Source: Podospora anserina (lineage: Eukaryota). Taken from it: a stretch of DNA of 64,000 bases. Position numbers and translations under genes: made by a program. Of the stretch, positions 1 to 64,000 are shown one piece after another. The stretch spans positions 1,302,001-1,366,000 of the forward strand of contig CM030338.1 in the NCBI GenBank assembly GCA_017654855.1, in the 5' to 3' direction. The first letter of the stretch is position 1. Each line of letters begins with the position of its first letter. The notes beneath the pieces were generated by a model. The model made no database searches, had not been told where the DNA came from, and worked only from the letters and a program-made list of their open reading frames with translations.

Positions 1-3000
1 ACTACCACCCACTGCTGCCGCATTCCCGGACGCTACAGACGATATCAGACCCTTGACACTTATAAGTCGAGATAAAATGACCATCTTGGGACGATCTCCA
101 AAGTACCTTTTGTTTCGTACCACCCCCAGGTTTCATGGCGCTCTCTCTGAGCATATGCAGTGTGGCACAAGAATACTTGATCCGATCCCAGCCGCTTGAC
201 TGGTGACAGGATAGGATAGGCACGTTTGATGGAAGACGGGAGACGGAAGAGATGGGACAGCAGCCACACCTGGGGTTTGCGCGGCCCATCGCCATCTGCT
301 CTCTCTCCCTCTTAGGCCCAAGGTGAAAGAAGAGAGGAAAGAAAAGGGAAGAAAGTCCGTGGGCTATGCTGCCACTTGCATATGCGCAATGGCCATCAAG
401 AGCGAATGGCTGGTCCGGCTTGTGGTCGGTCGCATGCGACCGGAGCTGAAAGCTGCAGATGTGGACGGTGCAAGCTTACAGCTACACTACGAACAGCGCC
501 ACATCTGGAGTAGTGTTACAGAGCACCGTACCGTAATTACACGGCTGTAAGTCTGAACGTCCGCCAAGAGAAAAGGTCGTCAGACTAACACCCGGCTAGA
601 CTCGCCCTGCTGAAGACTCCTCCTGGCTGGCGTGGCTGGCAGCAAGCTGTTCAGACTCTCTCATGACAGGCCTCTTGACAACAAGTCAAATCATGCAGCA
701 AAATGACTCCTTTTTCGTGTTTCGCTAGTCGAAGAGTAAATGACGCGTCCCGCAGCAAGAAGAGCGCGTATCACAGCTCCCGGCCGATCGTAGGACTTTT
801 TTTTTTTCATGGGGATTTTTAGTTGCATGAGCCGTGAGGAGTCATATCGATATCCGCCACCGCCCAGAATCTATATGAGTGGCCCGTCGAGATCCCACCA
901 GAAACTGGAACTGGTAACTCGGGTAAACAGTGAGGCGTCAACTGAATACCTTGTGTGAATGGCTCCAGGACTTTCAGATAACGTCCGTAGTCGGGCAGCC
1001 AAGTCTGCAGCCAACTCTTGTTCTGAAAAAGAGCGTCGTTTCTGACTTGTGACTTGTGAGTTGTGATATTAACAGAATCACCGTCACTCCAAGGTACCAT
1101 CCGCTCCCTTATTAGCGACACTGGCGTCCTGAGAAAGATAAACTGCCATGCAACTGCATGGTCTAGATTAAACACTGTTCGTGTTGCCGCTGAATGGACA
1201 GACGGTCGCTTGAAAAGGCCGGTGCCGTTTGTGATGGGCCACCTCTTCAGTCATGCATGAAGCTCGCTTGGTGAGGCCTCAAGAGCCATATTGTGCGGTC
1301 CATCACGCACACCATCTGGGTCTTGATGGCTTGGGATGGGGTTCCCCCTCCTTGCAAGCCGCCAAAAAACGTTCGAGAAGAAAGCAGCCGGAGCATGTTG
1401 GCGGCGGGGAAAAGACAAAGGCGTCATTTGCCATGGCGAGATTGTCTAAATCTCAAGCCATCGTCGTGATCACAAGATAGACCTCAATCTTCCCTTTGCC
1501 CAGTGATATGAAGCGGTGCCCTAGCCCGAAATCATGACGAGATGACAGAGACGGCGTAGCCATGTTGAAGGCTGCCCTGGAACCAAGGCTCCAACCCCAT
1601 GACTGCATATCGTAAGATTAGGAGTCCTTCCGCAGTAGACGCAAGAAGCGAGGAGCCGAAAGCGAAAAAGATATCAACATCAGCTTGGCCAGAAGGAAAC
1701 ATGAAACACACAAGCGCGCTGCTGGAGGCGTTCTTCTCTTGTCTCAACTCCCTCAGTGGCTGACTGTCTGCCCATCAATAAAAGATCCCGCCCACCCCTC
1801 CCGAACATGCCGGTCTTGTTGCTGGAAATCTTGCTCGACGCCACACGTTCGACTTTCTTGGGCCCAGCACTCGACCAGTATGTCCCGATCTGGGCATGCC
1901 GCAGGAGGAGGATGGGACCCAGCCAGCCGGCTACACGTCCTGCGATGGCGATATTCGACACCGACTGGTCCCTTTGTCGAATTGTGCGGCCAGGGGTGGG
2001 TTCCGGAAGGAGATGTTCGAGTTGCAACATGCCACTGGCATCCCACTGGCACCCCCAAACGGGCAATATAGAGTGCAGGAGAGGGGGGAAGCATCGCCAG
2101 TGAATGCCAGCCTCTCGTCGGTCCCGTGTCATGGATGACAAGAGCAGGCATGGCATGGCAGACCATGCTAGCGCAGAAGGTGAGCAAAAAGGTGTGTAAG
2201 TTGGGATCCCTGCTATTGAGCCTCATTGGCTGCCGGCCTGACGCCCTCCTCCGGCCGCCATCTTGGAGAAAGACCGAGGATACGGCAGGCGATTGGGTGA
2301 AAAACTCGAAACGAGGGCAAAAAGGGTGGTGCCGCTTTGCGACGTTACTGCAGACTGGGGTGGCCTAGAACCACCTACCTGACGTCCAGCCTGCCAGATT
2401 AGAAGTGAGCGCGAGGCTGCTGTAGAACCGGCATCTGTTCCTGTCTGGGGTGTCAAATCTCCGTATACTTGGTTATGATAATCATGGTGGAAATGATGAC
2501 GATGCTGATACTGATGCTTGGTGTTGATGCTGCTGGAAGCTGAACGTGGAGCTAGCTGCTGCTGTGAGGGCGAGGTGAAGTCTGTGAGAGAATGCCCAGA
2601 CCTGCCCAGCTGAATTACGAATACATGGAGAGGGGTTTGTGCGTATCCAAACTTGGAAGCACGGTGGATCTGCAGCCTTTTCTCTCTGCAGCCCCACTGT
2701 TTCCAACAACGCAACTACACTTATACACACTGTCACTACAAATTGTGGCTTGGCTCATGTGGCTTGCGTATTCTTTCCTCTCTTGTGTGACGGGAGGTGA
2801 GGCAAAAAGTGCCGTCTCTTGCCGCGCAGCAGCGCACTCGTGACTGACAGTCACTTGACTTCGGCCGGGCTTCCTTCTTCAGGCCAGTGTCCCGTGATCG
2901 CAAATATTCCTGGATCTCTGTGAACCTCCTGTTTCGGCCAAACACGCCCACTGCCCACTGCCCACTGGCAGATCGTCTCTTGCTCGCGACCACAGTGCGG

Positions 3001-4509
3001 ATCACCAATGGCTTCAGCTCGATAACGCCTGATTCTGGACTCCCTTGTTTTACTCTGCGTGGGGTATCATGACCCAATGAAGCCCCAGCGGGTATCGAGA
3101 AACAAGACAATTCGACGCGAGGAACTTTCAAGAAAGGAGAAAGGTCACAAAGCTTGGAAACCGGGTTCGGAATGGACAACCCCGCTGGCGAGGGCGAGGA
3201 AGAGGAAGGCGAGTTTACCGCAAGAAAGAAAAAACATTCCTCCCTGTTTTTTGCCGTGATCCTTCGCCGTCTTCACCGCTAGAAGACCGGTTTATCGCCT
3301 CAAACCCAAGTCCCTTGTGATCATGACTCCTCGACTTGAAATTTCTCAATAAGGAATCCCCCATCAACGGGGGGTTGACGGATATCGGATATTGGCCCCT
3401 CCTTGTCTTGTCCGTCTCCCGTCTCCCGTCGTGCCGGGCGGGCCTTGGCACCGTTGACGTCACTCTTTTGGCTTGTTAAGATCAAGCCTGTCAGGGGTCT
3501 GTCAAAGTCAACATCAACGTCAAAACCGAACTGTATTACAACACACGCCCGGCGATCTGCTAACAAGCCTCACCCCGGCCTGCCCGCCTGATGCCCAACG
3601 TTTTTTTTCTTCAATTCAAAGCCAGGGCAACTGAGGCGAAGCCGACCTTGAAAAAGGTGAAATGTGGGGCCGCCCCGTTGCCCTCGGAGGCAGCCGACTC
3701 AGCCGACCGACCGATCGACTGCCGAACAACCCTCACCTTAACGTGGCCGCCACGTACACCCGGTAACTCTAACGCCACATCTGAAGAGATCCGAGAAAAG
3801 GGTGTCATTCATCATTCAAGCGAGAGAAAAAAAATCATCTATTTTCAGCTGGCTCAGGGTAGCGCAAGGGAAAAACTTTAAGGATTGCCCCTCCCTCTTT
3901 TTCAAAGTTACGCAACCCCTGAATGTGGGGAAGCCTAGCTCGCTACGCTACACCCGAGGGTTAGGGTCGGGGATAAGGGCTCCCTCGAGCGCCCTCTCAA
4001 ATGGTCACCGATCAGAGATCGCTTCGGTCAGCAGGTGCAAGGCCTCGTCACTGCAGCCAACTCACATGTAGGCCCAGCCAACAACTTCCAATCTACCTAC
4101 ATGACAGCCGATCAAGGGAGTTTATGCATACAGCATGCAAACACGGAGAGGAGGACCTGTCGGTATACCCGGAAGCAAAGGCAGATTTTTTGGGAATGCT
4201 GTCTCGGCAGTTGTACCTAGACCGGTCTGCCTTATGCTGGTGGTGGTCAGCACCTTGGTTGGGACAGCCCCACATTCGCTGCCTGTTAGCGTACCGACGC
4301 AAGGGAAAGGGGGCTCAGCCCAGCGGTTCAGTACTGGCACTCTTTGCAGCCGAGGCCGGTGAGATAGGCGGTGGGTTGGGTTACTCGATCTTTTATTGAC
4401 GTTTGGAATGTTGCTTCTTTGAAGATGAAAGTGTGCTCGTGACAACTGGGAATGTACAGCGACAACACACGATTCCTAAAATATATCTTATTTTCCATCT
4501 TTCTACTCA

Positions 4510-4589
4510 AAGACATATACCATCCGTAAAGGCATAAACTCACCGTCGAAGACATATACCATCCGTAAAGGCATAAACTCACCGTCGAA
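4510..4589. repeat. Perfect 39-bp direct tandem duplication (2 copies)
   Basis: aagacatataccatccgtaaaggcataaactcaccgtcg occurs at 4510-4548 and again at 4549-4587; lies in the presumed 3' UTR of the 8071-4733 gene. Confidence 0.95.
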
Positions 4590-4732
4590 CTGCTGTGGTC
4601 ATATTTTGACCGCTGAATAGCCCAACACCAAACCAGAGAATGTAAACAAAACCAAACAGAATATTCCACACACATCCCAACTTCACCCGCCCAAATCCCA
4701 TGTAATAATCCTTCCCCCCGCACCTTCCCCCT

Positions 4733-5298
4733 TTACCAATCCCCCAACCCAGCAATCCCCTCCTCCTCCTCCTCCTCCTCCTTCTTATCATCATCCCACC
4801 CACCATCATTCCCCCCTTTATCCCCCCCCTCTTTCTTCTTCCCATCATCACTCTTGTTCCCACCCGTAACATTGCTAGCAACAGCAGCAACTAATCCCCC
4901 CAACCCGCCCAGCCCCCACCCAAAACCCCCAAGTTTATTCCCCAACTTCACCCCGCCATCATCCTCCTTCCCAACAGGAGTAGGAGTCCTAAACTCCCCC
5001 TCTGCCTTTTCCTTCCCCTTATCCACCTTCTTTTTCTCAGGGGAGTTTGGCCCCGGTGTCTCGTTCCATGAGCCAGGCATGGACATCTCACTGTTGTTTG
5101 GTTTCTTCTTGTCCCACGGATTCGGATCGACGTTTTCGTTGTCCGAGTCGAACTGGTCTTGGGGTGAAGGTTGAAAGGTGAGTTTTTTGCGGGAGGATTT
5201 TTTGCTGGTGTTGGTTCCTGTGAGGGAGGCGGGTTTGGGGAAGGTGAAGGGGGAGGGGGGTTTAGAGGGGGGGTTGGGGTCGGGCCAGGTGTTGTTGC

Positions 5299-5353
<55 letters not shown>

Positions 5354-5501
5354 CTCGTTGCCCCAGCTGTTGTCATTGGAGGTATCATTGTTGTCACCCG
5401 AGTTGTTGTTGTCATCGTTGCCCCAACTGCCGCCGCCGTTGTTGTTGTTCTCAGCCGAGGTATCATTGTTATTGTTGTCGTTGCCCCAGCTGTTGTCGCC
5501 G

Positions 5502-5535
<34 letters not shown>

Positions 5536-8071
5536 CGTTGGAGGTATCGTTGTTGTCCCCAGAGGAGTTATTCTCATTACCCCAACCGCCACCCGCATTG
5601 TCATTGGAGGTATCGTTGTTATCCCCAGAGGTGTTGTTTTCGCTGCCCCAACTGTCGCCGCCGCCGTTGTTGTTGAAGGTATCATTGGAGTTGTCGTTGG
5701 AGTTGTCGTTGGAGTTGTCGTTAGAGTTGTCGTTGGAGTCATCATTTCCGTTGCCCCAACCCCCCCAACTGTTGTCATTGGAGTTTTCGTTGGAATTGTC
5801 GTTTCCGTTACCCCAGCCGCCACCGTTGTTGTCATTGTTGCCATCAGACCCGGCCTTGGTGCTCTCGGTGAACTGAACAGCAGGAGAGGCCGACCTGCCC
5901 TTCTTCCCTCCTTTCTTGTTCTTCCCTCCTTTGCTGTTACTTCCGCCCTGGTTGTTACCTCCGCCCTGGTTGTTACCTCTGCCCTGGTTGTTACTTCCGC
6001 CCTGGTTGTTACCTCCACCGTTGTTCCCTCCACCGCCCTTGTTGCCGCCAGAGCCAGAAGCCACATTCGGAGTTCCCTGCTGCGCCCTAGGTGTCCCCCG
6101 GCCCTGGCCCTGCCCCTGTGACGCCGAATCATTCGGCCATATCGGAGGCACAGCGTTCAACTGCCACGACCCCGGCATCTGCTGCCACTGCTGGTACCCA
6201 GCCATTCCCTGCGGAGTAAAGTTGTGAGGACCGTAAGCCCCAAGCTGCACGGGAGGCTGCATCACAGGCGGCGGAGGACCCTAGCCTCCCCACGCAGGAC
6301 CGCCAGGTTGATGGGACCAGTAGGGATTCGGGCAGTCTGTGTGGATGATGTTGGTCACAGGATGCACAACACCATCCCCGGCGTAGCCATAGTTCTGGAA
6401 CTGGGGGTGGATAGGAGCCGGCGGAAAGCCCGCAGGCACAGCGGGCTGCTGAGCTGGGCTGTCAAAGACTTGGACATGACCGTCTAGGTAGTAGGCGTTG
6501 CGCGGTGGTTGGACGGTGGCTGAGCGAGAGGGGACATGCTGGACGGTGGCTGATCCCTGGGCGTTGTTCGAAGACTGGTTGCCACCGTCGGGTTTCTGCT
6601 GATCAGACTTGTTCTGGTTTTGGCTGGTACCAGAGCTGTCGCCGGCAGCCTTCTTGTTGTTCTGGGGGTTATCCTGCTTGCCCCTGTCTCCCTTTTTATC
6701 GTCCTTCTTGCCCTCCTGCCTCTCGTCCTTCTTGTCCTCTTTCTTGCCCTCCTGTTTCTCGTCCTTCCTGGCATCCTTGTTCACACCCTTCTTGTCATCC
6801 TGCTTATCATCCTTTCCGTCCTTCTTTCCATCCTTCTTGCCCTTGTCATTCCCCGAAGAACCACCCTTCTTCTTCAGACAGTCTGTAAGCAGCGCCGCGG
6901 CTATCTCCTTTCTAGTTCGGGGCTTGCTCAACTCCCGGCCCAGGAGTCTCCGACCCTGAATGCAGTTCTCGCAGCCGCATGTGGCATGGGGCTCCAGATC
7001 GGGGGTGACAAAGTCGTCAGGAGCGCCCGCGTCTTGCTTCTTCGTGTTGTGCTGGCCCGACTTGTTGTCTTTTGACTTGTCCTCGGTCTTATTGTCATCA
7101 GCCTTCTTCTTGTCCTCTGCTTTCTTGTTGCCCTCGACCTTCTTCTCCGCCTCCATGGTCTTGCTGGACTCACCCTTCTCGTCAGGCTCGGGAGGGGCCA
7201 GCTTAGCCTCGGCCGGCGTCTTGCTGCTCTGAAGCGGCACCTTTGCGACAAAAGTCTCGCCCTCGCCGTCGCTGCCCGTATAGACCTCAACCTGAAATTT
7301 CGGCTTCTTGGCTGTGGTGTTGACAGGTTTCTCCGTCTCTTGAGTCTTCCTGACCTCCTTGGGTTTGGCAGAGTCAGCCTTCTTCTCCTCCTTTGACGGA
7401 GATGACCTGGGATCGCTCGGTTTGCCCTTTGTTTGTTGTTGCTTGTAAGCCTTGGAAACTGCCAACGCTATAGCCATGGCGCGCTCCTCCTCGTCTGAGT
7501 CAACGTCTGAAAAGATCTCGGAAAGTCGCTTGGTCGTGGCCGCCTCGATCTCTGCCTTCCTCTTGGCCTCCTCTTCTTTCGCTTTCTCTTTGGCCACCTT
7601 CCTGTCTTGAGCAGCGTGAACCGTAGCAATTGTTCTAGCCTCAGCTCGGGCAATGGCAACACTAGCCTTTTTAAGTGCGGCGGCAGCGGCAGCAGTAGCC
7701 TCGATGTCGACGGAAGCCGTCTCGGCTTGGGCAGCTTGGGCGGCTCTTGCTTTGTGACAACTCTTGTGCTCTCGAGGATGACGGGACTCGCCATGCTCGC
7801 GGTGCTCGTGGTGCTCGTGGTGCTCACTGACTCGATGCCTGGTGGGCGGCTGAGCAGTAGTCGAACCTTGTCGATCGTAGTATCTGTCTCGGGATGGGGA
7901 CCGATGCCTAGAGGGGGGCCGGGGTCTAGAATCGCGGCGCCTGGAATCTCTGCCTCTGTACTCTTTCTCCTCTGATCTCCGTCTCTCCGGCTCGGGTGTT
8001 GTCAGTCTCTCCTTTTCGGTGCGAGTGAGATTGCGGCCCATAATCCACTCCATCATGGTATTGGGAGGCAT
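4733..8071 (-). CDS. Low-complexity protein of about 1112 aa interrupted by one in-frame TAG (6283-6281); candidate editing-corrected premature-stop gene. Charged N-terminal half with UIM-like and CxCxxC motifs, N/G-rich WG-repeat C-terminal half
   Basis: ORFs 6281..8071 and 4733..6265 are in the same frame, joined by ...TGG GGA GGC TAG GGT CCT CCG CCG CCT GTG ATG... (PAWGG*GPPPPVMQPP). No convincing GTRAGT donor or CTRAC branch point flanks the TAG. Final stop is TAA at 4735-4733. Confidence 0.8.
5289..5352. repeat. (GTT)n microsatellite encoding poly-Asn on the minus strand; second tract near 5500-5533
   Basis: Long gttgttgtt run, in frame as AAC codons in the 8071-4733 gene. Confidence 0.95.
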
Positions 8072-8929
8072 GGCTGCGGTCAGCGAGTCGCAGCGAGCAG
8101 TGCGACTTTGGTGATGTTGGAGACAAAAGGAAAAGTCAAAAAACGACTATCAATCTCCTGAAGTGATAGTGACGGAACGGAAACAGACTGGTAGCGGTGT
8201 TGAAGGGCGAAGAACAAGGAAAGAATCGAGAAGGAGCCTCTCGATCCGAGCGGGTGTTTGGAGAAAAGGAAACAAGTCGGGGAGGGGCCAACGGCCCTGA
8301 GTGAAGAGGAGAGAACGACGAGAGGGGAAATACTTGGCCTGGTGTCGAACAGTAACCAGAGATGAAAGTAGCCGCAGAAAGCAATTTGCTGTGAAGGAGA
8401 GTATGCGCTGAAAACTGTAGTCGCAAGGTAGGAAGAAGCTTTGTATTTGCAGGAAGAATTGGCTATTACAGCAAAGTCGGTGGTGGGGGGTGGAAGGGAG
8501 ATTTTTGCAAGAAAGGCGGGTCTCGTTGCTGGAAATTCACTTGAGATGGAAAGGTAAGGGAGCAAGTCGAGTGTTTGAGGAAGTCGCTCAGAAGGTCGTG
8601 GGTCTGCCCGTAGTTCTCATGTCGTCGACTGATGCCCTGCAGTTTGAGGCTCAATGGAGATGCCCCATGGCCCGTGTCAGTCGACATCTGCCATTGAGAT
8701 TCCCGTCGAGTCTCTCTCACTGACTCGAAGCCTCCCATTCCTCGTCGAAACCACGCAGTTTGAGGCCCCGTTCAACCACAAGTAACCAACACAAACAAGA
8801 CCTTCGAGACAAAGAGACGCAGAAAAGAAAGAAAATACATTAACCCATCAACCCTTATGTATCTCACAAGTTCAAAGCTCTCATCATGTACCGTGTTCCA
8901 TAGTCCCGACTCATCTTCATCACCACCAA

Positions 8930-9745
8930 CTACAGCTTAGCCCTCTCCCTCCTCTCCCTCTCCTCCCACTCCCTCTCCCCCCTCCAATTCCTCCACAACC
9001 CCCACCCCCCAACAACCAACGCCAACGGAGGACAAACCCACAAAACCCACCCCCACCACCTCGGGCTCCCCCTCTCCACCTCCTCCATAACCCTCCTCAA
9101 CTCCCTCTTCAGATCGTCCTTATCCCCATCATTCCAAACCACCACCCCCCCACCAAAAGCCGCCCTCTCAACCTTTTTCATCACCCCCCCCTGACTCCTA
9201 ACCCGATTCTCCGCATCCTCCCTGCTCAAATGCCCATCCCGCCTCATCAACCTCTCCATCTGAACCTCCTCATCCCTCACCCCAACAACCATAACCCGTC
9301 CCACATACCGATCAAGCTTACTCTCAAACAACAACGGCACATCCAACACCACCGCCCTTTTCCCTTTGACATACTCCCTCACCACAGCCCAAAACATGGC
9401 CTTCCTCACAGCAGGGTGCACAATCCCGTTCAGCACCCCCCTGTCCTTCGCCCTCTCCAGACTAGTACCGAAAACCCTCTTCCCGAGCGCAGGTCGGTTC
9501 AACGGGCGGCCTTTTCCGTTTGGTCCATTCTCCGGCATGTCCTCTGACACAGGGACGAGTAAGTCGGGTGTGCTGGGGAGGAAGTGCTTCACAATGGCAT
9601 TGTAACCCGGCGTGCCCGGCTCGACGACCTGGCGGGCGATCAGGTCGGCGTCGATGATGGGGAGGTTGTAGGGTGGCTGCGATAAAAGGGAGGAAACGGT
9701 TGATTTGCCCGTGGCTATCGAGCCTGTGAGGCCTATGAGCAGCAT
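8930..9745 (-). CDS. CAB5: Dephospho-CoA kinase (CoaE family) with C-terminal hydrophobic segment
   Basis: MLLIGLTGSIATGKSTVS P-loop, IIDADLIARQVV, LNGIVHPAV, VVLDVPLLFES; ATG at 9745 in AAAAATG context. Confidence 0.93.
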   Translation of the reverse strand: MLLIGLTGSIATGKSTVSSLLSQPPYNLPIIDADLIARQVVEPGTPGYNAIVKHFLPSTPDLLVPVSEDMPENGPNGKGRPLNRPALGKRVFGTSLERAKDRGVLNGIVHPAVRKAMFWAVVREYVKGKRAVVLDVPLLFESKLDRYVGRVMVVGVRDEEVQMERLMRRDGHLSREDAENRVRSQGGVMKKVERAAFGGGVVVWNDGDKDDLKRELRRVMEEVERGSPRWWGWVLWVCPPLALVVGGWGLWRNWRGEREWEERERRERAKL

Positions 9746-10633
9746 TTTTGGCAAAGTTTCTTTCTTTAATGACTTTTGGTGAATATGAAATTGATGATAG
9801 GGGTTGTGAGATAATGGCAAGAGTTGATGAATGAGTACAAGTTTCAGTATATGTGAACTAATAAAATGGGAAGCGGGTTTCGTTAGCCAGTGCCCATGGC
9901 AATCGTATGATGATGCGGGGAGGAGGATCCTCTTCTTCCTCCAACACCTTTTTGCCGAGCTTCTCCAAGCTGCTTCCCCCGATTCAATCGACAGCTGATG
10001 AGCTCAGCCTTGGCACAAGAGGTAAAACCCGCCTTCGTCATCGCAAAACGGACAATGGCGTGCCCGGCACTAACACTTTCACCCCAATTTCCCCACCAAA
10101 ACTGTTAACATCCCGCCAAGCCGGGTCAAATCTGGGGTTCGCTTTGCATGTGACATCTGTGGCGTGCTGTCGGGGACCCTTGGCCTTTTGTAGCGGCCCG
10201 CTTTCAGCCTCACAGCTCCGTTTTTGACCTCCTTCAACCTTCACATCTTCACCAGGCACTTCACGGAGCATAAAAAAAATATCATAGGAATGTATTGAGC
10301 AGTATAAAACCAGCGCAGAAACCATCCCATAAACGCCAGCGATAAAAAACCGTTGCCCATTCCCTTTAGTACCATCGCCAAACCGAAAAAGAACCCATGC
10401 CCATCCCATGATACCATTTCCATCCATCTAAAAGATGACCATCCATGAGACCCTGACGTGAACTCAATCCTGTACCATCTAGAGGAAATGATCGAACCGA
10501 CTAGATTAAATAAAGGCAACGCAGCCAAAGGAGATCTGCCTCAAAGACAGCAGATTGTTCATCAAAGGCATCGCTAACAACACCAGCTCGTTAGCCAACG
10601 TGCTCCACAGTCAACACCAAAGTATACTCACCT

Positions 10634-12052
10634 CTAGACATCAGGAGGAGCCTCAAGACGCTTGGCATAAAACCAACCATCCCTCACATACCACTTGTGC
10701 TTGAGCCGATCAATCTGACGACGCTGATAGAGACCCCAATGGCCATCCACCTCCTCCACCCACCACTCCTTGTACGGGTCCCTGTTGGCCGGCATAAAGT
10801 CCTGAGGCTCGAAGCATCCCTCCTGCTTGGCATGCTCAATGTCAGCAGCCAATCGCTCGCTCTGAGTGAGGCCAATGCCCAAGGCAGGCTCAAAGTGGAC
10901 GTGAGGAGGCTGCGCACCAGGAGTTGGGCTACCAGGGAAAGCTTGGTGGCCGTGACCGTTCGGCATCTGCATCAACGGATTCATGCCAGGCTGCATCCGA
11001 GAGTAGGCAATGCCGGCGCCGGGGAAGCTGGGCAGAATGGGACCACCTTGAGGGCCAAACATGCCCATGGCAGGCATACCAGCGCCGGGCATGGCGGGCA
11101 TGGCAGGCATGGTGACGCCGGCGGGGGACGACACCACAGGTCCCTGAGGACCCATCATGTAGCCTCCTTGGAGGGCATAACCACCCATCTGGCACAAGGG
11201 AGTGTCTTGACCGGTGACCTGTGAAAAACTTGATTAGCAAGTGTCGCACAAAATCTGACTTGAAAAAGCACATCAAAGACCACTCGGTCGCCTGTTCGAT
11301 GACTGAATCGAAACAAAAAGTCGGAAACTGCTGGCGTCAATTACCTGAGGAAAACCAGCAGCCAGGCCAGCGAAATAAGCCATGCTAGGGGGATCCCGAC
11401 GAGGGATGTACGTCTGGGTCATAGGTCCAAACTGGGTGGAGGGCAGCTGGGGCTGAAAGTGAATCCCATTGGGGTTCAGGACAGGAGGGGCAGCCGGGAA
11501 GGCACGCATTGAGCGTAGAGGGGTGGTCGGCCTGGCGCCATTGTTGCCGTTCTGGTCATCTTGTTCCGACTTCATCTTGCTGGTAAAAGGACTCGCCTGA
11601 GGATGGGGTGGGAAATCGAGGTCGAAGCGAGCCCTTTTATGAGGAATCAAGCCGACAGCCGGGGCAGGAGCTGCTCCCATAGGTTGCCGGGCCGCACCTG
11701 TGCCCTCATCGTACCCATCTGGTTTGCGTTTGAGGCTGATAATCTCCGCCCCCAATAATTCCATTTTTCGATCCACCTCCCCGCTCTCCCCATCTCTGAT
11801 GGCCATCTCCCGTTCAAAATCTTCCGCCGCGTCTTGAACCACATGTCCCAAGACTTTATATTCAAGCTTGGTCGGGAGCGCATCGGGGTTCTTGGTGAGC
11901 CCTTCAAGTCTGAGGTTCAGTATCTCGCAACCAGTAGCTAGGTGGTCAATGGTATCAGAAAGCTCGGCGAGGAGCTCATTCTGTTCTTTGATTTGGTCGG
12001 CAGAGTCGTCGTCCTTGTTCGGCCCAGAGGCGGGGCCTCCTATGGTGAGCAT
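10634..12052 (-). CDS. Hypothetical protein, 2 coding exons (12052-11345, 11218-10634); Pro/Met/Gly-rich middle and Trp-rich C-terminal domain
   Basis: Intron 11344-11219 (CAG|GTAATT...GCTAAT...CACAG|GTC) joins ORFs 11273..12100 and 10634..11197 in frame. CAAAATG start chosen, but the start is uncertain. C-terminus FEPQDFMPA...WWVEEVDGHW...KWYVRDGWFYAKRL looks like a folded domain. Confidence 0.7.
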
Positions 12053-13374
12053 TTTGAATGTGTGGCGATCGCCGGTTGTGTGGGTGTTGCGCCGATACAA
12101 AAGTCGACAGGACCGCAGAAGCCGGCGATCTTTTTATCCTCAACAACAACACCCCCATTCATTTGAGCGGGTCCTCAATTGCTCCAGGAGCTCACTTGAG
12201 CTATGGCCATTGGAAATTATTGTGGGTTCAACCTGGCCATCTTCACTCACTGACTTCAGTGCTCAACTTGCTCTCCCAGCCGCCTGGAGGTGCCAGCTGG
12301 GAGCAACTAACCCTTATCAACACCGCGTACGTACCGTATCTCGAAGAACCCACATGTTTCTGGTGCGGCTCCAGTGCCAGCGGTAGCGTTGGGGATTGCT
12401 ACGCTGGTTGCTCCCGCGTTCGTGGGTTGTCTTGGTGATTGGCCAGCAGGGGAGGCACATGTCGTCGAAGTGAGTTGATGGTTGGGGTTGGATCAAAATG
12501 TGAATTTTGAAGACTCTACTTGGGTACGGAGAAGAGAAAGGAGACAAATCCTCAGGACGACCTCAGATCACAAGACAGAGCACAGTGCGGAGATCAGCCA
12601 GCAAGGAAGGCACCACGGGAGCAGTCAGGTCTTGGTCACACCGGCCAGTGAGTATCGTATGTTGTCGCTGATAGCACTGTGTAGTCATCAAGCTGTTCAG
12701 AGGGCCATTTTACAGCTATTCAGATTCACAAAGGAGAGCTGGAAGACGGTCTTTTGAGTGGACTCTGGTCAACGAACAACACACGATGAGCTCTGTGGAT
12801 TTTATGAATCTCTGCCTGATGCCAGATGGAAGGACTTACAACCCCTGAATTGTGTCACCTTGGCATCAGACAACCCCTTTCGATCCGGACCTCCCATATA
12901 TAACAGTAGACATTTCGACTGCCTGGCACCATAACACCCAAAAATAGTCCGGCAAAATGCCACCAAGCTGATCAAAATATGCCACATACCAATTCGTCCT
13001 GTCCCTTCACCCCAGAGGGAACAAATGATTCTATATGACCACCAAAACACCGCTATTATACAATTTCCATTGGGAGGAGAGAATACCCTTGCGCTATGCA
13101 TAAACCCGTCCGCCACCCTAGGTACCACCCCTGGCCGAGTTTTTCCCACATTCATCTTCGTACACATCACCATCGAGCCCTCCGTAAGCTGAATTTACAT
13201 ATAGCAACCGCAAGGTGGGCCGGGCACCAAGTTTCGAGGCAAGTCTGCTGCGATCTTGGGTCGATCAAAGAAGAGATTTATCGTCGGCGAAGCTCACAAG
13301 GGCTCCCGTAGATGCCATCGAGTCATCTCGTTTATTTTCGTAGGAAGTGCGATCACGATCAACATGGTCCTGCT

Positions 13375-14156
13375 TTAAAGGTTCTCGAGCTCCTTGTGTT
13401 GCGGTTGGCTTGTGGGGAAGAATGTGCGCCGGGTGATCTACAACACAATTAGTTCAACCTTCTTGAAGTAGAAATCGGAACGCAAGGAAGACTTACCGCC
13501 CAGAGACCAGCCACCGAGGCCACGAGACCACCCGAAATCATCATTGGCCGGAGACCCCTTGTGCTCTTGAAAATCGCGCCGCTGATGCCACCCGCCAGAA
13601 TCATGTTGGCAGCATCGTGCTTCCCCCTGACGTAGCCAATGTATGAGTTGACGCAGTTGTACACAATAGCCACCACACCCGCCGAGTTGCCCAAGAAAGG
13701 TCCTCTCCTGGTGATCGAGTTGAGCACCGTGTTCAACCGCAGCTTTGGCGGCTGGTCGGCCGACCTCCTCAATCCTTCTTGTAGACCCCAAGCACCTCCT
13801 AATGTCAGACCTGCCAGGTAGGTCACACCGGTGCCGTAGCAGAGATCGTCTGTGAAGCCGCGGGATGGCAGTACCGACTGGCCACCGGGGAGGTCTGTGA
13901 GGGCAGAGTCTTCGAGGCTGAGGTAGTCGAGTGTGTCCTTGTCGATGCCAGCGAAGGCATGTAGTTGTGTTGGGTCGGCGAAAGAAGAGGTGCCGAGGAA
14001 CTGCTCAACACCCTGGGCCTGGGTTGGGTCGAAGGGAGCTGGGGAGGAGGCATAGCCGGTGCTGGTGGGTGGTGACTGTGTGGTGGGTGGCGGCGCAGTC
14101 GATGAGGGGGTTTGTGACGAGGACTTCTTGCCCGTCAGGGTATCCCAGAGAGACAT
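13375..14156 (-). CDS. TIM23: Mitochondrial inner-membrane translocase subunit Tim23
   Basis: LPSRGFTDDLCYGTG, KLRLNTVLNSITRRGPFLGNSAG, GAIFKSTRG motifs; intron 13496-13438 (GTAAGT...CTAAT...TAG); last exon ITRRTFFPTSQPQHKELENL*. Confidence 0.95.
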
Positions 14157-14893
14157 TTTGGCGGCGGAGGGGTAAACCGGACCGAGAGGTGACAAAGATA
14201 GAAGCCGAATTGGATGGAGCGGGTGCTGTACGACGGGGTGGGCGTCTACACGGCGGGTTCGCAAGACGGGATTTGGTGCGCTGAGGTCTGAGTGGGAGAG
14301 AGCTGCCGGGTCTGGGGGTCACGTCGGCGGCGATCGATAAGCAGTCAAAGCCAAAAAAAATTTACCGGCCATGAGGATGGCCCGTGCACTGGCTCGGGCT
14401 TGGCACCCGTGTAGAGATCTACGCAACTACCGCTGGGAGACGTAAGACAATATGTATGTTGAAGTAGGTAGAGCGAATTACGTTCTTCTATGCCTGGGGT
14501 CAACTAGATGATAATACGAATTTGAAACTTGGAGAGTCCCCTTCAACTCAGTGTTGTAAGCGTTGTAAGCTGTATTAGCTCTCCCATAATGACGGCAGCC
14601 AAGACCAAGGTGAGCAAGGTGAGGGTGCTTGTAATTCACGGTGAGCCATGACAACCCTATCCCCGTACAACACCCAAAATTTCTCCCTCTTCTGGCTGTC
14701 GCATATTCAAGTCCAGGATACACTCATTTGAGCTTATTGAGAAGGGAGCTATATGCCGGCGATTTGAGGCTCTTGCAGTTCTACAATCTTTTATTCTCAC
14801 CACTTTTGTTGGGAACCCCATCATCGCACCTTCTGAGCTTTCATATTTCACTACCCCTCCTTCTTTGATAAATTTATCAAGACCCTGCCAAGC

Positions 14894-17800
14894 ATGGAGG
14901 GGCAGACCTCAGACGGCAGCATCGATGCACTCATTTCTGGACTCGGCCCGGAAATCTTTGAAAATGCAAACACCATCTCAAAATGGCTGTTGAGTCGGCC
15001 TGAAGAAACCAGACCCCAGTATGTTCACGTACCTGTATCTCACCCACATAGGCAATTCATTTCACTAATAATTACACCCTCAACAGGCTGGCCGAGGCCC
15101 TTGTCCAGAAACTCTTCCAGGATGCCTCACAGGCTCGCCAATATCATGGAAATGGTCACGCCTGCGTCAGGCTGTGCAGCTTTGTTCAGCAATGCTTCAA
15201 GTCTAGCGACCAGACCTTGAAGAAGTGGTCCACCACAGAGGCTCTCACTTTGGAGCTCTTCCTCTTCTACTTGGAGTGGTACGAACACGATCCTCACAGA
15301 GCCCTGCGTCTGATTCTGGATGTGCTTGTAGCGGCTTGCACCAACAACCCTTGCCCCGAGACAGGACGGGCCATCCAGGGACGCGTGCTGGAAACGCTCG
15401 TCCAAATCATCACTCGAAAATATCCCAAGCAACTGACAAAATCAGGACTTCAATGTCTTGAGCATCTCCTCAGCAAGCGCGTGGTCTCATTAGACGACAT
15501 AGCTTTGACCTACAAACAGGTAGAGCCAGCAGTGGCTTCTCTGCCGAGTCTTGAGCTCTGGAAATCATTCGTCTTCCATCTGTTTTCCTGGATGGAACTT
15601 ACCTATGTTTGCCCTCTGGCCGGAAAATGCATCGTTCATGTTTTCCGCGGTCTAGACAGCGCTGCGGCACTGGATTCCACCACAGGGTTCGACGTTGAGT
15701 TATGGCGGCAATGGTTACAAGATGCCCTTGTTCAGAATCCAGAGATTTTGGAAGACATCAAAAACTATGTGCTGGTGGCCATCTTCAAGACCGATAAAGC
15801 TGCGGCTTTGAGACTGTTACATGTCTTCAACAAGGAGCAGCTCTCTAACAACCAGCAAAGATCCGATCAGGGTATTTTACTTCAGCTGGCTACGTTGGAG
15901 CTGGGCAAGAAGACTGGTCTGGTGGACGAGCCCGCCAGCCAGCCTGAGGAGTCAAAACACCTTGCATTGGATTCAAAAGTTTTGGGGACACTGCTTGGCC
16001 ATCCCACCATTTCGGTGAGATGTAGCGCTCTGTCCCTGGTGGTCTCATCCCAGGCCACCACCAAGCCTCTTTCAGAGGATGCCTTCAGCCTGTTAAGGAC
16101 ATACCTGGCCGCCTTTCACGCGGATTACGATGCCAAAGTCCGTAACGAGGTCCTTGGACTCACCAAAAATCTGCTGAAGCGTGTAAAGAGCATCATCACC
16201 GTTGCTCGACGAAGTTTGGCCGATTTTGCAAACCGGGAATCCCAACTCGCCGCTGGCGGTAATGCCGAGCCACCTCTGAAGAAGAAGAAGGCGGGTCCTG
16301 AAGCTGCTCTGAGGGATGCTTCCGAAGCGAAATCCGTTCTTACATCGCACCAAAACTTCCTAGAGTGGTATGTAGGCTTTCTCAGAGACGAGCTGATACC
16401 TACGGCGTCGTACCAGCGCCATATTACTGCTGTGAAAGCTGCTCTTTTGGCCGTCAGAGTTGGAAAGCACGCCGCTGCTACAGACGATACTGTTGATGAG
16501 GATGTGATCCGATTGATCGCTAATGATCCTACCTGGACTCGTCTTCTTTTCGATCTTCTGTTGGATCCCTTCGACGACGTCCGAGAGGCTGCTTCGACAC
16601 TCTTGAGTTTAATACCACAAGAACTGATAGCTAGACCTGTGGCCCAATCACGGAGATCAGAAACGCTCCTCGACATCCTTCGGAGCTTCTGTGGACGGGC
16701 TAATGCGTTGGCTGACAGAACTGGGCGAGCTGACCACGGTGATGGAGCCGCTCGGGCTCAGGGTCTTTCATGCAGCTGGCTGAATGCCCAACAGCTGCAG
16801 ATTCAGTACCTGGCAGAAATTATCAGTGGTATTGAAGCCAAGATTTCCAAAGCGGAACAAGATTTAGGACATGCGGCAATCGAGAGCCCTGTTCATGCCG
16901 ATTTTGCAGCAATTAGGCAAGTCAACGAACATGACGAAGCCAGGGCGTTGTACTGACATGTCTATTCAGCTATGTCTGGCAGGTGCTCGCCAAGCAAACT
17001 TACGCTGAAACCGAGTTAGAAGCCCTCCGCCAACTTCAAGAGCGGATATTTGGTGGAGCGCAACGGATATGGCTGGCAGTCAAACATGTTCTTTGTGATG
17101 ACTCCCCGGAAGGCCATTTGCCCGAAGAAATGGAAGACATTGAAGGCCTGGACACCAAGGACCTTCTTAGCTACAGCTTCCGCGCGGTCCACGAGTCTAG
17201 GTACGGTCATCTTGCCCTGCGTGCAAACCCTGCTAACCGTTCCTAGTAACCTCTTGCGCCTCATCATGGGGACCTTACGGTTGAAGGCAGTGGCCGGTGT
17301 GCCTTTTCCTCCTCTAGAGGTGTTCAAAAAGACAGGTTACCTGACTTTTGAACAACTGGCTCAGCTGAGACATCGTGGTGCCTTCTCTACAGTCTCGTAT
17401 ACTTTTACGAACTGTTGCCAACTTACCCAAAATCTGAAGACTGTGTACCCTAACGCTGATGAAGAGGCTGATCTTCTTCGTGACTGGTACAAGGTAAGTA
17501 ATCAAGTTTTGCTGTCGAAAGAATGGCTGCTGATCTGTCTACTTAAGGGGGCAGTAGAGTGCATCATGACCCAAGCATCGACGACTCGCCGGTCGGCAGG
17601 CATTCCATCTCTTATTGCCGCTGTTCTGTCGGCGAATGCCTCTTCTCCATCTTTCGACGAGGTCTACGGCAACCTCGAGCAAATTGGAAAGAAACCCGTA
17701 ACGCAAGCTGAGACTGATGGCTCCAACCTTCCGCAAGTTCACGCCCTCAACTGCCTGAGAGAAATCTTCAGGAGTTCGCTTCTCAGTAAGCGCGCCGAGG

Positions 17801-19878
17801 GTTACTTGGCCAGAACGCTGCATCTTGCTTCAACCAGTCTGAAGTCTGAAGTGTAAGTTCGTCGAAATAGGCCGTGAATATGAAGATAGCAAAACTGACA
17901 AGAGGTTAGCTGGGCAATCCGCAACTGTGGCCTTCTCCTTCTGAGAGCGCTCATAGATTGTCTGCTCGGCACCGGCGAGAGCAAGGCCATCATTGAATCT
18001 GGTTGGGACGGCAACTCTGTTCGTATCTCGTACAACAAGTATCCGGAACTACCAGATATCATTCTCGGCCTTCTTGAAGCAGACGATGTCGACGCGGGGC
18101 TGGCCAACTCTGCCGCTGCGGAAGCGGTATTCCCCGCTCTTGACATCATTCGTCGTGCTGGCCCTCCAGAGGAGCACAGAGGCGAGCTGCGGAGGCGCAT
18201 TGAAAACTATCTCGGCAGCAAGGTTTGGCACGTTCGTGAGATTGCTGCCAGAACCCTCTGCTCCTTCTTGTTGAGAGAGGATTGGGTGTCTGAGATTGGC
18301 AAGCTTCTTGAGCAAGCCGGCACTTCGTCCAATCGGCTCCATGGCGCTCTTCTCACAGCGAGATTTGTTATTGAACGCAAGTCAGACTTGGGCAGTGACC
18401 TAAAGACAGAAAATGCTTGGGCAGAGTCTCTTGTGGAGATTCTTGCTACCAAAAGCAAGGTCTTTGGACGCTGCCCAGAGGTGGAAGCGGGTTATCTTGA
18501 GATTCTCAATCTGCTCATCAAGCTTCAATGTCTGACCACAGACAAGCTGGCTTCCACTCTCCAGATCTCAACCAAGACCGGGAGCCCAGCTTCGGCGCTG
18601 TTGGAGATGGAGATTGCTCTCGGACTAGTCCACGAAACAGCTTCGTCCGGTGACGTTGCCGGTCTCCGCAACTACCTTGTCGAGCTGCTAGCTAGAGATG
18701 TCAACGTCGCCAGCCGAATGCTCGAAGCCATTCCAGCTGCCTTCTCCCAGGCACAGGATGACAACTCCAGGGTCCGGTCAGAGATTTGCCAGTTGTGTGT
18801 TGAGGTCTGCAGCACTTCACCTGCCCCTGAGGTCCGCGCGGTGTCACTCGCCAACCTCGGGGCGCTGATGTCGGCCATGCTCTCCAACGGTCATACTTCC
18901 GAATTGCCCTCCCTGTCCCAGCTCGACACCCTCTGGTCAGACCTCCCAAAGTGGTCCATCAACCCAGAGCTATCTTGGGCCATCACCGAAACAAGCGGCA
19001 CAATAATGGCCATTCTCGCCTCTTGCCACAGAGACAACCTCCCAGACTTGGACGAAAGACTCCGTAACTGGGGTGCTCTGATTTCAGATTCTCTGCACGT
19101 CGACAATGTAAGTCCCCTTTCCCCCATCCCCTTTCTCATCACCCACTAACTGTGTGCCCCAAAGTCATTCGACACCCGCCACGCCGCCGCTTTCTCTCTG
19201 CACACCTTTTTTTCCCTCATCCCCGCCCCCCTTTTCCGAACCGCGTACCTGCCGGCCTTTTCAGCCCTCTACACAGCCCTAACAGACGACGACGACGAAA
19301 TCCGCGAGGTTGCCGCGCTCGCGGTGTCCAGTCTCACGGCCCAACCGGCAACAGCAAATATCTCGTCCAAAACCCTTGTTACCTCCCTCCTCCCTTCTCA
19401 CCTCCCCACTCCAGAGTTTTTTTCCCTTGCCATCTCCCATTTAACCTCTGGTAACCTCCCAGCGGAAACAAAACTCGGCAAGGCGCTCGACTTTGACGAC
19501 GCGTTATTCGCAGCAGAGGAGCAGAATTTGTTTGTTGACGAGGTTAGAGAGGCGAGGGAGTGGAGGAGGGGGTTGGTGGGTGCTATTGAGGCTAACAAAA
19601 ATGGGGAGAGGGTTTTGAAAGAGTGGAAGGAGTGGACTGTGCAGGGGCTGAAGGCGGTGGTGAAGGTGATGAAGGAAAAAAGAGAGGATGGACCGTTGGG
19701 GTGGACGAGCGATCAAAAGGTTTTTGCTGTTGTGGCTCGGGTTTTGATCTCTGCGAGGGGGGTGCTGGCTGTTGATGAGGGGGAGGAGGTGGAGGTGTTG
19801 TTGGGTGAGGTGGTCGAGATGGGGAGGGGGGGGTTGTTGCATGGGGGTTTGGTGGGGTTGGCCTTGGAGGAGGTTTGA
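14894..19878 (+). CDS. TRM732: THADA/Trm732-like armadillo-repeat protein (DUF2428), tRNA 2'-O-methylation cofactor; about 7 exons
   Basis: LRHRGAFS, TTRRSAGIP, PQVHALNCLREIF, WAIRNCGLLL motifs; exons joined by introns near 15019, 16917-16969 (GC-AG), about 17201, 17494-17547, about 17853 and about 19108. Confidence 0.88.
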
Positions 19879-20058
19879 GTGTAGAACAACAATCGAGGAG
19901 AAAAAAAGGGGGTTAGTGAAATCAAGATGTTCTTTTTGACAGATTGATAAGTTTCTACAGACAACAAACCTACACACAGTGAGAACTCCCTCGGAAATAT
20001 ATGTAAATATGTATGTACGGCCTGTATGTATAATGTATTCCATCTATTTATTAACCCG

Positions 20059-20097
20059 CCCATCCCATCCCATCCCATCCCATCCCATCCCATCCCA
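20059..20097. repeat. (CCATC)n pentanucleotide microsatellite
   Basis: About 7 tandem ccatc units between the convergent TRM732 and ITC1 genes. Confidence 0.9.
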
Positions 20098-20490
20098 CTT
20101 ACTACACCCCTAACCCTGTTACAAAACACATACACACAACGCTCCTCCTCCTCCTCCTCCTCCCTATCCTCCTCCTCCCCATCCCCAACCCCAACCTCCT
20201 CCTTTGCCTTTTCCTCCCTTGATTTCCCCCAGAAAAAACCTTTTTGATGATGCGCCAACCACCCCGCTCAACATAAAAAACAAGCAAAACAAACCAAAAA
20301 CTCTAAAATCAACGCCGCCAATCCACCATCGACATGCAAAATATGCGGCCCTTCCCCCAATCAAACATCTAAACCTCACATGCACAAACAAAGCCCATGC
20401 CATCCGCTGTAAACTCAAGACAGAGAGAGAACAGGATAATGAACAACTTTTTTTCTTCTTCAACAACCCCTTCTCAGACTAGAGAAAAAA

Positions 20491-23400
20491 TCACTTCATA
20501 CTCTGCCTCCCCCCCTTCTTCCCCCTCGTAGCATTAGCAACCGGCTCAGCCACCACCTCAGCCACCACCGCAGCAGCAGCAGCAGCCTCCTTCTTCTTGG
20601 TCGGCTTCCTCGACCTCGCCGGCGGCGGCTCAAGACTGTGCAAGTGCCCAATCTCTTCCATCGCCGTCGTGTTCGTCCAGTTCAGACACCTATACTTTGG
20701 CTTCTCCTTCTCCTCCTCCTCCTCCTCCTCCTCAACCGGCGCGGCAGGAACCGAGTGCCTGACCCGCGTGCTCCTCTTTCCCTTGTGAGGTTCCGGAGAC
20801 ACCTCCTTGACAGAGGCGGTCTCCTCTTCCTTCTTTTCTGTGGCGCCATTGGTGACAGACTCCTCTGTTGGGGCGGCGGTAGCGGCGGGGGTGTCGTCGA
20901 TGCCGAGGTATTTCCTCCTGTTGACCATGTTTTTCGCAATCTTGTCGCGGTAGTTGACCAGTTCCTTGCGGAGCTTCAGCTCGTTGACGCCACGGGGGTC
21001 GAGCCAGGTGAGAAGCTTGTCGACGTCCTCCTCCCGGTCGTAGTAGCCCCACTGATGGGCGTTGAAGACGCTGGTCTTGCCTTCTTCGAGCTTCTTCCGC
21101 TCTGGGACCGTCATCTCAAACTTGGCCTTGTACTCCTCCTGATACTCCTCCTTTGTGTCGATGTAACCCTCCCTCTCCAGCTCATCCGGCCCCTGCACCC
21201 AAATGCAACCGTTGGCGTACTCCGCCTCGGCTGTCGAGCTGTCTGGCAGACCACCATACGGCATGCCGTTTCTCTCGAACCAGTAGTATCGGTTCCAAAA
21301 CCTGTCCTTGCCCAGGACTCTGGTTCTGGGACAGTCGGCCTCCCGGAGGTCATTGTCGATGATGGCAATCTCCTTTTCGCACTCGGCAATGTCGTCCTCT
21401 TTCTTTTGAATGTCTCTGAGGACCTTGGTGAACTGTTTGGACTGCTTAGGGACCTTGGCAGCGGCCTCGGCCTTTTCCTTGCGCTCGGCTTCCTTTTCGG
21501 CTTTGCGCTTGCGCTCAACGGCACGGTCGTGCCCCCGCCGGAGCTTCCGGCCATCCTCTTCAGAGTCTGGAATCTCGTCAGATGTGTGGTTAGCTTGGAG
21601 GTCATCAACATCAGTCATCTTGACGTCTCCATTTATGATGGCGACCTTGGTAGGCTCCAGAGGTGGGCTTGGCGGGAGGTTATCTGGAAGGAGGATCTTG
21701 CGCTGATCATTCAGACTCTTCAACTCCTCGATTCTGCAAAGATGTTAGTGATCCAGTCTCCATGTCAGACATCTCCGAACCACTCACAGTTGTTTCCTCT
21801 TCCTCTGCCACTCAATCTTTTCCTTTCGGTAGGCAGTCATGGTCTCGCTGCAGTCCTCCATGTACCCACGGATGGCCCTCGTCTCAGCAGTCAGCATGCA
21901 AATAATCTGCAGCGCCTGCACCCGATAGTTGACATCAAGTGTGGCATATTTCCGCCGAACCGTCTCCCGGCTGGGCTCGATGTCGACTGGAACCAACTGC
22001 TCCAAGAGCTCTTCACAGCTAGCCTTGAGCCGCTCGCTCTTAGACAGCTGGTGCAAAAGCCCCACCATGATGAGCTCCCAACCGCCATCCTTGAAGCTGC
22101 GTTTCCTCAGCTGCTCGATCCAGTCAAAGCCCTGAAGCACCTCTTCGGCACGGTGCCCCGGCGCATCTTCCATCTCCGCCTCTTCTTGCTCTGCCGCCGC
22201 GAGTTCTGCCGCAAGCCGCTCCGCCTCCAACTTGGCCATGCTGCTTCTGGTGGCCCGCCCGGATGGCTGGGGCTCTGGTTCCGGAGTCGGTGCCGCACTC
22301 TCTTCCGGCTCCTCTTCCTCTTCCTCCTCTTCGAGCTCTGGGAGCTGGATCTGGACTTTGCCACCCTCCGCCTCAGAGCTCACCAAGATCTTGAGGACGG
22401 AGCAGTGAATCTCTGTGAAAAGCTCGACTGGCACCTCTTCCGAGGCAACAAGCATGGCTTCCACATAGTCATCAAATGTGAAGGAGTCGAGCTTGAAAAT
22501 TTCGCAGTACACGTTCAGAGTGTCCCAAGTCTCCAACAACGGGCCAACACTCTTCATGAGAATCTTCTCGCTGAAGGGAGATTTGGACTCGGCATCCACT
22601 TCGACGGGAGTGTCTTTGCACATAAACTTTAGTTGTGGCCTCACATGGCCCCTGATGTTCAGCTGCAGGTCCTCGATGGGATACTTTGGTGGAGGTGGGG
22701 GCGGTGGCGGCTCGGGCGTTTGCGGTACCATTGGTGGTGGAATCTGACCGCGGAAGGATATCGGAAACTGGAACGGATTCCCAGGAAGTGGCAAATGCAT
22801 AAACTGGCCAGGCTCGTGCGTGTTGCCGTTGGCTTGCATCGCCTGCTGCTTGGCCCTAAGAAGAGCACGCTCTGCCTGGGCAGCCTGCTGAGCTTTGGAT
22901 TTGTGACTTTTGGGCGCCGGCTTCAGCTCGGGCAATCGAACGGGACCGGTAGGGCTAATCGATCCCGACAGCAAGCTCGAGTCATGGTTCGACATTCTTT
23001 TCTGCGCCTGGAGCTGCTTGCGCTCCTGGAGCTTGGTGTCGAAGCGCAGGTGGGCCGGTACGCGCGTGTCGATGTGGTATTTCTCGGCGACCTCGTCCTT
23101 GACCAGCCAAGGCGCCCCATTCCAAGCTTCTCTCGTGACTGTCTTCTTGATGTACTGGCGCAGTACCTGCTTTGTGAAGATTTTGCGATCCCGAAATATA
23201 TGCGCATCGTCGACGACCGCCTCCTCGGCAGGCGACATGGTCAGACTGACAAAGTAGGTCGCAAAGGGTTTTGACAATGTCCCATCAGGAAGCATTTTGC
23301 CACCAAAACGGGTCTTGTCCCTGACAATACCAGCGAGCTTCTCGGTGTGGCCTATAACTTCCACCAACACGGCCTCGCCGGGATAATAGTCGTTTTTGAA

Positions 23401-24094
23401 CTCGTCGTATATCTGATCGACGAGCGTATCGATCCGAGAAACTGTCGAAAATTGGATGCGTCGGAGAACGGGGCCCTTGAGAGCTTCGGGGAAGATATCA
23501 TCGACCTCGGCGGCATTAGCGAGCTAGGCAGGGCAAGAACCCTCGTTAGTATGTTGCCGGGACGAAGGAGGAAGAAGCCGGACCAAGCCTACCTCGCTCT
23601 CGAGCGCATCAAAGAAACTCAACCCAGAGTGACCGGTTATAGTACAGATGAAGCGTTTCTGCAAGAGTGTGAGTATAACTAGTCACGCAGACAGAGCTAC
23701 TCGAGAGTGGAAAAGGGGGGATGCCATACTTGCTTATAAAAGTCCATCCTGAAACACAATGTTAGCATTTTGAAATTCAGAGGAGTCAGAGACAAGCAGT
23801 GGACGTGGTTGACATACCGGTTCAGATAGTCTTCATAGGTGGTAAAGACCTCGCCGGTCTGAGGGATGTGCCATACCTAGTAGCAAGAAAAAGTTAGAAA
23901 CCAATTCAATTGACCAGGGGGTGAATTCAGGAGAAAGGGGGGGGGGATGGTAGTAGACACACCTCCTGCTGCTCATCATCAATATCAGGCACGGGCAGAA
24001 ACTGCACCGGCTTGCGCTTGAATTGCACCTGAACATTCACAGTGGTTAGTGGTGACATGGGGACCACGGCGGGCGAAAAGCTGCGGCCTACCAT
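20491..24094 (-). CDS. ITC1: ISWI chromatin-remodelling accessory subunit Itc1/ACF1 (WAC, DDT, WHIM, WSD domains); 7 exons
   Basis: Spliced N-terminus M|VQFKRKPVQFLP...VWHIPQTGEVFTTYEDYLNR|MDFYKQ|KRFICTITGHSGLSFFDALESE (WAC); LLETWDTLNVYCEIFKLDSFTFDDY (DDT); LGKDRFWNRYYWFE; first intron 24091-24029, last intron 21787-21734. Confidence 0.92.
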
Positions 24095-25869
24095 GCCGGC
24101 GGCGGCGAGGGGGAGAGGTGCCGCGCTATGTAAGCCTCAAACAAAAAAATCGGCTGCAAGGCTGGGCTTCAGCCTCGTGGATTTGGAAGTTGTGACGGTC
24201 AGAGAGAAGTCAGGGTGAAGACGCGGTGAGGTGGATGATGGGGACGCGTTGAGATGTTGAAGAAGAGGAGGCGGTGTTGTGCGGTCTGGGGTCGCGATCC
24301 GTGGCGGGTTGGGTGGAGAGGTCAGGGTTCGCGGGCGGTGCGGGTGTTGTGTGCGGGTGCCCAGAGGAGAGGAGCTCGCCGAACGTACATGCAAGCAAGG
24401 CGGACGGGATTGTGACGGATCAAAATGATGCTCTTCTCGAGCTGTCCCTGGGAGATATCTCTTGATGTTTGAGCGAGGCGCGGCGCGGCGGTTGTTGCTG
24501 GCGCTGCAGGCAAGAGTTCGCAAGCCGTGGATTCGGGAAAAGGCTGGAGGGCGGTGGGTGGGTGGGAGAGTGGGAAGTTGGAGGATGGAGGAAAAAGTTC
24601 AACAAGGGGAGGAGGGTGCGCAGGTGATAGGTCCAGCGTGGTGCTGGTCTCCCGGACCCGCCAAGCAGGGACGGCATCCCATGGCTCCAGCTCCGACCCC
24701 CAAAAAGGGCTCCTCCTCGTCCACACCTCGACCCCCCAGGAACCCTATCCTCCCGACAACCCGCCCGACCATGCAAGCTTTGCCCACGTTCTTGTACTCG
24801 CCATGCTCGCCGCGACGAGGGCTCTCGAGTGAGCTCTGAAGCATCCGAATCCGACAGGGCATCAATTATTTATGTCCAGTAGACTGCTCGCCAAAATTTG
24901 TTTTCCAAGGGTAGGGGTCCGCTCTTCTTCCACGCCAGAGCCGAGCCAGCTCTCGAGGCCCCCCGGTAGACCACCACCCGCGTCAACCGTTGGGCTCCGC
25001 CAGTACCTCCCCCTCCAGTCCCCCGGCACTGCTATGGGATAACACACTGTGTTCTGCACCATTTTGCCTCCCCAGAAACAGAGGGAAAAGCATCAATGTT
25101 GTATTTCTTTCAATCCCGTGTTGATGTTGGGAGATGTTGCCCCTGAATCGGAATTTGGACGTTCAACATTGTATGTGCATGTGCTCGCTGTTTTTGGCAA
25201 GTACCAGTACCTCCGCTCTCGACACGTCCACTCAGCCATGTCAGCGCAATCAGCCCAGCATTAAACCTGCTGCATCGGCCCTCGTCGCATCTGAGAGAAT
25301 CGTTGATGCATTCAGCATATTGTTTCCCCCCAGAATATGCAGAGGTGGCGTATCTGGTCTGCACCGTGTAAATGCTTGTACCGGTACTTTGTGACATCTT
25401 CTGCGGCGTGTTGCTCGCGGCAATCGCCGTGTGTAAGTCAATCTACAGGCAGATCATTTCTATGACTTCTCCTTCTTCTCTGGTGAGTGGCATCGGAAAA
25501 GACTCCGGGGGACGGCTGCGCGGGTGCAGCGTGTGTCCAACTGATGCTTCCTGTTTGCCTCCTCCTCCACTGGCCGTACCCCATCTGCAGGTGATGAGAT
25601 TCTCGTGCCCTCTCTCACTCTCCTCTTCAATTCAGATTCAGTATCCACCAATGCCTGCCGCGTCCCACCACCACCACCCCGGCTTGTCCCCAGCCCGTTT
25701 CTCCACACTGAGCAAGGTGTCAGCCTCGCGTCGGCGAATCGTCGGCTGCCGATAAACTGATAAGCCGCTACAGATCCGCTTATTCATCACAGGGGTTTCA
25801 ACTTCATTTTGTTGTCGGATGTAAGGATGTGCTGAAATTGGAATTGCGCGTAAATGTATGTATCTCTAT

Positions 25870-27498
25870 CTATGAGGTGAAGTAAACCACCAAAAAGCCC
25901 ACCCAGCTGCCGACAACTCCTATAGCCGAGTACGAACTGGTGAACATGAGAGGGAGAAACTCGTAACTTCTGCCGAAAATGATCCCGTGCAGCAGCGAGC
26001 AGTACAGTATGAGCGGGATGCTCACTGTGATGTAGAGCGTGCTGAAGCGGTCAAACAAGAAGAACCTCGGCCGGGGCGATGCAGGCGCGAGACGGTCGAA
26101 TGCCATTAGGAACAGGATCAACCAGAAAATGGTATATGCGGTCTTGATCGGGAACTCGGCCGGTGTGAACAGGAGCGGGAACAGTGAAACATGTCCCGCA
26201 ACAGCCAGCGGCCGGAAGGCACCAAGATAGCGTCTGTCCCTGAGAGCAATGAGGCTGAATGGTATGATGACCAGGAGGATGGCTTTCTCGTGGACGTGCC
26301 ATCCGAACAGGAAGGAAGCATAACCGCACAGCGTGACAGCTCCAATAAAGGTATCCCATGTGGGCTGACCAAACAGCCTCACAAGAGGAATGACCTGGAA
26401 GATCAAAGTCGAGGCGAAGCACACCTGTGGCGTGATGTCGGGAAGGACGGCAAACGCAGTGTCTCCGACCAAGCCACGGGTGACGCTTTGGAGCGCGCTG
26501 CTCTTGACCGACAAACCAATTCTGGGCGCGAGGACGATCAAGACTCGGTCCACAAACGAATAGATGGCCCACACGTTTGGCGCCCAGTAAGCATGGCATA
26601 GACCCCGAGAAAAGGGGAACAGCCGGCTCAAGATCTGGGGGATCTGCCCCTTGAGAGCAAACGGACCAAACGCCACCCCAAAGATGGCCGCAATTCCTCC
26701 GCCCAGCTTCACGCAGTTGAGAAACTGAATCCGGAATATCGACTTTGGAGAAAGGCAGTAGGCCCTGAGCAGGAAGACAAAGTATGCCGGCGCGAGGTAG
26801 AGGTAGATGTGCTTCATGCACAGCAGCGCCGCAAACAACAGGCCGCTCCACAGTAAGGTCGACTTCTTCCTAGCCAAAATCAGGGACCAAATGAGGATGC
26901 CGTACATGCACCCGTTGTACTGGAAGTGAATGTGATCGATAATAAGGAGACCTGGTGACAACAGGATAGAAAAGGCAGCCGCCTGGGCCGCGCGCTTCGA
27001 TGTGCCATGGCTTGAGTCCACAAATCTAACCACAGTCAGCTTGCGCGCCTTGATAAACGCAACACGCAACAGGTATTTCTTACAATTGGAGAGCGTAGAC
27101 CAAAAGAAGTTCCGTGATAATCACAGTGAGCCTCTGAAAGTATACCGTCTCCCAGCTAGCGTATTCGAGATTGCGCACCCTCAGCATGGCCGGGTCAGCC
27201 AGCTTCGCGACCTGTGACATGATCCATTCAAAGTATGCAAAGAACGGAGGGTAGTCGAGCGTCCATTCGGACGTCTTTTCGTAGTACCACTCCCATAATG
27301 GCAGGCTGTTGGTGATGGCGAGCCAGTTTCGGTGGACTTCGAAATCGGTCGATTTGCTAAAGAAACATCACGTCAGCTACCGATGCGCGTTGAGGGGCTA
27401 ACGTTGTGACAGGAAGCTCACTATGCTGGGAACAACAAGATTTTGAATGCGGCAGCCACTACGGCGCATTGCGCAAGAGTAGGATAGATCTCTCCCAT
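25870..27498 (-). CDS. ALG8: Dolichyl-P-Glc:Glc1Man9GlcNAc2-PP-Dol alpha-1,3-glucosyltransferase
   Basis: [76 protein letters not shown]; introns 27421-27357 and 27083-27026. Confidence 0.95.
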
Positions 27499-28275
27499 GG
27501 CGACATATCGGAGCGACTCTCTCTCTCTGTCTCTCTCTCTCTCTTTCTCTCTCAATTCCAGGGCGTCAATCGCAATTGTGGACTTGGCCAAAAATGTTGA
27601 CAAGGTGACGGCAACAGCTCTGGTGGGGCCGGCAACCGTTTATGCACCAGCCACATCTCTCCTGCATTCAAATGGTTGAAGAGTGCGGCGCCACCGTTTG
27701 AAGTGATGGAAACAAGCCACGAATTCCCCGCAGGAACAAACTGCGGAGTTTAGCAAGGACCCCTGTTTCCGGTCTTGAACTTTTGGAGCATCAGGTTCCG
27801 GCTGCTGCAGGGGAACAGCTGGTCTTTTCGATTCGGGGCAGCCTCAGTGTCAGAACCTCCAACACCGGAGACAGATTTCTATTCTTGATATTTCTAGAGT
27901 CGTTCCAACAATTTCTACAGATATAGACTAGACCTCGGACTTCTCTCCTATCTAGTCAACTCTTCTGTCTAAATATTTTCTGTTTACATCCATTACTGTT
28001 TCCCCGCGCTATAATTACCACGTTCTGTTTAAGCTTCCCACCGATCCGACCCTGGCCGTCCTTTGTATATTTCTCCACACTGACCGACCCGACCACCCGC
28101 CTGTCCGCTGTAGAGCCAAAGTGTCCTTTTAACTGGTGACCACTGTTGAAATCAGCCGGCACCTTTCTCGTTGGTGGTACTTACTTTACTTGAACATACT
28201 ACGTGAGACCTTCAATCCTCTTGTCGTCGACCTCATCTTGCGACCGAGCAGATAAGCCAGCCATATCGATCCAGG

Positions 28276-29711
28276 ATGCGCTCGCCATCGAGCTTCGCCG
28301 TGCTCGCTGCGGCTTTGGCCCAGGCGCATGCGCAGTATCTTGTCAATGACCTCAGTTTTGGTTATGGCCCCAGGTGTGTTCTTTTGTGGGCGAGTTGGAT
28401 TCTTGTGTTGTGCAGGTTCTGACGTGGTCGTGTTTCTCCGTCTTCAGAATAGCTCCCGAGGGGCAGCCCCAGATCCCAAACTATGGAATGCAAGGCCGAC
28501 CTGGTCTTCCGGAATTGCTCTCCAACAAAATCATCCTTACGCCAGTAGCCCCCGGTAACCAACGCGGTGCTGTCTGGTCTTCAAATCAGCTCAACCAGCA
28601 GAACTGGATCGCCGATGTCGAGTTTCGTGCGAACGGTCCGGAGCGGGGTGGTGGTAACCTCAACATCTGGCTGGCAAGGGACGGTGCCCATGTGATCGGG
28701 ACCGAGAGCATCTACACAGTCGGCAGGTTCGATGGTCTGGCTCTGGTGATCGACCAGCACAGCGGGTCTGGCGGTATGCTTCGCGGCTTCCTCAACGACG
28801 GCACCACCGATTATAGGTCCCAGCACAACGTAGACAGCCTGGCTTTTGGTCAGTGCAGCTTTGGTTACCGGAACCTCGGCCGTCCCACCCAGATCAAGAT
28901 TCGGCAAACCGACCAGAAATTCAGCATCGAAGTTGCCGGGCGCCCATGCCTCGAGAGCGACAAGATCCGCCTTCCTCCCGGATACAACGTCGGTATCACT
29001 GCCGCCTCCGCCGATACGCCTGATTCCTTCGAAGTGTTCAAGCTTGTTGTTTTGACCGACGACAGCCATCATTATGGCGGTTCTGACAACACCCAGCACC
29101 ACGACAGCTATGCATCCCATCAGGAGAACACCCACCAGCAAGACCAACATTACCAACAGCAACAACAGCAGGAGGAGCCCAAGAGGAAGATGAACTTTGG
29201 CCGCGGAGGTCAGGCCAAGATCGAGGATCCCTATGACAACGTAATTCCCGACCAAGATGCGTCCACCATTTCCACTCAGCAAGCCCAGTTTGCCGATCTG
29301 CACAACCGTGTCCAGAGCATCAACCACCATTTGTCCTCCATCTTCCGCACTCTTGGCCAGAACCACGGTGTCGGGGAGCAGCGCCATGCCGAGCTCTCAT
29401 CCATGATCAACGATGTCAAGAACTTCCTCCACCGCCTGGACAAGCTTGACGTTCTGGAGCATCGTATGGGAGATGTCGAGCGCGAATTGAGATCTCTTCG
29501 GAGCGAGCTCAGCGGAAAGTTGAGGGAGAGCGAGAACGCCATCAAGTACCACGTCAGTGACAAGCATGAGGCGCTGCATGAGCATGTCAAGGAGCACGCC
29601 GGGACTGGACACACCAAGCTGATTTTGGTGATTATTCTGAGCCAGGCGGTGTTGGCCGGTGCGTTTTACATGTATAAGAAGAGGAAGAGCTCGCCAAAGA
29701 AGTACCTTTAG
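28276..29711 (+). CDS. EMP47: L-type lectin ER-Golgi cargo receptor (Emp46/47, ERGIC-53-like)
   Basis: Signal peptide MRSPSSFAVLAAALAQAHAQ; intron 28374-28447; lectin motifs RGAVWS, FDGLALVID, GITAASAD; coiled coil, C-terminal TM, KKYL dilysine signal. Confidence 0.85.
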
Positions 29712-30315
29712 ACCCTAAATTGATGAATGGGAGAATGGCGAAAGAATCTGGGCGGGGGGATGTATAAAACGGTTGCTTAAAGAAGAGAGGATACCTGGAA
29801 GAAAGGGATGGGATAACAGGGATATGATGGATGTGCCTTTTTTTTGTTCTTTAGCTTGGCGTTAGATTGGGAAATGTTTGAGTTCATGATCTTTTTGGGT
29901 GTTACAAATCGAGAAGGTTTGAATCATACTACTACGATGGATGGCGTGTAGTGGTGCAATGAGGAGGGTTGTATTCGACAATCTTGGAAATGCCGTGAAT
30001 GGTCAGAGAACCAAGTTTTGGATTGACGGGGTGGGGTCCGAGCTCGATGGGGCAACTTCATGGCGGCATGTTGTTTACTTGCCTCTTGCATACAATCTTC
30101 GTCAGTCTTGTTCTTTCATTTGTACGGCTCGTGATCTCGCTGTCCGTGAGTATTGTATATACTCCCTAGTTGAGAGGATAATTGGACGACTGGCTCTCTT
30201 ATCTCCGGTATCCCCGCAGTATCTAACCATACGCTTACACCTCTGAAACTCGAGCTCACGCCCAGCGCTTGCTCACCATCATACCTCGAACCAGCTGATC
30301 AAGCTGAGGGGGTAG

Positions 30316-31907
30316 ATGATGAACACTCTAAGATTGACCCTTCTGGGTCTGCTGTTAGGGACACAGGGAGTGGAGGGGTGGGATCATGTCAACCCTGCCG
30401 AGTTAAACAGGGTCATATCCGAGACTGAAACACCTGTGCTGGTTGCTTGTAAGTCACGCATGCCGCTTCACATTGTCTTGCTTGCGCCTCAGCTAACACA
30501 GTACTTTCTAACTAACTAGTTGTAAAGGTACTACCAGCCTTCCTTTTTTTCATCCCACCAGTCTCAACTGACCAATGCATTCTCTGCCCATAACAACAGC
30601 CAGAGGAGTTCGTCCCCCCACTCCTCACCATAGATATCTGAGTATCTAACCACCCCTATAGACCTTCGAGCGCCTCCCTCGAAGAAGAATGGACAACCGC
30701 CACCGCCGTCGCCGATAAACACTCTCGAACCCTACTCAGCATCGACTGCTCAGAACACCCAACCCACTGCGAAATCCAACCCTCCATGACCTTCCCCTCC
30801 ATCTTCCTACTCCAAGCAAACAAACCCCCAGTTAAATACCTCGGTCCCTTGCTATCCAAATCCTTGAATAACTTTCTGTCTCGGTCCACCCGTCTCCAGC
30901 CAACGCCCCTCGCGCAAGTAGACGACCTTGCCAAGTTCAAAACCTCGGATGAGACAGTCTTTATTCTCTTTCTTCCCCGGCCGCAGGAGTTTGTTACCAG
31001 TGTATACGAAGACCTCGCCCAAAAGTACAAGAACGAATTCACCTTTGGAACTGTGGTGGGGGTTGATGAACTTCTCGAGAAGGAAAGGGTAGATTTGGAG
31101 TTGAAAGGTGTGCTGGTGGTGTATAAACCCCTCGACGGCGAGACAGAAAAGCTTGACCTTACAACAGTCAACTCTGGTGTTGATGAGGTTGAAAAATTGT
31201 ACCCCCCACCCCCCACCTTTCCATTTTACATGTCCACCCACTCCCATAATATACTAACGCTCCCATAGCATCAAAGAATCCTCCCGCCTCACAATAACAG
31301 ATCTCTCCCCCTGGAACTACCCCCGCCTTCTCGAGGTGACCTTTCCCCTCCTCCCTTCAACCCCCCCGTTCTACCCCCATCTCTTACTAACCTTGTATAG
31401 CTCCAAAAACCACTGGTCTACCTCTTCGCCCCGACGCCCTCCGCCCGCGACAACCTCCGCAGCCAGTACCTCCGTTTTGCAAAGGATTACCACCAGCAAT
31501 TCGTCTCCATTCTTGTTGATCCTCACCTATTTCCTGATCTCATGCCCCAGTTGGGGTTGCTTGACACGACAAGGTTCCCGGCGGGGGCTGTGCGTCTCGT
31601 GGCTGAAGATAAAACATATCCTTACCCTCAAACGGAAGAGATGACGTTGGGGAGGGTGCAGGGGTGGGGGATGAGGATTTGGCAGGGGGGGGTTGAGGCT
31701 TGGGTTCCCGGTGGTGGTGAGAAGAAAGGGGGGGGTAGTGGGAAGAAGGAAGGAGGGGGGGATAGTGGGATTAGGATTCAAGGAAAGGTAGGGACGAAGA
31801 GGAAGGTTACTGTTGGTGGTGGGGGATGGGGGAAGGGGAAGGGGAAGATTCCGACGATACCAGGGGTGAGGATTAATATTCCTGGGGTGAGGAGGGATGA
31901 GCTTTAG
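30316..31907 (+). CDS. ER protein-disulfide-isomerase-like (thioredoxin-fold) protein lacking CxxC; 6 exons including two 8-nt microexons; ends RDEL
   Basis: Signal peptide; spliced VAFVKPEEPSSASLEEEW; SIDCSEHPTHC, TFPSIFL; b/b'-like regions; RRDEL*; microexons 30520-30527 and 30600-30607 keep the frame into ORF 30786. Confidence 0.8.
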
Positions 31908-32031
31908 GTGAAGAAAAGAAGGGGGGAGAGGTGAGAAAGGTGAAAGAAAAAGAGAGGGGGGGAAGGGGAGAAGGCAAGAAAAAAAACGTAAAATGGAAAG
32001 GGTACTCCTGAAATCAGGAGTTGTTATCTTT

Positions 32032-32104
32032 TGACCGACCCAGGGATCGAACCTGGCACCTTTTGTGTGTGAGACAAACGTGATAACCACTACACCAGCC
32101 GGCC
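32032..32104 (-). tRNA. tRNA-Val(CAC), intronless
   Basis: GGCCGGC TGGTGTAGTGGTTATCAC G TTTGT CT-CAC-AC ACAAA AGGTG CCAGG TTCGATC CCTGG GTCGGTC A; 73-nt cloverleaf with A and B boxes. Confidence 0.95.
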
Positions 32105-32751
32105 TTTGGATGAGGGTTAGGGTCGGTGGCTGGATTATTATTTGGACTGGAATGGAGGGGTGGTAGGTTGCAGGACAAAGACCCAGAACCAACCGGAATG
32201 TAGTGTCAGGAGGTCCAGCCTTGAGATAGATCTCCCATGATATGCTTTGTATAACACTTCGATTAATGACTAAAAAACCAATATCTTGAACGCATCTCAC
32301 CGGCCCGGATACCATCGGCGCTCGGCTCCGGTACCTCTCCCGATCCGATGTCAGGACCCCCGCAGCCTGTACTACTTCTCCAACTTGCCTATCAGGGAAT
32401 GACACAGAAACGGCCTAGATAAGGGACGCCTCGCATCACATAAGCTTTGCTCTTATCTAATTGTTTGAAGAACTTGATATCCACCCCACACACGCTCATT
32501 CTCACTTTCGTAACTCCAAGAGTGAAGACCTCAGTAGCAGGCAGTTTTAGAGACAGGACTTTGTAAAGTGCCACAGGTTCCCGACCGGCCGGATGAGTCT
32601 CTGCACTGAGGTCCATCAGCGGTGGAATATTGTGGGTTTCTATCCGATTTGAGGGCCATATCATACGTATTTCAGTTCCCCGTTCCTATTTTTTCATGAA
32701 TACTTTACTCACACACTCTTAGCCGCCGTTTCCAAAGTAGTCTCTGTCAAT

Positions 32752-34339
32752 ATGACACCTCTCCTCGTCCTCCTCGCCCTCGCCCTCTTGCTCATCTACC
32801 TCTTATCTCCCCTCATTTCCAGAGACCCCCTACCAGGCCCCCTCTACGCCCGCCTAACCTCCCTCATTCTCAAATACCACGAGTTCACCGCCGCACGAAC
32901 CACCTACATCCACTCCCTCCACCTCCGCTACGGCCCCGTAGTCCGCATCGCCCCCAACGAGGTCGCTTTTGCTTCGGCTGCTGCCGCAAAAGAAATCTAC
33001 TGCAGCAATGGGAGCGGCTACGACAAGACCGAGTGGTATGATTTGTTCAAGGTGTATGACCGGCGAACAATGTTCACTACCTTGGGGAAGAGTGAGCATG
33101 CAAAGAGGAAGAGATTGCTGGCGGATCGGTATGCGAATAGTAATATTATGAAGGGGGGGGTTATGGAGGGGATCAAGCAGCGGGCGAGGACGTTTGGGGA
33201 GTTGTGTGGACAGGGGGGAAAGGAGGGGGTGGATTTATACGCGAGTTCCCTTTTTTGAGTGAAAGGATATGCTGCTAACTGACTCTGTAGGTCCGTGAGT
33301 GCTGCCAGATCAACATATATAACTGCTATCAAGACGTGAAAAACTGACACACAGAAAAGTCCTCCACGCCTACGCCTTCGACTGCGTAACCCTCCACCTC
33401 TTCCACCCACACTCAACCAACTCCCTCACCGACCCCAAAGACTCGGAAATCATGCTCGAAGTCACATTTGACAGCTCCCTCCAAAACCGGCTCCTGAGCC
33501 ATTACTCCCCCCTCCTCCACCGCCTCCTCAACACCTTTATGGTCAGCATCCTCTCTCTCAAACCCCGTGAAACCCCCCTAGCCGACTCCTTCGTCCTCAA
33601 CACCGCCGCCCAACCCCACGCCTCCCCTTTCACCCTCCTCCACCGCCTCCACTCCCAGTCCCCCCTCGGACAGATCGACATCGCGGCCGAATCCCTAGAC
33701 CACATGGCGGCAGGAATCGACACCACAGGCGACGCGCTCTGTTTTCTAATCTGGGAACTATCCCAACCTTCTTCTCTCATCTATCAACAGACCCTCCAAG
33801 CGGAACTCCGCTCCGCCTCCCCTGACACCCCGTTTGACCAACTCCCCTACCTCGACGCGGCGGTGATGGAAGGACTGAGGATGTTTCCCGCCATTCCCAT
33901 GAGTCTGCCAAGATATGCACCACCAGGCAGAACCACCATTATTGACAGTTACAAAATACCCCCCGGCACGATCGTCAGCTGTCAACCCCTCAGCGTCCAA
34001 CGATTAGGTCCAGAAAAGGGCGGGACTTTCCCCGAACCGGACCGCTTCTGGCCGGAACGGTGGCTAAAATCCGAGGGGGAGACACAAGCGGAGTTTGAGG
34101 AGAGGGATAGGGGGATGAAGAGGGGGTTCATGGCTTTTGGGATGGGGGGAAGGGGGTGTATTGGGAAGCATCTTGCGCTGGCGGAGATGAAGTGTTTGTT
34201 GAGGGAGGTGTACACCAGGTTTAGGACGTTGCCGGATGAGAGGATGAGAGCGGGGGAGATGGAGCAGGCGGATTTGTTGGTTAGTAGTCGCCCGGCTGGG
34301 CAGAGGTGTTTGGTTAGGTTTGAGAGGCTGGAAGCGTGA
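32752..34339 (+). CDS. Cytochrome P450 monooxygenase; exons 32752-33240, 33291-33294, 33360-34339
   Basis: N-terminal anchor, YGPVVRIAPNEV, AAGIDTTG (I-helix), EGLR (ExxR), PERW, FGMGGRGCIG heme motif. Confidence 0.93.
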
Positions 34340-34410
34340 GATTGGGAAACAAGCATGAATCGAAATGTCCCATCTCTAAAACTTGAAGAGCGAGAGTCAA
34401 ATGCAAAAAT

Positions 34411-34561
34411 GTATATATATATATATATATATATACAACTGTTGAAAAAAAAAAAATGAAAAAAAAAAACCACTAATAAAGCTCCAAGCTGAAATCCATC
34501 ATCAAACAACAATTACACAAAACCAACTGGCCTGCTTCACCTTTTTTTTTTTTTTTTTTTT
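34411..34561. repeat. (TA)n, poly-A and poly-T tracts in the short convergent P450/PEX11 intergenic region
   Basis: tatatata run 34411-34434, A-runs near 34445-34469, T-run near 34542-34561. Confidence 0.85.
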
Positions 34562-34613
34562 GCTTCCAATCCCATCACAAACGCTTGCTTACATACCCAT
34601 CACAACCCCCCCC

Positions 34614-35489
34614 CTATTTCGTCACCGTCTCCCACAAATCCCCCATCTGAATCACCCCCGGCACACTAGCCAACAACCCCACCACCCCCTCCGTCACCCC
34701 CGGCAACCCCCCATCCACACTCCAATGCACCGTCAACGGCGCCCAAGCCAAACTCTTGGCCAGCTTCCTCTTCCACTCCCTCGCCTCCTTCTTCTCTTCC
34801 TCTCCATCCTTCTTCTGAACCTTCCTGCCCACCCGCTCAGCAAGCAATTTCCCAATCTCGATCCCGACAAACGCCCCCCAAAACCTAGCCGACCATTTGT
34901 ACGCCCTCCCCTGCTGCTCCGGACTCCACCCCATCACCCCCCTGAAACTCAAGTACGCCCCGTTCTCCAGCCCCTGAAGCAAAACACAGAGGACAAGCCG
35001 GATATAATCCAGCGTTTTGGCGGTGATGGATGTCGTGGGGGAGGAGACGATGGAGCGGCCCCAGGAGTAGATCCCCAATAGCGCCCAGAGGCGGAGGATA
35101 ACCCTTGACTCGGACATCAACGCCGAGAGGTTGTTGAGACGTTTGGCGAGGAGGGTGGCGAGGGTTTTGCGGGCGATGGGTTGGGAGGTTTTGGAGAGGA
35201 GGGTGGTTATGTGACCAGAGGTGAGGACTGAGGCGGCGAGTTTGGAGGTGTAGCATAGCAACAGCATCACTGTGTCGATCCCTGAGGGGGTGGACATGCA
35301 TTTCTCGAGGCGGGAGAGGAACAAGTTTGTGGAGGAGGGGAGGTTGGCGAGGAGGGTGGTTAGGGGGAGGGTGTTGGGGGGGGTGGTCAACGGTTTGGAG
35401 GGGGAGGGGATTGGGTCGCCTGAGGGGAGGTCGGCGATGGGTTGTTGTTGGGAGGGGATTTCGGCCGGGGCGGTGTCGGTGGTGGACAT
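34614..35489 (-). CDS. PEX11: Peroxisomal membrane protein, Pex11 family (Pex11C-like)
   Basis: TPSGIDTVMLLLCYT, SESRVILRLWALL, LENGAYL, WSARFW, LAWAPLTVHWS. Confidence 0.8.
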   Translation of the reverse strand: MSTTDTAPAEIPSQQQPIADLPSGDPIPSPSKPLTTPPNTLPLTTLLANLPSSTNLFLSRLEKCMSTPSGIDTVMLLLCYTSKLAASVLTSGHITTLLSKTSQPIARKTLATLLAKRLNNLSALMSESRVILRLWALLGIYSWGRSIVSSPTTSITAKTLDYIRLVLCVLLQGLENGAYLSFRGVMGWSPEQQGRAYKWSARFWGAFVGIEIGKLLAERVGRKVQKKDGEEEKKEAREWKRKLAKSLAWAPLTVHWSVDGGLPGVTEGVVGLLASVPGVIQMGDLWETVTK

Positions 35490-35991
35490 GATTGCGGTGG
35501 TTTTTGGTGGTGGTGGTGGTGGTGGTGATGATGAAAATGTGGTGTGTTGTTGAGGTGAAAGTGAAAAGGAGAGGTGAGATGTAAATGCGACAAGGCTGAT
35601 AGAGCTCGCTCTCGGTAAAATAGCTTTCGTGCGGGGAAGAAAGCTCCAAAAATCTCCAGGAACAAATCAAGCCGTGCTCTCTCTCCAACAAATTGAAAGA
35701 TGATGAAAGAAATAGAAGGAAAGAAAAAAAAGAGAAAAAAGAGAAAAAAGCTGGCTATCGAATTCCGAACCGGGGGACCCGTCCGCATAAAAACATTCCT
35801 CCTCAACTCGTCGTTCCAGGCGCCTAAACCACCAACTTATTACCTACCCCAAAATCCCCACACGTCACCCGCGCCCCTCTGACAATGTGACCCGAACTCA
35901 CAATCCGGGGTCCGCTGCCCAGCCGAACTTCGCTGGCTCGCCAGAAAGAGCACAAAACAACGCGCCAAGCAGCTCGGCCGCCGTTCAACAA

Positions 35992-35997
35992 CCTCGG
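35992..35997. promoter_or_regulatory. Putative FarA/FarB site CCTCGG upstream of PEX11
   Basis: Exact hexamer about 500 bp upstream of the ATG; a short motif that could be chance. Confidence 0.35.
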
Positions 35998-36588
35998 CTC
36001 GCCGCGGCAGACCATCCCGCCTTGCCCGCGCCCCCCTTTCTTCCGCTCACACCATCGACGGAACATTCTCTCATTGGTGGTTGGCCCCAAAACACCTCCA
36101 CCGAGATGAAATGCATCAAGATCTTATCAATCTAATCATTGATCATCTTCCCTGTCCATCTCTTAAAAACGGCCAGGGTGTCTGGTCTTGGGCCGTCTTG
36201 GAACAAGACTGACTCGAGCAGACGGCACGTGGGATTCATCCCGGGAACCCGGACCGCTGGATGGATGGATGGATGGATCGTCGATCATAGGTACAAGAAG
36301 CACCTGGTTGAGCCATTATAATACTTCGAGAAGTCCTCAGCAACGTTTCACGGGTGTCAATATTTGATGATACATACAGCAGAAAGAAATTCGTTTGCCC
36401 CTAGTCTATTTCCCGCCAAAAATGAAAAGCCAGTCTAGCCCATGTTCTATTAGGTTAGGTGCCCACCCCCGAGACTCCGTCATTAACAAGAAAAACTACA
36501 CAAAGGGAATGATGAAAGCCCGCTCATCCATGATCGCCACGCGGTGGACCTCGAAACGAGAGAAGAAGAGATTGGCTCGAAAACCAGT

Positions 36589-38403
36589 CTACTCGCGAGA
36601 AAGATCGCGACCGAAGAGCTTGGACTTGAGCCAGTCGTTGATGACCAGCAGACGATTCCTGGTGCTGAAGCACATGCTGATGTAGGCGCTTCTCCAAAAG
36701 AGGTAGGTCAAACCACCGGCGGCGGCAACGTTGCCGTTGAACCATGTGACGTCAGCGACAGCCTTCTCGCTGCCAATATAAGCGAGGGAACCCTGGTGAC
36801 TGTAGTGGAAGGGCTTCACGTCCTTGATGCGGCGGAGCTGACGCTCATACTCCTCAATCTCACGCGAGATCTCGGCCGTGTTGCCGGGCTGGAGGTTGAG
36901 AGAACCGCTGAGCTCAGCAATCTTGTTCTCGAGAGCCTCAGTCCTGGCCATGTTGTTGAACAGGCGCGCGAGGAAGTTGCCCTCTTGACTGGCAACCTGG
37001 GCGGTGGGGGCGTAGCCGGCAACGGCGCAGTCACCGACAGCCCAGATGTCGCGGGCACCTTGCACAACAAGATACTCGTTTACAGCGAGGCCGCGGCGTG
37101 AGTTCTTTTGCGCAGGGATACGCTGCATGAGATCCTGGACGACGGGACGAACGGCGTTGCCGGTAGCCCAGACGAGAAGACCGTAGGGGAATACAATCGT
37201 CTCCTTGGTGCCGTCAGGGCGAGTAGCCACAGCCTCAACCGTCTTGTCTGTGACCTTCTTGACCATGGTCTTGGTGTGAATGTTGATCTTTTCCTCCTTG
37301 AAGGTGCTCTCGGTGTACTCGATGAGCTGCTTGGAGAAGCTAGGGAGGACGTTGGGGAGAGCCTCGATCAGCGTCACGCGGAAGCGATCGCTGATCTCGG
37401 GAACCAGCTTCTTGATGTCCTCCTCGAAGAAGTCCTGCAGCTCGCCGGCGAACTCGACACCAGTCGGGCCACCGCCAACCACCACCATGTGCATGAGACG
37501 GTCAATCTCCTCGGGCGACTGGTCCTTGAAGGCAGCCGTCTCGACGCAGTCCATGATCCTTTTGCGGATTCTTTGAGCGTCACCAATCTCCTTCAGGAAG
37601 CATGAGTGCTCGCGGACGCCAGGGATGCCAAAGGTCGCGTTCTCGGCACCAACACCAACCACCAGCATGTCGTAGGGGACCTCGGTCTCGGTCATGTCAC
37701 CCTTGACTTCTGAGTTGTCAAAGATGCGCACCACCTTGCGGTCGGGGTCGATGGAACTAGCTTCGGCCTCGTAGAATCTTACGCTCGCCTTCTTGGAGCG
37801 CAGAATTGTGCGGATGGGCTCCATGATGGAGCGGTGCTCGATGGTGCCGGTCGTGCATGATGGGAGAAGGGGGGTGAAGAGGAAGTAGTTGCGCGGCGAG
37901 ATGACGATGACATTGTAGTTTTCGGTGTCGAGACGCTTCAGGAGGGAGACAGAGCCCCAGCCCGTGCCTGATGCGCATGTTAGCAGCTGTCAATGGGTGC
38001 CTTATGCGGTCTGATGCAATGCCATGCACTCACCGAGAATGACAAGCGTCTTCTTGGTCGGGTCTGGTTCGGTCTGGGGTTCTGGGTGTCTGTCCTCGTA
38101 GATGCCGTAGCCGATGTAGGCGACACCGGCGATGGCAGAGAGGTATCCCAACCTCCACGCCCACCTCAGCGTCCGGAATCGGCGCTTCTTGGGGGGCTGA
38201 GGGGCAGGAGCGGCCTGGTCGGCATACCCGCGCCTGAACTGCCTCGAGACAGGTCCTTGTAAGCTACCAAAGGCAGGTCTGGCGGCCACAGTCTTGCGTG
38301 ATGACTGGATGAATAATCTGGGGACCTGGGAGGAGGACTGGAGCAAAGCGGCACCCGGACGGGGCACCGCAAGCTGTGCGAGGGCTCGCGACGACGAGGA
38401 CAT
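36589..38403 (-). CDS. Mitochondrial alternative (type II) NADH:ubiquinone oxidoreductase, external Nde1/Nde2 type
   Basis: Presequence; LVILG|TGWGS; FTPLLPS; VVVGGGPTGVEFAGEL; AVGDC; APTAQVASQEG; intron 38033-37968. Confidence 0.93.
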
Positions 38404-41400
38404 TGCCTGATGGGCAAACACGGAAAGGCCGGCGGAGAGCAGGAGAGGGGCCTAGGTAAAATAGGAAGAGTTCAACGTCGAGGCGACGGCGGGCGCAAGG
38501 CAGAGATACCGGCTGAGGGTATATCTAAAAGGCTGAGGGAAAGGAATAGAGACTGAGGAGGGGACTCGAAAAGAAACAGACGGAAAAAATGAAGCAAGAT
38601 GTCGCAGGGCAGGGTGATAAGGCACAGGTGAGGTGGTGATGGTTAGTGACTAAGATGGAGCTCGGGAGACCCCTGTAAGCAGTTTCTTTTCAACTTTTTC
38701 GATTTTATCCTATTCGGCGCTTCTGCTCAGCGGGACCCCCACCCGCCCAGCCAGCCATTCAGATGCCGCGAGAGACACATTCAGCACTCCACCATCCCTC
38801 GCTGCCAAGGGGCTCTGCAAGGATCCCATGGATGACGACACAACTCATAGCTCAATTTTTCTCCAAAGGTTTGAAACGTCGCTGGCGATGCATGGCCATT
38901 GTCGCAGCAAAAGAGTCATTTTCTTAACTGCCGCGTCCGGAGGCTGGAGCACCAACAACCCACTGAGACAAGGGAATTTCCGCATTTCGGAGAAGGCCAG
39001 TGTGACAGTGGCAGGGCTGACAGACAGCGTGACGGCGTGGGCGGGAAGGAAACCGCGCAAACGACTCCGATAAGGGGCTGCCACCAGCACATGATAAACA
39101 TATCCATACCAGAGAGCCTCGATGCGTCCAAAAAGGAGCAGGGACATGTTTGTCATCAGTTGCCTCCCCCCCCACGCCCCTCCCATCATCTCATTATTTT
39201 GCGCAATTGGCATTTTGTTCCTGCGCCCCTTCAGCTCGTGTCAGCGGTGAGAATAGTAGGATGATGTCGAACGACATGCGATTGCAATTCGAGTCTGTGG
39301 TTGCGATTAGGGTGCATCCTGGATGTTTGTTCAACAACAAACCCCGCCAACTCCGCTATCACATGCGGGTCCAGCGTAATTGCACGGACCCTCCGAACGC
39401 TCCGCTTCCAGCTCCGACCCGGACGAAGTCTGTCAGTTGAAAATTCCGGCCCTGTACGGCCGTTGCCAAGTCGGGCCCGGAGCTGCCCCTTGTGGGACTG
39501 GGCTCTCCGGCTAAATGCTGTTGGGTCTCAACTCTCAAGCGCTGAGGCGCTCAGTGTCTTTGACAATTGACCAAGTCTCACACTTGATTATTTTGACTGT
39601 TGAAAATCTCAACAAGACGATCATTCCTTCCACAACCAAGGTACTAACAACACATGCTAACAGGGTCGCTCCTGCCAGTCATTACCGACTGCCACCGAGG
39701 CTGCTGTCGTCGGGAGAAGTAGGAACATGAAATGGAAGGAACATGTGAGGTGACTCCGACCAAACCCGCAACTTAGTTGGGGAAACTCTTGGTTATCTCC
39801 ATTCAAGAGGCAAACAGCAAGTTTCTTCTCCAACCTACATCCGTCCCGAGGGATGGGAGTGCGAATCACCGCCTTCTTCCATTGCCGCCGTCCCGAGGCT
39901 CCGTCTTCAATTCTATTCCCATTCTTTTCAACTTCCGGGTGGCCTCCTCGGAGGATATTCGCCCGGTGGTTTGATCTCTGACACAGAAAACCTGTGTGCC
40001 TGATGCCCAGCCCGGCCCGCATCCCCATCAACGGCGCGCATGAGTGATCGTCAATGATCTGGTTGCCCGTCAACGCTGGGCCCTCGCACCCCGCATCTGG
40101 CTGAGGTCTGGCCTGCATTGCACACCCACCCCTGACCGGCAAGCGATCAAGATCGAGTTCAGGCTAGGTATCAAGACCACCACTGGCTCTTCACTTCATG
40201 AAGCTCTGGGGATTTCCCACATGCACTTATTCTACGCGACTGATCATCGCCATGCCGTCTTTTGTTCGATGCTTGTGAAGGCTTAACTGATTCTTTAAAC
40301 AGAACCACAAGTCCACAGCATCATGTCGCAGTGGAAGAGCCTTGGCGGCGTCTCTGGTGTTGCTGGGTCGAAGCTCTGAGCTCCGTGTGTCTTGGCGATG
40401 GCCTTCGGCAACCTCCCCCGCCCCCAACCTTTGCCGACCAGAGTGAAAAACCGTCAAGTCACTGACTGCTCCGTGAGATTACGGATCCAGGCTTTGCTTT
40501 TCTCACTCTCGCCTACTTTTTCCTTTCCTCATGAAGCGATTGCTACCCCGGCTTGGTGTAAGAGAGCCAGAGCCGCTCTCCACATTTTGGCACTCGTCGT
40601 CCGGCTGAAACGCGACATCCGTGGCTGAGACATCGAACCCCTTGCTCTCCTGTCACAACTCAACTGCTCCCCTTTCCACTTTCAGACGTCAGGCATAGGC
40701 CAGTGCACATTCACCACGGGCACGCTGCCCCCAGCTTTCTTCACGTCAATGCCGAGTGTTGCACGAGCAGTCCCTGAAGTCCACCTCTTGGATGAGGCTC
40801 TTTTTCAGATGCGCCTTATTGGCTACCAAGAGGCCCCCCCCGCAGCCAGCAAGACAATGGCACTCGACCACACGATCCGAGTCTGGGAAGTCCCTGGCCC
40901 TGTTCCCAATCGAGCTGATGTCTCGTAACGCCCCTTCATCCACCCCCGGGCTGTGATCCCTCAGTAGGAAGGAGCTCTTGATTGTCCCTCTGAAGCCGGA
41001 ACCAGTATCCCTGAGCCATCTCCGGCTCTTGGGTGTTCGGTCTAGGCAGTCTGCGGGGAAAGGGTTGTCAGAATGAGAGCTTGTGGTGTCGCTCGAGCCA
41101 TCCTAGACGTCTCCTCTGGAAAGCTTGGGCTCTTGGTTCGTCATGCACCCACCCACTCCCCCGGAGGCGGGTGATCAGTCCTGGTTCTGACCTGTTACCA
41201 CATTCTCTTCTCACCACGCTTTTCTTCCTTTCACTCCATTCTTTCTGCCGCCTGTTCCATTCTTTTCTTTCCGCAGGGCCGGTTTCCCTTTGCTTTAGTT
41301 CTTGTATACTAATTTCATTCTGGGTATTTCATCCATAATTCTTTCCATTCCTTTCTGTCACTCATTTCAAACTGCGAGTTCATTTCTGTACCCGCTGGAA

Positions 41401-41527
41401 CGCTGTATTATCCATCGAAAATTGAGGGCAGCTATCCATGAATTGTGGGATATGAATCGACTGGGCGGTCTACCCCGATCATCACTGGAAAGTTCCAAGG
41501 CAAACTTGAGAATCTTGAGAGGAGGGA

Positions 41528-43188
41528 ATGGCACCTTTACGTCGTCAAACGAAGCCGATTGCTCGAGGGAGAGAAGGAGGTGCTCCCATGTTGGATGCTG
41601 GAGAGCTTCACATTCGACAAGAGAATAGGGACGACGAAGACGAGGAGACCCGCCGACGTCGGTTCAGATTTGGCAATAACCGAAACAATAATGACGGGGA
41701 CGGGGACGGTGACAGCAATCGAAACAGCAGATTTGGCGGGGGAAATCGCGGCGGTAATAACGACGACAACGACGATAACAACGGTGGTAGATCTGGCAAC
41801 AACAGGGGAGGCAACAACAGAAACAACAGATTTGGCGGGAATCGAGGTAATAATAGAGGGGGCAATAACAATAATAACGGCAATGACAACGGCGATGATG
41901 ACAACGACGGCGGTAACGGAGGTAACCGGAATGGCGGCAACGGAAACAGACGATTCAGAGGCGGATTCAGAAATCGAAATGGGAATGGAAATGGGAACGG
42001 GAATGGGAACGGGAATGGTAACAACGGGAATGGTAACAACGGAAACGATGACTCTAACCCGCCAGAGGACTCTCCCGAAGCAGACCCTTCCGTGACACCG
42101 CCGCCCTCGGGGGACTCCCCGCCGACCGAACCGCCCCCGGCCGAGGTGCCAGCCGATTCTGTGCCAGCCGAAGATGCCCCAGCCGAAGATGTACCAGTCG
42201 AAGATGTGCCAGTTGAATCTGTCCCGTCTGCAGATTTTGCAGCAGAGCCCGTACCGGCCGAGCCGGCACCAGCTGAGCCGGCACCGGTTGAGCCTTCGCC
42301 GCCAGAAGCCATACCTGTCGAGGGTGTTCCTCCAGAAGCAACACCTGCGCCAAGCCCTCCTCCAATATCAGGAGATCCTGGAGCTCCGCCCAACCCAGGC
42401 GTCATCGTTCTACAGTCCCAAATACAAGCAACGCCAACAGTAGAAGTGAGTTTTCAGGGATGAAAATGAACAAGTCCCTCTTTGCTAACTTTGCGCAGGC
42501 GGTGCCGACTGTGACTGACTTTGTACCTGTCGAAACGGCGACCAACCTGGATGGGACCACCGGGCTTTCGACAGAAATTATCGGAAACGGCTCACGGTCA
42601 GACGGAGCTGTTCCCTTCCCCACGGATCCAACACCAACGTCGCTTCCAGTGCCTGATATTGTAAACCTTCCTGGAGGTGATCGAGATGCTTCTGGGCCCA
42701 CCAGCACTGTTATTCCCGATGATAGCAACCGCATTGAGGCTCCTCAGGGAGGTATGGATCCGACCGCGGAGAGAGTCCTGATCTCTGTGGGATCCATTGG
42801 TAGGTTGTTGCTCTGCTTTTCTTTTGAGGCATATTACTAACAAGAATAAATAGGAGCGTTTGTCTTGATCTGCTTTATCGTTTGGATGGCACGAAGAGCA
42901 ATGAAAAAGTCCCGACTATCCAACAGTGTGGCCAGTGCAGGATCTGGCGGAGGGCTACCATTCTTTGGACGCAAGAACTCGCACAAGTCGGCGCCTTCTA
43001 CTGTCACTCTTTCCCCCCCTCCAAAATACCGCGAGAAGGAGGGGGCCCATGAGGTCCCGCAAGTAGGGGAATATTATCCTCCAGAGAAGACACAAGAAGA
43101 ACCACAGCCTTCATTGCAGCCTCCGCCAACGCAGGTCCAGCAGCAGGTAGCCGAACCACAAGTTCTCCAAGCCGCCTTACCTTTGCAG

Positions 43189-43226
<38 letters not shown>

Positions 43227-44073
43227 GCAACCGCAGCTGCCACCTCTTCAAACTTCATTCCCTGCCCACCAACCGCAGGTGCCTTTCACCAACTATTATC
43301 AACTAACATACAATGCCGACATGACGTATGATCCGACAAACGCCTTCAATATCATGCCTCCAAATCTACGGTATTCTCATCAGCAACAAGAGTCCTTTAG
43401 TTCCACTAATGCGGCCCAATTTGGGGCATTCATGGTTCGCACCGATCACGCAAACGTAACTTATCCAAACGGAGTCTCGCCAATCACCACGTACTACACC
43501 CCGTCGCCAATTGCGCAGCAGTCACAACAGCCGCAACAGCCGCAGCAACTCCCAGTGCCTTATAATCTTGTCTATCAGGAAGCTGGTCGGAGATCACTAG
43601 TGTCGTCTCTCTCGTCAGGATTTGGCGATGGTGCTGAGATTGTAACATCTGCCACCCTCCTTGCGCCACCACCGCCAGCAGCCACAGCTACCAGGTCGTC
43701 TAGCCATTATTCAACCAGGTTTTCGTATGTATCACCAGTGCAGCAACAACCGCCGCCATTACCACAGCAACCACAAGGCCAGAGAGATACCGTGTACACA
43801 CAAGCGAGCGAAGACCAACCCACTCGGTTCAGGTCGTTGAACTCGTGGGTAGAGCAGCAGACGGGACGAATCGTACGAACACAAGAGCGAGACCCGACCT
43901 GGCAAATGCAACAGGAACAGATGCCTGGGCACCCGGGGATTCCTGGGATTCACAACCCGCCGGACGAGCAAAACTTTGGAATGATGATGCAAGACGATGA
44001 GGTGCCGAGAAGGGTGGAAAGTGCGCTGGCGAGCATGAGCCCGACGGAGAGGAGCAGACTAGTAGGGCCTTGA
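41528..44073 (+). CDS. Hypothetical single-pass membrane protein: R/G/N-rich and P/E-rich N-terminus, TM, Q/P-rich tail; 3 exons
   Basis: Introns 42446-42498 and 42800-42853 (GTGAGT/GTAGGT, CTAAC, YAG) join three ORFs in frame; TM VLISVGSIGAFVLICFIVWMA followed by RRAMKK. Confidence 0.8.
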
Positions 44074-44890
44074 GTTTATTTACCGACCATGATCATGTAA
44101 TTCTTTTATCTATAGTCGGAAGATTATGATATTACTCATGACAAAAAAGCCCCAACCAACCAACCTCTGTCCTACCTTGTTTCTTCTCTTCATTGTTGTT
44201 TTTCCGAGCCTGGTGCCTGGGGACACGCTTAATACCATTTCTGAGAGAGGGAGTAAGTAGGGCAGAGGTTTGGTTAGGGTGTCATTTGGTTTCGGACATT
44301 GTTTTCTTTTTTTCTCTTCTTTTCACTCTTTTGGGGGGGTTTTTGGCAAAAGAAAAATTGTTGTGCAGCGAGCGGGTGTTGATCAAGTCTGGAACTTTTT
44401 TCTGCTTTTGTCTTTTTGTAATCTTTGAACCTTTTTTTCTTCTTCGATATTTGTGTCTTGACTTTTTTCTGGATACCCATATATACCTTACCTTACCAGG
44501 CCTTTTCGCTCGTTTGTTTTTTATTGGAGGGTTTTACTTTTGGGAGGAGAAGGAAAGAAAGTAGCTGCTTTAGGTTCAGCTCTTGCGGAGATAGCTAGGT
44601 AGCAAGATATGAAATTTAACGAGTTGGACAATTCAATACTTGACTCACTCACACAGAAAAGTCCAATTCTCTTTCAAAGGTATTTGAATTCGTCTACTCA
44701 TGTGATGATATTCATGTGTCTCTTGGAACCTAGTGATGATAACGCCTATATAATACGAATAAGCTCCCGTGAACAAAGCCCGGCCCAGTCTCGCAATCCC
44801 AAAATCAAACGCCGTTCATATGCCATCGATCCCCCTCCCATCCTTCTCCCAAGTCAATCCGCATCGTGTACTCCAACACCCAATCCCTAC

Positions 44891-46301
44891 CTAGTTATGT
44901 TCAATCGGCTCCTCAGGCAACAGCTCCTCCACCTCCCTCACCCTCAAAAACGCAAACGGCGGCTGCACAATCCCGTTGAACAAGAAGGTGAAATACACCA
45001 GCAGCGCAAAACCGACAACCTGCAACCACTTGAACGTCTCCCACCCCAGACCAAGCGAGACAATCCAGATGAAGAGCGTCCTGCAAGTGTCGATCGTAGA
45101 CCGGGACGTGGCGCTGACGCTCCTGGTGACGGAAAGACCAAAAAAGTTGAAGCCTCTGTTCGAGAAAAAGTCAGCAAACACAGCCCTTTTCGAGAACCAC
45201 CGGGGATGAAAGAGCGGAACATACCCGATACTAATCATAATCAACAAACTGCTCACAAAAACAGCTCTGTACTCCCAAAACTGCCTCCAGCCCTCCACCA
45301 TGTCAAACGGCCCCAGCCTCCCCGCCTCCGTCCGCCCAACAGCAAAATGCAACACCGTCATCCCGAGCAGCGTGACACTAAACCCAAAAATCCCCTCCCA
45401 TCCCACCACCCGGATCGGCTCAATGCTCGACCTCTCCAGAATCCACTCCTCAAGGACAAACTGCGTAGCCGTAAAAATCTGCGCTCCGGCGATCATCAAA
45501 ACGCCGATGATCACCCTCAACGCATCGCTTTCCACCCCCGTGGCCGAATGCGCAGACGCGGCGTGTTTCTTGTCCGGTTGAATCGCCCCTGCGAGGCCGA
45601 CGATGGCAACACCGGTCATGACACCAACAAGGGAAAGCCATTGAAAAAGGTGAAGATGCCGACGAAGAAAAATAACACTAAACAACCCCACAAAGAGGAC
45701 CAACGCCCCTCTAGTCATTTGATAAATCGACGCCGCCACAAGCAACAGCCCCGCGTTCATGAGGGTGGTTCCCAAAATGTCGCAGATGGCTGGCAAGGCC
45801 AAAAGACAAACCCTCCACCCCCGGAGGACAGAGTGAGTTTCTTCCTTAAAGGCAGGGTCGTTGATTGTCCCGTTGCCGCCACCCCCGGTCAGAGCAGTGC
45901 GGGAGTGGATGCTAGCATTGTCCGCCGCAGGCTCTTCGTCGTCGGCTGTTGTCCGGACGGGTTGGTAGGCGGTGGTGGTGTCTGATTTGGCAATGTAGCG
46001 GTTGTATAGTGACATGATGCCCACGACGACCCAGCAGCCCATCTCGCCGACGAACATTTGGAGGGTTTGGATGACGGGTTGCTCAAAGTGGCGGCGTTTT
46101 TTGGGGTCGGGGTTATCGCAGTCGCGGACGCATTGGTTGTCCTTTTTCGGAAATCAGCTTCAATCGGGATAATAAGAGCGATGGAAGAGATGTTGTTACC
46201 TGGTATTTGGTCAAGAGGGTGTTGCACACTCCCGTCAGCAGCATCATGCCCACCAGGAACGGTATCACCGCCCTGGCGGGGATGATGGTGTTGGGCGCCA
46301 T
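44891..46301 (-). CDS. DMT-superfamily transporter, SLC35F6-like
   Basis: MLLTGVCNTLLTKYQ|DNQC, FEQPVIQTLQMFVGE, LPAICDILGTTLMNAGL, ASIYQMTRG, QFVLEE, SATSRSTIDTCRT; introns 46199-46142 and 45224-45156. Confidence 0.9.
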
Positions 46302-47081
46302 GTTTGGCGACAGCGACAGCGATTCGTGATCAACCAGTTATGTGAAAACCGACAACTGAATTGACGATGTTGAGGAAAGAGAGGAGGAGGTGGTGCCTGG
46401 ATAAAGACACCGGAATCAATCGCGCAGCAACGCAAACGCGGCGGAATACCACCCCAGCCGCTTATCTCGACGAATGGCAACCTATCTCTCTCTGCAAGGC
46501 ACCTCAACTGATCTAACTCGTAACGTAATCCCGTGGCTGTCGCGGAACAACAGGAACAGGAAACGTGGTCCCTTTTTATTCAGAAACAAAGAAGAACCTG
46601 CGGTGTAAGCCTCGTTTTTCTCGAAGCTGTCCGCTTTTGTCGTCGGAAGAGAAGACCAGAGAGAGAGAGAGAGATGAGACCAGAGGCTGGAGTCAAAAGG
46701 ATGGCAGGTGATGCAGATAACGTAACGGCCGCTGTGGGCAAGCGGTGTCCCTGTGACGCTTGGTTGATCAGTGGAGTTTGGGGAATGCGGAGCCAGCCAC
46801 AACCCCACCCCCCTGTCAAAAGATTCGATAGGCATCCGATAAGCAACCGGAGGACAGCCTCACACAACCTGCAACCAACGAGACATCCGAGTCCAGGGCA
46901 AAAACACTCGTGATTCAAAATATCATGATGTTGTTGTTGTTGTTGTCTGACGATGTGGTATATTGACCTTTCTACTCCGTAACCTTACTCCCTCCCAAGT
47001 CCCTCAAAAACCCAGACCCGCTACCGTAAAACGCCGTTATCATTGCATTTTGGTATTGCCATTACTTGTATACCCCCAAAC

Positions 47082-48269
47082 TTAAGCCTTCTCCACATCC
47101 TTCACCTTCTTCTTCTCCTTCGGCTTCTTATCCTTGATATTATTCCAGTGCGGAATCCCCATCTCCTTATCCCTCGCCAACCTCTCCAAATCCCTATCAT
47201 TGCACGGCACCCCCTCAATGCTCTTGACCTTCTTCCCCTCCAAAAACATGACATAGCCGCCCACCATCGCTATGATGCACGCAATAGCCACCAAAAACCC
47301 CGTCACCCAGCTCGGCCGGTCAAAGCGATTCATACCCCACATGACACCGCACAAGCCGCACTGAGCAAATGTGTTCATCACCATGGACCAAATAACAAAA
47401 TCCAACTTCCACACCGCCGTCGCAGGCGCCCTCGTCCCCGTCAGCGGCGCATTGGGAATATTCTTCTCGGGCGTCGGGATCACCTCCCTCGGCACCCCCT
47501 CGGGAATATTCTCCGGCCCAACATCCACCGCCAACTCCTCCGACCCCTTCAGTCTGAACCAACTCCTGTGAATCCCCGCCAATCTCTTGAGCCCATCGAA
47601 ATCACCCATGATTCTGTACTTCAACAAGTAATACCAGTCCCTAAACCTCCACGGCGCCAGCCCAAAAGCAGTGACGCAGAACAATCCAGTCAGCACCTGA
47701 GAATCCCACTCCACCCACTTCCTCCGCGGCGAGTCGATATCATCACAGGTAGGATAACACATGGCCGGTGCGGCGTTGCAAAGCAGCAAAAACAACATGC
47801 CGCCCCACGCAACAATGTTCAAGCCGTAAATAGTCCAAAAGAAACCCATCGGCGTGGTGAAGAACTTCCAGAATGATTTCAGTGCCTGCTGGGTGGCTTC
47901 GCCCTTGGGGTATTTGGGCGGGAAGTGATAGCCGTTATCAAACGACCTTGTGTGCTCCAGAGGGCGCCTTGTTGGATGTTTATCGGTAGACTCGACCGGC
48001 TCAGCGGCGATTGTCTGCTCGTCGGAGGAAGGGACTCGCTTGGTCTCATTCTCGAGGGCGACTTGCTCGGCAGTGGGGAATTCGCCTGAGGGCGATGCTG
48101 TGCGGCCGCCGCCGCGGGGGATGTGAGGGGCGACTAGTGTTGATGCTAGATCTCCAGAAACGGCCATGAAGCCTCCGGGTACTCGTGAGGTTTCAAACTC
48201 TTCTGACAATCTTTGCACGAGGGAAGGGGTTTTGGAGCCGCCGCGGCCGCTGTAGGGTGGGTTGTCCAT
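47082..48269 (-). CDS. Membrane protein, probably DUF2985 family
   Basis: Intronless 395-aa ORF; TIYGLNIVAWGGMLFLLL, WVEWDSQVLTGLF, APWRFRD, RFDRPSW; about 4 TM segments. Confidence 0.75.
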   Translation of the reverse strand: MDNPPYSGRGGSKTPSLVQRLSEEFETSRVPGGFMAVSGDLASTLVAPHIPRGGGRTASPSGEFPTAEQVALENETKRVPSSDEQTIAAEPVESTDKHPTRRPLEHTRSFDNGYHFPPKYPKGEATQQALKSFWKFFTTPMGFFWTIYGLNIVAWGGMLFLLLCNAAPAMCYPTCDDIDSPRRKWVEWDSQVLTGLFCVTAFGLAPWRFRDWYYLLKYRIMGDFDGLKRLAGIHRSWFRLKGSEELAVDVGPENIPEGVPREVIPTPEKNIPNAPLTGTRAPATAVWKLDFVIWSMVMNTFAQCGLCGVMWGMNRFDRPSWVTGFLVAIACIIAMVGGYVMFLEGKKVKSIEGVPCNDRDLERLARDKEMGIPHWNNIKDKKPKEKKKVKDVEKA

Positions 48270-49384
48270 GTCGTCGAGGTTGTGATATATGTAGAATACT
48301 ATCTCATGCGATGGTTGATGTTGCTTGAGAAAATGACCAAATTCTTATGCCAGGTGAAAAAAGTAGCGGTGATGCTGACGTCGGTGGTTAAATTGCTGGG
48401 GTGATGTATGTGGGAGATGGCAATGCCAATGACACAAGAGGCTGGGTGTCGCACAGTACTCACGCGAGCAGCAAGAATAAGTTGGCGGAATAACAAGTGT
48501 TGAGTTGGAAAATGAAACCAACAGTTCTCTCCTGGTGATGCAGAATTAAAACAAAAGTACTCGAGAGCAATGGGGTCAGGTTGGATAAAAAGCGAAAAAG
48601 GGCACAGGCGGCAGATGGTGTCGTCACATAATCTTGAGAAGGGCGAACGGCCACGGACGAGAATGGCAGCTTCCGCGTATTATCGCCTGAGACGGTGTCT
48701 GTGTCGTGGGAAGCTGGGCTGAGCACTGGCGCCCAATTGCAGCGAAGGCTTGGCTATGGACGTTTCAACGCCTGGCCTGGCCTGGCCAGGTAAGGAACGG
48801 AAGCGGGAATCGTTCTTGATGCCGTTCTCACCCACCCACCAATTTCAACGGGGGCAAAACGGGGAAATTTGGACATGCCGATGATGTCACAGCCACAAAA
48901 GGACTGTTCCCTTCCCACCACCAGGAATCAGCTTTCTGCGGATTGACCCCGAGAGTGCGTGAGTTGCCGTGAGTGCATATCTCACATGTAAGACCCTGGG
49001 AGAGACCCTGGGGTGATCCCCATACGATCGGATGTTGGACCGATCAAGATGGGAATCTGAGGAGATTCTGAACCTGGGTCTCCAGAGTATTTTTGTCGAA
49101 TTCATAAGAGATACTTTTTGCCAACTTCACCAAATTCGCTTTAACAGGGCTAACCCTAACCCTTCCAACCTGTAAATCCAAGGACAACCATCAGCCAAGC
49201 TCCAAACCACCTGGCAGCTTCCCAATCACCAATCCACATTCCCAACTCGCGACAACAACTCAACCACCACCCTTCTCAAACCTTCCCAACCCAACCCTCC
49301 ATTCAATGGAAAACCCACGATAATCCCACCGCATCCCCTTAATCTATCCACCGCTGCTGCGCCAGCAGCCACCCACCACCAAAA

Positions 49385-51838
49385 ATGACAACCACCACCT
49401 CCCCCCCCCTCGACCTCACCACTCTTCCAGGCCCCTACCCAACCACCACCTCCCCCATGATCTTCTCCTCCCCCTCCTACAACCTCCCCCAAATCCGCAC
49501 CCTCCACAAATCGCTCCACCATGCCATCGACGACAAGTCCTCCCGCCTGCGCACACAAGTCGGGGGCTCCTACCGAGAACTCTTGGGGACAGCCGACACC
49601 ATCGTCGCCATGAAGTCCGAGATCGAAGCCGTCCATCAAACCCTCTCCGACATGGGCTACAAGTGCGGCCGCGGCGTCGTCGGGCACAAGATGGATGCCC
49701 TCGGCAAATTTACTTCCACCACAATGGGAGACAAAGCCGCCAGCGGGAGGGAGAGGCTACTAGCCGGCTGTCTAGGACAACTAGATGCGATTTTGAGGGT
49801 TAGAGAAAAAGCCAAAAGAGGCGAGAGGCTGGAGACGGGGGCGAGGTTGTTTGTTCTTGGACGGTTATTACTTGCTGCTGCTGCTGGGGGACAGCAGCAG
49901 GGGAGTGATGAGAAGGAAATGGGGCGGAGGAGGAGGGTTTTGGAAAAGGGGCACAAAATCAGACTGATGGGCGGGATAGATGCTGATTTGAGGAGGTATC
50001 ACAAGCCTGGGACGGGAGATAAACAACAACGCGAGGCGGCGTTGGTCAGGGCGCTCAGCGCCTATGCTTTGGCTACCAGTTCTGGGGCGAGGGATGTGCT
50101 GGGATACTTTTTGAGGGTGAGAGGGGAGGCGATTGCGCTTGCGCTCGAGGTGGACGAGGAGGAGAGGGTGGCGAGGAACCCGGAGGATGTGATTAGGGCG
50201 TTGGGGCTGTATACCCAGACGTTGCAGGACGTGCAGGCTTTGGTTCCGGGGAAGCTGGCTGATGCGCTGATGAGGCTGAAGAGGGAGAAGCTGCTTGAGA
50301 ATGAGGAGTTGCTGAAGATGGAGGGGCTGAGGTTGGATGTCTACAAAAGGTGGTGTGGGGATGAGATTCAGTTTTATACCCCGTTCATAAGACATGATGA
50401 TCTTGATGGAAAGGCGGCGAGGGAGATGCTTTTTGGGTGGGCGGATAAAGGGAGGAAGGTTGTCTTGGAAGGGCTGGAGAACACACTCAAGGAGATGGGG
50501 GAGTTCAAAGCCATTGTTGAGCTGAGGACGGAGGTGCTCAAGCTGTGGATTTCAGAAGGTGGCAAGGCCAGGGGCTTTGATCCGTCGGAAGTGCTGGACG
50601 AGATAAGGGAGGCTGTCAATAAGCATATGCTGAGAGTGCTGGAGCAAAAGGTGGCCAAGTTGAGGTTGGTTGGATCAGAGGTGTCTGCTGCGGTGGAAGC
50701 ATGGAAGGAGGGGAGGAGTGATCAACATGAGAGCCTGTGGGATATGGACTCGTACGATACCGACTTGTCGAACGGGGCTGCCCAGTTCACTCAGCATGTT
50801 GTGTCTAGGCTGTATGGCCGGAATGATGATGTGTCTAAAGCTGTGGCGAGCTACAAGTCTTGGTTCCGGGTCATTGACGATGTTGGAACTGTTGTCGACC
50901 AACTGAAGCGGCAACGGTGGGATAACGATGTGGATGAAATTGAAGATGAGGAAACCATTGAGGAACGCCAGCAACTACTCGCCAAGGACGACCCGGCGGC
51001 TTTGGGCAAGCATTTGAACGAGTCACTGGTTAAGTCGTTCAAAAAGCTCGACGAAAATCTCTCCACGCTCTGGAAGGAACAGCAAGATAGTCCTGACAGA
51101 GGGCACATCGCCATGTACTTCTTGCGAGTTTTACGGGATATCCGGTCTCGGCTGCCCGAAAATGCAGAGGTCAAGGGATTCGGGTTGGAAGCGGTGCCGT
51201 CGCTTCACCAAGCGCTCGTGTCGACTGTGGTCATCTCTCCGCTGGACGAGTTGGCCACAGTAGCTCTGGTGCGTAGGACTGTGGTAGGAAGAAGTGTCTG
51301 GGAGGGCGAGCCTGCTTTGCCCAGCTCCCCGTCACCGGGGGCGTTCAAGTTCCTGCGAAATCTCGTGGGGGCCATGGGTGATGCAGGCGTTGATCTCTGG
51401 AGTCCCACTGCTGTTTCTGTGCTCAAAGAAACTCTGCGAAAGCAGCTGTCCGAAGTGTGGTTGGAAACAGTCAGCAAGTTGACCGAGGGCCTTGAACCCG
51501 AGGTCCAGACCGAGACTGAAGAGACCCCAAAGCCTGAGGCCGAAGAAGGGACCTCGGATACGTCAGATCCCAAAGAGGAAAGTCTTGAGAGAGAAGCTGC
51601 CAAGACCGAGGCTGTACCAGACATCGTGCGGCACAGAGATCTTTTGGTGCAGTGGCTCTACGACATCTATTATCTCTCTTCCTTCCTCGGCACAGATGAC
51701 ACATTCAAGCAGCTCTCCGACGTCGTCCTCTCGAAAACAGACCTGGAACACAGCGCAACTGCCAAGCAACGGCTGCAAAAGACATCGCAGGACTACTTCA
51801 AGCGCACCAGCCTGCTGTTTGGTCTTTTGTCGTCATAG
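49385..51838 (+). CDS. COG1: Conserved oligomeric Golgi complex subunit 1 (Vps51/Cog1 N-terminal domain)
   Basis: IDDKSSRLRTQVGGSYRELLGTADTIVAM; LPSSPSP; C-terminal DYFKRTSLLFGLL. Confidence 0.88.
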   Translation: MTTTTSPPLDLTTLPGPYPTTTSPMIFSSPSYNLPQIRTLHKSLHHAIDDKSSRLRTQVGGSYRELLGTADTIVAMKSEIEAVHQTLSDMGYKCGRGVVGHKMDALGKFTSTTMGDKAASGRERLLAGCLGQLDAILRVREKAKRGERLETGARLFVLGRLLLAAAAGGQQQGSDEKEMGRRRRVLEKGHKIRLMGGIDADLRRYHKPGTGDKQQREAALVRALSAYALATSSGARDVLGYFLRVRGEAIALALEVDEEERVARNPEDVIRALGLYTQTLQDVQALVPGKLADALMRLKREKLLENEELLKMEGLRLDVYKRWCGDEIQFYTPFIRHDDLDGKAAREMLFGWADKGRKVVLEGLENTLKEMGEFKAIVELRTEVLKLWISEGGKARGFDPSEVLDEIREAVNKHMLRVLEQKVAKLRLVGSEVSAAVEAWKEGRSDQHESLWDMDSYDTDLSNGAAQFTQHVVSRLYGRNDDVSKAVASYKSWFRVIDDVGTVVDQLKRQRWDNDVDEIEDEETIEERQQLLAKDDPAALGKHLNESLVKSFKKLDENLSTLWKEQQDSPDRGHIAMYFLRVLRDIRSRLPENAEVKGFGLEAVPSLHQALVSTVVISPLDELATVALVRRTVVGRSVWEGEPALPSSPSPGAFKFLRNLVGAMGDAGVDLWSPTAVSVLKETLRKQLSEVWLETVSKLTEGLEPEVQTETEETPKPEAEEGTSDTSDPKEESLEREAAKTEAVPDIVRHRDLLVQWLYDIYYLSSFLGTDDTFKQLSDVVLSKTDLEHSATAKQRLQKTSQDYFKRTSLLFGLLSS

Positions 51839-52337
51839 AACAGCACCATGATGCCGCTTGGGGAGAAGAGCAAACACCGCAAGGTATTCCGGAAAGTCTT
51901 GCTGGTCTCGTATAGTGTTACTGCCCCGCACTGTGAAAAGGGTCGCGCTTTATAAGCTTAGAGACGGGAGGGGGGTTGAAGAGCCAGGACGGGGGAGTAT
52001 GATGACCTTGTAGCGTTTTACTTGTTCCACCAAGAGAGGAAAACCAACCCTACAAAGTGGTTGGCTGGTTCTTTCCTGGCAAGCGGGTAAATTTCGATTA
52101 GAGGGCGTTGAATGGCTGTCCGTCGGGCCTGTTGCAACCAACCCCCCCTTCGTCGCTAAGCTTATGGATGGATTCGCTTCACAGGAGTAGGGGCTGCTGT
52201 AGGGAACTTGTCTGATTTTTGGGAATACTTTGTGTTTTGGTTTCTTTCATATACCCCCTTCTACATAGATGGAAGCACTTTTAATAAACATATCAACATT
52301 TCTAATTCCAATCCTGTTTTTCCCCCACAAAGGCAAC

Positions 52338-53231
52338 CTAAAGCTTATGCCTCTTCTTCCCACTAGCAATCTTTTCAAACTCCCCCTGCGGCACCCCGCT
52401 GACGAACCTCTCCAGTCCAGCAAACACCTCGGCGACGTTGTGGCTGTCGAGAACCTCCCTCTCGGGACGACGAATCAGTTTCTTGATTCCGAGCAGCGAC
52501 TCCCCAACTAGATGCTCCCCGAGCTTGTCGTCAATTTCTGCCAAAACCAACCTCTTGAACTTTTCATCCTCCCCGTCACCCTTGCCGACTTCTGCAAAGA
52601 CCTTGTTGACAAACCCGCACTGTTCCAACTGCGCGCTCTCAATCTTGCGGCTCATGATCAACGCCTCGCCTGATCTGGCAGGTCCGAGTTTTTGGACGAG
52701 CTGCCTGGAGGCACCGCCCTCGGCGACGAGGCCGAGGGAGGAGAAGGGGGTCAGGAGGAAGGTGTGCGGGACGGCGTAGATGAAGTCACTGAAAGAAATG
52801 AGGGCGGCGGAGAGGCCGATTACGGGGCCGTTGAGGGCGGTGATGAGGATTTTGGGGTGGGTGTAGAAGGCGTGGGTGGCGTTTAGGTTGTTGGCTACGA
52901 AGGAGGAGAGCCATTGCTGATGGGGGGTGGTGCTGGAGGTGGAGGGGGTTGTTCGGGTGATGGTGACGTCTGCGCCGGCGGAGAAGAAACGGCCTGTTCC
53001 GATGAGGAGGGTGATGAAGACTTCGTCGTGGGTGGCGACCTGGCGGAGGGCTTGGGCGAGGTCGTAGTACCCTTGGCCGTTGAGAGCGCCGAGCTTGGTG
53101 GGGTTGTTGATTGTTATTATGGCGAGGCGGCCGCGGTATTCCTGTCAGGTTTTGTCAGCATGGTGTATGTGAGCGGTCAGGGTGAGGCATGGGGACGGAC
53201 TTACCACTTGGATGGGGGAGGTGGACGCCAT
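52338..53231 (-). CDS. ECI1: Peroxisomal delta3,delta2-enoyl-CoA isomerase (crotonase family)
   Basis: Intron 53204-53142; KLGALN, GRFFSAGADV, ALNGPVIGLSAAL, TPFSSLGLVAEGGAS; C-terminal RHKL PTS1. Confidence 0.9.
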
Positions 53232-53394
53232 TGTGACGGTGTTGTCTCTCACTGATCGTTCACAAACAATGAGATGAACGATAAGACGATGAGGTCGAGA
53301 ATGAGCAGGTATAAGTCATGAACTGGGGACCTCCCCTGAAGTAGTAGTGCGCGCGCGGCTGTCAAGGGGTGGTGGCTGACAACTGACGGGAAAT

Positions 53395-53424
53395 CTGGGG
53401 TAAACCCCACATTTTGGACCTCGG
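53395..53424. promoter_or_regulatory. Inverted pair of SYGGRG (CreA/CRE-1) sites plus CCTCGG (FarA/B) upstream of ECI1
   Basis: ctgggg 53395-53400, ccccac 53405-53410, cctcgg 53419-53424; about 170-190 bp upstream of the ATG of a beta-oxidation gene. Confidence 0.45.
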
Positions 53425-54000
53425 CACGCTCGGCTCGGTTGGTGTCCCCCATTCTCCCCACATATTGTTCCAGGGGGTGGTGGTTGGAGGTCAAAAGGAG
53501 AAGATTTACGAAGGATTAATCATCCATGGATGGGATTCCATGTTGAGGTGTTGAGAGATCTGATTGCAAGATGCTGGTGCCTCTGTAGATGTGTTATGAG
53601 ACACTCAGAGTCCTCTTTACAAGCGGCATTGCTTTAGGTACTCAGATGTGGCTCGTGCATAGATATTGGGTTAGGGTTAGCAGCCAAAAAGTTCGATTTA
53701 AGAATCAACCGGAATTGCGAATTCAAGGAACCTGACCAGGCGGCAGCCTTGTCGAAGTGCCGATTTTGTAGGCCTGACAAGTAGCCAACCAACCAACGCC
53801 AGTGAGCATCACCAAGGACAAATGTGCAGAATGAAGGCCACTTCGAGCCTCTGTACCAACCCAAATCACAACCTCAACAAGGCTGCCAATTGCCAGTATA
53901 ATAAACGGTTACTGTACCCGTAACATAAATTCATTTTAGCCACCTTTTCCCAGCCGTTTTGTTTTCTCTACCTACCCATATATGCCCAAAGACCCAAACC

Positions 54001-55155
54001 TTATGCGTAATTAGAAACCCCCCTCTCCAAGACCGGCCGTTGATCCCACCGATCCCCAGCAATGCTCTCCTCATCATCCTCATCCTCACTCCCGCTCACA
54101 CTCCCCTCGTCGTCACTTTCCTCATCCTCCTCATCCCCCTTGCTGTACAAGAAAAACTGCACAAAGATGCTCATATCCAAAAACAGCGTCCCCGCACTGC
54201 CGGCCAGCCACGACAAGTTCACCAGCACATACTGCCAGTAAATCCTAGCCGCCTCCCCATCCCTGCACTCCCCATCCTCCCCGCAAACCGGGTCATAAGC
54301 CAGAATCGACAGCACATACGTCAGATTCCCCAAGCACGCAAACAGAAAGAACAAAATCGACACCCCCTCGGTCGACTTCCTCCTCCAGTTGAGCAACAAC
54401 TGCGGCAGTCTCGATCCCAGATACAAAACCGCACACAACCACCCAAAAACCTGCCCCCAAAAATCCATCTGCAGAGGATCCTCCTCCCCCTTCCCACCCT
54501 TCTCCTCATTCCCCCCGTACCCCCTACTCAACCACCACCCACCCACCCCCGCCGCACAAACCATCAACACAGCCGAACTATTAAACCCCAAACTCTGCAA
54601 CCTCGTCGGCGGACTCGCCCTAACCTTCTGCCCCTGCCCACCAGCTCCCTCCTCCACATCAATCATCGGCACCGCCGGACTCAGATGCGTCCAGCTCCCC
54701 CTCCTTTCCAACTCCCCTGCACTCCCATAAACCCCCTCGCTCCCACTCAAAAGCCCACTTCTCTCCCCAATCTCATCAGTTCCATTCCTCGCTGTCGTGC
54801 TCGTCGTCTTTGGTAGTGCTGGTGCTGGTGCCGGAGCAACAGGATCATCTCTCAGCGTGAAACCCCTGTAATAAAAACACTGCCCCAGTAGTACAATATC
54901 GGCAATGGTGTAGTAGATCGCCAAAATGATCATCGTAGGCAAAACCCCTTGCATGACGGCTCCCAGGATGTTGAACACGTCGCCGAGGAGCCAGACGACG
55001 ATGAACTGGATCGAGAGGCCGTCTGCGCTAGAGCGGCGGAAGTTTTCGATGATTTGGGGGGAGAAGACGACTACCCAGCAGGCGATGGAGATGGAGCCGC
55101 AGATGCCGGATATGGCCTCGACGTCGAGGTTGAGGGGTGCGGTTGGGGGGGCCAT
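54001..55155 (-). CDS. Vacuolar PQ-loop cationic amino-acid transporter (Ypq1/Ypq2/Rtc2 family)
   Basis: Two PQ loops: VFSPQIIENFRRSSADGLS and GSRLPQLLLNWRRKSTEGVS; 7 TM segments; acidic tail with dileucine-like DQRPVL. Confidence 0.92.
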   Translation of the reverse strand: MAPPTAPLNLDVEAISGICGSISIACWVVVFSPQIIENFRRSSADGLSIQFIVVWLLGDVFNILGAVMQGVLPTMIILAIYYTIADIVLLGQCFYYRGFTLRDDPVAPAPAPALPKTTSTTARNGTDEIGERSGLLSGSEGVYGSAGELERRGSWTHLSPAVPMIDVEEGAGGQGQKVRASPPTRLQSLGFNSSAVLMVCAAGVGGWWLSRGYGGNEEKGGKGEEDPLQMDFWGQVFGWLCAVLYLGSRLPQLLLNWRRKSTEGVSILFFLFACLGNLTYVLSILAYDPVCGEDGECRDGEAARIYWQYVLVNLSWLAGSAGTLFLDMSIFVQFFLYSKGDEEDEESDDEGSVSGSEDEDDEESIAGDRWDQRPVLERGVSNYA

Positions 55156-56019
55156 GGTGGTGGCGCGGTTGGTTTGGTGTGCTCAGTTGTTGGTGTGTAT
55201 GGCGGATGTTGTAAAGAGGAAGGATGAGAATTAAAGGGGGTAAAAATCGGCTGATTGATGATGACGGGTGGTAGTGGATTTAAAATTGTGTCGATGTGTT
55301 TTAATGTCCGGATTCGGAGTTGGTCGAGTTTTTATAAACTGATGATATAAACGCGTGATGTGCGGAATTTAAAGGGGCGGCGGAAATATTAAAAAGCAAG
55401 ACAGTGGGAACTTTTGAAAAAAAAGATTGTTGTGTCAAATTGAAATTGAAAAAAAACTTTCAAATGAATCTCTCTCTCTCTTACGGTCAACGACACCCAG
55501 ATTCGATGATGATTATGGGGCTGCTGGAGAGAAATGAAAAAGGAGAATAGACAAGGGGGGAAAAAATTAGAGTTTCAGACGGTACATGCAGGTCCGACGA
55601 CAGCAGAAAGAAAAGGCACTTTTTCTCGAATCGCGAATCCCAAACTTCTCGGTCTTGGGTGGCTTTGAAAGGGGGCGGGTGGGGGTTTTGGTGGGGCTGC
55701 ATGACGCCACCACTTGATTGCGGGGAATGTGTTCTAGCGCCGCGGTGCACTTCCCGTGAGACCCACAGTTTCAATGTTTAAAAGGGCTGCTGGCCATCAA
55801 GGTATCACCACAGTGGGAATGTGGCCTCAATACGAAGTATAGTCTTTGAGAGACTTTTGAAATGGCAAAGATCAGGGCTGGAGGTGATAGTTAAGCTTTG
55901 AAAAGGGACGGAATGTAGTTTGTCAGGCAATAATTCCAATTTTCTCCATAGAACATGCACTCTGTCAAAGCTTACAATTGAAGAGTGCATCCATCTCTTC
56001 AGCACCACACAAGCTCACG

Positions 56020-56959
56020 ATGAACAACATGGCCGGCCGTTTTACCAGGATAGCTGCCGCTGGATTGCGCAGTCCAGTCAGAGCTGGTCCTGGTATGTGA
56101 GCCTGCTGCCCTACTGCTGCGGTTCGCTGACCTGTTTATTATTCCAGCGACCTTTCACTCCACAGTGCCTTCCAAGTGCCTGCAGAGAAGAGCTTTCGGA
56201 TCATCTGGGCCTGGCTATAACAAAGGGCCTGTCTCCGGCAGGATTGATGAAGGACTCAAGCTCGCAATCGGGTTTACTGCTTTAGGTCTCGTCGGAGCTA
56301 TCACATACGATGTCACCGACGAGGTTCTTCATCGTCACCGTCAACGTCAGCTGGACAACCATACTCCCGGATTTCTGATTGCATTGGAGAACAAACTACT
56401 GGGTCGGCCTGTTGAGCATGTAGAGGAGGACCCCGATCATACGGAAGCCCTGATCGACAATGCCGGAGGCACGTTGAGTGATGCCCAGGAAGAGCTGGCA
56501 TTCCACGAGACTGACTTGGGCGCTCAGCTGCACACCGATGGCACTCAGTTGGACAACGACGGCAATCAGTTGGAAGCCCAGGAGACTGAACTAGAGAGCG
56601 ACGCGACTCAGTTTGACGTCCAAGAGTGTATCCGACAGAATCAGACCCAGCTTGAGTCCATCCTCCAGAATGAAGAGAAGGACGGAGAAGCGCGAGCCGC
56701 CATGGAAAGCCGCCTCGACGACTTGGCGTCCACAATGGGAAAGTTGAAGGCGCGCAACGTGTCAACCCGGAAGGTGTCAGCGAAGAAGGTGTCTCGGTTT
56801 GAAGACAATGTTCTAGAGTTGCAGGCTCGGCTGAAGAAGTTGGAGGCAGTGAATGAGAGGGCTGCTCCCAAGGCTGGCCCAGAGCAGCCAACGCTGCGGG
56901 TTAGCTGGTACACCGTTATCGCGTGTGCCGTCGTCTACGGCTTGGGAAGAAGCCTGTGA
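56020..56959 (+). CDS. Hypothetical, probably mitochondrial, coiled-coil membrane protein; 2 exons
   Basis: Arg/Ala/Ser-rich acid-free N-terminus MNNMAGRFTRIAAAGLRSPVRAGP; intron 56093-56147 (GTATGT, GCTGAC, CAG) joins ORF 56165..56959 in frame; two hydrophobic segments. Confidence 0.7.
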
Positions 56960-57285
56960 GATCTTGGAGGATTAATGCCCCACTTCCCCGCGCTCGCTTA
57001 TCTAGACAGTGTAGTACAGTTATCGCTGCCGCACAGCAGCCCTGATAAAGCCAGATCAAACACTGTGCCTGAACCTCCGAGCTCCCTTAAATCCGTCATC
57101 AACTCTATAAACTCCCAACTAGCATCTGCAGCATCCATGGAACTGCTCTAGAATCCCAACCCACGCAGAATTACATGCCAATGAGCTACTGACGTGCTAA
57201 CCCTTCCCGCTTTTGCCGCAACCAGTCCTGTGATTCTGCCGAACCCTCCCTCCTCTCTCTCGCCGGCGGACCCGGCGACCGGTCC

Positions 57286-60101
57286 ATGCCTCCCTCTTAT
57301 CCTCCAAACTTCCCAGCGACCTCCGCGGCGCACCAACAACCACCACAACTATCCTCCTCCCGAAGACGACCCCGCGTCGACTCCCACTCGGACCCCGACA
57401 CCAACGACAACACTACCCGCACCGCCGCCAGCAACAACCTAGGCAAACGCCCCCGAGGCGAATACACCTTCTCCCCATCCGCCCAACTCCCCACCCCCCA
57501 TCAACAAGACCCATTCCAGCCCACCATGTCAGCCAAAGCCCAAGGCAAGCGGCCCGAAGTCATAGACCTCACACAAAACTCCAGCCCCGGCCGGCCATTC
57601 AACAGCAGTTACGGCGGCGGCGGCGGCGGTCGACCAGGTGGCATCACAGGCCTACAACCCCATCTCGGTCCACGAAAATTAGTAATCAAGAACCTGCGCC
57701 AGACGACATCGACGCAAAGGGCCGGCGCGGACGAATACTACACCCGAACTCGAGCTGATTTGGATAATGCCCTGGACGCTATCTTTGCCGGCCGCCCTAC
57801 AGGCGAGCCTATGGAGCTGCTGTACAGAGGGGTGGAGGATCTATGTCGGAAGGGCGAGGCGGAGAGCCTGTACAACCGACTGAAGGATCGATGTGACCGA
57901 TGGCTTACCTCGGATGATGGCATTGGGCAGTTGAGGAAGGAGGTCACTGCCAATACCACGCATTTTAATGTAATTGAAGTTACGGCGGCGTTGATGGGGG
58001 TGTATCGGAGGTGGAATGCCAGGATGTTGATTGTGAGGAAGGTGTACTCGTACCTGGACAGGAGTTACCTGCTATTGCAGTCTACGATTGGGAAGGAGGA
58101 CAAGGGGAGGCAGGGGGTGAATGATATGGCGATTAGTTTGTTCAGGAAAGCCGCGTTTGGGCCGAGGAGTGCGACAAAGGCATTGCCGCTTGGGGTGATG
58201 GTTCTCAGGGGAATGATTACGCTCATAATGCAGGAGAGGGAGGACCAGGAGAGGGAGCAGATCCCGGGCGGGTTGGATAGGGTGCAACTGCTGAAGGACT
58301 CGGTCACGATGCTGAAGGTGTTTGGGGTCTATGGCAAGTTCTTCGAGCCCTGGTTTTTGGAGCATTCATACGAGTTTTACAAAGAATTCGCCGAGCAGAA
58401 GAGTGAAAGCTGTGGGCTGAGGGATTACATCAAGCACATCGATGCGCTGCTCAAGAGGGAGGAGCACATGTGCGACTTTTACGGGTTTGACAGCACGACG
58501 AAACGACAGCTGCTGCAGGACGCGCATGGGGTTCTCATCACGAAGTATTCGGAGAAGCTGCTTGACACTGGGAGCGTGGCTAAGCTCCTCGAGGCTGAGG
58601 ACGTGCCTTCTATGAAGGCGCTCTATCAGCTGCTCAAGCTGTCCGGCTTGCAGAATAAGCTCAAAGAGCCGTGGGACAGCTACATCAGAAAGACTGGCTC
58701 AGCGATTGTCAGTGACACGGCGAGGGGCGACGAGATGGTCATTCGCCTTTTGGAACTGCGGCGGTCGCTGTACGTCATGATCCGGGATGCTTTCGACCAG
58801 GACGAAGTTTACAGTTACGGCCTCCGAGAATCCTTTGGCGGCTTCATGAACGACTCCAAGAGTACTTCGGCTTGGGGGACAGGTACTTCCAAGGTTGGCG
58901 AGATGATCGCCAAGTACATCGACATGTTGCTGCGTGGTGGCCTCAAGACTCTTCCCAAGTCCTTGCTGTCAGACAACAAGGACAAGGCCATCGCTGAAAG
59001 AAGCGGCCTCGCCGCCGCAGGCGACGAAGACTCTGAACTGGACACACAGTTGGGTCATGCTCTCGAGCTGTTCAAGTTCATCGACGGCAAGGACACGTTT
59101 GAAGCCTTCTACAAGAAAGACCTGGGCCGCCGGTTACTCCTGGGTCGCAGCGCCAGCCAAGATGCGGAACGGAGCATGATCACCAAACTTAAAGGCGAGT
59201 GCGGTGCTAACTTTACGCACAACCTCGAGCAAATGTTCAAGGACCAGGAGCTTTCCAGGGACGAGATGACGTCCTACAAGACCTGGCTGGCGGGCACAGG
59301 CAAAGCCACAAAGGGTGGTGTTGACCTCACTGTCAAGGTCTTGTCTCACTCTGCCTGGCCGACGTACAACGACGTCAAAGTCACGCTGCCCAAGGAGGTG
59401 TTGGAGCAAACCACCAGTTTTGAAACGTACTACCAAGCAAAGCACACTGGGCGTAAACTCACCTGGAAGCACAACATGTCCCACTGCATCATCAAAGCCC
59501 GCTTCGATCGCGGGCCAAAGGAGCTTTCGCTTTCTGCCCAGCAAGGTTCGGTCCTGATGCTCTTCAACGACGTCCCCGACGACACCCCCTTGTCATACAG
59601 CCAAATCTCCCAATCGACCTCTCTGACGGGCGCTGAACTCGACCGAACCCTCCAGTCCCTCGCCTGTGGCAAGTCGAGGGTCTTGTCCAAGGCTCCCAAG
59701 GGGAGGGATGTTTCCCCTACTGATACCTTCACCGTCAACAGGGCGTTTGCCGATCCCAAGTTCAGGGTCAAGATCAATCAGATTCAGCTCAAGGAGACAA
59801 GGGAGGAGAATAAGGAGACGCATGAGAAGGTGGCGAGGGACAGGCAGCTGGAGACGCAGGCGGCGATTGTGAGGATCATGAAGAGCAGGAAGACGATGGG
59901 GCATGCGCAGCTTGTGGCCGAGGTTATCAACCAGACCAAGGCCAGGGGGGCGGTGGACCCGGGGGAGATTAAGGCGAATATTGAGAAGTAAGTTTTTTCC
60001 TGGAGGAAGATTATGAGGGGGAAGATTGCTAACGTGGGGATAGGTTGATTGATAAGGATTATATTGAGAGGGAGGAGGGGAATTATGTGTATTTGGCGTA
60101 A
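57286..60101 (+). CDS. CUL4: Cullin-4 (CRL4 scaffold; DIM-8 orthologue in Neurospora)
   Basis: KLVIKNLR, ELLYRGVEDLC, YLDRSYLL, EMIAKYIDMLLRGG, GKDTFEAFYKKDL, AAIVRIMKSRK neddylation motif; intron 59988-60043; start could instead be ATG 57526. Confidence 0.93.
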
Positions 60102-63100
60102 GCGGAGGGGTTGCTGTCGAAGTGGAAAAGGGGTTTTATGAAAGTCTGTTTGTTTGTGTTTGTATTCAAGGGTATGGAATGGAAGCACAGCGAGGGAAAT
60201 GAAATGGGATAATATGTTAAAAGCGCAAGAGAGAACTGTTCCTACGACTGGGGGTATTACAAAAGCGGGATTCGAGTACGATGATATGACGCAGTGGACT
60301 GTTGATGTTGAAGGGTAGCTCAGACCTTGAGCGCAGACCAGAGGGATGAAATAACTCAATGTTGCGTGTGTGTAGAATGAATGTGGGAATTCCAGGCCGG
60401 TTGTGTGTTCGGGGGGAGGGGGTTGAGTAACGATGGTGATGATAACAACACCCTTCTGTGCCTCCTTGCCAGCGAAGTAGCTAATAAATTGAATACTCGC
60501 CGGCCAGTTCACCAGTATTTCATACCACCCTCATGGGGTTTACTGGAAGACTTGCTCTTCCCTTTGCTTACGGTTCGATTCAAGGGGGATACTTTTTTTT
60601 GTACTATTTTTGCTGGTACCTGGACAGGAGCGAGATGGGGTGAGGAGAGGGAAGGAGCAAAGGCAGCAAAGGTAGCAAAGGGACGGAGGGAAGGAGGGAA
60701 GGAGGGAAGCAGCAATTTAGTGGTTGGCGGTGGGTCGTGCCTTCCTTTCTCTGGGGTTCAAACAGTAGTACCAAAGACAGGAAAGAGCAACTGATACCTG
60801 TGAATCTCCTCTATTGGCGCGAAGTGACATACTGTTACCATCTACGCTAGGACCTTGACCCGTCTGAGAAACCACGGAGAGCATTTCTGTGAACAGCACA
60901 GCCTTACGGGTCGATTTGGGGTTTCGATCTATGTGATACCTACTTTACCTACTCTGCCTCCGCCTTGTTCGAGAGGCTTGGAAAGAAAAGACGGAGGTTC
61001 GGACGGGTGGGATGGGGGAGGATGGTGTGGAGGTGCGGTGATGATGCTGTGCCCGGTGTGGAAGTGTGGCACATATATGTTGGTGTCGGGAAAAGTGGGT
61101 GTAGACTTACGAAGCACGCATGGAAGCACTGATTACAGCTTCTTCTTCCAGATACAAAATACACAGTACCTTACGCAGGGCTGGACCTTGAAGCCAACAA
61201 GATAAAAGACGGAAATTTCCCACCATGAAGCTTTTCACAAGGTCCACGTTGGTCTGAGGCATGGGTGAGTAGTTCGGTGTACGCCGGACCTTTGCTCCAC
61301 AGTCTTGATGGTGGTAAGGGTGCTGCCGTACAGCGCAGAACGGAGACCTGACGCAGGCAAGATGTCGGTTGATGACTGTGTCCGCAGCAGGTAGGTGAAG
61401 GGGGGGATAACACGCTGACTTAAGGGTCGTCAACTCAAGAGGTGTGAGTTCTCTTTTTGGTGGGAATTTCATGATTGTTATTGACATTGTTTTTTGTGTG
61501 CCTGATAGATCACGGGCTGATGGCAAATACTTACCAGAAATTGACGCTCAAAGGAGCTGTCAACCGAGTATGTTTGTTGGTGATTTGGCCTGTTCGTTTA
61601 ATCCAGCGGTTAAGCGTCTGGCTATTGTGTGGAGATGAGGGTTGATTCCGGCCCAATCGGTGTAAGTGGCTGGGAGGGAGATGCCTGTTGGAAGCGCTGA
61701 AGGGATCTTGTTCCCATATTGGATGAACAGCACGGGCATTCTTGAAGAGAAAAATGACAGCTCACAGGACCTCTCAGGGCGTTCGGCCGGCTGAGAGGAC
61801 GGGCTGAGAGGTTGTGGTTCGTGATGGTGTGGTTCCCCTCATGCTGTCATCCCAGTGGCTTGCATCGTGGACCACCGTTCCTGCACTCCGGGTGCCACAG
61901 AGACATTTCAAACCGCGCGGGGGATGCGGTGCCACGAGGGCAACATACGAGTGGCATATCTGACTGTCGACCCCGTGAAGAAGTTTTCTTTTCATGTTGT
62001 GACTCGGGGTATGCATCGTGAGAAGAAGTCATGGTGAAGAGGTTCAGTCAAGAGATACTGAAGGTAAAGGTCTCGACCACCGGCCAAGTGGACCTCATTT
62101 ACACCCCCGTCGATGGTACGGCGGGGAGTCCACAGCTCCCGCCGCCGCCGATCCGGCTGCTTCCTTGGCCGGCCACACGTGGAGAGGCTGCTGAAGAAGG
62201 GACCCCCTGGCGAAGAAGGATTTGACGCGCCTTACACAAGACCTCAACATGATGACGGTGGAAATCACCGACCGATTCTCATTCATTCTCCCGCTGTTCG
62301 AAGGATTTATCAAGCGCCTCCCTCACGCATTCACCGTTCCCGGTCAAAACACCGTTCAGTAAACCCAACGTCGCCATCGTCCTGTCGTGTGCCCTGAGGT
62401 GTGGGAAGGAGAAGCCATTCCATATCGAGACAGGACCCAATGGCCAGGTACCATTTATAAATTTCGCTTATGCGGAGATTTAACTGCTTCCCAAAAACAC
62501 CACGACCGTGCTGTTTCCCCCCTGCCAGTGTCTTTGGTTCATCATCCAGATTTCGATAGAAGTCGAGCCATCGAATGGTTCATATCCAGCCGCTCTGGTC
62601 CAATCTGTACCTGCGTCGCCCATTCGGCTCGGAGCCAGGAACCGCGTCCGGGACCGCCACCCGCCATCAATATTCATCTCTTGTTTTTGTTCATCCATCC
62701 CAAATGACTCCTTCCGTGGTCAGATGCCCAGCAAACGTCTGTGTGTTGGTAAGCGCGTCTCCACCTTTGGACCTGAAGTCGAAACAACCAGAAGAGAAAA
62801 AAGTCTGGAAAGATGGTTCCCTATCGTGAGAGATCAGGAAGATGCAGAGAATCAATATTCTCTGCAACCCTTGTTGGGGGCGTGAGCAGCTCCAATAAAA
62901 TAGGAAAAGGCTGCTCAATAAACACCACCTGGACCGGGCTCAGCCCCACGCACGCTGCACCCAACGGTGCATCTTGACCCATCTTGCGCGATGCGGATGC
63001 CCTTCCTGGAGGAGCCCATGCCTGCGTCCACGTCCCGATCTGGGAGGGGGGGGGTGGAGGGGCTTCCAGGGTCCCCTGGACCTCCCAAGACTGCTGGACT

Positions 63101-63720
63101 GGTCTCGCCCGCTGTGCCGCTGCTTGTTTCTATTTTACTCTTGGGCTCTGCCGTTGCTGCTTGCTCTCTCTCTGTTTGGGTGGTGCTTGTTTCCAACACA
63201 CACCTCTCCGTCGTCACTCGTTCACCCTCACGGCCAAGGAGATATTCACTTATCTTCACGAGTATTCCGTCAGTCAGCTGGAGCCTTCTCCTTCCAAACT
63301 CGGCGACGGCATTATCGCTCAAATTATACCGCTCTCGCAAGCCGTCTCATTGGTGTCCAGCTCGTCCCACGCGGCAGTCGTATATTTACCCGGCCTCCCC
63401 ATATTGACCTACCAGCAAATCCAGCTGGTCCAGGTCCTCAACCAAGGCCAAGTCCTGCAGGGTGGACTGGGGAAAAGAGAACAGGTCGATATAATACAAC
63501 TCGACATCTTTGCCCAGGCCAATTCTTAGTGTCAACTACCTTACTCTTCACGTCCAACGCCGATCTGTTTTGTCTGACCCAGTCCGATCGTCCACTCGGT
63601 CACTCGTTAGGGGAAAAAAAATAACAGCTTCAAAAACCTGGGGTCGTGGTACAAGGTGATGTCGCACAGGTGAAATCGGAGCCATTTCCCGCAGCCGCGA
63701 CGCAATACAGACATAAAAAA

Positions 63721-64000
63721 ATGGCCGGAAAGATAGTAACCAGATCCTCGGGTTGGGCCCGCCGATCACAACCTTCATGGACCAACATCCTGACCCTCTT
63801 CGCTTGCTTGGCCTGTCACGCCTTGGCCTCCACACCAGATGGCCCTGAGCCTGTCGAGACATTGATAATCGACACCAGAAGTCCATACAAGACAGACAAT
63901 GGGTGGGTGATGCTTTCACCAAGAGACGCGGAAGACTGGAAGCAGTGGAAGAAGCGTCAGAACGACAAGGACGACGACGAGGACGAGAAATCAAGCTCAA
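63721..64000 (+). CDS. 5' part of a probable secreted or membrane protein, truncated by the window end
   Basis: AAAAAAATGG start; open frame MAGKIVTRSSGWARRSQPSWTNILTLFACLACHALASTPDGPEPVETLIIDT...WKKRQNDKDDDEDEKSSS with a signal-like hydrophobic stretch and a KR dibasic site. Confidence 0.65.
   Translation, partial: MAGKIVTRSSGWARRSQPSWTNILTLFACLACHALASTPDGPEPVETLIIDTRSPYKTDNGWVMLSPRDAEDWKQWKKRQNDKDDDEDEKSSS

Follow-up and report, generated by a model that had tools for sequence, protein, structure and literature searches.

In Podospora anserina we suggest that two open reading frames on the minus strand of the analysed window (one stretch of 64,000 nucleotides) are the two halves of one gene, interrupted by a single in-frame TAG. 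The preliminary description of this DNA had proposed one gene rather than two, and this reading is supported by the 18-nt gap at the junction, by a continuous distant homologue and by contigs bridging the site. We rejected two independent genes, as 18 nt is too short for a terminator and a promoter. The TAG is a plausible but unproven editing target, and the UAG may well be restored by A-to-I editing in the sexual stage, which is the reading that we tentatively prefer.

A long reading frame with one in-frame TAG

A 596-codon ATG ORF (8071..6284), the TAG (6283-6281) and an open stretch (6280..4736) all lie in one frame of the minus strand. The common frame of the two ORFs and their separation by the TAG had been described correctly. 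However, the ATG-started downstream ORF has 509 aa and not 510 aa, and six sense codons (GGT CCT CCG CCG CCT GTG), rather than five, separate the TAG from the next ATG at 6262. After the TAG 515 sense codons follow in frame before TAA at 4735-4733. With the TAG taken as a residue, the frame comprises 1112 codons and is continuous except for the single genomic UAG at codon 597. The main parts of the locus are the following.

8072..8293, minus strand: putative 5' untranslated region, a weak hint from the end of one X17 contig
6284..8071, minus strand: upstream part, 596 codons, ATG 8071 to the last one ahead of the TAG, K/A/E/D-rich
6281..6283, minus strand: in-frame TAG, codon 597, with A at 6282 (T on the plus strand), unchanged in runs X1, X15, X17 and X19
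4733..6280, minus strand: downstream part, 515 sense codons followed by TAA 4735-4733, with 117 N, 93 G, 48 S and 44 D and a terminal Trp

The gene cab5 is a neighbour of this locus, and it assigns the window to the Podospora anserina species complex. A literature search with the neighbouring-gene numbers found 0 papers.

The openness of frame 0 exceeds chance, since it has 1 internal stop over the 1112 codons against 13 to 68 in the five other frames. Over the 515 codons after the TAG frame 0 has no stop, and the two other same-strand frames have 4 and 42. GC3 is alike in the upstream and downstream halves (0.67 and 0.70). These observations bear on a possible, if doubtful, alternative, in which a point mutation (G-to-A or other) truncated a long ancestral gene, so that either the 596-aa protein alone is meaningful or the gene is decaying. 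That the frame after the stop is still open would then be due to the youth of the mutation and to the rarity of stops in N/G-rich repeats, and editing would be absent or negligible. Low complexity does keep frames open at this locus: the second same-strand frame holds a 394-aa ATG ORF (6132..4948), and frame +1 has its 4 stops in 515 codons. Nevertheless, the 1545 nt downstream of the TAG hold 0 stops and no frameshift although they include slippage-prone tandem repeats, and the downstream GC3 resembles that of the upstream half, both of which argue against a truncated gene.

Three places in the window have two same-frame open stretches of at least 200 codons split by one stop. At one of the other two (19147) the stop lies inside a canonical intron, GTAAGT...CTAAC...AG, at 19108-19164. 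Unlike this in-frame intron, the surroundings of the TAG have no GTRNGT-type donor and no CTRAC branch site, in line with the earlier statement that no good splice donor or branch point removes the TAG. A gene predictor could still call the 90-nt in-frame stretch GTTGTG...CTAG (6370..6281) an intron. We rejected a mini-intron ending at this CTAG, with the donor and branch signals absent and the contigs without a joint.

Contigs of four sequencing runs across the site

Four public runs from four studies were compared. X1 is DNA-like and X15, X17 and X19 are guessed to be RNA (the RNA status is a guess for all of X15-X20); some of the runs may share the strain with the window. In X1, X15 and X19 the interval 6050-8400 is spanned by one contig each, with no deviating letter, no gap and no joint. 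In X17 the piece over 6050-7161 bridges the TAG, again without a deviating letter, gap or joint; X17 covers the region to 8293 in four pieces, lacks 7828-7844 and has no cover at 8341-8400. The contigs of X15 and X19 total 26-28 million letters, against 36-39 million in DNA-like runs, and their local depths are 63 and 35. We note that such small totals despite this local depth fit the guess that X15 and X19 are RNA.

Position 6282 is A in the contigs of all four runs, and an edited letter is seen in none of them. This is in favour of a plain nonsense allele, but since contigs keep the majority form only, it is compatible with editing as well. The contigs of X15, X17 and X19 cross 6281-6283 unspliced, in the majority form of what is guessed to be RNA, and the check for an intron ending at the TAG, proposed earlier, finds no joint in any of the three. 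Over 6050-8293 at least, the majority form given by the guessed-RNA contigs has no intron.

Because the contigs of the four runs bridge the TAG unchanged and without a joint, neither an assembly error nor a majority-spliced intron is likely. The concern of the preliminary description that the TAG might be an assembly error is thus not borne out: the TAG is present in four runs of four studies, which agree letter for letter over 6050-8400 (X17 to 8293, with the gap at 7828-7844). Together with the missing donor and branch signals, this makes it extremely improbable that the TAG stems from an error at 6282, in assembly or sequencing, or is removed by an overlooked intron, and such an artefact is largely refuted.

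The contigs also bear on translation of both halves without editing, either by low UAG read-through or from a separate start at AUG 6262 (internal transcript or reinitiation), which would yield a 596-aa and a 509-aa protein. An ATG does lie 18 nt downstream of the TAG, and contigs cannot show transcript starts, which leaves room for an internal promoter. However, reinitiation in eukaryotes is inefficient after an ORF of 596 codons, and UAG-GGU is not known as a read-through context. Moreover, the homologue is one continuous ORF, and the contigs of the four runs have no break or loose end near 6262-6300. We therefore regard unedited translation of both halves as unlikely.

One X17 contig stops at 8293 and continues into sequencing-adapter letters (the run is guessed to be RNA). 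The region 8072..8293 is probably the 5' untranslated region, as this one contig weakly hints.

Make-up and predicted structure of the protein

The product of the whole frame would have about 1112 residues and is probably mostly disordered, as predicted by a structure model for the upstream half and as suggested by composition for the tail. The AlphaFold2 model of the upstream part, built on a 2-sequence alignment, has predicted helices at residues 6-47, 103-187 and 192-215 and is disordered in the remainder. Its mean pLDDT is 53; pLDDT is below 50 in 375 of the 596 residues and throughout residues 437-591 and 593-596. Pfam yields 0 families at E up to 1, and neither ORF has a match among PDB sequences. 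Three features stand out within the two halves.

6941..7003, minus strand: conserved motif PDLEPHATCGCENCIQGRRLL of the form H-x2-C-x-C-x2-C, residues 357-377, with invariant columns versus the Thozetella homologue
5363..5815, minus strand: [G/S]WG[N/S] repeat block, residues 753-903, N/D/S/G-rich and overlapping tandem DNA repeats
5045..5080, minus strand: motif MPGSWNETPGPN, residues 998-1009, a 10/12 match to residues 703-714 of the Thozetella protein

The downstream part contains 17 Trp, 10 of them adjoining Gly, and its last residue is Trp. A Trp at the stop would produce the string WGGWG, which indeed recurs downstream, at residues 769-773, as had been noted.

A continuous distant homologue in Thozetella

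When all 1.84 billion representatives were searched with HMMER, 3 matches were obtained, and the only clear relative among them is P0013, a hypothetical protein of Thozetella sp. PMI_491 with 827 aa in one continuous ORF. BLASTP aligns the upstream ORF with residues 1-22 of this protein (E 1e-04), and residues 352-595 of the ORF with residues 130-356 of the protein (E 7e-08). The best-conserved stretch common to the upstream part and this protein is PDLEPHATCGCENCIQGRRLL.

The remaining 471 residues of the Thozetella protein are W/G/N-rich and have a make-up like that of the post-TAG part, with 15 Trp (11 next to Gly) against the 17 and 10 given above. BLASTP with compositional adjustment finds no significant match of the post-TAG ORF to the Thozetella protein (best E 2.5), and this favours the truncated gene. 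Against it, the post-TAG tail retains the motif MPGSWNxTPGxN (at 10 of 12 positions) and the terminal Trp, both common to it and the distant homologue. A 10/12 match of the motif is reached by 2-3 of 300 shuffles (about 1%). The best ungapped score of the tail versus the Thozetella protein is 164, while global shuffles, which do not preserve local composition, give 90.5 +/- 12, and 0 of 200 reach 164. Hence, the one distant homologue is continuous and of the same architecture, and we suggest that the C-terminal halves may be homologous, as indicated by architecture, one short motif and a composition-blind shuffle test, with a BLASTP match of the tails that is not significant.

An ancestral TGG codon would have no counterpart in this single and distant homologue, whose residue at the TAG-aligned position, in a poorly aligned region, is not Trp. 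According to the partial text of PMC10776026, the TAG of premature stop-codon correction (PSC) genes need not derive from TGG.

Searches for homologous proteins with read-through residues 480-720 at near lengths, with the same residues at shorter lengths and with an alignment of the N-ORF and the Thozetella protein gave no match. In the latter two, scoring was limited to the 8000 candidates with the most words in common, and the last one missed the Thozetella protein itself although it was part of the query and of suitable length; the blanks of these searches are not counted as evidence of absence. The 596-aa and 509-aa ORFs are absent from the protein collection by exact look-up, and the ESM Atlas gave no usable match to the N-ORF. 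Metagenome scans gave 440 pattern matches, with 0 confirmed by tblastn, and a 26-base pattern around the stop had no exact match there. The fact that the searches returned no protein model of the locus agrees with a nonsense allele, as annotators may treat the gene as broken or skip it.

Sequence context and RNA structure at the UAG

Published A-to-I sites carry U at -1 in >70% of cases and prefer A or G at +1 and +3 (PMC11156358, partial text). The site reads GGA GGC TAG GGT CCT, with U at -1 and G at +1, +2 and +3, and thus the context stated in the preliminary description is correct; the flanks C-U-A-G-G-G-U agree with the published preference. A UAG in this favoured context, neither UAA nor UGA, speaks against a plain nonsense allele.

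Edited sites are also reported to favour hairpin loops resembling the tRNA stem-loop (PMC11156358; PMC11087585; partial texts). One local hairpin is a candidate.

6270..6296, minus strand: candidate local hairpin with the A of the UAG in the loop, GGCUAGGG, 27 nt, MFE -11 kcal/mol

The z-score of this hairpin is -0.70, and 50 of 200 shuffles fold as well. For 27, 43, 81 and 121 nt the fold z-scores are -0.70, -0.04, +0.61 and +0.94, i.e. the region is no stabler than shuffles. When the flanks are 13, 15, 20 or 30 nt long, the predicted fold has the A of the UAG in a hairpin loop, as edited sites prefer; with 40, 50 or 60 nt the A forms a one-base bulge. The mRNA is A-rich and U-poor, and its 72 UA adenosines have a median predicted unpaired value of 0.97-1.0. 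As nearly all UA adenosines are predicted to be unpaired, structure fails to single out the UAG site. The RNA-structure argument for editing is therefore not discriminating; a structure around the site that is not distinctive is in favour of the nonsense allele.

Proposed mechanism of stop correction

In the reading that we tentatively prefer, this is a premature stop-codon correction gene like those known from Fusarium graminearum and Neurospora crassa. We infer editing, its stage specificity and the two forms of the protein, and suggest that stop correction might proceed as follows.

Step 1: The gene would encode a helical K/E-rich N-terminal half with the Cys motif and an N/G/S-rich C-terminal half with GW/WG motifs. 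The UAG at codon 597 would be located within a disordered P/G/Q-rich linker and would be kept in the mature transcript.

Step 2: In vegetative cells translation would end at codon 597 with the formation of the 596-aa form.

Step 3: In perithecia a deaminase of the Tad2/Tad3/Ame1 type would deaminate the A of the UAG to inosine in some of the transcripts. The edited codon would be read as UGG (Trp), giving the full-length protein with the GW-rich tail.

Comparison with known systems

The PSC genes PUK1, AMD1, FgRID, FgAMA1 and FgBUD14 share with this gene the Sordariomycete host and an in-frame UAG within an intact CDS (PMC11156358; PMC10776026; partial texts). This gene likewise keeps the stop in the transcript, with U at -1 and purines at +1 and +3. 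It has no Pfam family and is predicted to be largely disordered; among the PSC genes of F. graminearum, too, are some whose proteins have intrinsically disordered regions (PMC10776026, partial text). However, the PSC genes are edited, while this gene is a candidate on the grounds of its sequence and contigs.

In F. graminearum and N. crassa, canonical UAG stops are subject to stop-loss editing in hundreds of genes (PMC11156358, partial text), and DBF2 is such a case (PMC13123824, partial text). Here too, editing would add a long C-terminal extension, of 515 residues, to a complete protein. Unlike in stop-loss editing, the Thozetella homologue carries the tail in one continuous ORF, and therefore the stop more likely interrupts the gene secondarily than marks where it originally ended.

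In the Podospora literature we found no genome-wide editing catalogue, only a remark on a single gene in the partial text of PMC8092012. There, RNA-seq evidence of stop-codon editing is reported for Uhera. The Uhera ORF, of the Enterprise/Spok block, is similar to this gene in belonging to the same genus and in having an apparent stop within the ORF. It differs in being a DEAD-like helicase in a giant transposon, with a stop conserved in homologues outside Podospora (PMC8092012, partial text).

The post-TAG tail may also be compared to the GW/WG-repeat proteins. GW182/TNRC6, Tas3, NRPE1 and SPT5L are 'Ago-hook' proteins of this type. The tail is similar to them in having many Trp flanked by Gly, Ser or Asn (10 of the 17 Trp are next to Gly) in a long region, predicted to be disordered from its composition. 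The likeness is compositional only, and the Pfam and PDB searches described above found no sequence homology. A search for GW-repeat Argonaute partners in Neurospora found no relevant literature. By this analogy, the tail might be called Argonaute-hook-like, with putative Argonaute binding. One could then imagine an editing-driven developmental switch, in which the GW/WG tail is fused to a coiled-coil scaffold only in fruiting bodies, linking editing and meiotic small-RNA silencing, and the stop has perhaps hidden the gene from public protein models. We consider a switch of this kind very unlikely.

Significance

Without editing of the UAG, the locus would be a young nonsense allele of the ordinary kind, in a disordered protein that evolves fast. 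If editing does occur, a concrete stop-correction gene would be at hand in Podospora anserina. Crosses are easy in this genetic model, and with alleles carrying TAG, TGG or TAA the 'survival versus reproduction trade-off' could then be examined outside Fusarium. Last but not least, the locus is an expressed-looking gene of about 3.3 kb for which the searches returned no protein model, and fungal proteomes may systematically lack genes of this sort.

A reading frame split by one stop

The gene under study (8071..4733, reverse strand) consists of two open stretches that share one frame, and it is neighboured by a dephospho-CoA kinase gene:

8071 to the TAG at 6283-6281, (-), upstream ORF, ATG-started, 596 codons, from ORF reading
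after that TAG to the TAA at 4735-4733, (-), open stretch of 515 codons in the same frame, from ORF reading
9745..8933, (-), dephospho-CoA kinase ORF (cab5), exact sequence present in a public collection

With the TAG (codon 597) taken as a residue, the frame reads through 1112 residues with zero further stops, so that two ORFs in one frame are indeed split by a single TAG, as the preliminary description had it. Per 1112 codons this frame contains one internal stop, the other five 13, 68, 13, 26 and 33; downstream of the TAG it contains none, whereas the two other frames of that strand contain 4 and 42, and GC3 is similar on both sides (0.67 upstream, 0.70 downstream). Hence, composition alone does not account for the split by chance. 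The openness of the tail is weak evidence, since it is of low complexity (117 Asn and 93 Gly among 515 residues), tandem repeats overlap it, and another same-strand frame also contains an ATG ORF of 394 aa. The sequence at the stop is GGA GGC TAG GGT CCT, with U at -1 of the adenosine and G at +1, +2 and +3, as described, and the WGGWG string recurs downstream at residues 769-773. Two counts are to be corrected: six sense codons, not five, lie between the TAG and the next ATG (6262), and the downstream ORF started there has 509 residues rather than 510. Read-through of the TAG or an internal start could also yield the downstream part, and we consider this improbable. A perfect 39-bp tandem duplication (4510-4589, 2.1 copies with 100% matches) is present some 150 bp 3′ of the TAA, probably in the 3′ untranslated region.

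A single stop parting two same-frame open stretches, each of at least 200 codons, occurs at just three places in the 64-kb window. At 19108-19164 (+) a frame of 416 + 242 codons is interrupted by TAA 19147-19149, which falls within a short intron with canonical signals (GTAAGT ... CTAAC ... AG); this is therefore an ordinary in-frame intron, in contrast to the TAG at 6281-6283, around which no comparable donor or branch signals were found, in line with the earlier claim that no good splice site removes it. The third place is the TAG at 22630-22632 (+), between a 729-codon and a 213-codon open stretch (context AAACTTTAGTTG); no obvious splice donor is seen within the 90 bases read upstream, and this TAG may either truly end a gene or belong to an intron acceptor. 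The sole tRNA of the window lies elsewhere:

32032-32104, (-), tRNA-Val (anticodon CAC)

The stop codon in public sequencing runs

Of the 24 listed public runs, 20 contain half or more of the words sampled from 4733-8071 (share 0.99 in fourteen DNA-like runs, 0.75-0.92 in six guessed to be RNA). Contigs over 6050-8400 were compared for four runs from four studies: X1, which is DNA-like, and X15, X17 and X19, whose RNA nature is a guess. For X15 and X19 we find this guess in keeping with contig totals of 26-28 million letters, where DNA-like runs reach 36-39 million, as whole-genome DNA at their local depths of 63 and 35 would yield more. One contig each spans the region in X1, X15 and X19, and for X17 the cover consists of four pieces, one of them 6050-7161. 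All these pieces match the window with 0 other letters, 0 gaps and no joint listed. Thus, the TAG does not stem from a slip in assembling the window, and the majority form in each of the three guessed-RNA runs shows nothing spliced out around it; an artefact, or an intron that removes the TAG, is very unlikely. Base 6282 is A in all contigs, which retain the majority form and hence are silent on editing. Some runs perhaps derive from the window's own strain, so their agreement on the TAG says little about its population frequency. The main rival to the editing reading given below is a plain nonsense allele, probably young, with no meaningful restoration, which we consider only somewhat less probable.

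The X1, X15 and X19 contigs start at about 5511 and an X17 piece at about 5529, both within an (AAC)13 repeat (5501-5540). This trinucleotide repeat therefore breaks short-read assemblies of the split gene, which may contribute to its absence from protein sets. One X17 contig stops at 8293 and is followed by adapter letters, which weakly hints at a transcript 5′ end. By calculation from record lengths, the X15 contig stops near 8930 and the X19 contig near 8883, close to the cab5 stop codon, and the X1 contig extends past them to about 14543; these ends faintly hint at a transcript boundary. The 90% cluster of the neighbour protein contains cab5 of Podospora anserina S mat+ (PODANS_7_5290, chromosome 7), five other Podospora species, Cercophora samala and Apiosordaria backusii, with 91-100% identity to the window's protein, which assigns the window to the Podospora anserina species complex (Sordariales). 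No literature naming the gene numbers next to the split gene was found.

A probable single gene and its protein

Neither ORF is present in the public collection by exact-protein look-up, and a full HMMER pass with the read-through protein over 1.84 billion representatives (E up to 0.001) gave just three matches. The longest, P0013, is a hypothetical protein of 827 aa from the Sordariomycete Thozetella sp. PMI_491, encoded by a single continuous ORF. The upstream ORF matches P0013 residues 1-22 (E 1e-04, MPPNxxxEW...) and 130-356 (E 7e-08), centred on PDLxPHxTCxCxxCIxGR. The remaining 471 residues of P0013 pass from a P/Q-rich stretch to a G/N/S-rich region with many GW/WG, like the post-TAG part. 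The P0013 tail has 15 Trp (11 Gly-adjacent) and the post-TAG tail 17 (10 Gly-adjacent), against just 2 and 3 in the N-terminal parts, and Trp is the terminal residue of both proteins. The motif MPGSWNxTPGxN occurs in both tails at comparable relative positions with 10/12 identity, attained by 2-3 of 300 shuffles. The best ungapped segment between the tails scores 164 against 90.5 ± 12, unequalled in 200 global shuffles, which lose local composition; BLASTP of the post-TAG ORF with compositional adjustment gave no significant match to P0013 (best E 2.5). As judged from these alignments, homology to P0013 is established for the N-terminal halves and is likely, but not proven, for the tails. The gap of 18 nt between the ORFs would not fit a terminator and a promoter, and one gene, not two, is by far the best reading.

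The other two matches, P0014 and P0015 (32 and 60 aa), align with residues 394-423 and 4-48 and resemble what the gene would encode if C were converted to T (P to F/L, T to I, R to C/W). Gene calling on assembled bisulfite-type reads presumably produced them, and calls of this type contaminate protein collections.

Pfam gave no family for the protein, and PDB sequences no match for either ORF. The upstream ORF was modelled with AlphaFold2 from a two-sequence alignment (mean pLDDT 53), and the only confident helices are at 6-47, 103-187 (pLDDT 83-96) and 192-215 and two short ones past the Cys motif. pLDDT is below 50 for 375 of 596 residues, including 437-591 and 593-596 immediately before the stop, which places the TAG in a predicted disordered linker; which residue is inserted there should therefore be of little consequence. 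The tail Trp residues, flanked by Gly, Ser or Asn, are reminiscent of Argonaute-binding GW repeats.

Editability of the stop

Premature stop-codon correction (PSC), in which A-to-I mRNA editing lets UAG be read as Trp, is established, F. graminearum having 71 PSC genes (PMC11156358, PMC10776026). Edited sites are described as having U at -1 in more than 70% and a purine (A or G) at both +1 and +3, with hairpin-loop adenosines preferred and edited at higher levels (PMC11156358), and as being similar, both structurally and in their base preference, to the tRNA A34 stem-loop (PMC11087585). The bases flanking our TAG agree with this preference. The A of UAG is predicted in a hairpin loop in a 27-nt fold (-11 kcal/mol) and with flanks of 13, 15, 20 and 30 nt, and as a one-base bulge of a longer imperfect helix with flanks of 40, 50 and 60 nt. 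No fold was more stable than its shuffles (z -0.70, -0.04, +0.61, +0.94), and nearly all 72 UA adenosines of this A-rich, U-poor mRNA are predicted unpaired; the modelled structure is compatible with editing yet uninformative. In one hairpin register, which is not the MFE, a 5-bp stem closes a 7-nt loop, CUAGGGU, whose positions 2-3 are U-A, the arrangement of an anticodon loop; we read this from the sequence and give it no weight.

A preprint on the sexual transcriptome of P. anserina mentions differentially expressed ADAT-type genes, with no editing catalogue (bioRxiv 10.1101/2024.12.09.627484), and our literature search found no genome-wide editing study for Podospora. The preliminary description was accurate in observation and reasonable in inference. 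We suggest, with confidence just short of an even balance, that this is a PSC gene: the 596-aa form would be the default product, and editing of UAG in fruiting bodies would give the 1112-aa form. If confirmed, it would be a PSC gene in a species where such editing is barely described, possibly with the twist of restoring a GW-rich tail.

Follow-up and report, generated by a model that had tools for sequence, protein, structure and literature searches.

In a 64,000-nucleotide stretch of Podospora anserina contig CM030338.1 (the window, to which all coordinates refer), we identified a minus-strand gene that probably belongs to the premature-stop-correction (PSC) type, in which the editing of a single codon would release a conserved tail of spaced tryptophan stickers. 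The frame opened by the ATG at 8071 runs for 1112 codons, and its sole internal stop is a TAG at codon 597 (6281-6283; Table 1). We propose that this is one gene for a 1112-residue protein that, as judged by its composition, would be largely disordered. In vegetative cells, its mRNA would yield the 596-residue N-terminal half or be degraded, while the Tad2-Tad3-Ame1 system of fruiting bodies would turn UAG into UIG, which would be read as Trp, so that the tail is added; both the context of the stop and the existence of uninterrupted relatives point to this step. The gene would thereby descend from an older, disordered single-ORF scaffold that gained the TAG in the Podospora line, where the stop would be tolerated because sexual-stage editing restores the frame. 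Such an origin, with an older ORF acquiring a stop, has been deduced for most Fusarium PSC genes (PMC10776026).

Table 1. Features of the interrupted gene and its upstream neighbour within the window.
Feature	Coordinates	Strand	Remarks
N-terminal ORF	6284..8071	-	596 codons from ATG 8071
In-frame TAG, codon 597	6281..6283	-	candidate A-to-I site, plus-strand 6282
Anticodon-like arm	6273..6289	-	5-bp stem, 7-nt loop; A of the TAG at A34 position
C-terminal open frame behind the TAG	4733..6280	-	515 codons and TAA
First MPGSW, residues 632-636	6164..6178	-	Met also a possible restart
GGNNQG repeats, 18-nt unit, 4.6 copies	5935..6016	-	
Acidic N/G/D/S block, residues 745-930	5282..5839	-	9 Trp, 8 of them as WG, spacing 3-36 residues
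SNDN repeat, 12-nt unit, 6.2 copies	5666-5739	-	
Asn-codon tandem repeat, 13.3 copies	5501-5540	-	
Asn-codon tandem repeat, 21.3 copies	5290-5353	-	
Second MPGSW, residues 998-1002	5066..5080	-	
Terminal Trp	4736..4738	-	common to the uninterrupted relatives L010 and L011
CAB5 (dephospho-CoA kinase)	8930..9745	-	upstream neighbour and synteny anchor, outside the element; PF01121, E 7.9e-33

The region behind the TAG is, judging from the sequence, very likely real coding sequence. It is free of stops over all 515 codons, while base-shuffled copies average 20.4 stops and 0 of 5000 were stop-free. Furthermore, its synonymous codon score of 0.093, next to 0.091 for the N-terminal half, lies above the range of -0.02 to -0.11 covered by the 24 non-coding control frames. 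Every repeat period listed for the tail is a multiple of three, and there is no frameshift. The 515 open codons and the preserved repeat phase, together with the editing-type context of the TAG and the repeated emergence of edited premature TAGs in Sordariomycetes (PMC10776026), argue against a nonsense allele of recent origin, behind which the tail would persist as a relic still to decay. While such an allele would agree with a fast-evolving gene containing long Asn-codon runs, with protein searches that gave no orthologue to date the TAG, and with the lack of an edited contig among those spanning the TAG (contigs from which minor variants are dropped), we consider it rather unlikely.

The N-terminal half begins with an R/S/E-rich segment, followed by an Ala-rich stretch, K/D/E low-complexity repeats, a CxCxxC motif and a P/Q/G-rich end. 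Pfam assigned no family to the read-through protein or to the proteins of the relatives L010 and L011, which are described below. The CAB5 of the window clusters with PODANS_7_5290 and with other Podosporaceae CAB5 proteins. As a separate observation, the antisense mirror frame of the tail likewise has a high codon score, and the same applies to that of the N-terminal half.

The tail consists largely of Asn (22.7%), Gly (18.1%), Ser (9.3%) and Asp (8.5%). Its tryptophans are flanked by Gly in 10 of 17 cases, compared to a shuffle mean of 5.6 (P = 0.024), and WG alone occurs 9 times, compared to a mean of 3.1 (P = 0.001; 20,000 shuffles for both), while the 596 residues of the N-terminal half include 3 Trp. 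The acidic block of 186 residues contains 30 Asp/Glu and neither Lys nor Arg, and thus has a net charge of -30. The description of the tail in the sequence-only reading was borne out: all nine WG/GW motifs that it named behind the TAG are present in 4733-6280, the poly-Asn, SNDN and GGNNQG repeats reappeared in the tandem-repeat listing, both MPGSW motifs as well as a Trp as final residue were found, and the additional GWG expected upon editing does result if the TAG is read as Trp (G-W-G). Spaced WG/GW dipeptides in a G/S/N/D-rich region are present, with the disorder of this region suggested by its composition. Comparison of the internal WG units with one another gave a pN/pS of 0.28, a value that was set aside because these units had been picked by their Trp. 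In our proposal, the tail would be older and conserved and would consist of arrayed Trp stickers set apart by N/G/S/D spacers; it would most likely bind the Trp pockets of a partner in a multivalent manner and/or form condensates.

A-to-I editing has been described as common in Sordariomycetes (PMC11087585, PMC10962958), and a rise of ADAT genes has been reported for P. anserina perithecia (10.1101/2024.12.09.627484). From its context, the TAG looks editable: U at -1 together with G at both +1 and +3 corresponds to the published fungal preference (PMC11156358). Moreover, for 6 of 6 fold-window sizes the A of the TAG is predicted to stay unpaired with P about 0.99; an equally unpaired A was obtained for 2-3 of the 13 other TAGs of the gene region. 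Local folds around the TAG revealed no extra stability over shuffles. The anticodon-like arm dominates, with a pair probability of 0.68-0.95, when 31-61 nt are folded, and drops to 0.16 or less at 101 nt or more. Within the window, such a 5-bp/7-nt arm was found at 2 of 809 TAGs, and synonymous resampling of Gly-Gly-stop-Gly-Pro-Pro also produces it in 26% of cases. We regard the hairpin as no more than a candidate feature. Leaky stops are characterized by a CAR-YYA context. Leaky read-through of the UAG by a near-cognate tRNA, resulting in full-length protein at a low, constant level, needs no edited RNA and would fit the contigs presented below; however, the codons behind this stop are GGT CCT and its context fits editing better, which makes this explanation very improbable.

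Four runs guessed to be RNA, of unstated strand and stage, were compared as assembled contigs over 4300-12400. Contigs from three of them (X1, X9 and X11) span position 6282 without a joint and with the same letter as the genome, while none of the pieces listed for X10 spans it. Because the TAG is spanned without a joint in three runs, it represents neither an assembly slip nor, in these contigs, a spliced-out segment; for the same reason, its use as an intron acceptor was ruled out. No T>C or A>G difference was found in the 8.1 kb, in contigs that drop minor variants and stem from runs of unstated stage. All Fusarium PSC sites listed in Table S1 of PMC10776026 are edited at 0% at day 1, and most are so at day 4, so that unedited contigs would be expected outside late perithecia. 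Since early Fusarium stages are unedited, and given the dropping of minor variants and the unstated stage, the contig result is neutral with regard to editing.

The X10 contig covering the C-terminal half ends at 6186, just short of Met 632, and the depth in this run changes from about 17 over the C-terminal half to 1-7 over the N-terminal half. This would be in line with the C-terminal half being made alone and without editing, with Met 604, 623 or 632 of a shorter transcript serving as an internal start, and start switching has been described for the edited zao-1 (PMC12754623). However, contigs can show neither starts nor strand, three other runs span the TAG in one piece, and the relatives are single ORFs. 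Furthermore, a plus-strand GT..AG joint at 4641/4913 corresponds to a spliced antisense transcript over the 3' end of the gene, which could explain the extra depth. Together, the antisense joint and the end of the X10 contig keep the internal start alive as a rival while they weaken the depth readings, and we consider the separate production of the C-terminal half quite improbable.

Protein searches with the Podospora sequence returned no Sordariales orthologue. No homologue was found in the 90% protein library when residues 340-670, the N-terminal half or shorter proteins were used as queries, or in the 50% library with the 133 residues around the stop. Likewise, the exact protein look-up of 8 forms and a literature search by guessed locus tags gave no match for the gene. 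Given that simulated relatives with as little as 40-50% identity were recovered in a phmmer control and that CAB5 is present in the collection, these blank results are odd; records may be missing, and we do not read them as absence. The P. anserina genome contains no paralogue, as the search returned the gene itself and one weak Asn-rich match only, and a metagenome scan with the N-terminal half resulted in 591 pattern matches and zero relatives. Matches to a paired-WGN DNA pattern numbered 8, compared to 4 in the control, and 3 of the 8 are located within the gene itself.

In contrast to these searches, uninterrupted relatives were obtained via the neighbouring CAB5. Baiting of metagenomes with CAB5 yielded 26 loci, of which 23 were kept (51-70% identity), with L032-L034 (30% CAB5 identity) being excluded; 11 loci comprise at least 2.5 kb downstream. 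In 3 of these 11 (L010, L011 and L019), the next long ORF behind CAB5, in the same orientation, is a WG gene, while the remaining 8 harbor other genes or unrelated disordered ORFs. Large disordered ORFs that follow CAB5 in L018, L026 and L027 were rejected, as their scores were reached by 21, 80 and 59 of 100 shuffles, respectively. L011 and L019 encode an identical protein, and the three loci thus represent two species of one clade. The CAB5 proteins of L010 and L011 are 64% identical to that of Podospora and form a single clade in a tree from which L019 was left out. The WG genes of L010 and L011 are ORFs of 788 and 717 aa that lack the TAG and contain 6-7 WGN, MPGxW and a terminal Trp. Throughout the 196 kb scanned, frames with at least 3 WG[NS] per 200 codons were confined to L010, L011, L019 and the gene of the window. 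With the L011 query, the ESM Atlas provided one lead at 0.77, an unnamed 810-aa Ascomycota cluster; the L010 core query gave nothing there.

A profile built from L010 and L011 scored 247.5 on the whole Podospora protein, compared to 185-195 for local shuffles, with 0, 2 and 4 of 300 local shuffles reaching this score. For the C-terminal half alone, the score was reached by 6 of 200 shuffles, whereas the N-terminal half displayed no significant likeness (75 of 200). The most conserved core of L010 and L011 had no significant match in the Podospora protein, and searches for this core by protein query or pattern did not find it. Since neither the N-terminal half nor the core of the relatives gives a significant match, the orthology of the Podospora gene to that of L010 and L011, which we consider likely, is based on position, composition and the order and architecture of motifs.

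In these relatives, which belong to one distant clade with orthology by position and architecture, the downstream frame is coding and continuous. Between L010 and L011, dN/dS is 0.16 downstream of the position that aligns with the TAG and 0.19 upstream of it, and in the tails Trp is retained at 22 of 23 positions, Gly at 63 of 73 and Asn at 66 of 106. The sequence-only reading would have been given up if the tryptophans were not conserved in orthologues; with all but one kept between L010 and L011, the result was the opposite, while Podospora shares with them the type of motif and not a unit-by-unit alignment. The codon opposite the TAG in the relatives is TTC (Phe, also aromatic) and not TGG, in a MAFFT alignment that is loose at this place. 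Against the reading of an edited PSC gene with a conserved tail stands the occurrence of the WG gene in 3 of 11 CAB5 loci, all of one clade.

The gating mechanism seems to be of a known kind, while the protein family seems to be new, with no Pfam assignment and one weak Atlas lead. As in the Fusarium graminearum PSC genes PUK1, AMD1, FgAMA1 and FgRID, an in-frame UAG lies in a long coding frame, with U at -1, a loop context, a disordered hypothetical protein as product and uninterrupted relatives elsewhere (PMC10776026), and disordered regions were reported for 50 of 71 Fusarium PSC genes (PMC10776026). However, editing in Fusarium has been measured and amounts to up to 11-100% (PMC10776026), while it is predicted for the Podospora site. 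FgRID needs editing of its premature stop and is required for the sexual RNAi pathway TRISS (PMC12366691). It resembles what we propose for the Podospora gene in that premature-stop editing gates the protein to the sexual stage, but FgRid is methyltransferase-like and acts in RNAi (PMC12366691), whereas the Podospora protein is an orphan predicted to be disordered. As FgRID both depends on PSC editing and acts in sexual RNAi, it was too strong to call a connection between editing and silencing undescribed. In addition, the edited OLD-ZAO system has been reported to be repressed by QDE-2 (PMC12754623). On the likely reading, our gene extends the list of genes gated by editing, with its stop concealing it from gene callers, and it draws attention to a fungal protein family without a name whose Trp array is under selection.

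GW/WG hooks that bind Argonaute occur in S. pombe Tas3, Cryptococcus Gwo1, NRPE1 and SPT5L, among others. Similar to TNRC6/GW182 (PMC9262622) as well as SGS3 and SDE3 (10.1101/2025.10.18.683247), the Podospora tail combines repeated, spaced and Gly-flanked Trp with a G/S/N/D-rich, acidic and presumably disordered sequence; the Trp pairs of TNRC6 are ten or more residues apart (PMC9262622), and Arabidopsis SGS3 has an acidic patch (10.1101/2025.10.18.683247). In contrast to the hook proteins, the Podospora protein lacks an RRM, UBA, helicase or polymerase domain, and few of the human pocket residues are preserved in the P. anserina Argonautes; the likeness described here is one of composition and motif. 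A sub-case of the edited PSC gene would be that editing adds an Argonaute hook in the sexual cycle and ties the protein to small-RNA silencing. The protein would then be a fungal GW-type Argonaute adaptor whose hook was placed under sexual-stage A-to-I editing by a derived stop, with a scaffold or granule in fruiting bodies only. We consider this improbable, and an Argonaute, in general, a possible but doubtful partner of the tail.

The genome of P. anserina encodes two Piwi-domain proteins, on C5 and C6. The former is QDE-2-like, matching N. crassa QDE-2 with E 1.6e-99, and its PIWI domain is interrupted by an intron; the latter was assigned as SMS-2-like by exclusion. In human AGO2, the key residues are K660 and L694 in pocket 1, F653 in pocket 2 and R688 in pocket 3 (10.1101/2025.10.18.683247), with C691 and P700 also contributing to pocket 3 (PMC9262622). 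At the sequence level, 0 of these 4 key residues are identical in the SMS-2-like protein, for which the HMMER alignment gives F653>W, K660>F, R688>K and L694>S. The QDE-2-like protein, for which residues were counted gap-free from the catalytic RDGVSEGQ anchor, keeps R688, C691 and P700, and thus 1 of the 4 key residues at the sequence level; its residues corresponding to L694, K660 and F653 are Met, Leu and Gln, respectively, with a Trp one position away from the last of these. Pocket 3 is described as distinctly conserved in fungi, while GW-binding sites overall are reported to vary among fungal Argonautes and to be no shared feature of them (PMC12477606). For P. anserina, MSUD is reported as not found and RNAi as not investigated (10.1101/2024.12.09.627484).

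The route via SMS-2 and MSUD, as put forward in the sequence-only reading, consequently lost ground: with none of the four key pocket residues kept and MSUD not found in the cited report, SMS-2 appears to be the poorer candidate, whereas the pocket-3 residues kept in the QDE-2-like Argonaute leave room for a contact through this pocket. If the protein is an adaptor, QDE-2 is accordingly the more likely Argonaute. A complex prediction for the SMS-2-like MID-PIWI and the WG block had a score of 0.00, which is no evidence either way. The hook is favored by several spaced WG in acidic G/S/N/D spacers and by the Trp selectively kept in the relatives; against it, Pfam detected no RNA-binding or silencing domain in the read-through protein, and L010 and L011 make the tail without any stop, so that the tail as such is not tied to editing. 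A search of titles and abstract starts, with subscription journals outside its scope, returned no GW-repeat Argonaute partner in filamentous ascomycetes. If the array does bind Argonaute, it would represent a GW adaptor in a filamentous ascomycete and provide a handle on the role of the RNAi genes in P. anserina, where silencing has not yet been demonstrated.

Prion-like N/Q-rich domains are recognized by at least 30 N+Q in 80 residues. The tail, which had also been proposed to be prion-like, shares this feature in a crude count, with up to 49 N+Q per 80 residues and 123 windows reaching 30. It differs in charge, which is low in such domains, since the acidic block has the net charge given above and the N+Q-richest window itself holds 11 acidic residues.

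The minus-strand candidate read-through gene is overlapped by transcription from the other strand: a contig of sequencing run X9 (presumed RNA) carries a plus-strand GT..AG joint, which shows that a spliced antisense transcript extends over the gene's 3' end, including its stop codon. Downstream of the gene lies a region covered by a deep RNA-type contig ending at 4539, in which the longest ATG ORF has about 130 codons and the codon score is non-coding. This RNA is possibly a long non-coding RNA, and perhaps represents the start of the antisense transcript. An exact tandem duplication is also located 3' of the gene.

Within the N-terminal half, a minor GT..AG intron was found in a single contig of X10 (a second presumed RNA run) at depth 2, and its removal would shift the frame and lead to a stop at codon 323. 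In the same half, an acidic run precedes a short helix-like segment rich in Ala, and together they resemble a ubiquitin-interacting motif; Pfam gave no match for the protein.

The two relatives with an uninterrupted WG-array gene downstream of the dephospho-CoA kinase gene CAB5 (L010 and L011) share a core of near identity, for which neither Pfam nor Atlas returned a match and of which the Podospora protein shows only a faint trace (residues 510-540). Three loci have the same small, conserved gene a few kb 3' of CAB5, among them L015, where the WG gene is absent. Furthermore, a large disordered ORF directly follows CAB5 in L018, L026, and L027, which derive from other fungi. The L026 ORF has no WG array and its similarity to the Podospora protein is not significant, but its last three residues are those of the Podospora protein.

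Coordinates of features in the window and in the CAB5 loci
Feature	Sequence	Positions	Strand	Size
RNA-type contig	window	~2900-4540		1636 nt
Tandem duplication	window	4510-4589		39 nt
Antisense GT..AG joint	window	4642-4912	+	271 nt
Minor intron	window	7088-7173	-	86 nt
Ubiquitin-interacting-motif-like segment	window	~7455-7500	-	residues 192-206
Shared core	L010	9150-9400	+	~60 residues
Shared core	L011	4330-4570	+	~60 residues
Disordered ORF	L026	7638-9425	+	
Small conserved gene	L010	11456-11971		
Small conserved gene	L011	6469-6990		
Small conserved gene	L015	11460-12059

Follow-up and report, generated by a model that had tools for sequence, protein, structure and literature searches.

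Why should a reading frame of 1,112 codons in Podospora anserina be interrupted by one TAG, and what, if anything, does the small hairpin that encloses this triplet say about the way in which the stop might be overcome? The frame lies on the minus strand of the 64,000-nucleotide stretch of DNA analysed here (the window), at a locus adjoining PODANS_7_5290. It runs from an ATG at 8071 to a TAA at 4735–4733, and the TAG at 6283–6281 is the sole stop between them. Our best reading, held with middling confidence, is that this TAG is a candidate premature-stop-correction site, at which editing of A6282 would convert UAG to UIG, read as Trp, and that the hairpin is mainly a by-product rather than a selected copy of the anticodon arm of tRNA-Pro(AGG).

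A long reading frame with a single internal stop

Upstream of the TAG, the frame comprises 596 codons from the first ATG (8071–6284, minus strand) and ends in the peptide PAWGG; downstream, it continues for another 515 codons (6280–4736) plus the TAA, to position 4733, through a region in which Asn, Gly, Asp and WG/GW abound. The gene product is a low-complexity protein. GC3 is 0.67 in the upstream part and 0.70 in the downstream part when read in frame, compared with 0.67–0.76 in the confirmed genes of the window and 0.41–0.50 in non-coding flanks, so that there is a coding signature on both sides of the TAG, and the sequence is intact but for this one in-frame stop. Measured from stop to stop, the two parts (621 + 515 codons) form the largest pair of open reading frames (ORFs) separated by a single stop in the window. 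Other such pairs are far shorter, in contexts that resemble introns or off-frame ORFs. The openness of the downstream frame is on its own weak evidence, because a second frame stays open for 402 codons through the same repeats.

The distribution of Trp residues bears on the origin of the triplet. In the product of reading through the TAG, 20 of the 21 Trp residues are at residue 586 or later, and the TAG stands at the start of this Trp-rich half. Reading it as Trp generates the motif WGGWG at residue 595, across the TAG, and the same motif occurs again at 770. Both the recurrence of the motif and the Trp-rich half fit an ancestral TGG. We also weighed, and dismissed, the splicing-out of the TAG in an intron: we saw neither a consensus donor nor a branch site in its vicinity, and the contigs described below are collinear across the site.

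Could the ancestral TGG simply have mutated to TAG, either spontaneously or by a RIP-like change (TpG to TpA)? There would then be no editing, the hairpin would be coincidental, the product would be the 596-residue N-terminal part or nothing at all, and the downstream frame would be a young relic. Such a plain nonsense allele seems to us possible, if somewhat unlikely. It would sit comfortably with the low-complexity repeats, which hold several frames open regardless of selection, and with the low proportion (about 9%) of UAG and UAA triplets that are edited in Fusarium, according to PMC4817773. It is less easily reconciled with the presence of just one lesion in 1,112 codons, with the undiminished GC3 of the downstream frame, or with the identity of the stop, since among stop codons TAG alone can be made a sense codon by one A-to-I change, and it stands here in a favourable context.

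The context of the TAG and the fungal editing machinery

The preferred reading, a candidate editing site, has its closest parallels in Fusarium graminearum, in which premature-stop-correction sites (in PUK1 and about 70 other genes, and in CHE1, whose editing site is conserved in related species) change an in-frame UAG to UGG (Trp) within an otherwise intact ORF, as would be the case here. These sites share with that of P. anserina a U just before the A (−1), a purine at both +1 and +3, a place in the loop of a hairpin when ±30 nt are folded, and the proposed involvement of Tad2–Tad3 with Ame1; they differ in that editing is known in F. graminearum, whereas the P. anserina site is a candidate. 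In the heptamer CUAGGGU, with the A of the TAG as position 0, five of the six neighbouring bases are the preferred ones (those at −2, at −1, which is U, and at +1, +2 and +3) and one, the U at +4, is depleted, by comparison with the F. graminearum preference table in PMC9600606; the same paper gives positions −1, +1 and +3 most of the predictive weight for editing. The expected host for this class of site would be a Sordariomycete possessing Tad2 and Tad3 together with an Ame1 able to bind Tad3. Editing is described as common among Sordariomycetes (PMC11087585); the proteins encoded near the locus match those of P. anserina and its sister species, which puts the organism in the Sordariales; and the deaminase genes of P. 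anserina rise during perithecium development (bioRxiv 10.1101/2024.12.09.627484).

The initial annotation went further, in suggesting that selection may have shaped the codons around the stop into a near-ideal likeness of the tRNA-Pro(AGG) anticodon arm, to be edited with high efficiency by Tad2–Tad3. It was right about the participation of this complex, with Ame1, in fungal mRNA editing (PMC11087585), and the general notion of a resemblance between fungal editing sites and anticodon loops goes back in print to 2016: editing sites have been linked to anticodon-like stem-loops and to similar base preferences (PMC4817773; PMC11087585). Further encouragement comes from mutations that moved loop bases into a stem, which in one Fusarium gene lowered editing at three of four sites (PMC9600606). 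In a related system, that of Escherichia coli, mRNA sites copy both the sequence and the structure of the anticodon loop and the tRNA deaminase TadA itself does the editing (PMC11169179). The loop copied in E. coli is that of tRNA-Arg and no cofactors are needed; in fungi the enzyme consists of two different subunits and works with a cofactor particular to one stage, and about one third of its sites are in predicted stems. Other general considerations are unfavourable to a selected mimic. Eukaryotic ADAT2/3 is described as needing a full tRNA (PMC8216470), which sits badly with a near-ideal substrate and high efficiency, and its substrate selection is described as independent of sequence. Primary sequence is held in print to count for more than structure in fungal editing, and editing levels to be unpredictable. 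In view of these points and of the evidence on the hairpin set out below, we consider a selected mimic improbable.

A hairpin with the dimensions of an anticodon arm

Read directly from the minus strand, the proposed hairpin occupies positions 6289–6273. Its 5' strand is GGAGG (G6289, G, A, G, G6285), its loop is CUAGGGU (C6284, U6283, A6282, G6281, G6280, G6279, U6278), and its 3' strand is CCUCC (C6277, C, U, C, C6273), so that five Watson–Crick pairs enclose seven loop bases, of which the A of the TAG is the third. The sequence is thus just as the initial annotation described it, and has the 5-bp stem, 7-nt loop and third-position A of an anticodon arm. The extension suggested there also exists: GUGG (6293–6290) can pair with CCGC (6271–6268) past a bulged G6272, one G–U pair being included, although in the minimum-free-energy (MFE) structure of 33 nt the extension adopts a slightly different register.

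The anticodon arms of ADAT substrates (those with A34, comprising tRNA-Pro(AGG) and seven others) have in common with this site the 5-bp stem, the 7-nt loop, the U before the A, and G35, G36 and G37. The loop of tRNA-Pro(AGG) typically reads UUAGGGU. Part of the resemblance tells against a selected mimic, since any UAG will automatically match U33–A34–G35 in four tRNA families, those whose anticodon is AGN. There are also differences: the P. anserina site is without a tRNA body, its position 32 is a C, which can pair with G37, and in longer contexts the U at −1 is taken into another helix. The sole tRNA gene in the window is one for tRNA-Val(CAC).

How expected is the stem?

If the exact geometry is defined as a 7-nt loop with A as its third base and at least five Watson–Crick pairs, each strand of the window offers 63 examples among 63,974 positions, and the local Gly/Pro-rich segment 2 among 335. 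When the order of codons was shuffled 20,000 times over ±11, ±20 and ±40 codons, it arose in 133, 74 and 43 cases, respectively (0.2–0.7%), whereas a looser hairpin (a loop of 4–9 nt containing the A, closed by 5 bp or more) arose in 4.1–5.2% of the same shuffles. The geometry is exact and uncommon, as might be anticipated for a selected mimic. The codons themselves tell a different story: Gly (GGN) and Pro (CCN) codons dictate four of the five stem pairs, leaving A6287:U6275 as the only one that depends on synonymous choice, and when the peptide (GG-stop-G-PP) was held constant, synonymous resampling re-formed the stem in 27.5% of 5,000 trials.

Because of this fixing of four pairs by the codons, the frequency with which resampling restores the stem, and a stability no greater than that of shuffled sequences (see below), the hairpin is mainly a by-product of having GGN GGN before the stop and CCN CCN after it. 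The supposition that codons had been selected to build the stem is reduced, in effect, to a single pair, and a selected tRNA-Pro(AGG) mimic is not supported. The scarcity of the exact geometry among codon-order shuffles nevertheless argues against a by-product pure and simple, and the order of the residues in the peptide might itself have been under selection.

A competing helix

Folding gave little sign that the hairpin is unusually stable. With 33 nt the z-score was −0.64, and 53 of 200 shuffled sequences folded equally well or better; with 80 nt the z-score was +0.86, and 156 of 200 did so. A selected structure might have been expected to exceed its shuffled counterparts. In short contexts the hairpin does predominate, its pair probability being 0.93–0.95 with flanks of 15 nt and 0.68–0.69 with flanks of 30 nt, and it would presumably be the first structure to form during transcription, both of which points are in favour of a selected mimic; with flanks of at least 40 nt the probability falls to 0.002–0.16. 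Its place is taken by an 8-bp helix between GGGAGGCU (6290–6283, minus strand), which includes the −1 base U6283, and AGCCUCCC (6258–6251), which is within Gln-Pro-Pro codons. At flanks of at least 40 nt this helix has a probability of 0.57–0.997, and as isolated helices the two differ greatly (−14.4 kcal/mol for the competitor vs. −7.2 kcal/mol for the hairpin), even though in the best 81-nt folds they are only 1.5 kcal/mol apart. Thus, in silico, the anticodon-arm fold is not the one adopted in context: dominance of an alternative fold, which the initial annotation had itself named as telling against its proposal, is what is found for GGGAGGCU/AGCCUCCC once the folded stretch is long enough to contain this helix.

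What does this mean for the bases that an editing enzyme would have to reach? A6282 is unpaired in every folded context, with a probability of about 0.99. Its neighbour U6283 is free in the local fold and takes part in the alternative helix, and even in the local MFE structure the loop is reduced to 4 nt by a C6284:G6279 pair (probability 0.49–0.69). Both the pairing of the −1 U and the shrinkage of the loop tend to weigh against a selected anticodon-arm mimic.

When ±30 nt are folded, A6282 falls in a hairpin loop, and the MFE of −20.6 kcal/mol puts the segment in the lowest 4.7% when 258 TA sites from eight of the window's coding regions are compared. A place in a loop is common enough, being predicted for about 35% (34–36%) of the TA/TAG sites in those eight regions, to be compared with 62% of published edited sites, for which stable loops are favoured. 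The hairpin had been put forward as independent support for editing, which on these figures it provides weakly; following mostly from Gly and Pro codons, and losing to another fold, it adds little to the case.

The competing helix raises another possibility, that translation gets past the stop, either by programmed readthrough of the UAG aided by a nearby helix or by re-initiation at the first ATG past the TAG (6262–6260, minus strand, 18 nt after the last base of the TAG), yielding a separate C-terminal half. A stable 8-bp helix does span the stop region, and the ATG does open an ORF of 509 codons. However, the helix takes in bases that immediately precede the stop instead of beginning a few nucleotides beyond it, UAG-GGU is not among the known readthrough contexts, and re-initiation after an ORF of 596 codons is not expected in eukaryotes. 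Bypass of either kind is, we consider, highly improbable.

RNA-like contigs and searches for relatives

The sequencing material bearing on the locus consisted of contigs from 24 runs. In four of these, contigs bridge the site (X6, 5987–6743; X10, 6162–7140; X12, 5984–6510; X14, 5548–6487), and all four are collinear with the DNA and read A at 6282. Differing letters, gaps and joints are absent, it being in the nature of contigs to drop minor variants. They show that an unedited, unspliced form exists, as a plain nonsense allele would have it. They are compatible with editing in perithecia, because the RNA nature of the material is only guessed and its tissue is not given. Contigs also continue downstream of the TAG, in four runs from 5548–5654 onward and in others at 4876–5282, at a depth too poor for levels to be compared across the stop; this continuation is less in keeping with a nonsense allele.

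Searches of protein collections gave no true relative among the matches listed, although low-complexity words filled some of the candidate lists, from which relatives may be missing. The best match (P0002) is a repeat protein whose similarity is one of composition, and another (P0003) is a fragment of 32 residues that lies well away from the stop. None of nine candidate products of the locus was found by exact look-up in the protein collection, no protein in the collections searched spans the region, a metagenome scan yielded 230 pattern matches and not one relative, and no Pfam family was recognized. Such an outcome would be natural for a fast-evolving or decaying orphan, and to that extent agrees with a nonsense allele; it may also be that the locus is treated as a pseudogene. 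Literature searches found nothing on Pa_7_5260 to Pa_7_5310 and no published list of P. anserina editing sites, and in PMC9972908 mentions of editing were confined to the reference list.

A possible role for the TAG in sexual development

If the TAG is indeed a premature-stop-correction site, we infer that Tad2–Tad3, with Ame1, would deaminate A6282 during sexual development, that UIG in the edited mRNA would be read as UGG (Trp), and that the WG/GW-rich C-terminal half would consequently be made only at the sexual stage; the small hairpin may help locally. The locus would then offer a documented premature-stop-correction site in a genetic model fungus, and a case in which synthesis of the Trp-Gly-rich half of a protein is confined to sexual development.

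A bolder scheme may be imagined, in which editing acts as a switch on a WG/GW-repeat protein: in vegetative cells synthesis would end with the charged N-terminal part of 596 residues, deamination of A6282 in perithecia would open the Trp-Gly-rich half, and the GGWGPP peptide would owe its retention to the folding of its codons into a hairpin like an anticodon arm, by which Tad2–Tad3–Ame1 is recruited. We think this decidedly far-fetched. Whatever the role of the hairpin, the two helices, only 1.5 kcal/mol apart in the best 81-nt folds, provide a convenient natural test of the importance of local structure to the fungal editing enzyme.

Finally, the same bolder scheme touches on the composition of the C-terminal half itself. 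A literature search on Ago hooks found nothing relevant; the abundance of Trp and Gly may recall that of these Argonaute-binding segments.

The coding sequence interrupted by the TAG

On the minus strand, a frame that starts with the ATG at 8071 and closes with the TAA at 4735-4733 contains one internal stop, the TAG at 6283-6281, with 596 open codons upstream of it and 515 downstream. GC3 in this frame is 0.67 upstream and 0.70 downstream, compared with 0.67-0.76 in five confirmed genes of the window and 0.41-0.50 in flanking non-coding DNA; as it is coding-like on both sides and in the same frame, the TAG interrupts one coding sequence. Among the ORF pairs of the window that a single stop divides, this one is by far the largest. 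We regard the TAG as a credible candidate for premature-stop correction, which would proceed by A-to-I editing of A6282 (UAG to UIG, read as Trp) by Tad2-Tad3 (ADAT2/3) and Ame1 in the sexual stage.

The read-through product (TAG taken as Trp) is of low complexity, its first half rich in Lys, Asp and Glu and its second in Asn, Gly and Asp; a Pfam search of it returned no families, and protein searches and a metagenome scan found no homologues. Trp at the TAG gives WGGWG, a pentapeptide found again at residue 770, and 20 of the 21 Trp residues lie at residue 586 or beyond (11 WG and 6 GW dipeptides). This recurrence and the Trp-rich second half fit an ancestral TGG at the position of the TAG. 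Residues 586-1113 (4733-6320, minus strand), where WG/GW dipeptides lie amid Gly, Ser, Asn and Asp, are reminiscent in composition of Argonaute-binding GW/WG platforms.

Exact look-ups of the adjacent ORFs matched named proteins of Podospora anserina S mat+ and sister species, and the source organism therefore lies within Sordariales. PODANS_7_5290 adjoins the gene, and 7_5340, 7_5350 and 7_5390 come next. Exact look-up in protein collections found no products of the TAG locus, and no proteins covering 4733-8071 (minus strand) were found in a collection of 15 billion proteins or its representatives, where neighbouring Podospora proteins are present; the locus may be unannotated in public records, or labelled as a pseudogene. 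The dephospho-CoA kinase encoded at 8933-9745 (minus strand) has a letter-for-letter match in the protein collection, listed separately from the 2008 record PODANS_7_5290, which is of equal length, so the window sequence is slightly unlike that record.

The hairpin around A6282

The minus-strand RNA at 6289-6273 reads as a 5' arm GGAGG (6289-6285), a loop CUAGGGU (6284-6278) of which A6282 is the third of seven bases, and a 3' arm CCUCC (6277-6273); the stem may be extended past a bulged G6272 by pairing of GUGG (6293-6290) with CCGC (6271-6268). The initial annotation had described all this correctly, and had read the hairpin as a mimic of the tRNA-Pro(AGG) anticodon arm. Every UAG matches U33-A34-G35 of tRNAs with AGN anticodons automatically; likeness to tRNA-Pro in particular, the loop of which we take to be UUAGGGU, therefore depends on the next codon, GGU. 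The only tRNA gene in the window is for tRNA-Val(CAC) (32032-32104, minus strand).

Each strand of the window shows the exact geometry (a seven-base loop, A third, and at least five Watson-Crick pairs) at 63 of 63,974 positions; among the 388 TAGs of the minus strand 2 have it, as do 2 of the 335 positions of the surrounding segment rich in Gly and Pro. When the order of flanking codons was shuffled (20,000 trials each), it appeared 133 times with 11 codons on either side, 74 times with 20 and 43 times with 40, and any comparable hairpin holding the A was present in 4.1-5.2% of trials. The geometry is uncommon, though it was noticed post hoc. The second TAG in a 5-bp stem/7-nt loop is at 1440-1456 (minus strand; A at 1447; gagat-TTAGACA-atctc), and there are no further ones in the window. 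The stem pairs GGA+GG with CC+UCC: four pairs are set by Gly (GGN) and Pro (CCN), and A6287:U6275 is the sole pair resting on synonymous choice. Synonymous resampling by local codon usage yielded the stem in 27.5% of 5,000 trials, which, with four pairs so fixed, leaves nothing to explain at the codon level; the proposal that codons were selected to build the stem is accordingly not supported.

All folding results are in silico predictions. With flanks of 15 nt the hairpin had pair probabilities of 0.93-0.95, and with flanks of 30 nt these were 0.68-0.69; its predicted stability does not exceed that of shuffled sequence (33-nt fold, z-score -0.64, equal or better folding in 53 of 200 shuffles; 80-nt fold, z-score +0.86, 156 of 200). 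In the energy model an extra C6284:G6279 pair (P 0.49-0.69) shortens the loop to four bases and leaves one U bulged out. Once AGCCUCCC (6258-6251, minus strand) is included, the hairpin is displaced by an alternative helix, GGGAGGCU/AGCCUCCC, of which this is the 3' arm. Pair probabilities for this helix are 0.80-0.96 (40-nt flanks), 0.57-0.79 (75 nt) and 0.84-0.997 (100-300 nt), against 0.032, 0.16 and 0.002-0.004 for the hairpin; the isolated helices have energies of -14.4 and -7.2 kcal/mol, respectively, and the best 81-nt folds with each are 1.5 kcal/mol apart. The initial annotation had named this fold, should it dominate and bury the site, as evidence against the mimic: in longer flanks it is predicted to dominate, but A6282 stays free of pairing in either fold (P about 0.99) and so is not buried. 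Unlike U33 of a tRNA, the U before A6282 is paired in the alternative fold. The hairpin could possibly form first during transcription. Of the supposed mimic there remains a real and uncommon geometry; its stem is composition-driven, loses to the alternative helix in longer predicted contexts and carries no codon-choice signal.

Possible editing of A6282

According to PMC11087585 and the review PMC11156358, mRNA editing sites and A34 have similar stem-loops and base preferences, and about 70 Fusarium genes are described as requiring UAG-to-UGG correction (PMC11156358, PMC4817773). About one-third of editing sites are given as lying in predicted stems (PMC11156358). Structure is said to matter less than primary sequence, and editing levels to be unpredictable from such features (PMC9600606); according to PMC8216470, eukaryotic ADAT2/3 requires a full tRNA, whereas here there is an mRNA stem-loop. 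Both points go against the expectation that a near-ideal substrate would bring high efficiency, and a selected tRNA-Pro mimic predicting such efficiency is not supported.

Of the six positions around the A in C-U-A-G-G-G-U, five hold bases that the Fusarium graminearum table of PMC9600606 lists as preferred; the same paper reports most predictive weight at -1, +1 and +3. By the ±30-nt convention of the field, A6282 lies in a predicted hairpin loop, and by MFE that segment ranks among the lowest 4.7% of 258 TA sites. Hairpin loops are reported to hold 62% of published edited sites (PMC9600606, PMC4817773); in eight coding regions of the window their share is 34-36%, whether A, TA or TAG sites are counted. 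Alone, this class is weak evidence for editing. About 9% of UAG/UAA triplets are reported as edited in Fusarium (PMC4817773), editing is common among Sordariomycetes according to PMC11087585, and bioRxiv 10.1101/2024.12.09.627484 has deaminase genes going up during P. anserina perithecium development. Base context, ±30-nt fold and host group, taken together, are favourable, though indirect, evidence for editing.

Contigs from four public runs bridge the TAG collinearly, all with A at 6282. None of the listed runs is recorded as RNA; the RNA nature of these four was judged from contig depth, which is spread about 20-fold between neighbouring genes and absent from intergenic bins, an unevenness that suggests RNA as the source. 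The contigs show that an unspliced, unedited form exists, and editing in perithecia is compatible with them. A uniform A also favours the main rival to editing, a plain nonsense allele, but GC3 in the same frame downstream is as in confirmed genes, and we consider this rival rather unlikely; that A6282 is edited we put at slightly better than even.

Contigs from the public runs tend to end at two period-3 trinucleotide arrays (5290-5353 and 5501-5540; 21 and 13 copies), which code for poly-Asn runs in the gene frame. About 150 nt past the TAA, in the presumed 3' region, lies a perfect 39-nt tandem duplication (4510-4589; 2.1 copies, 100% matches).
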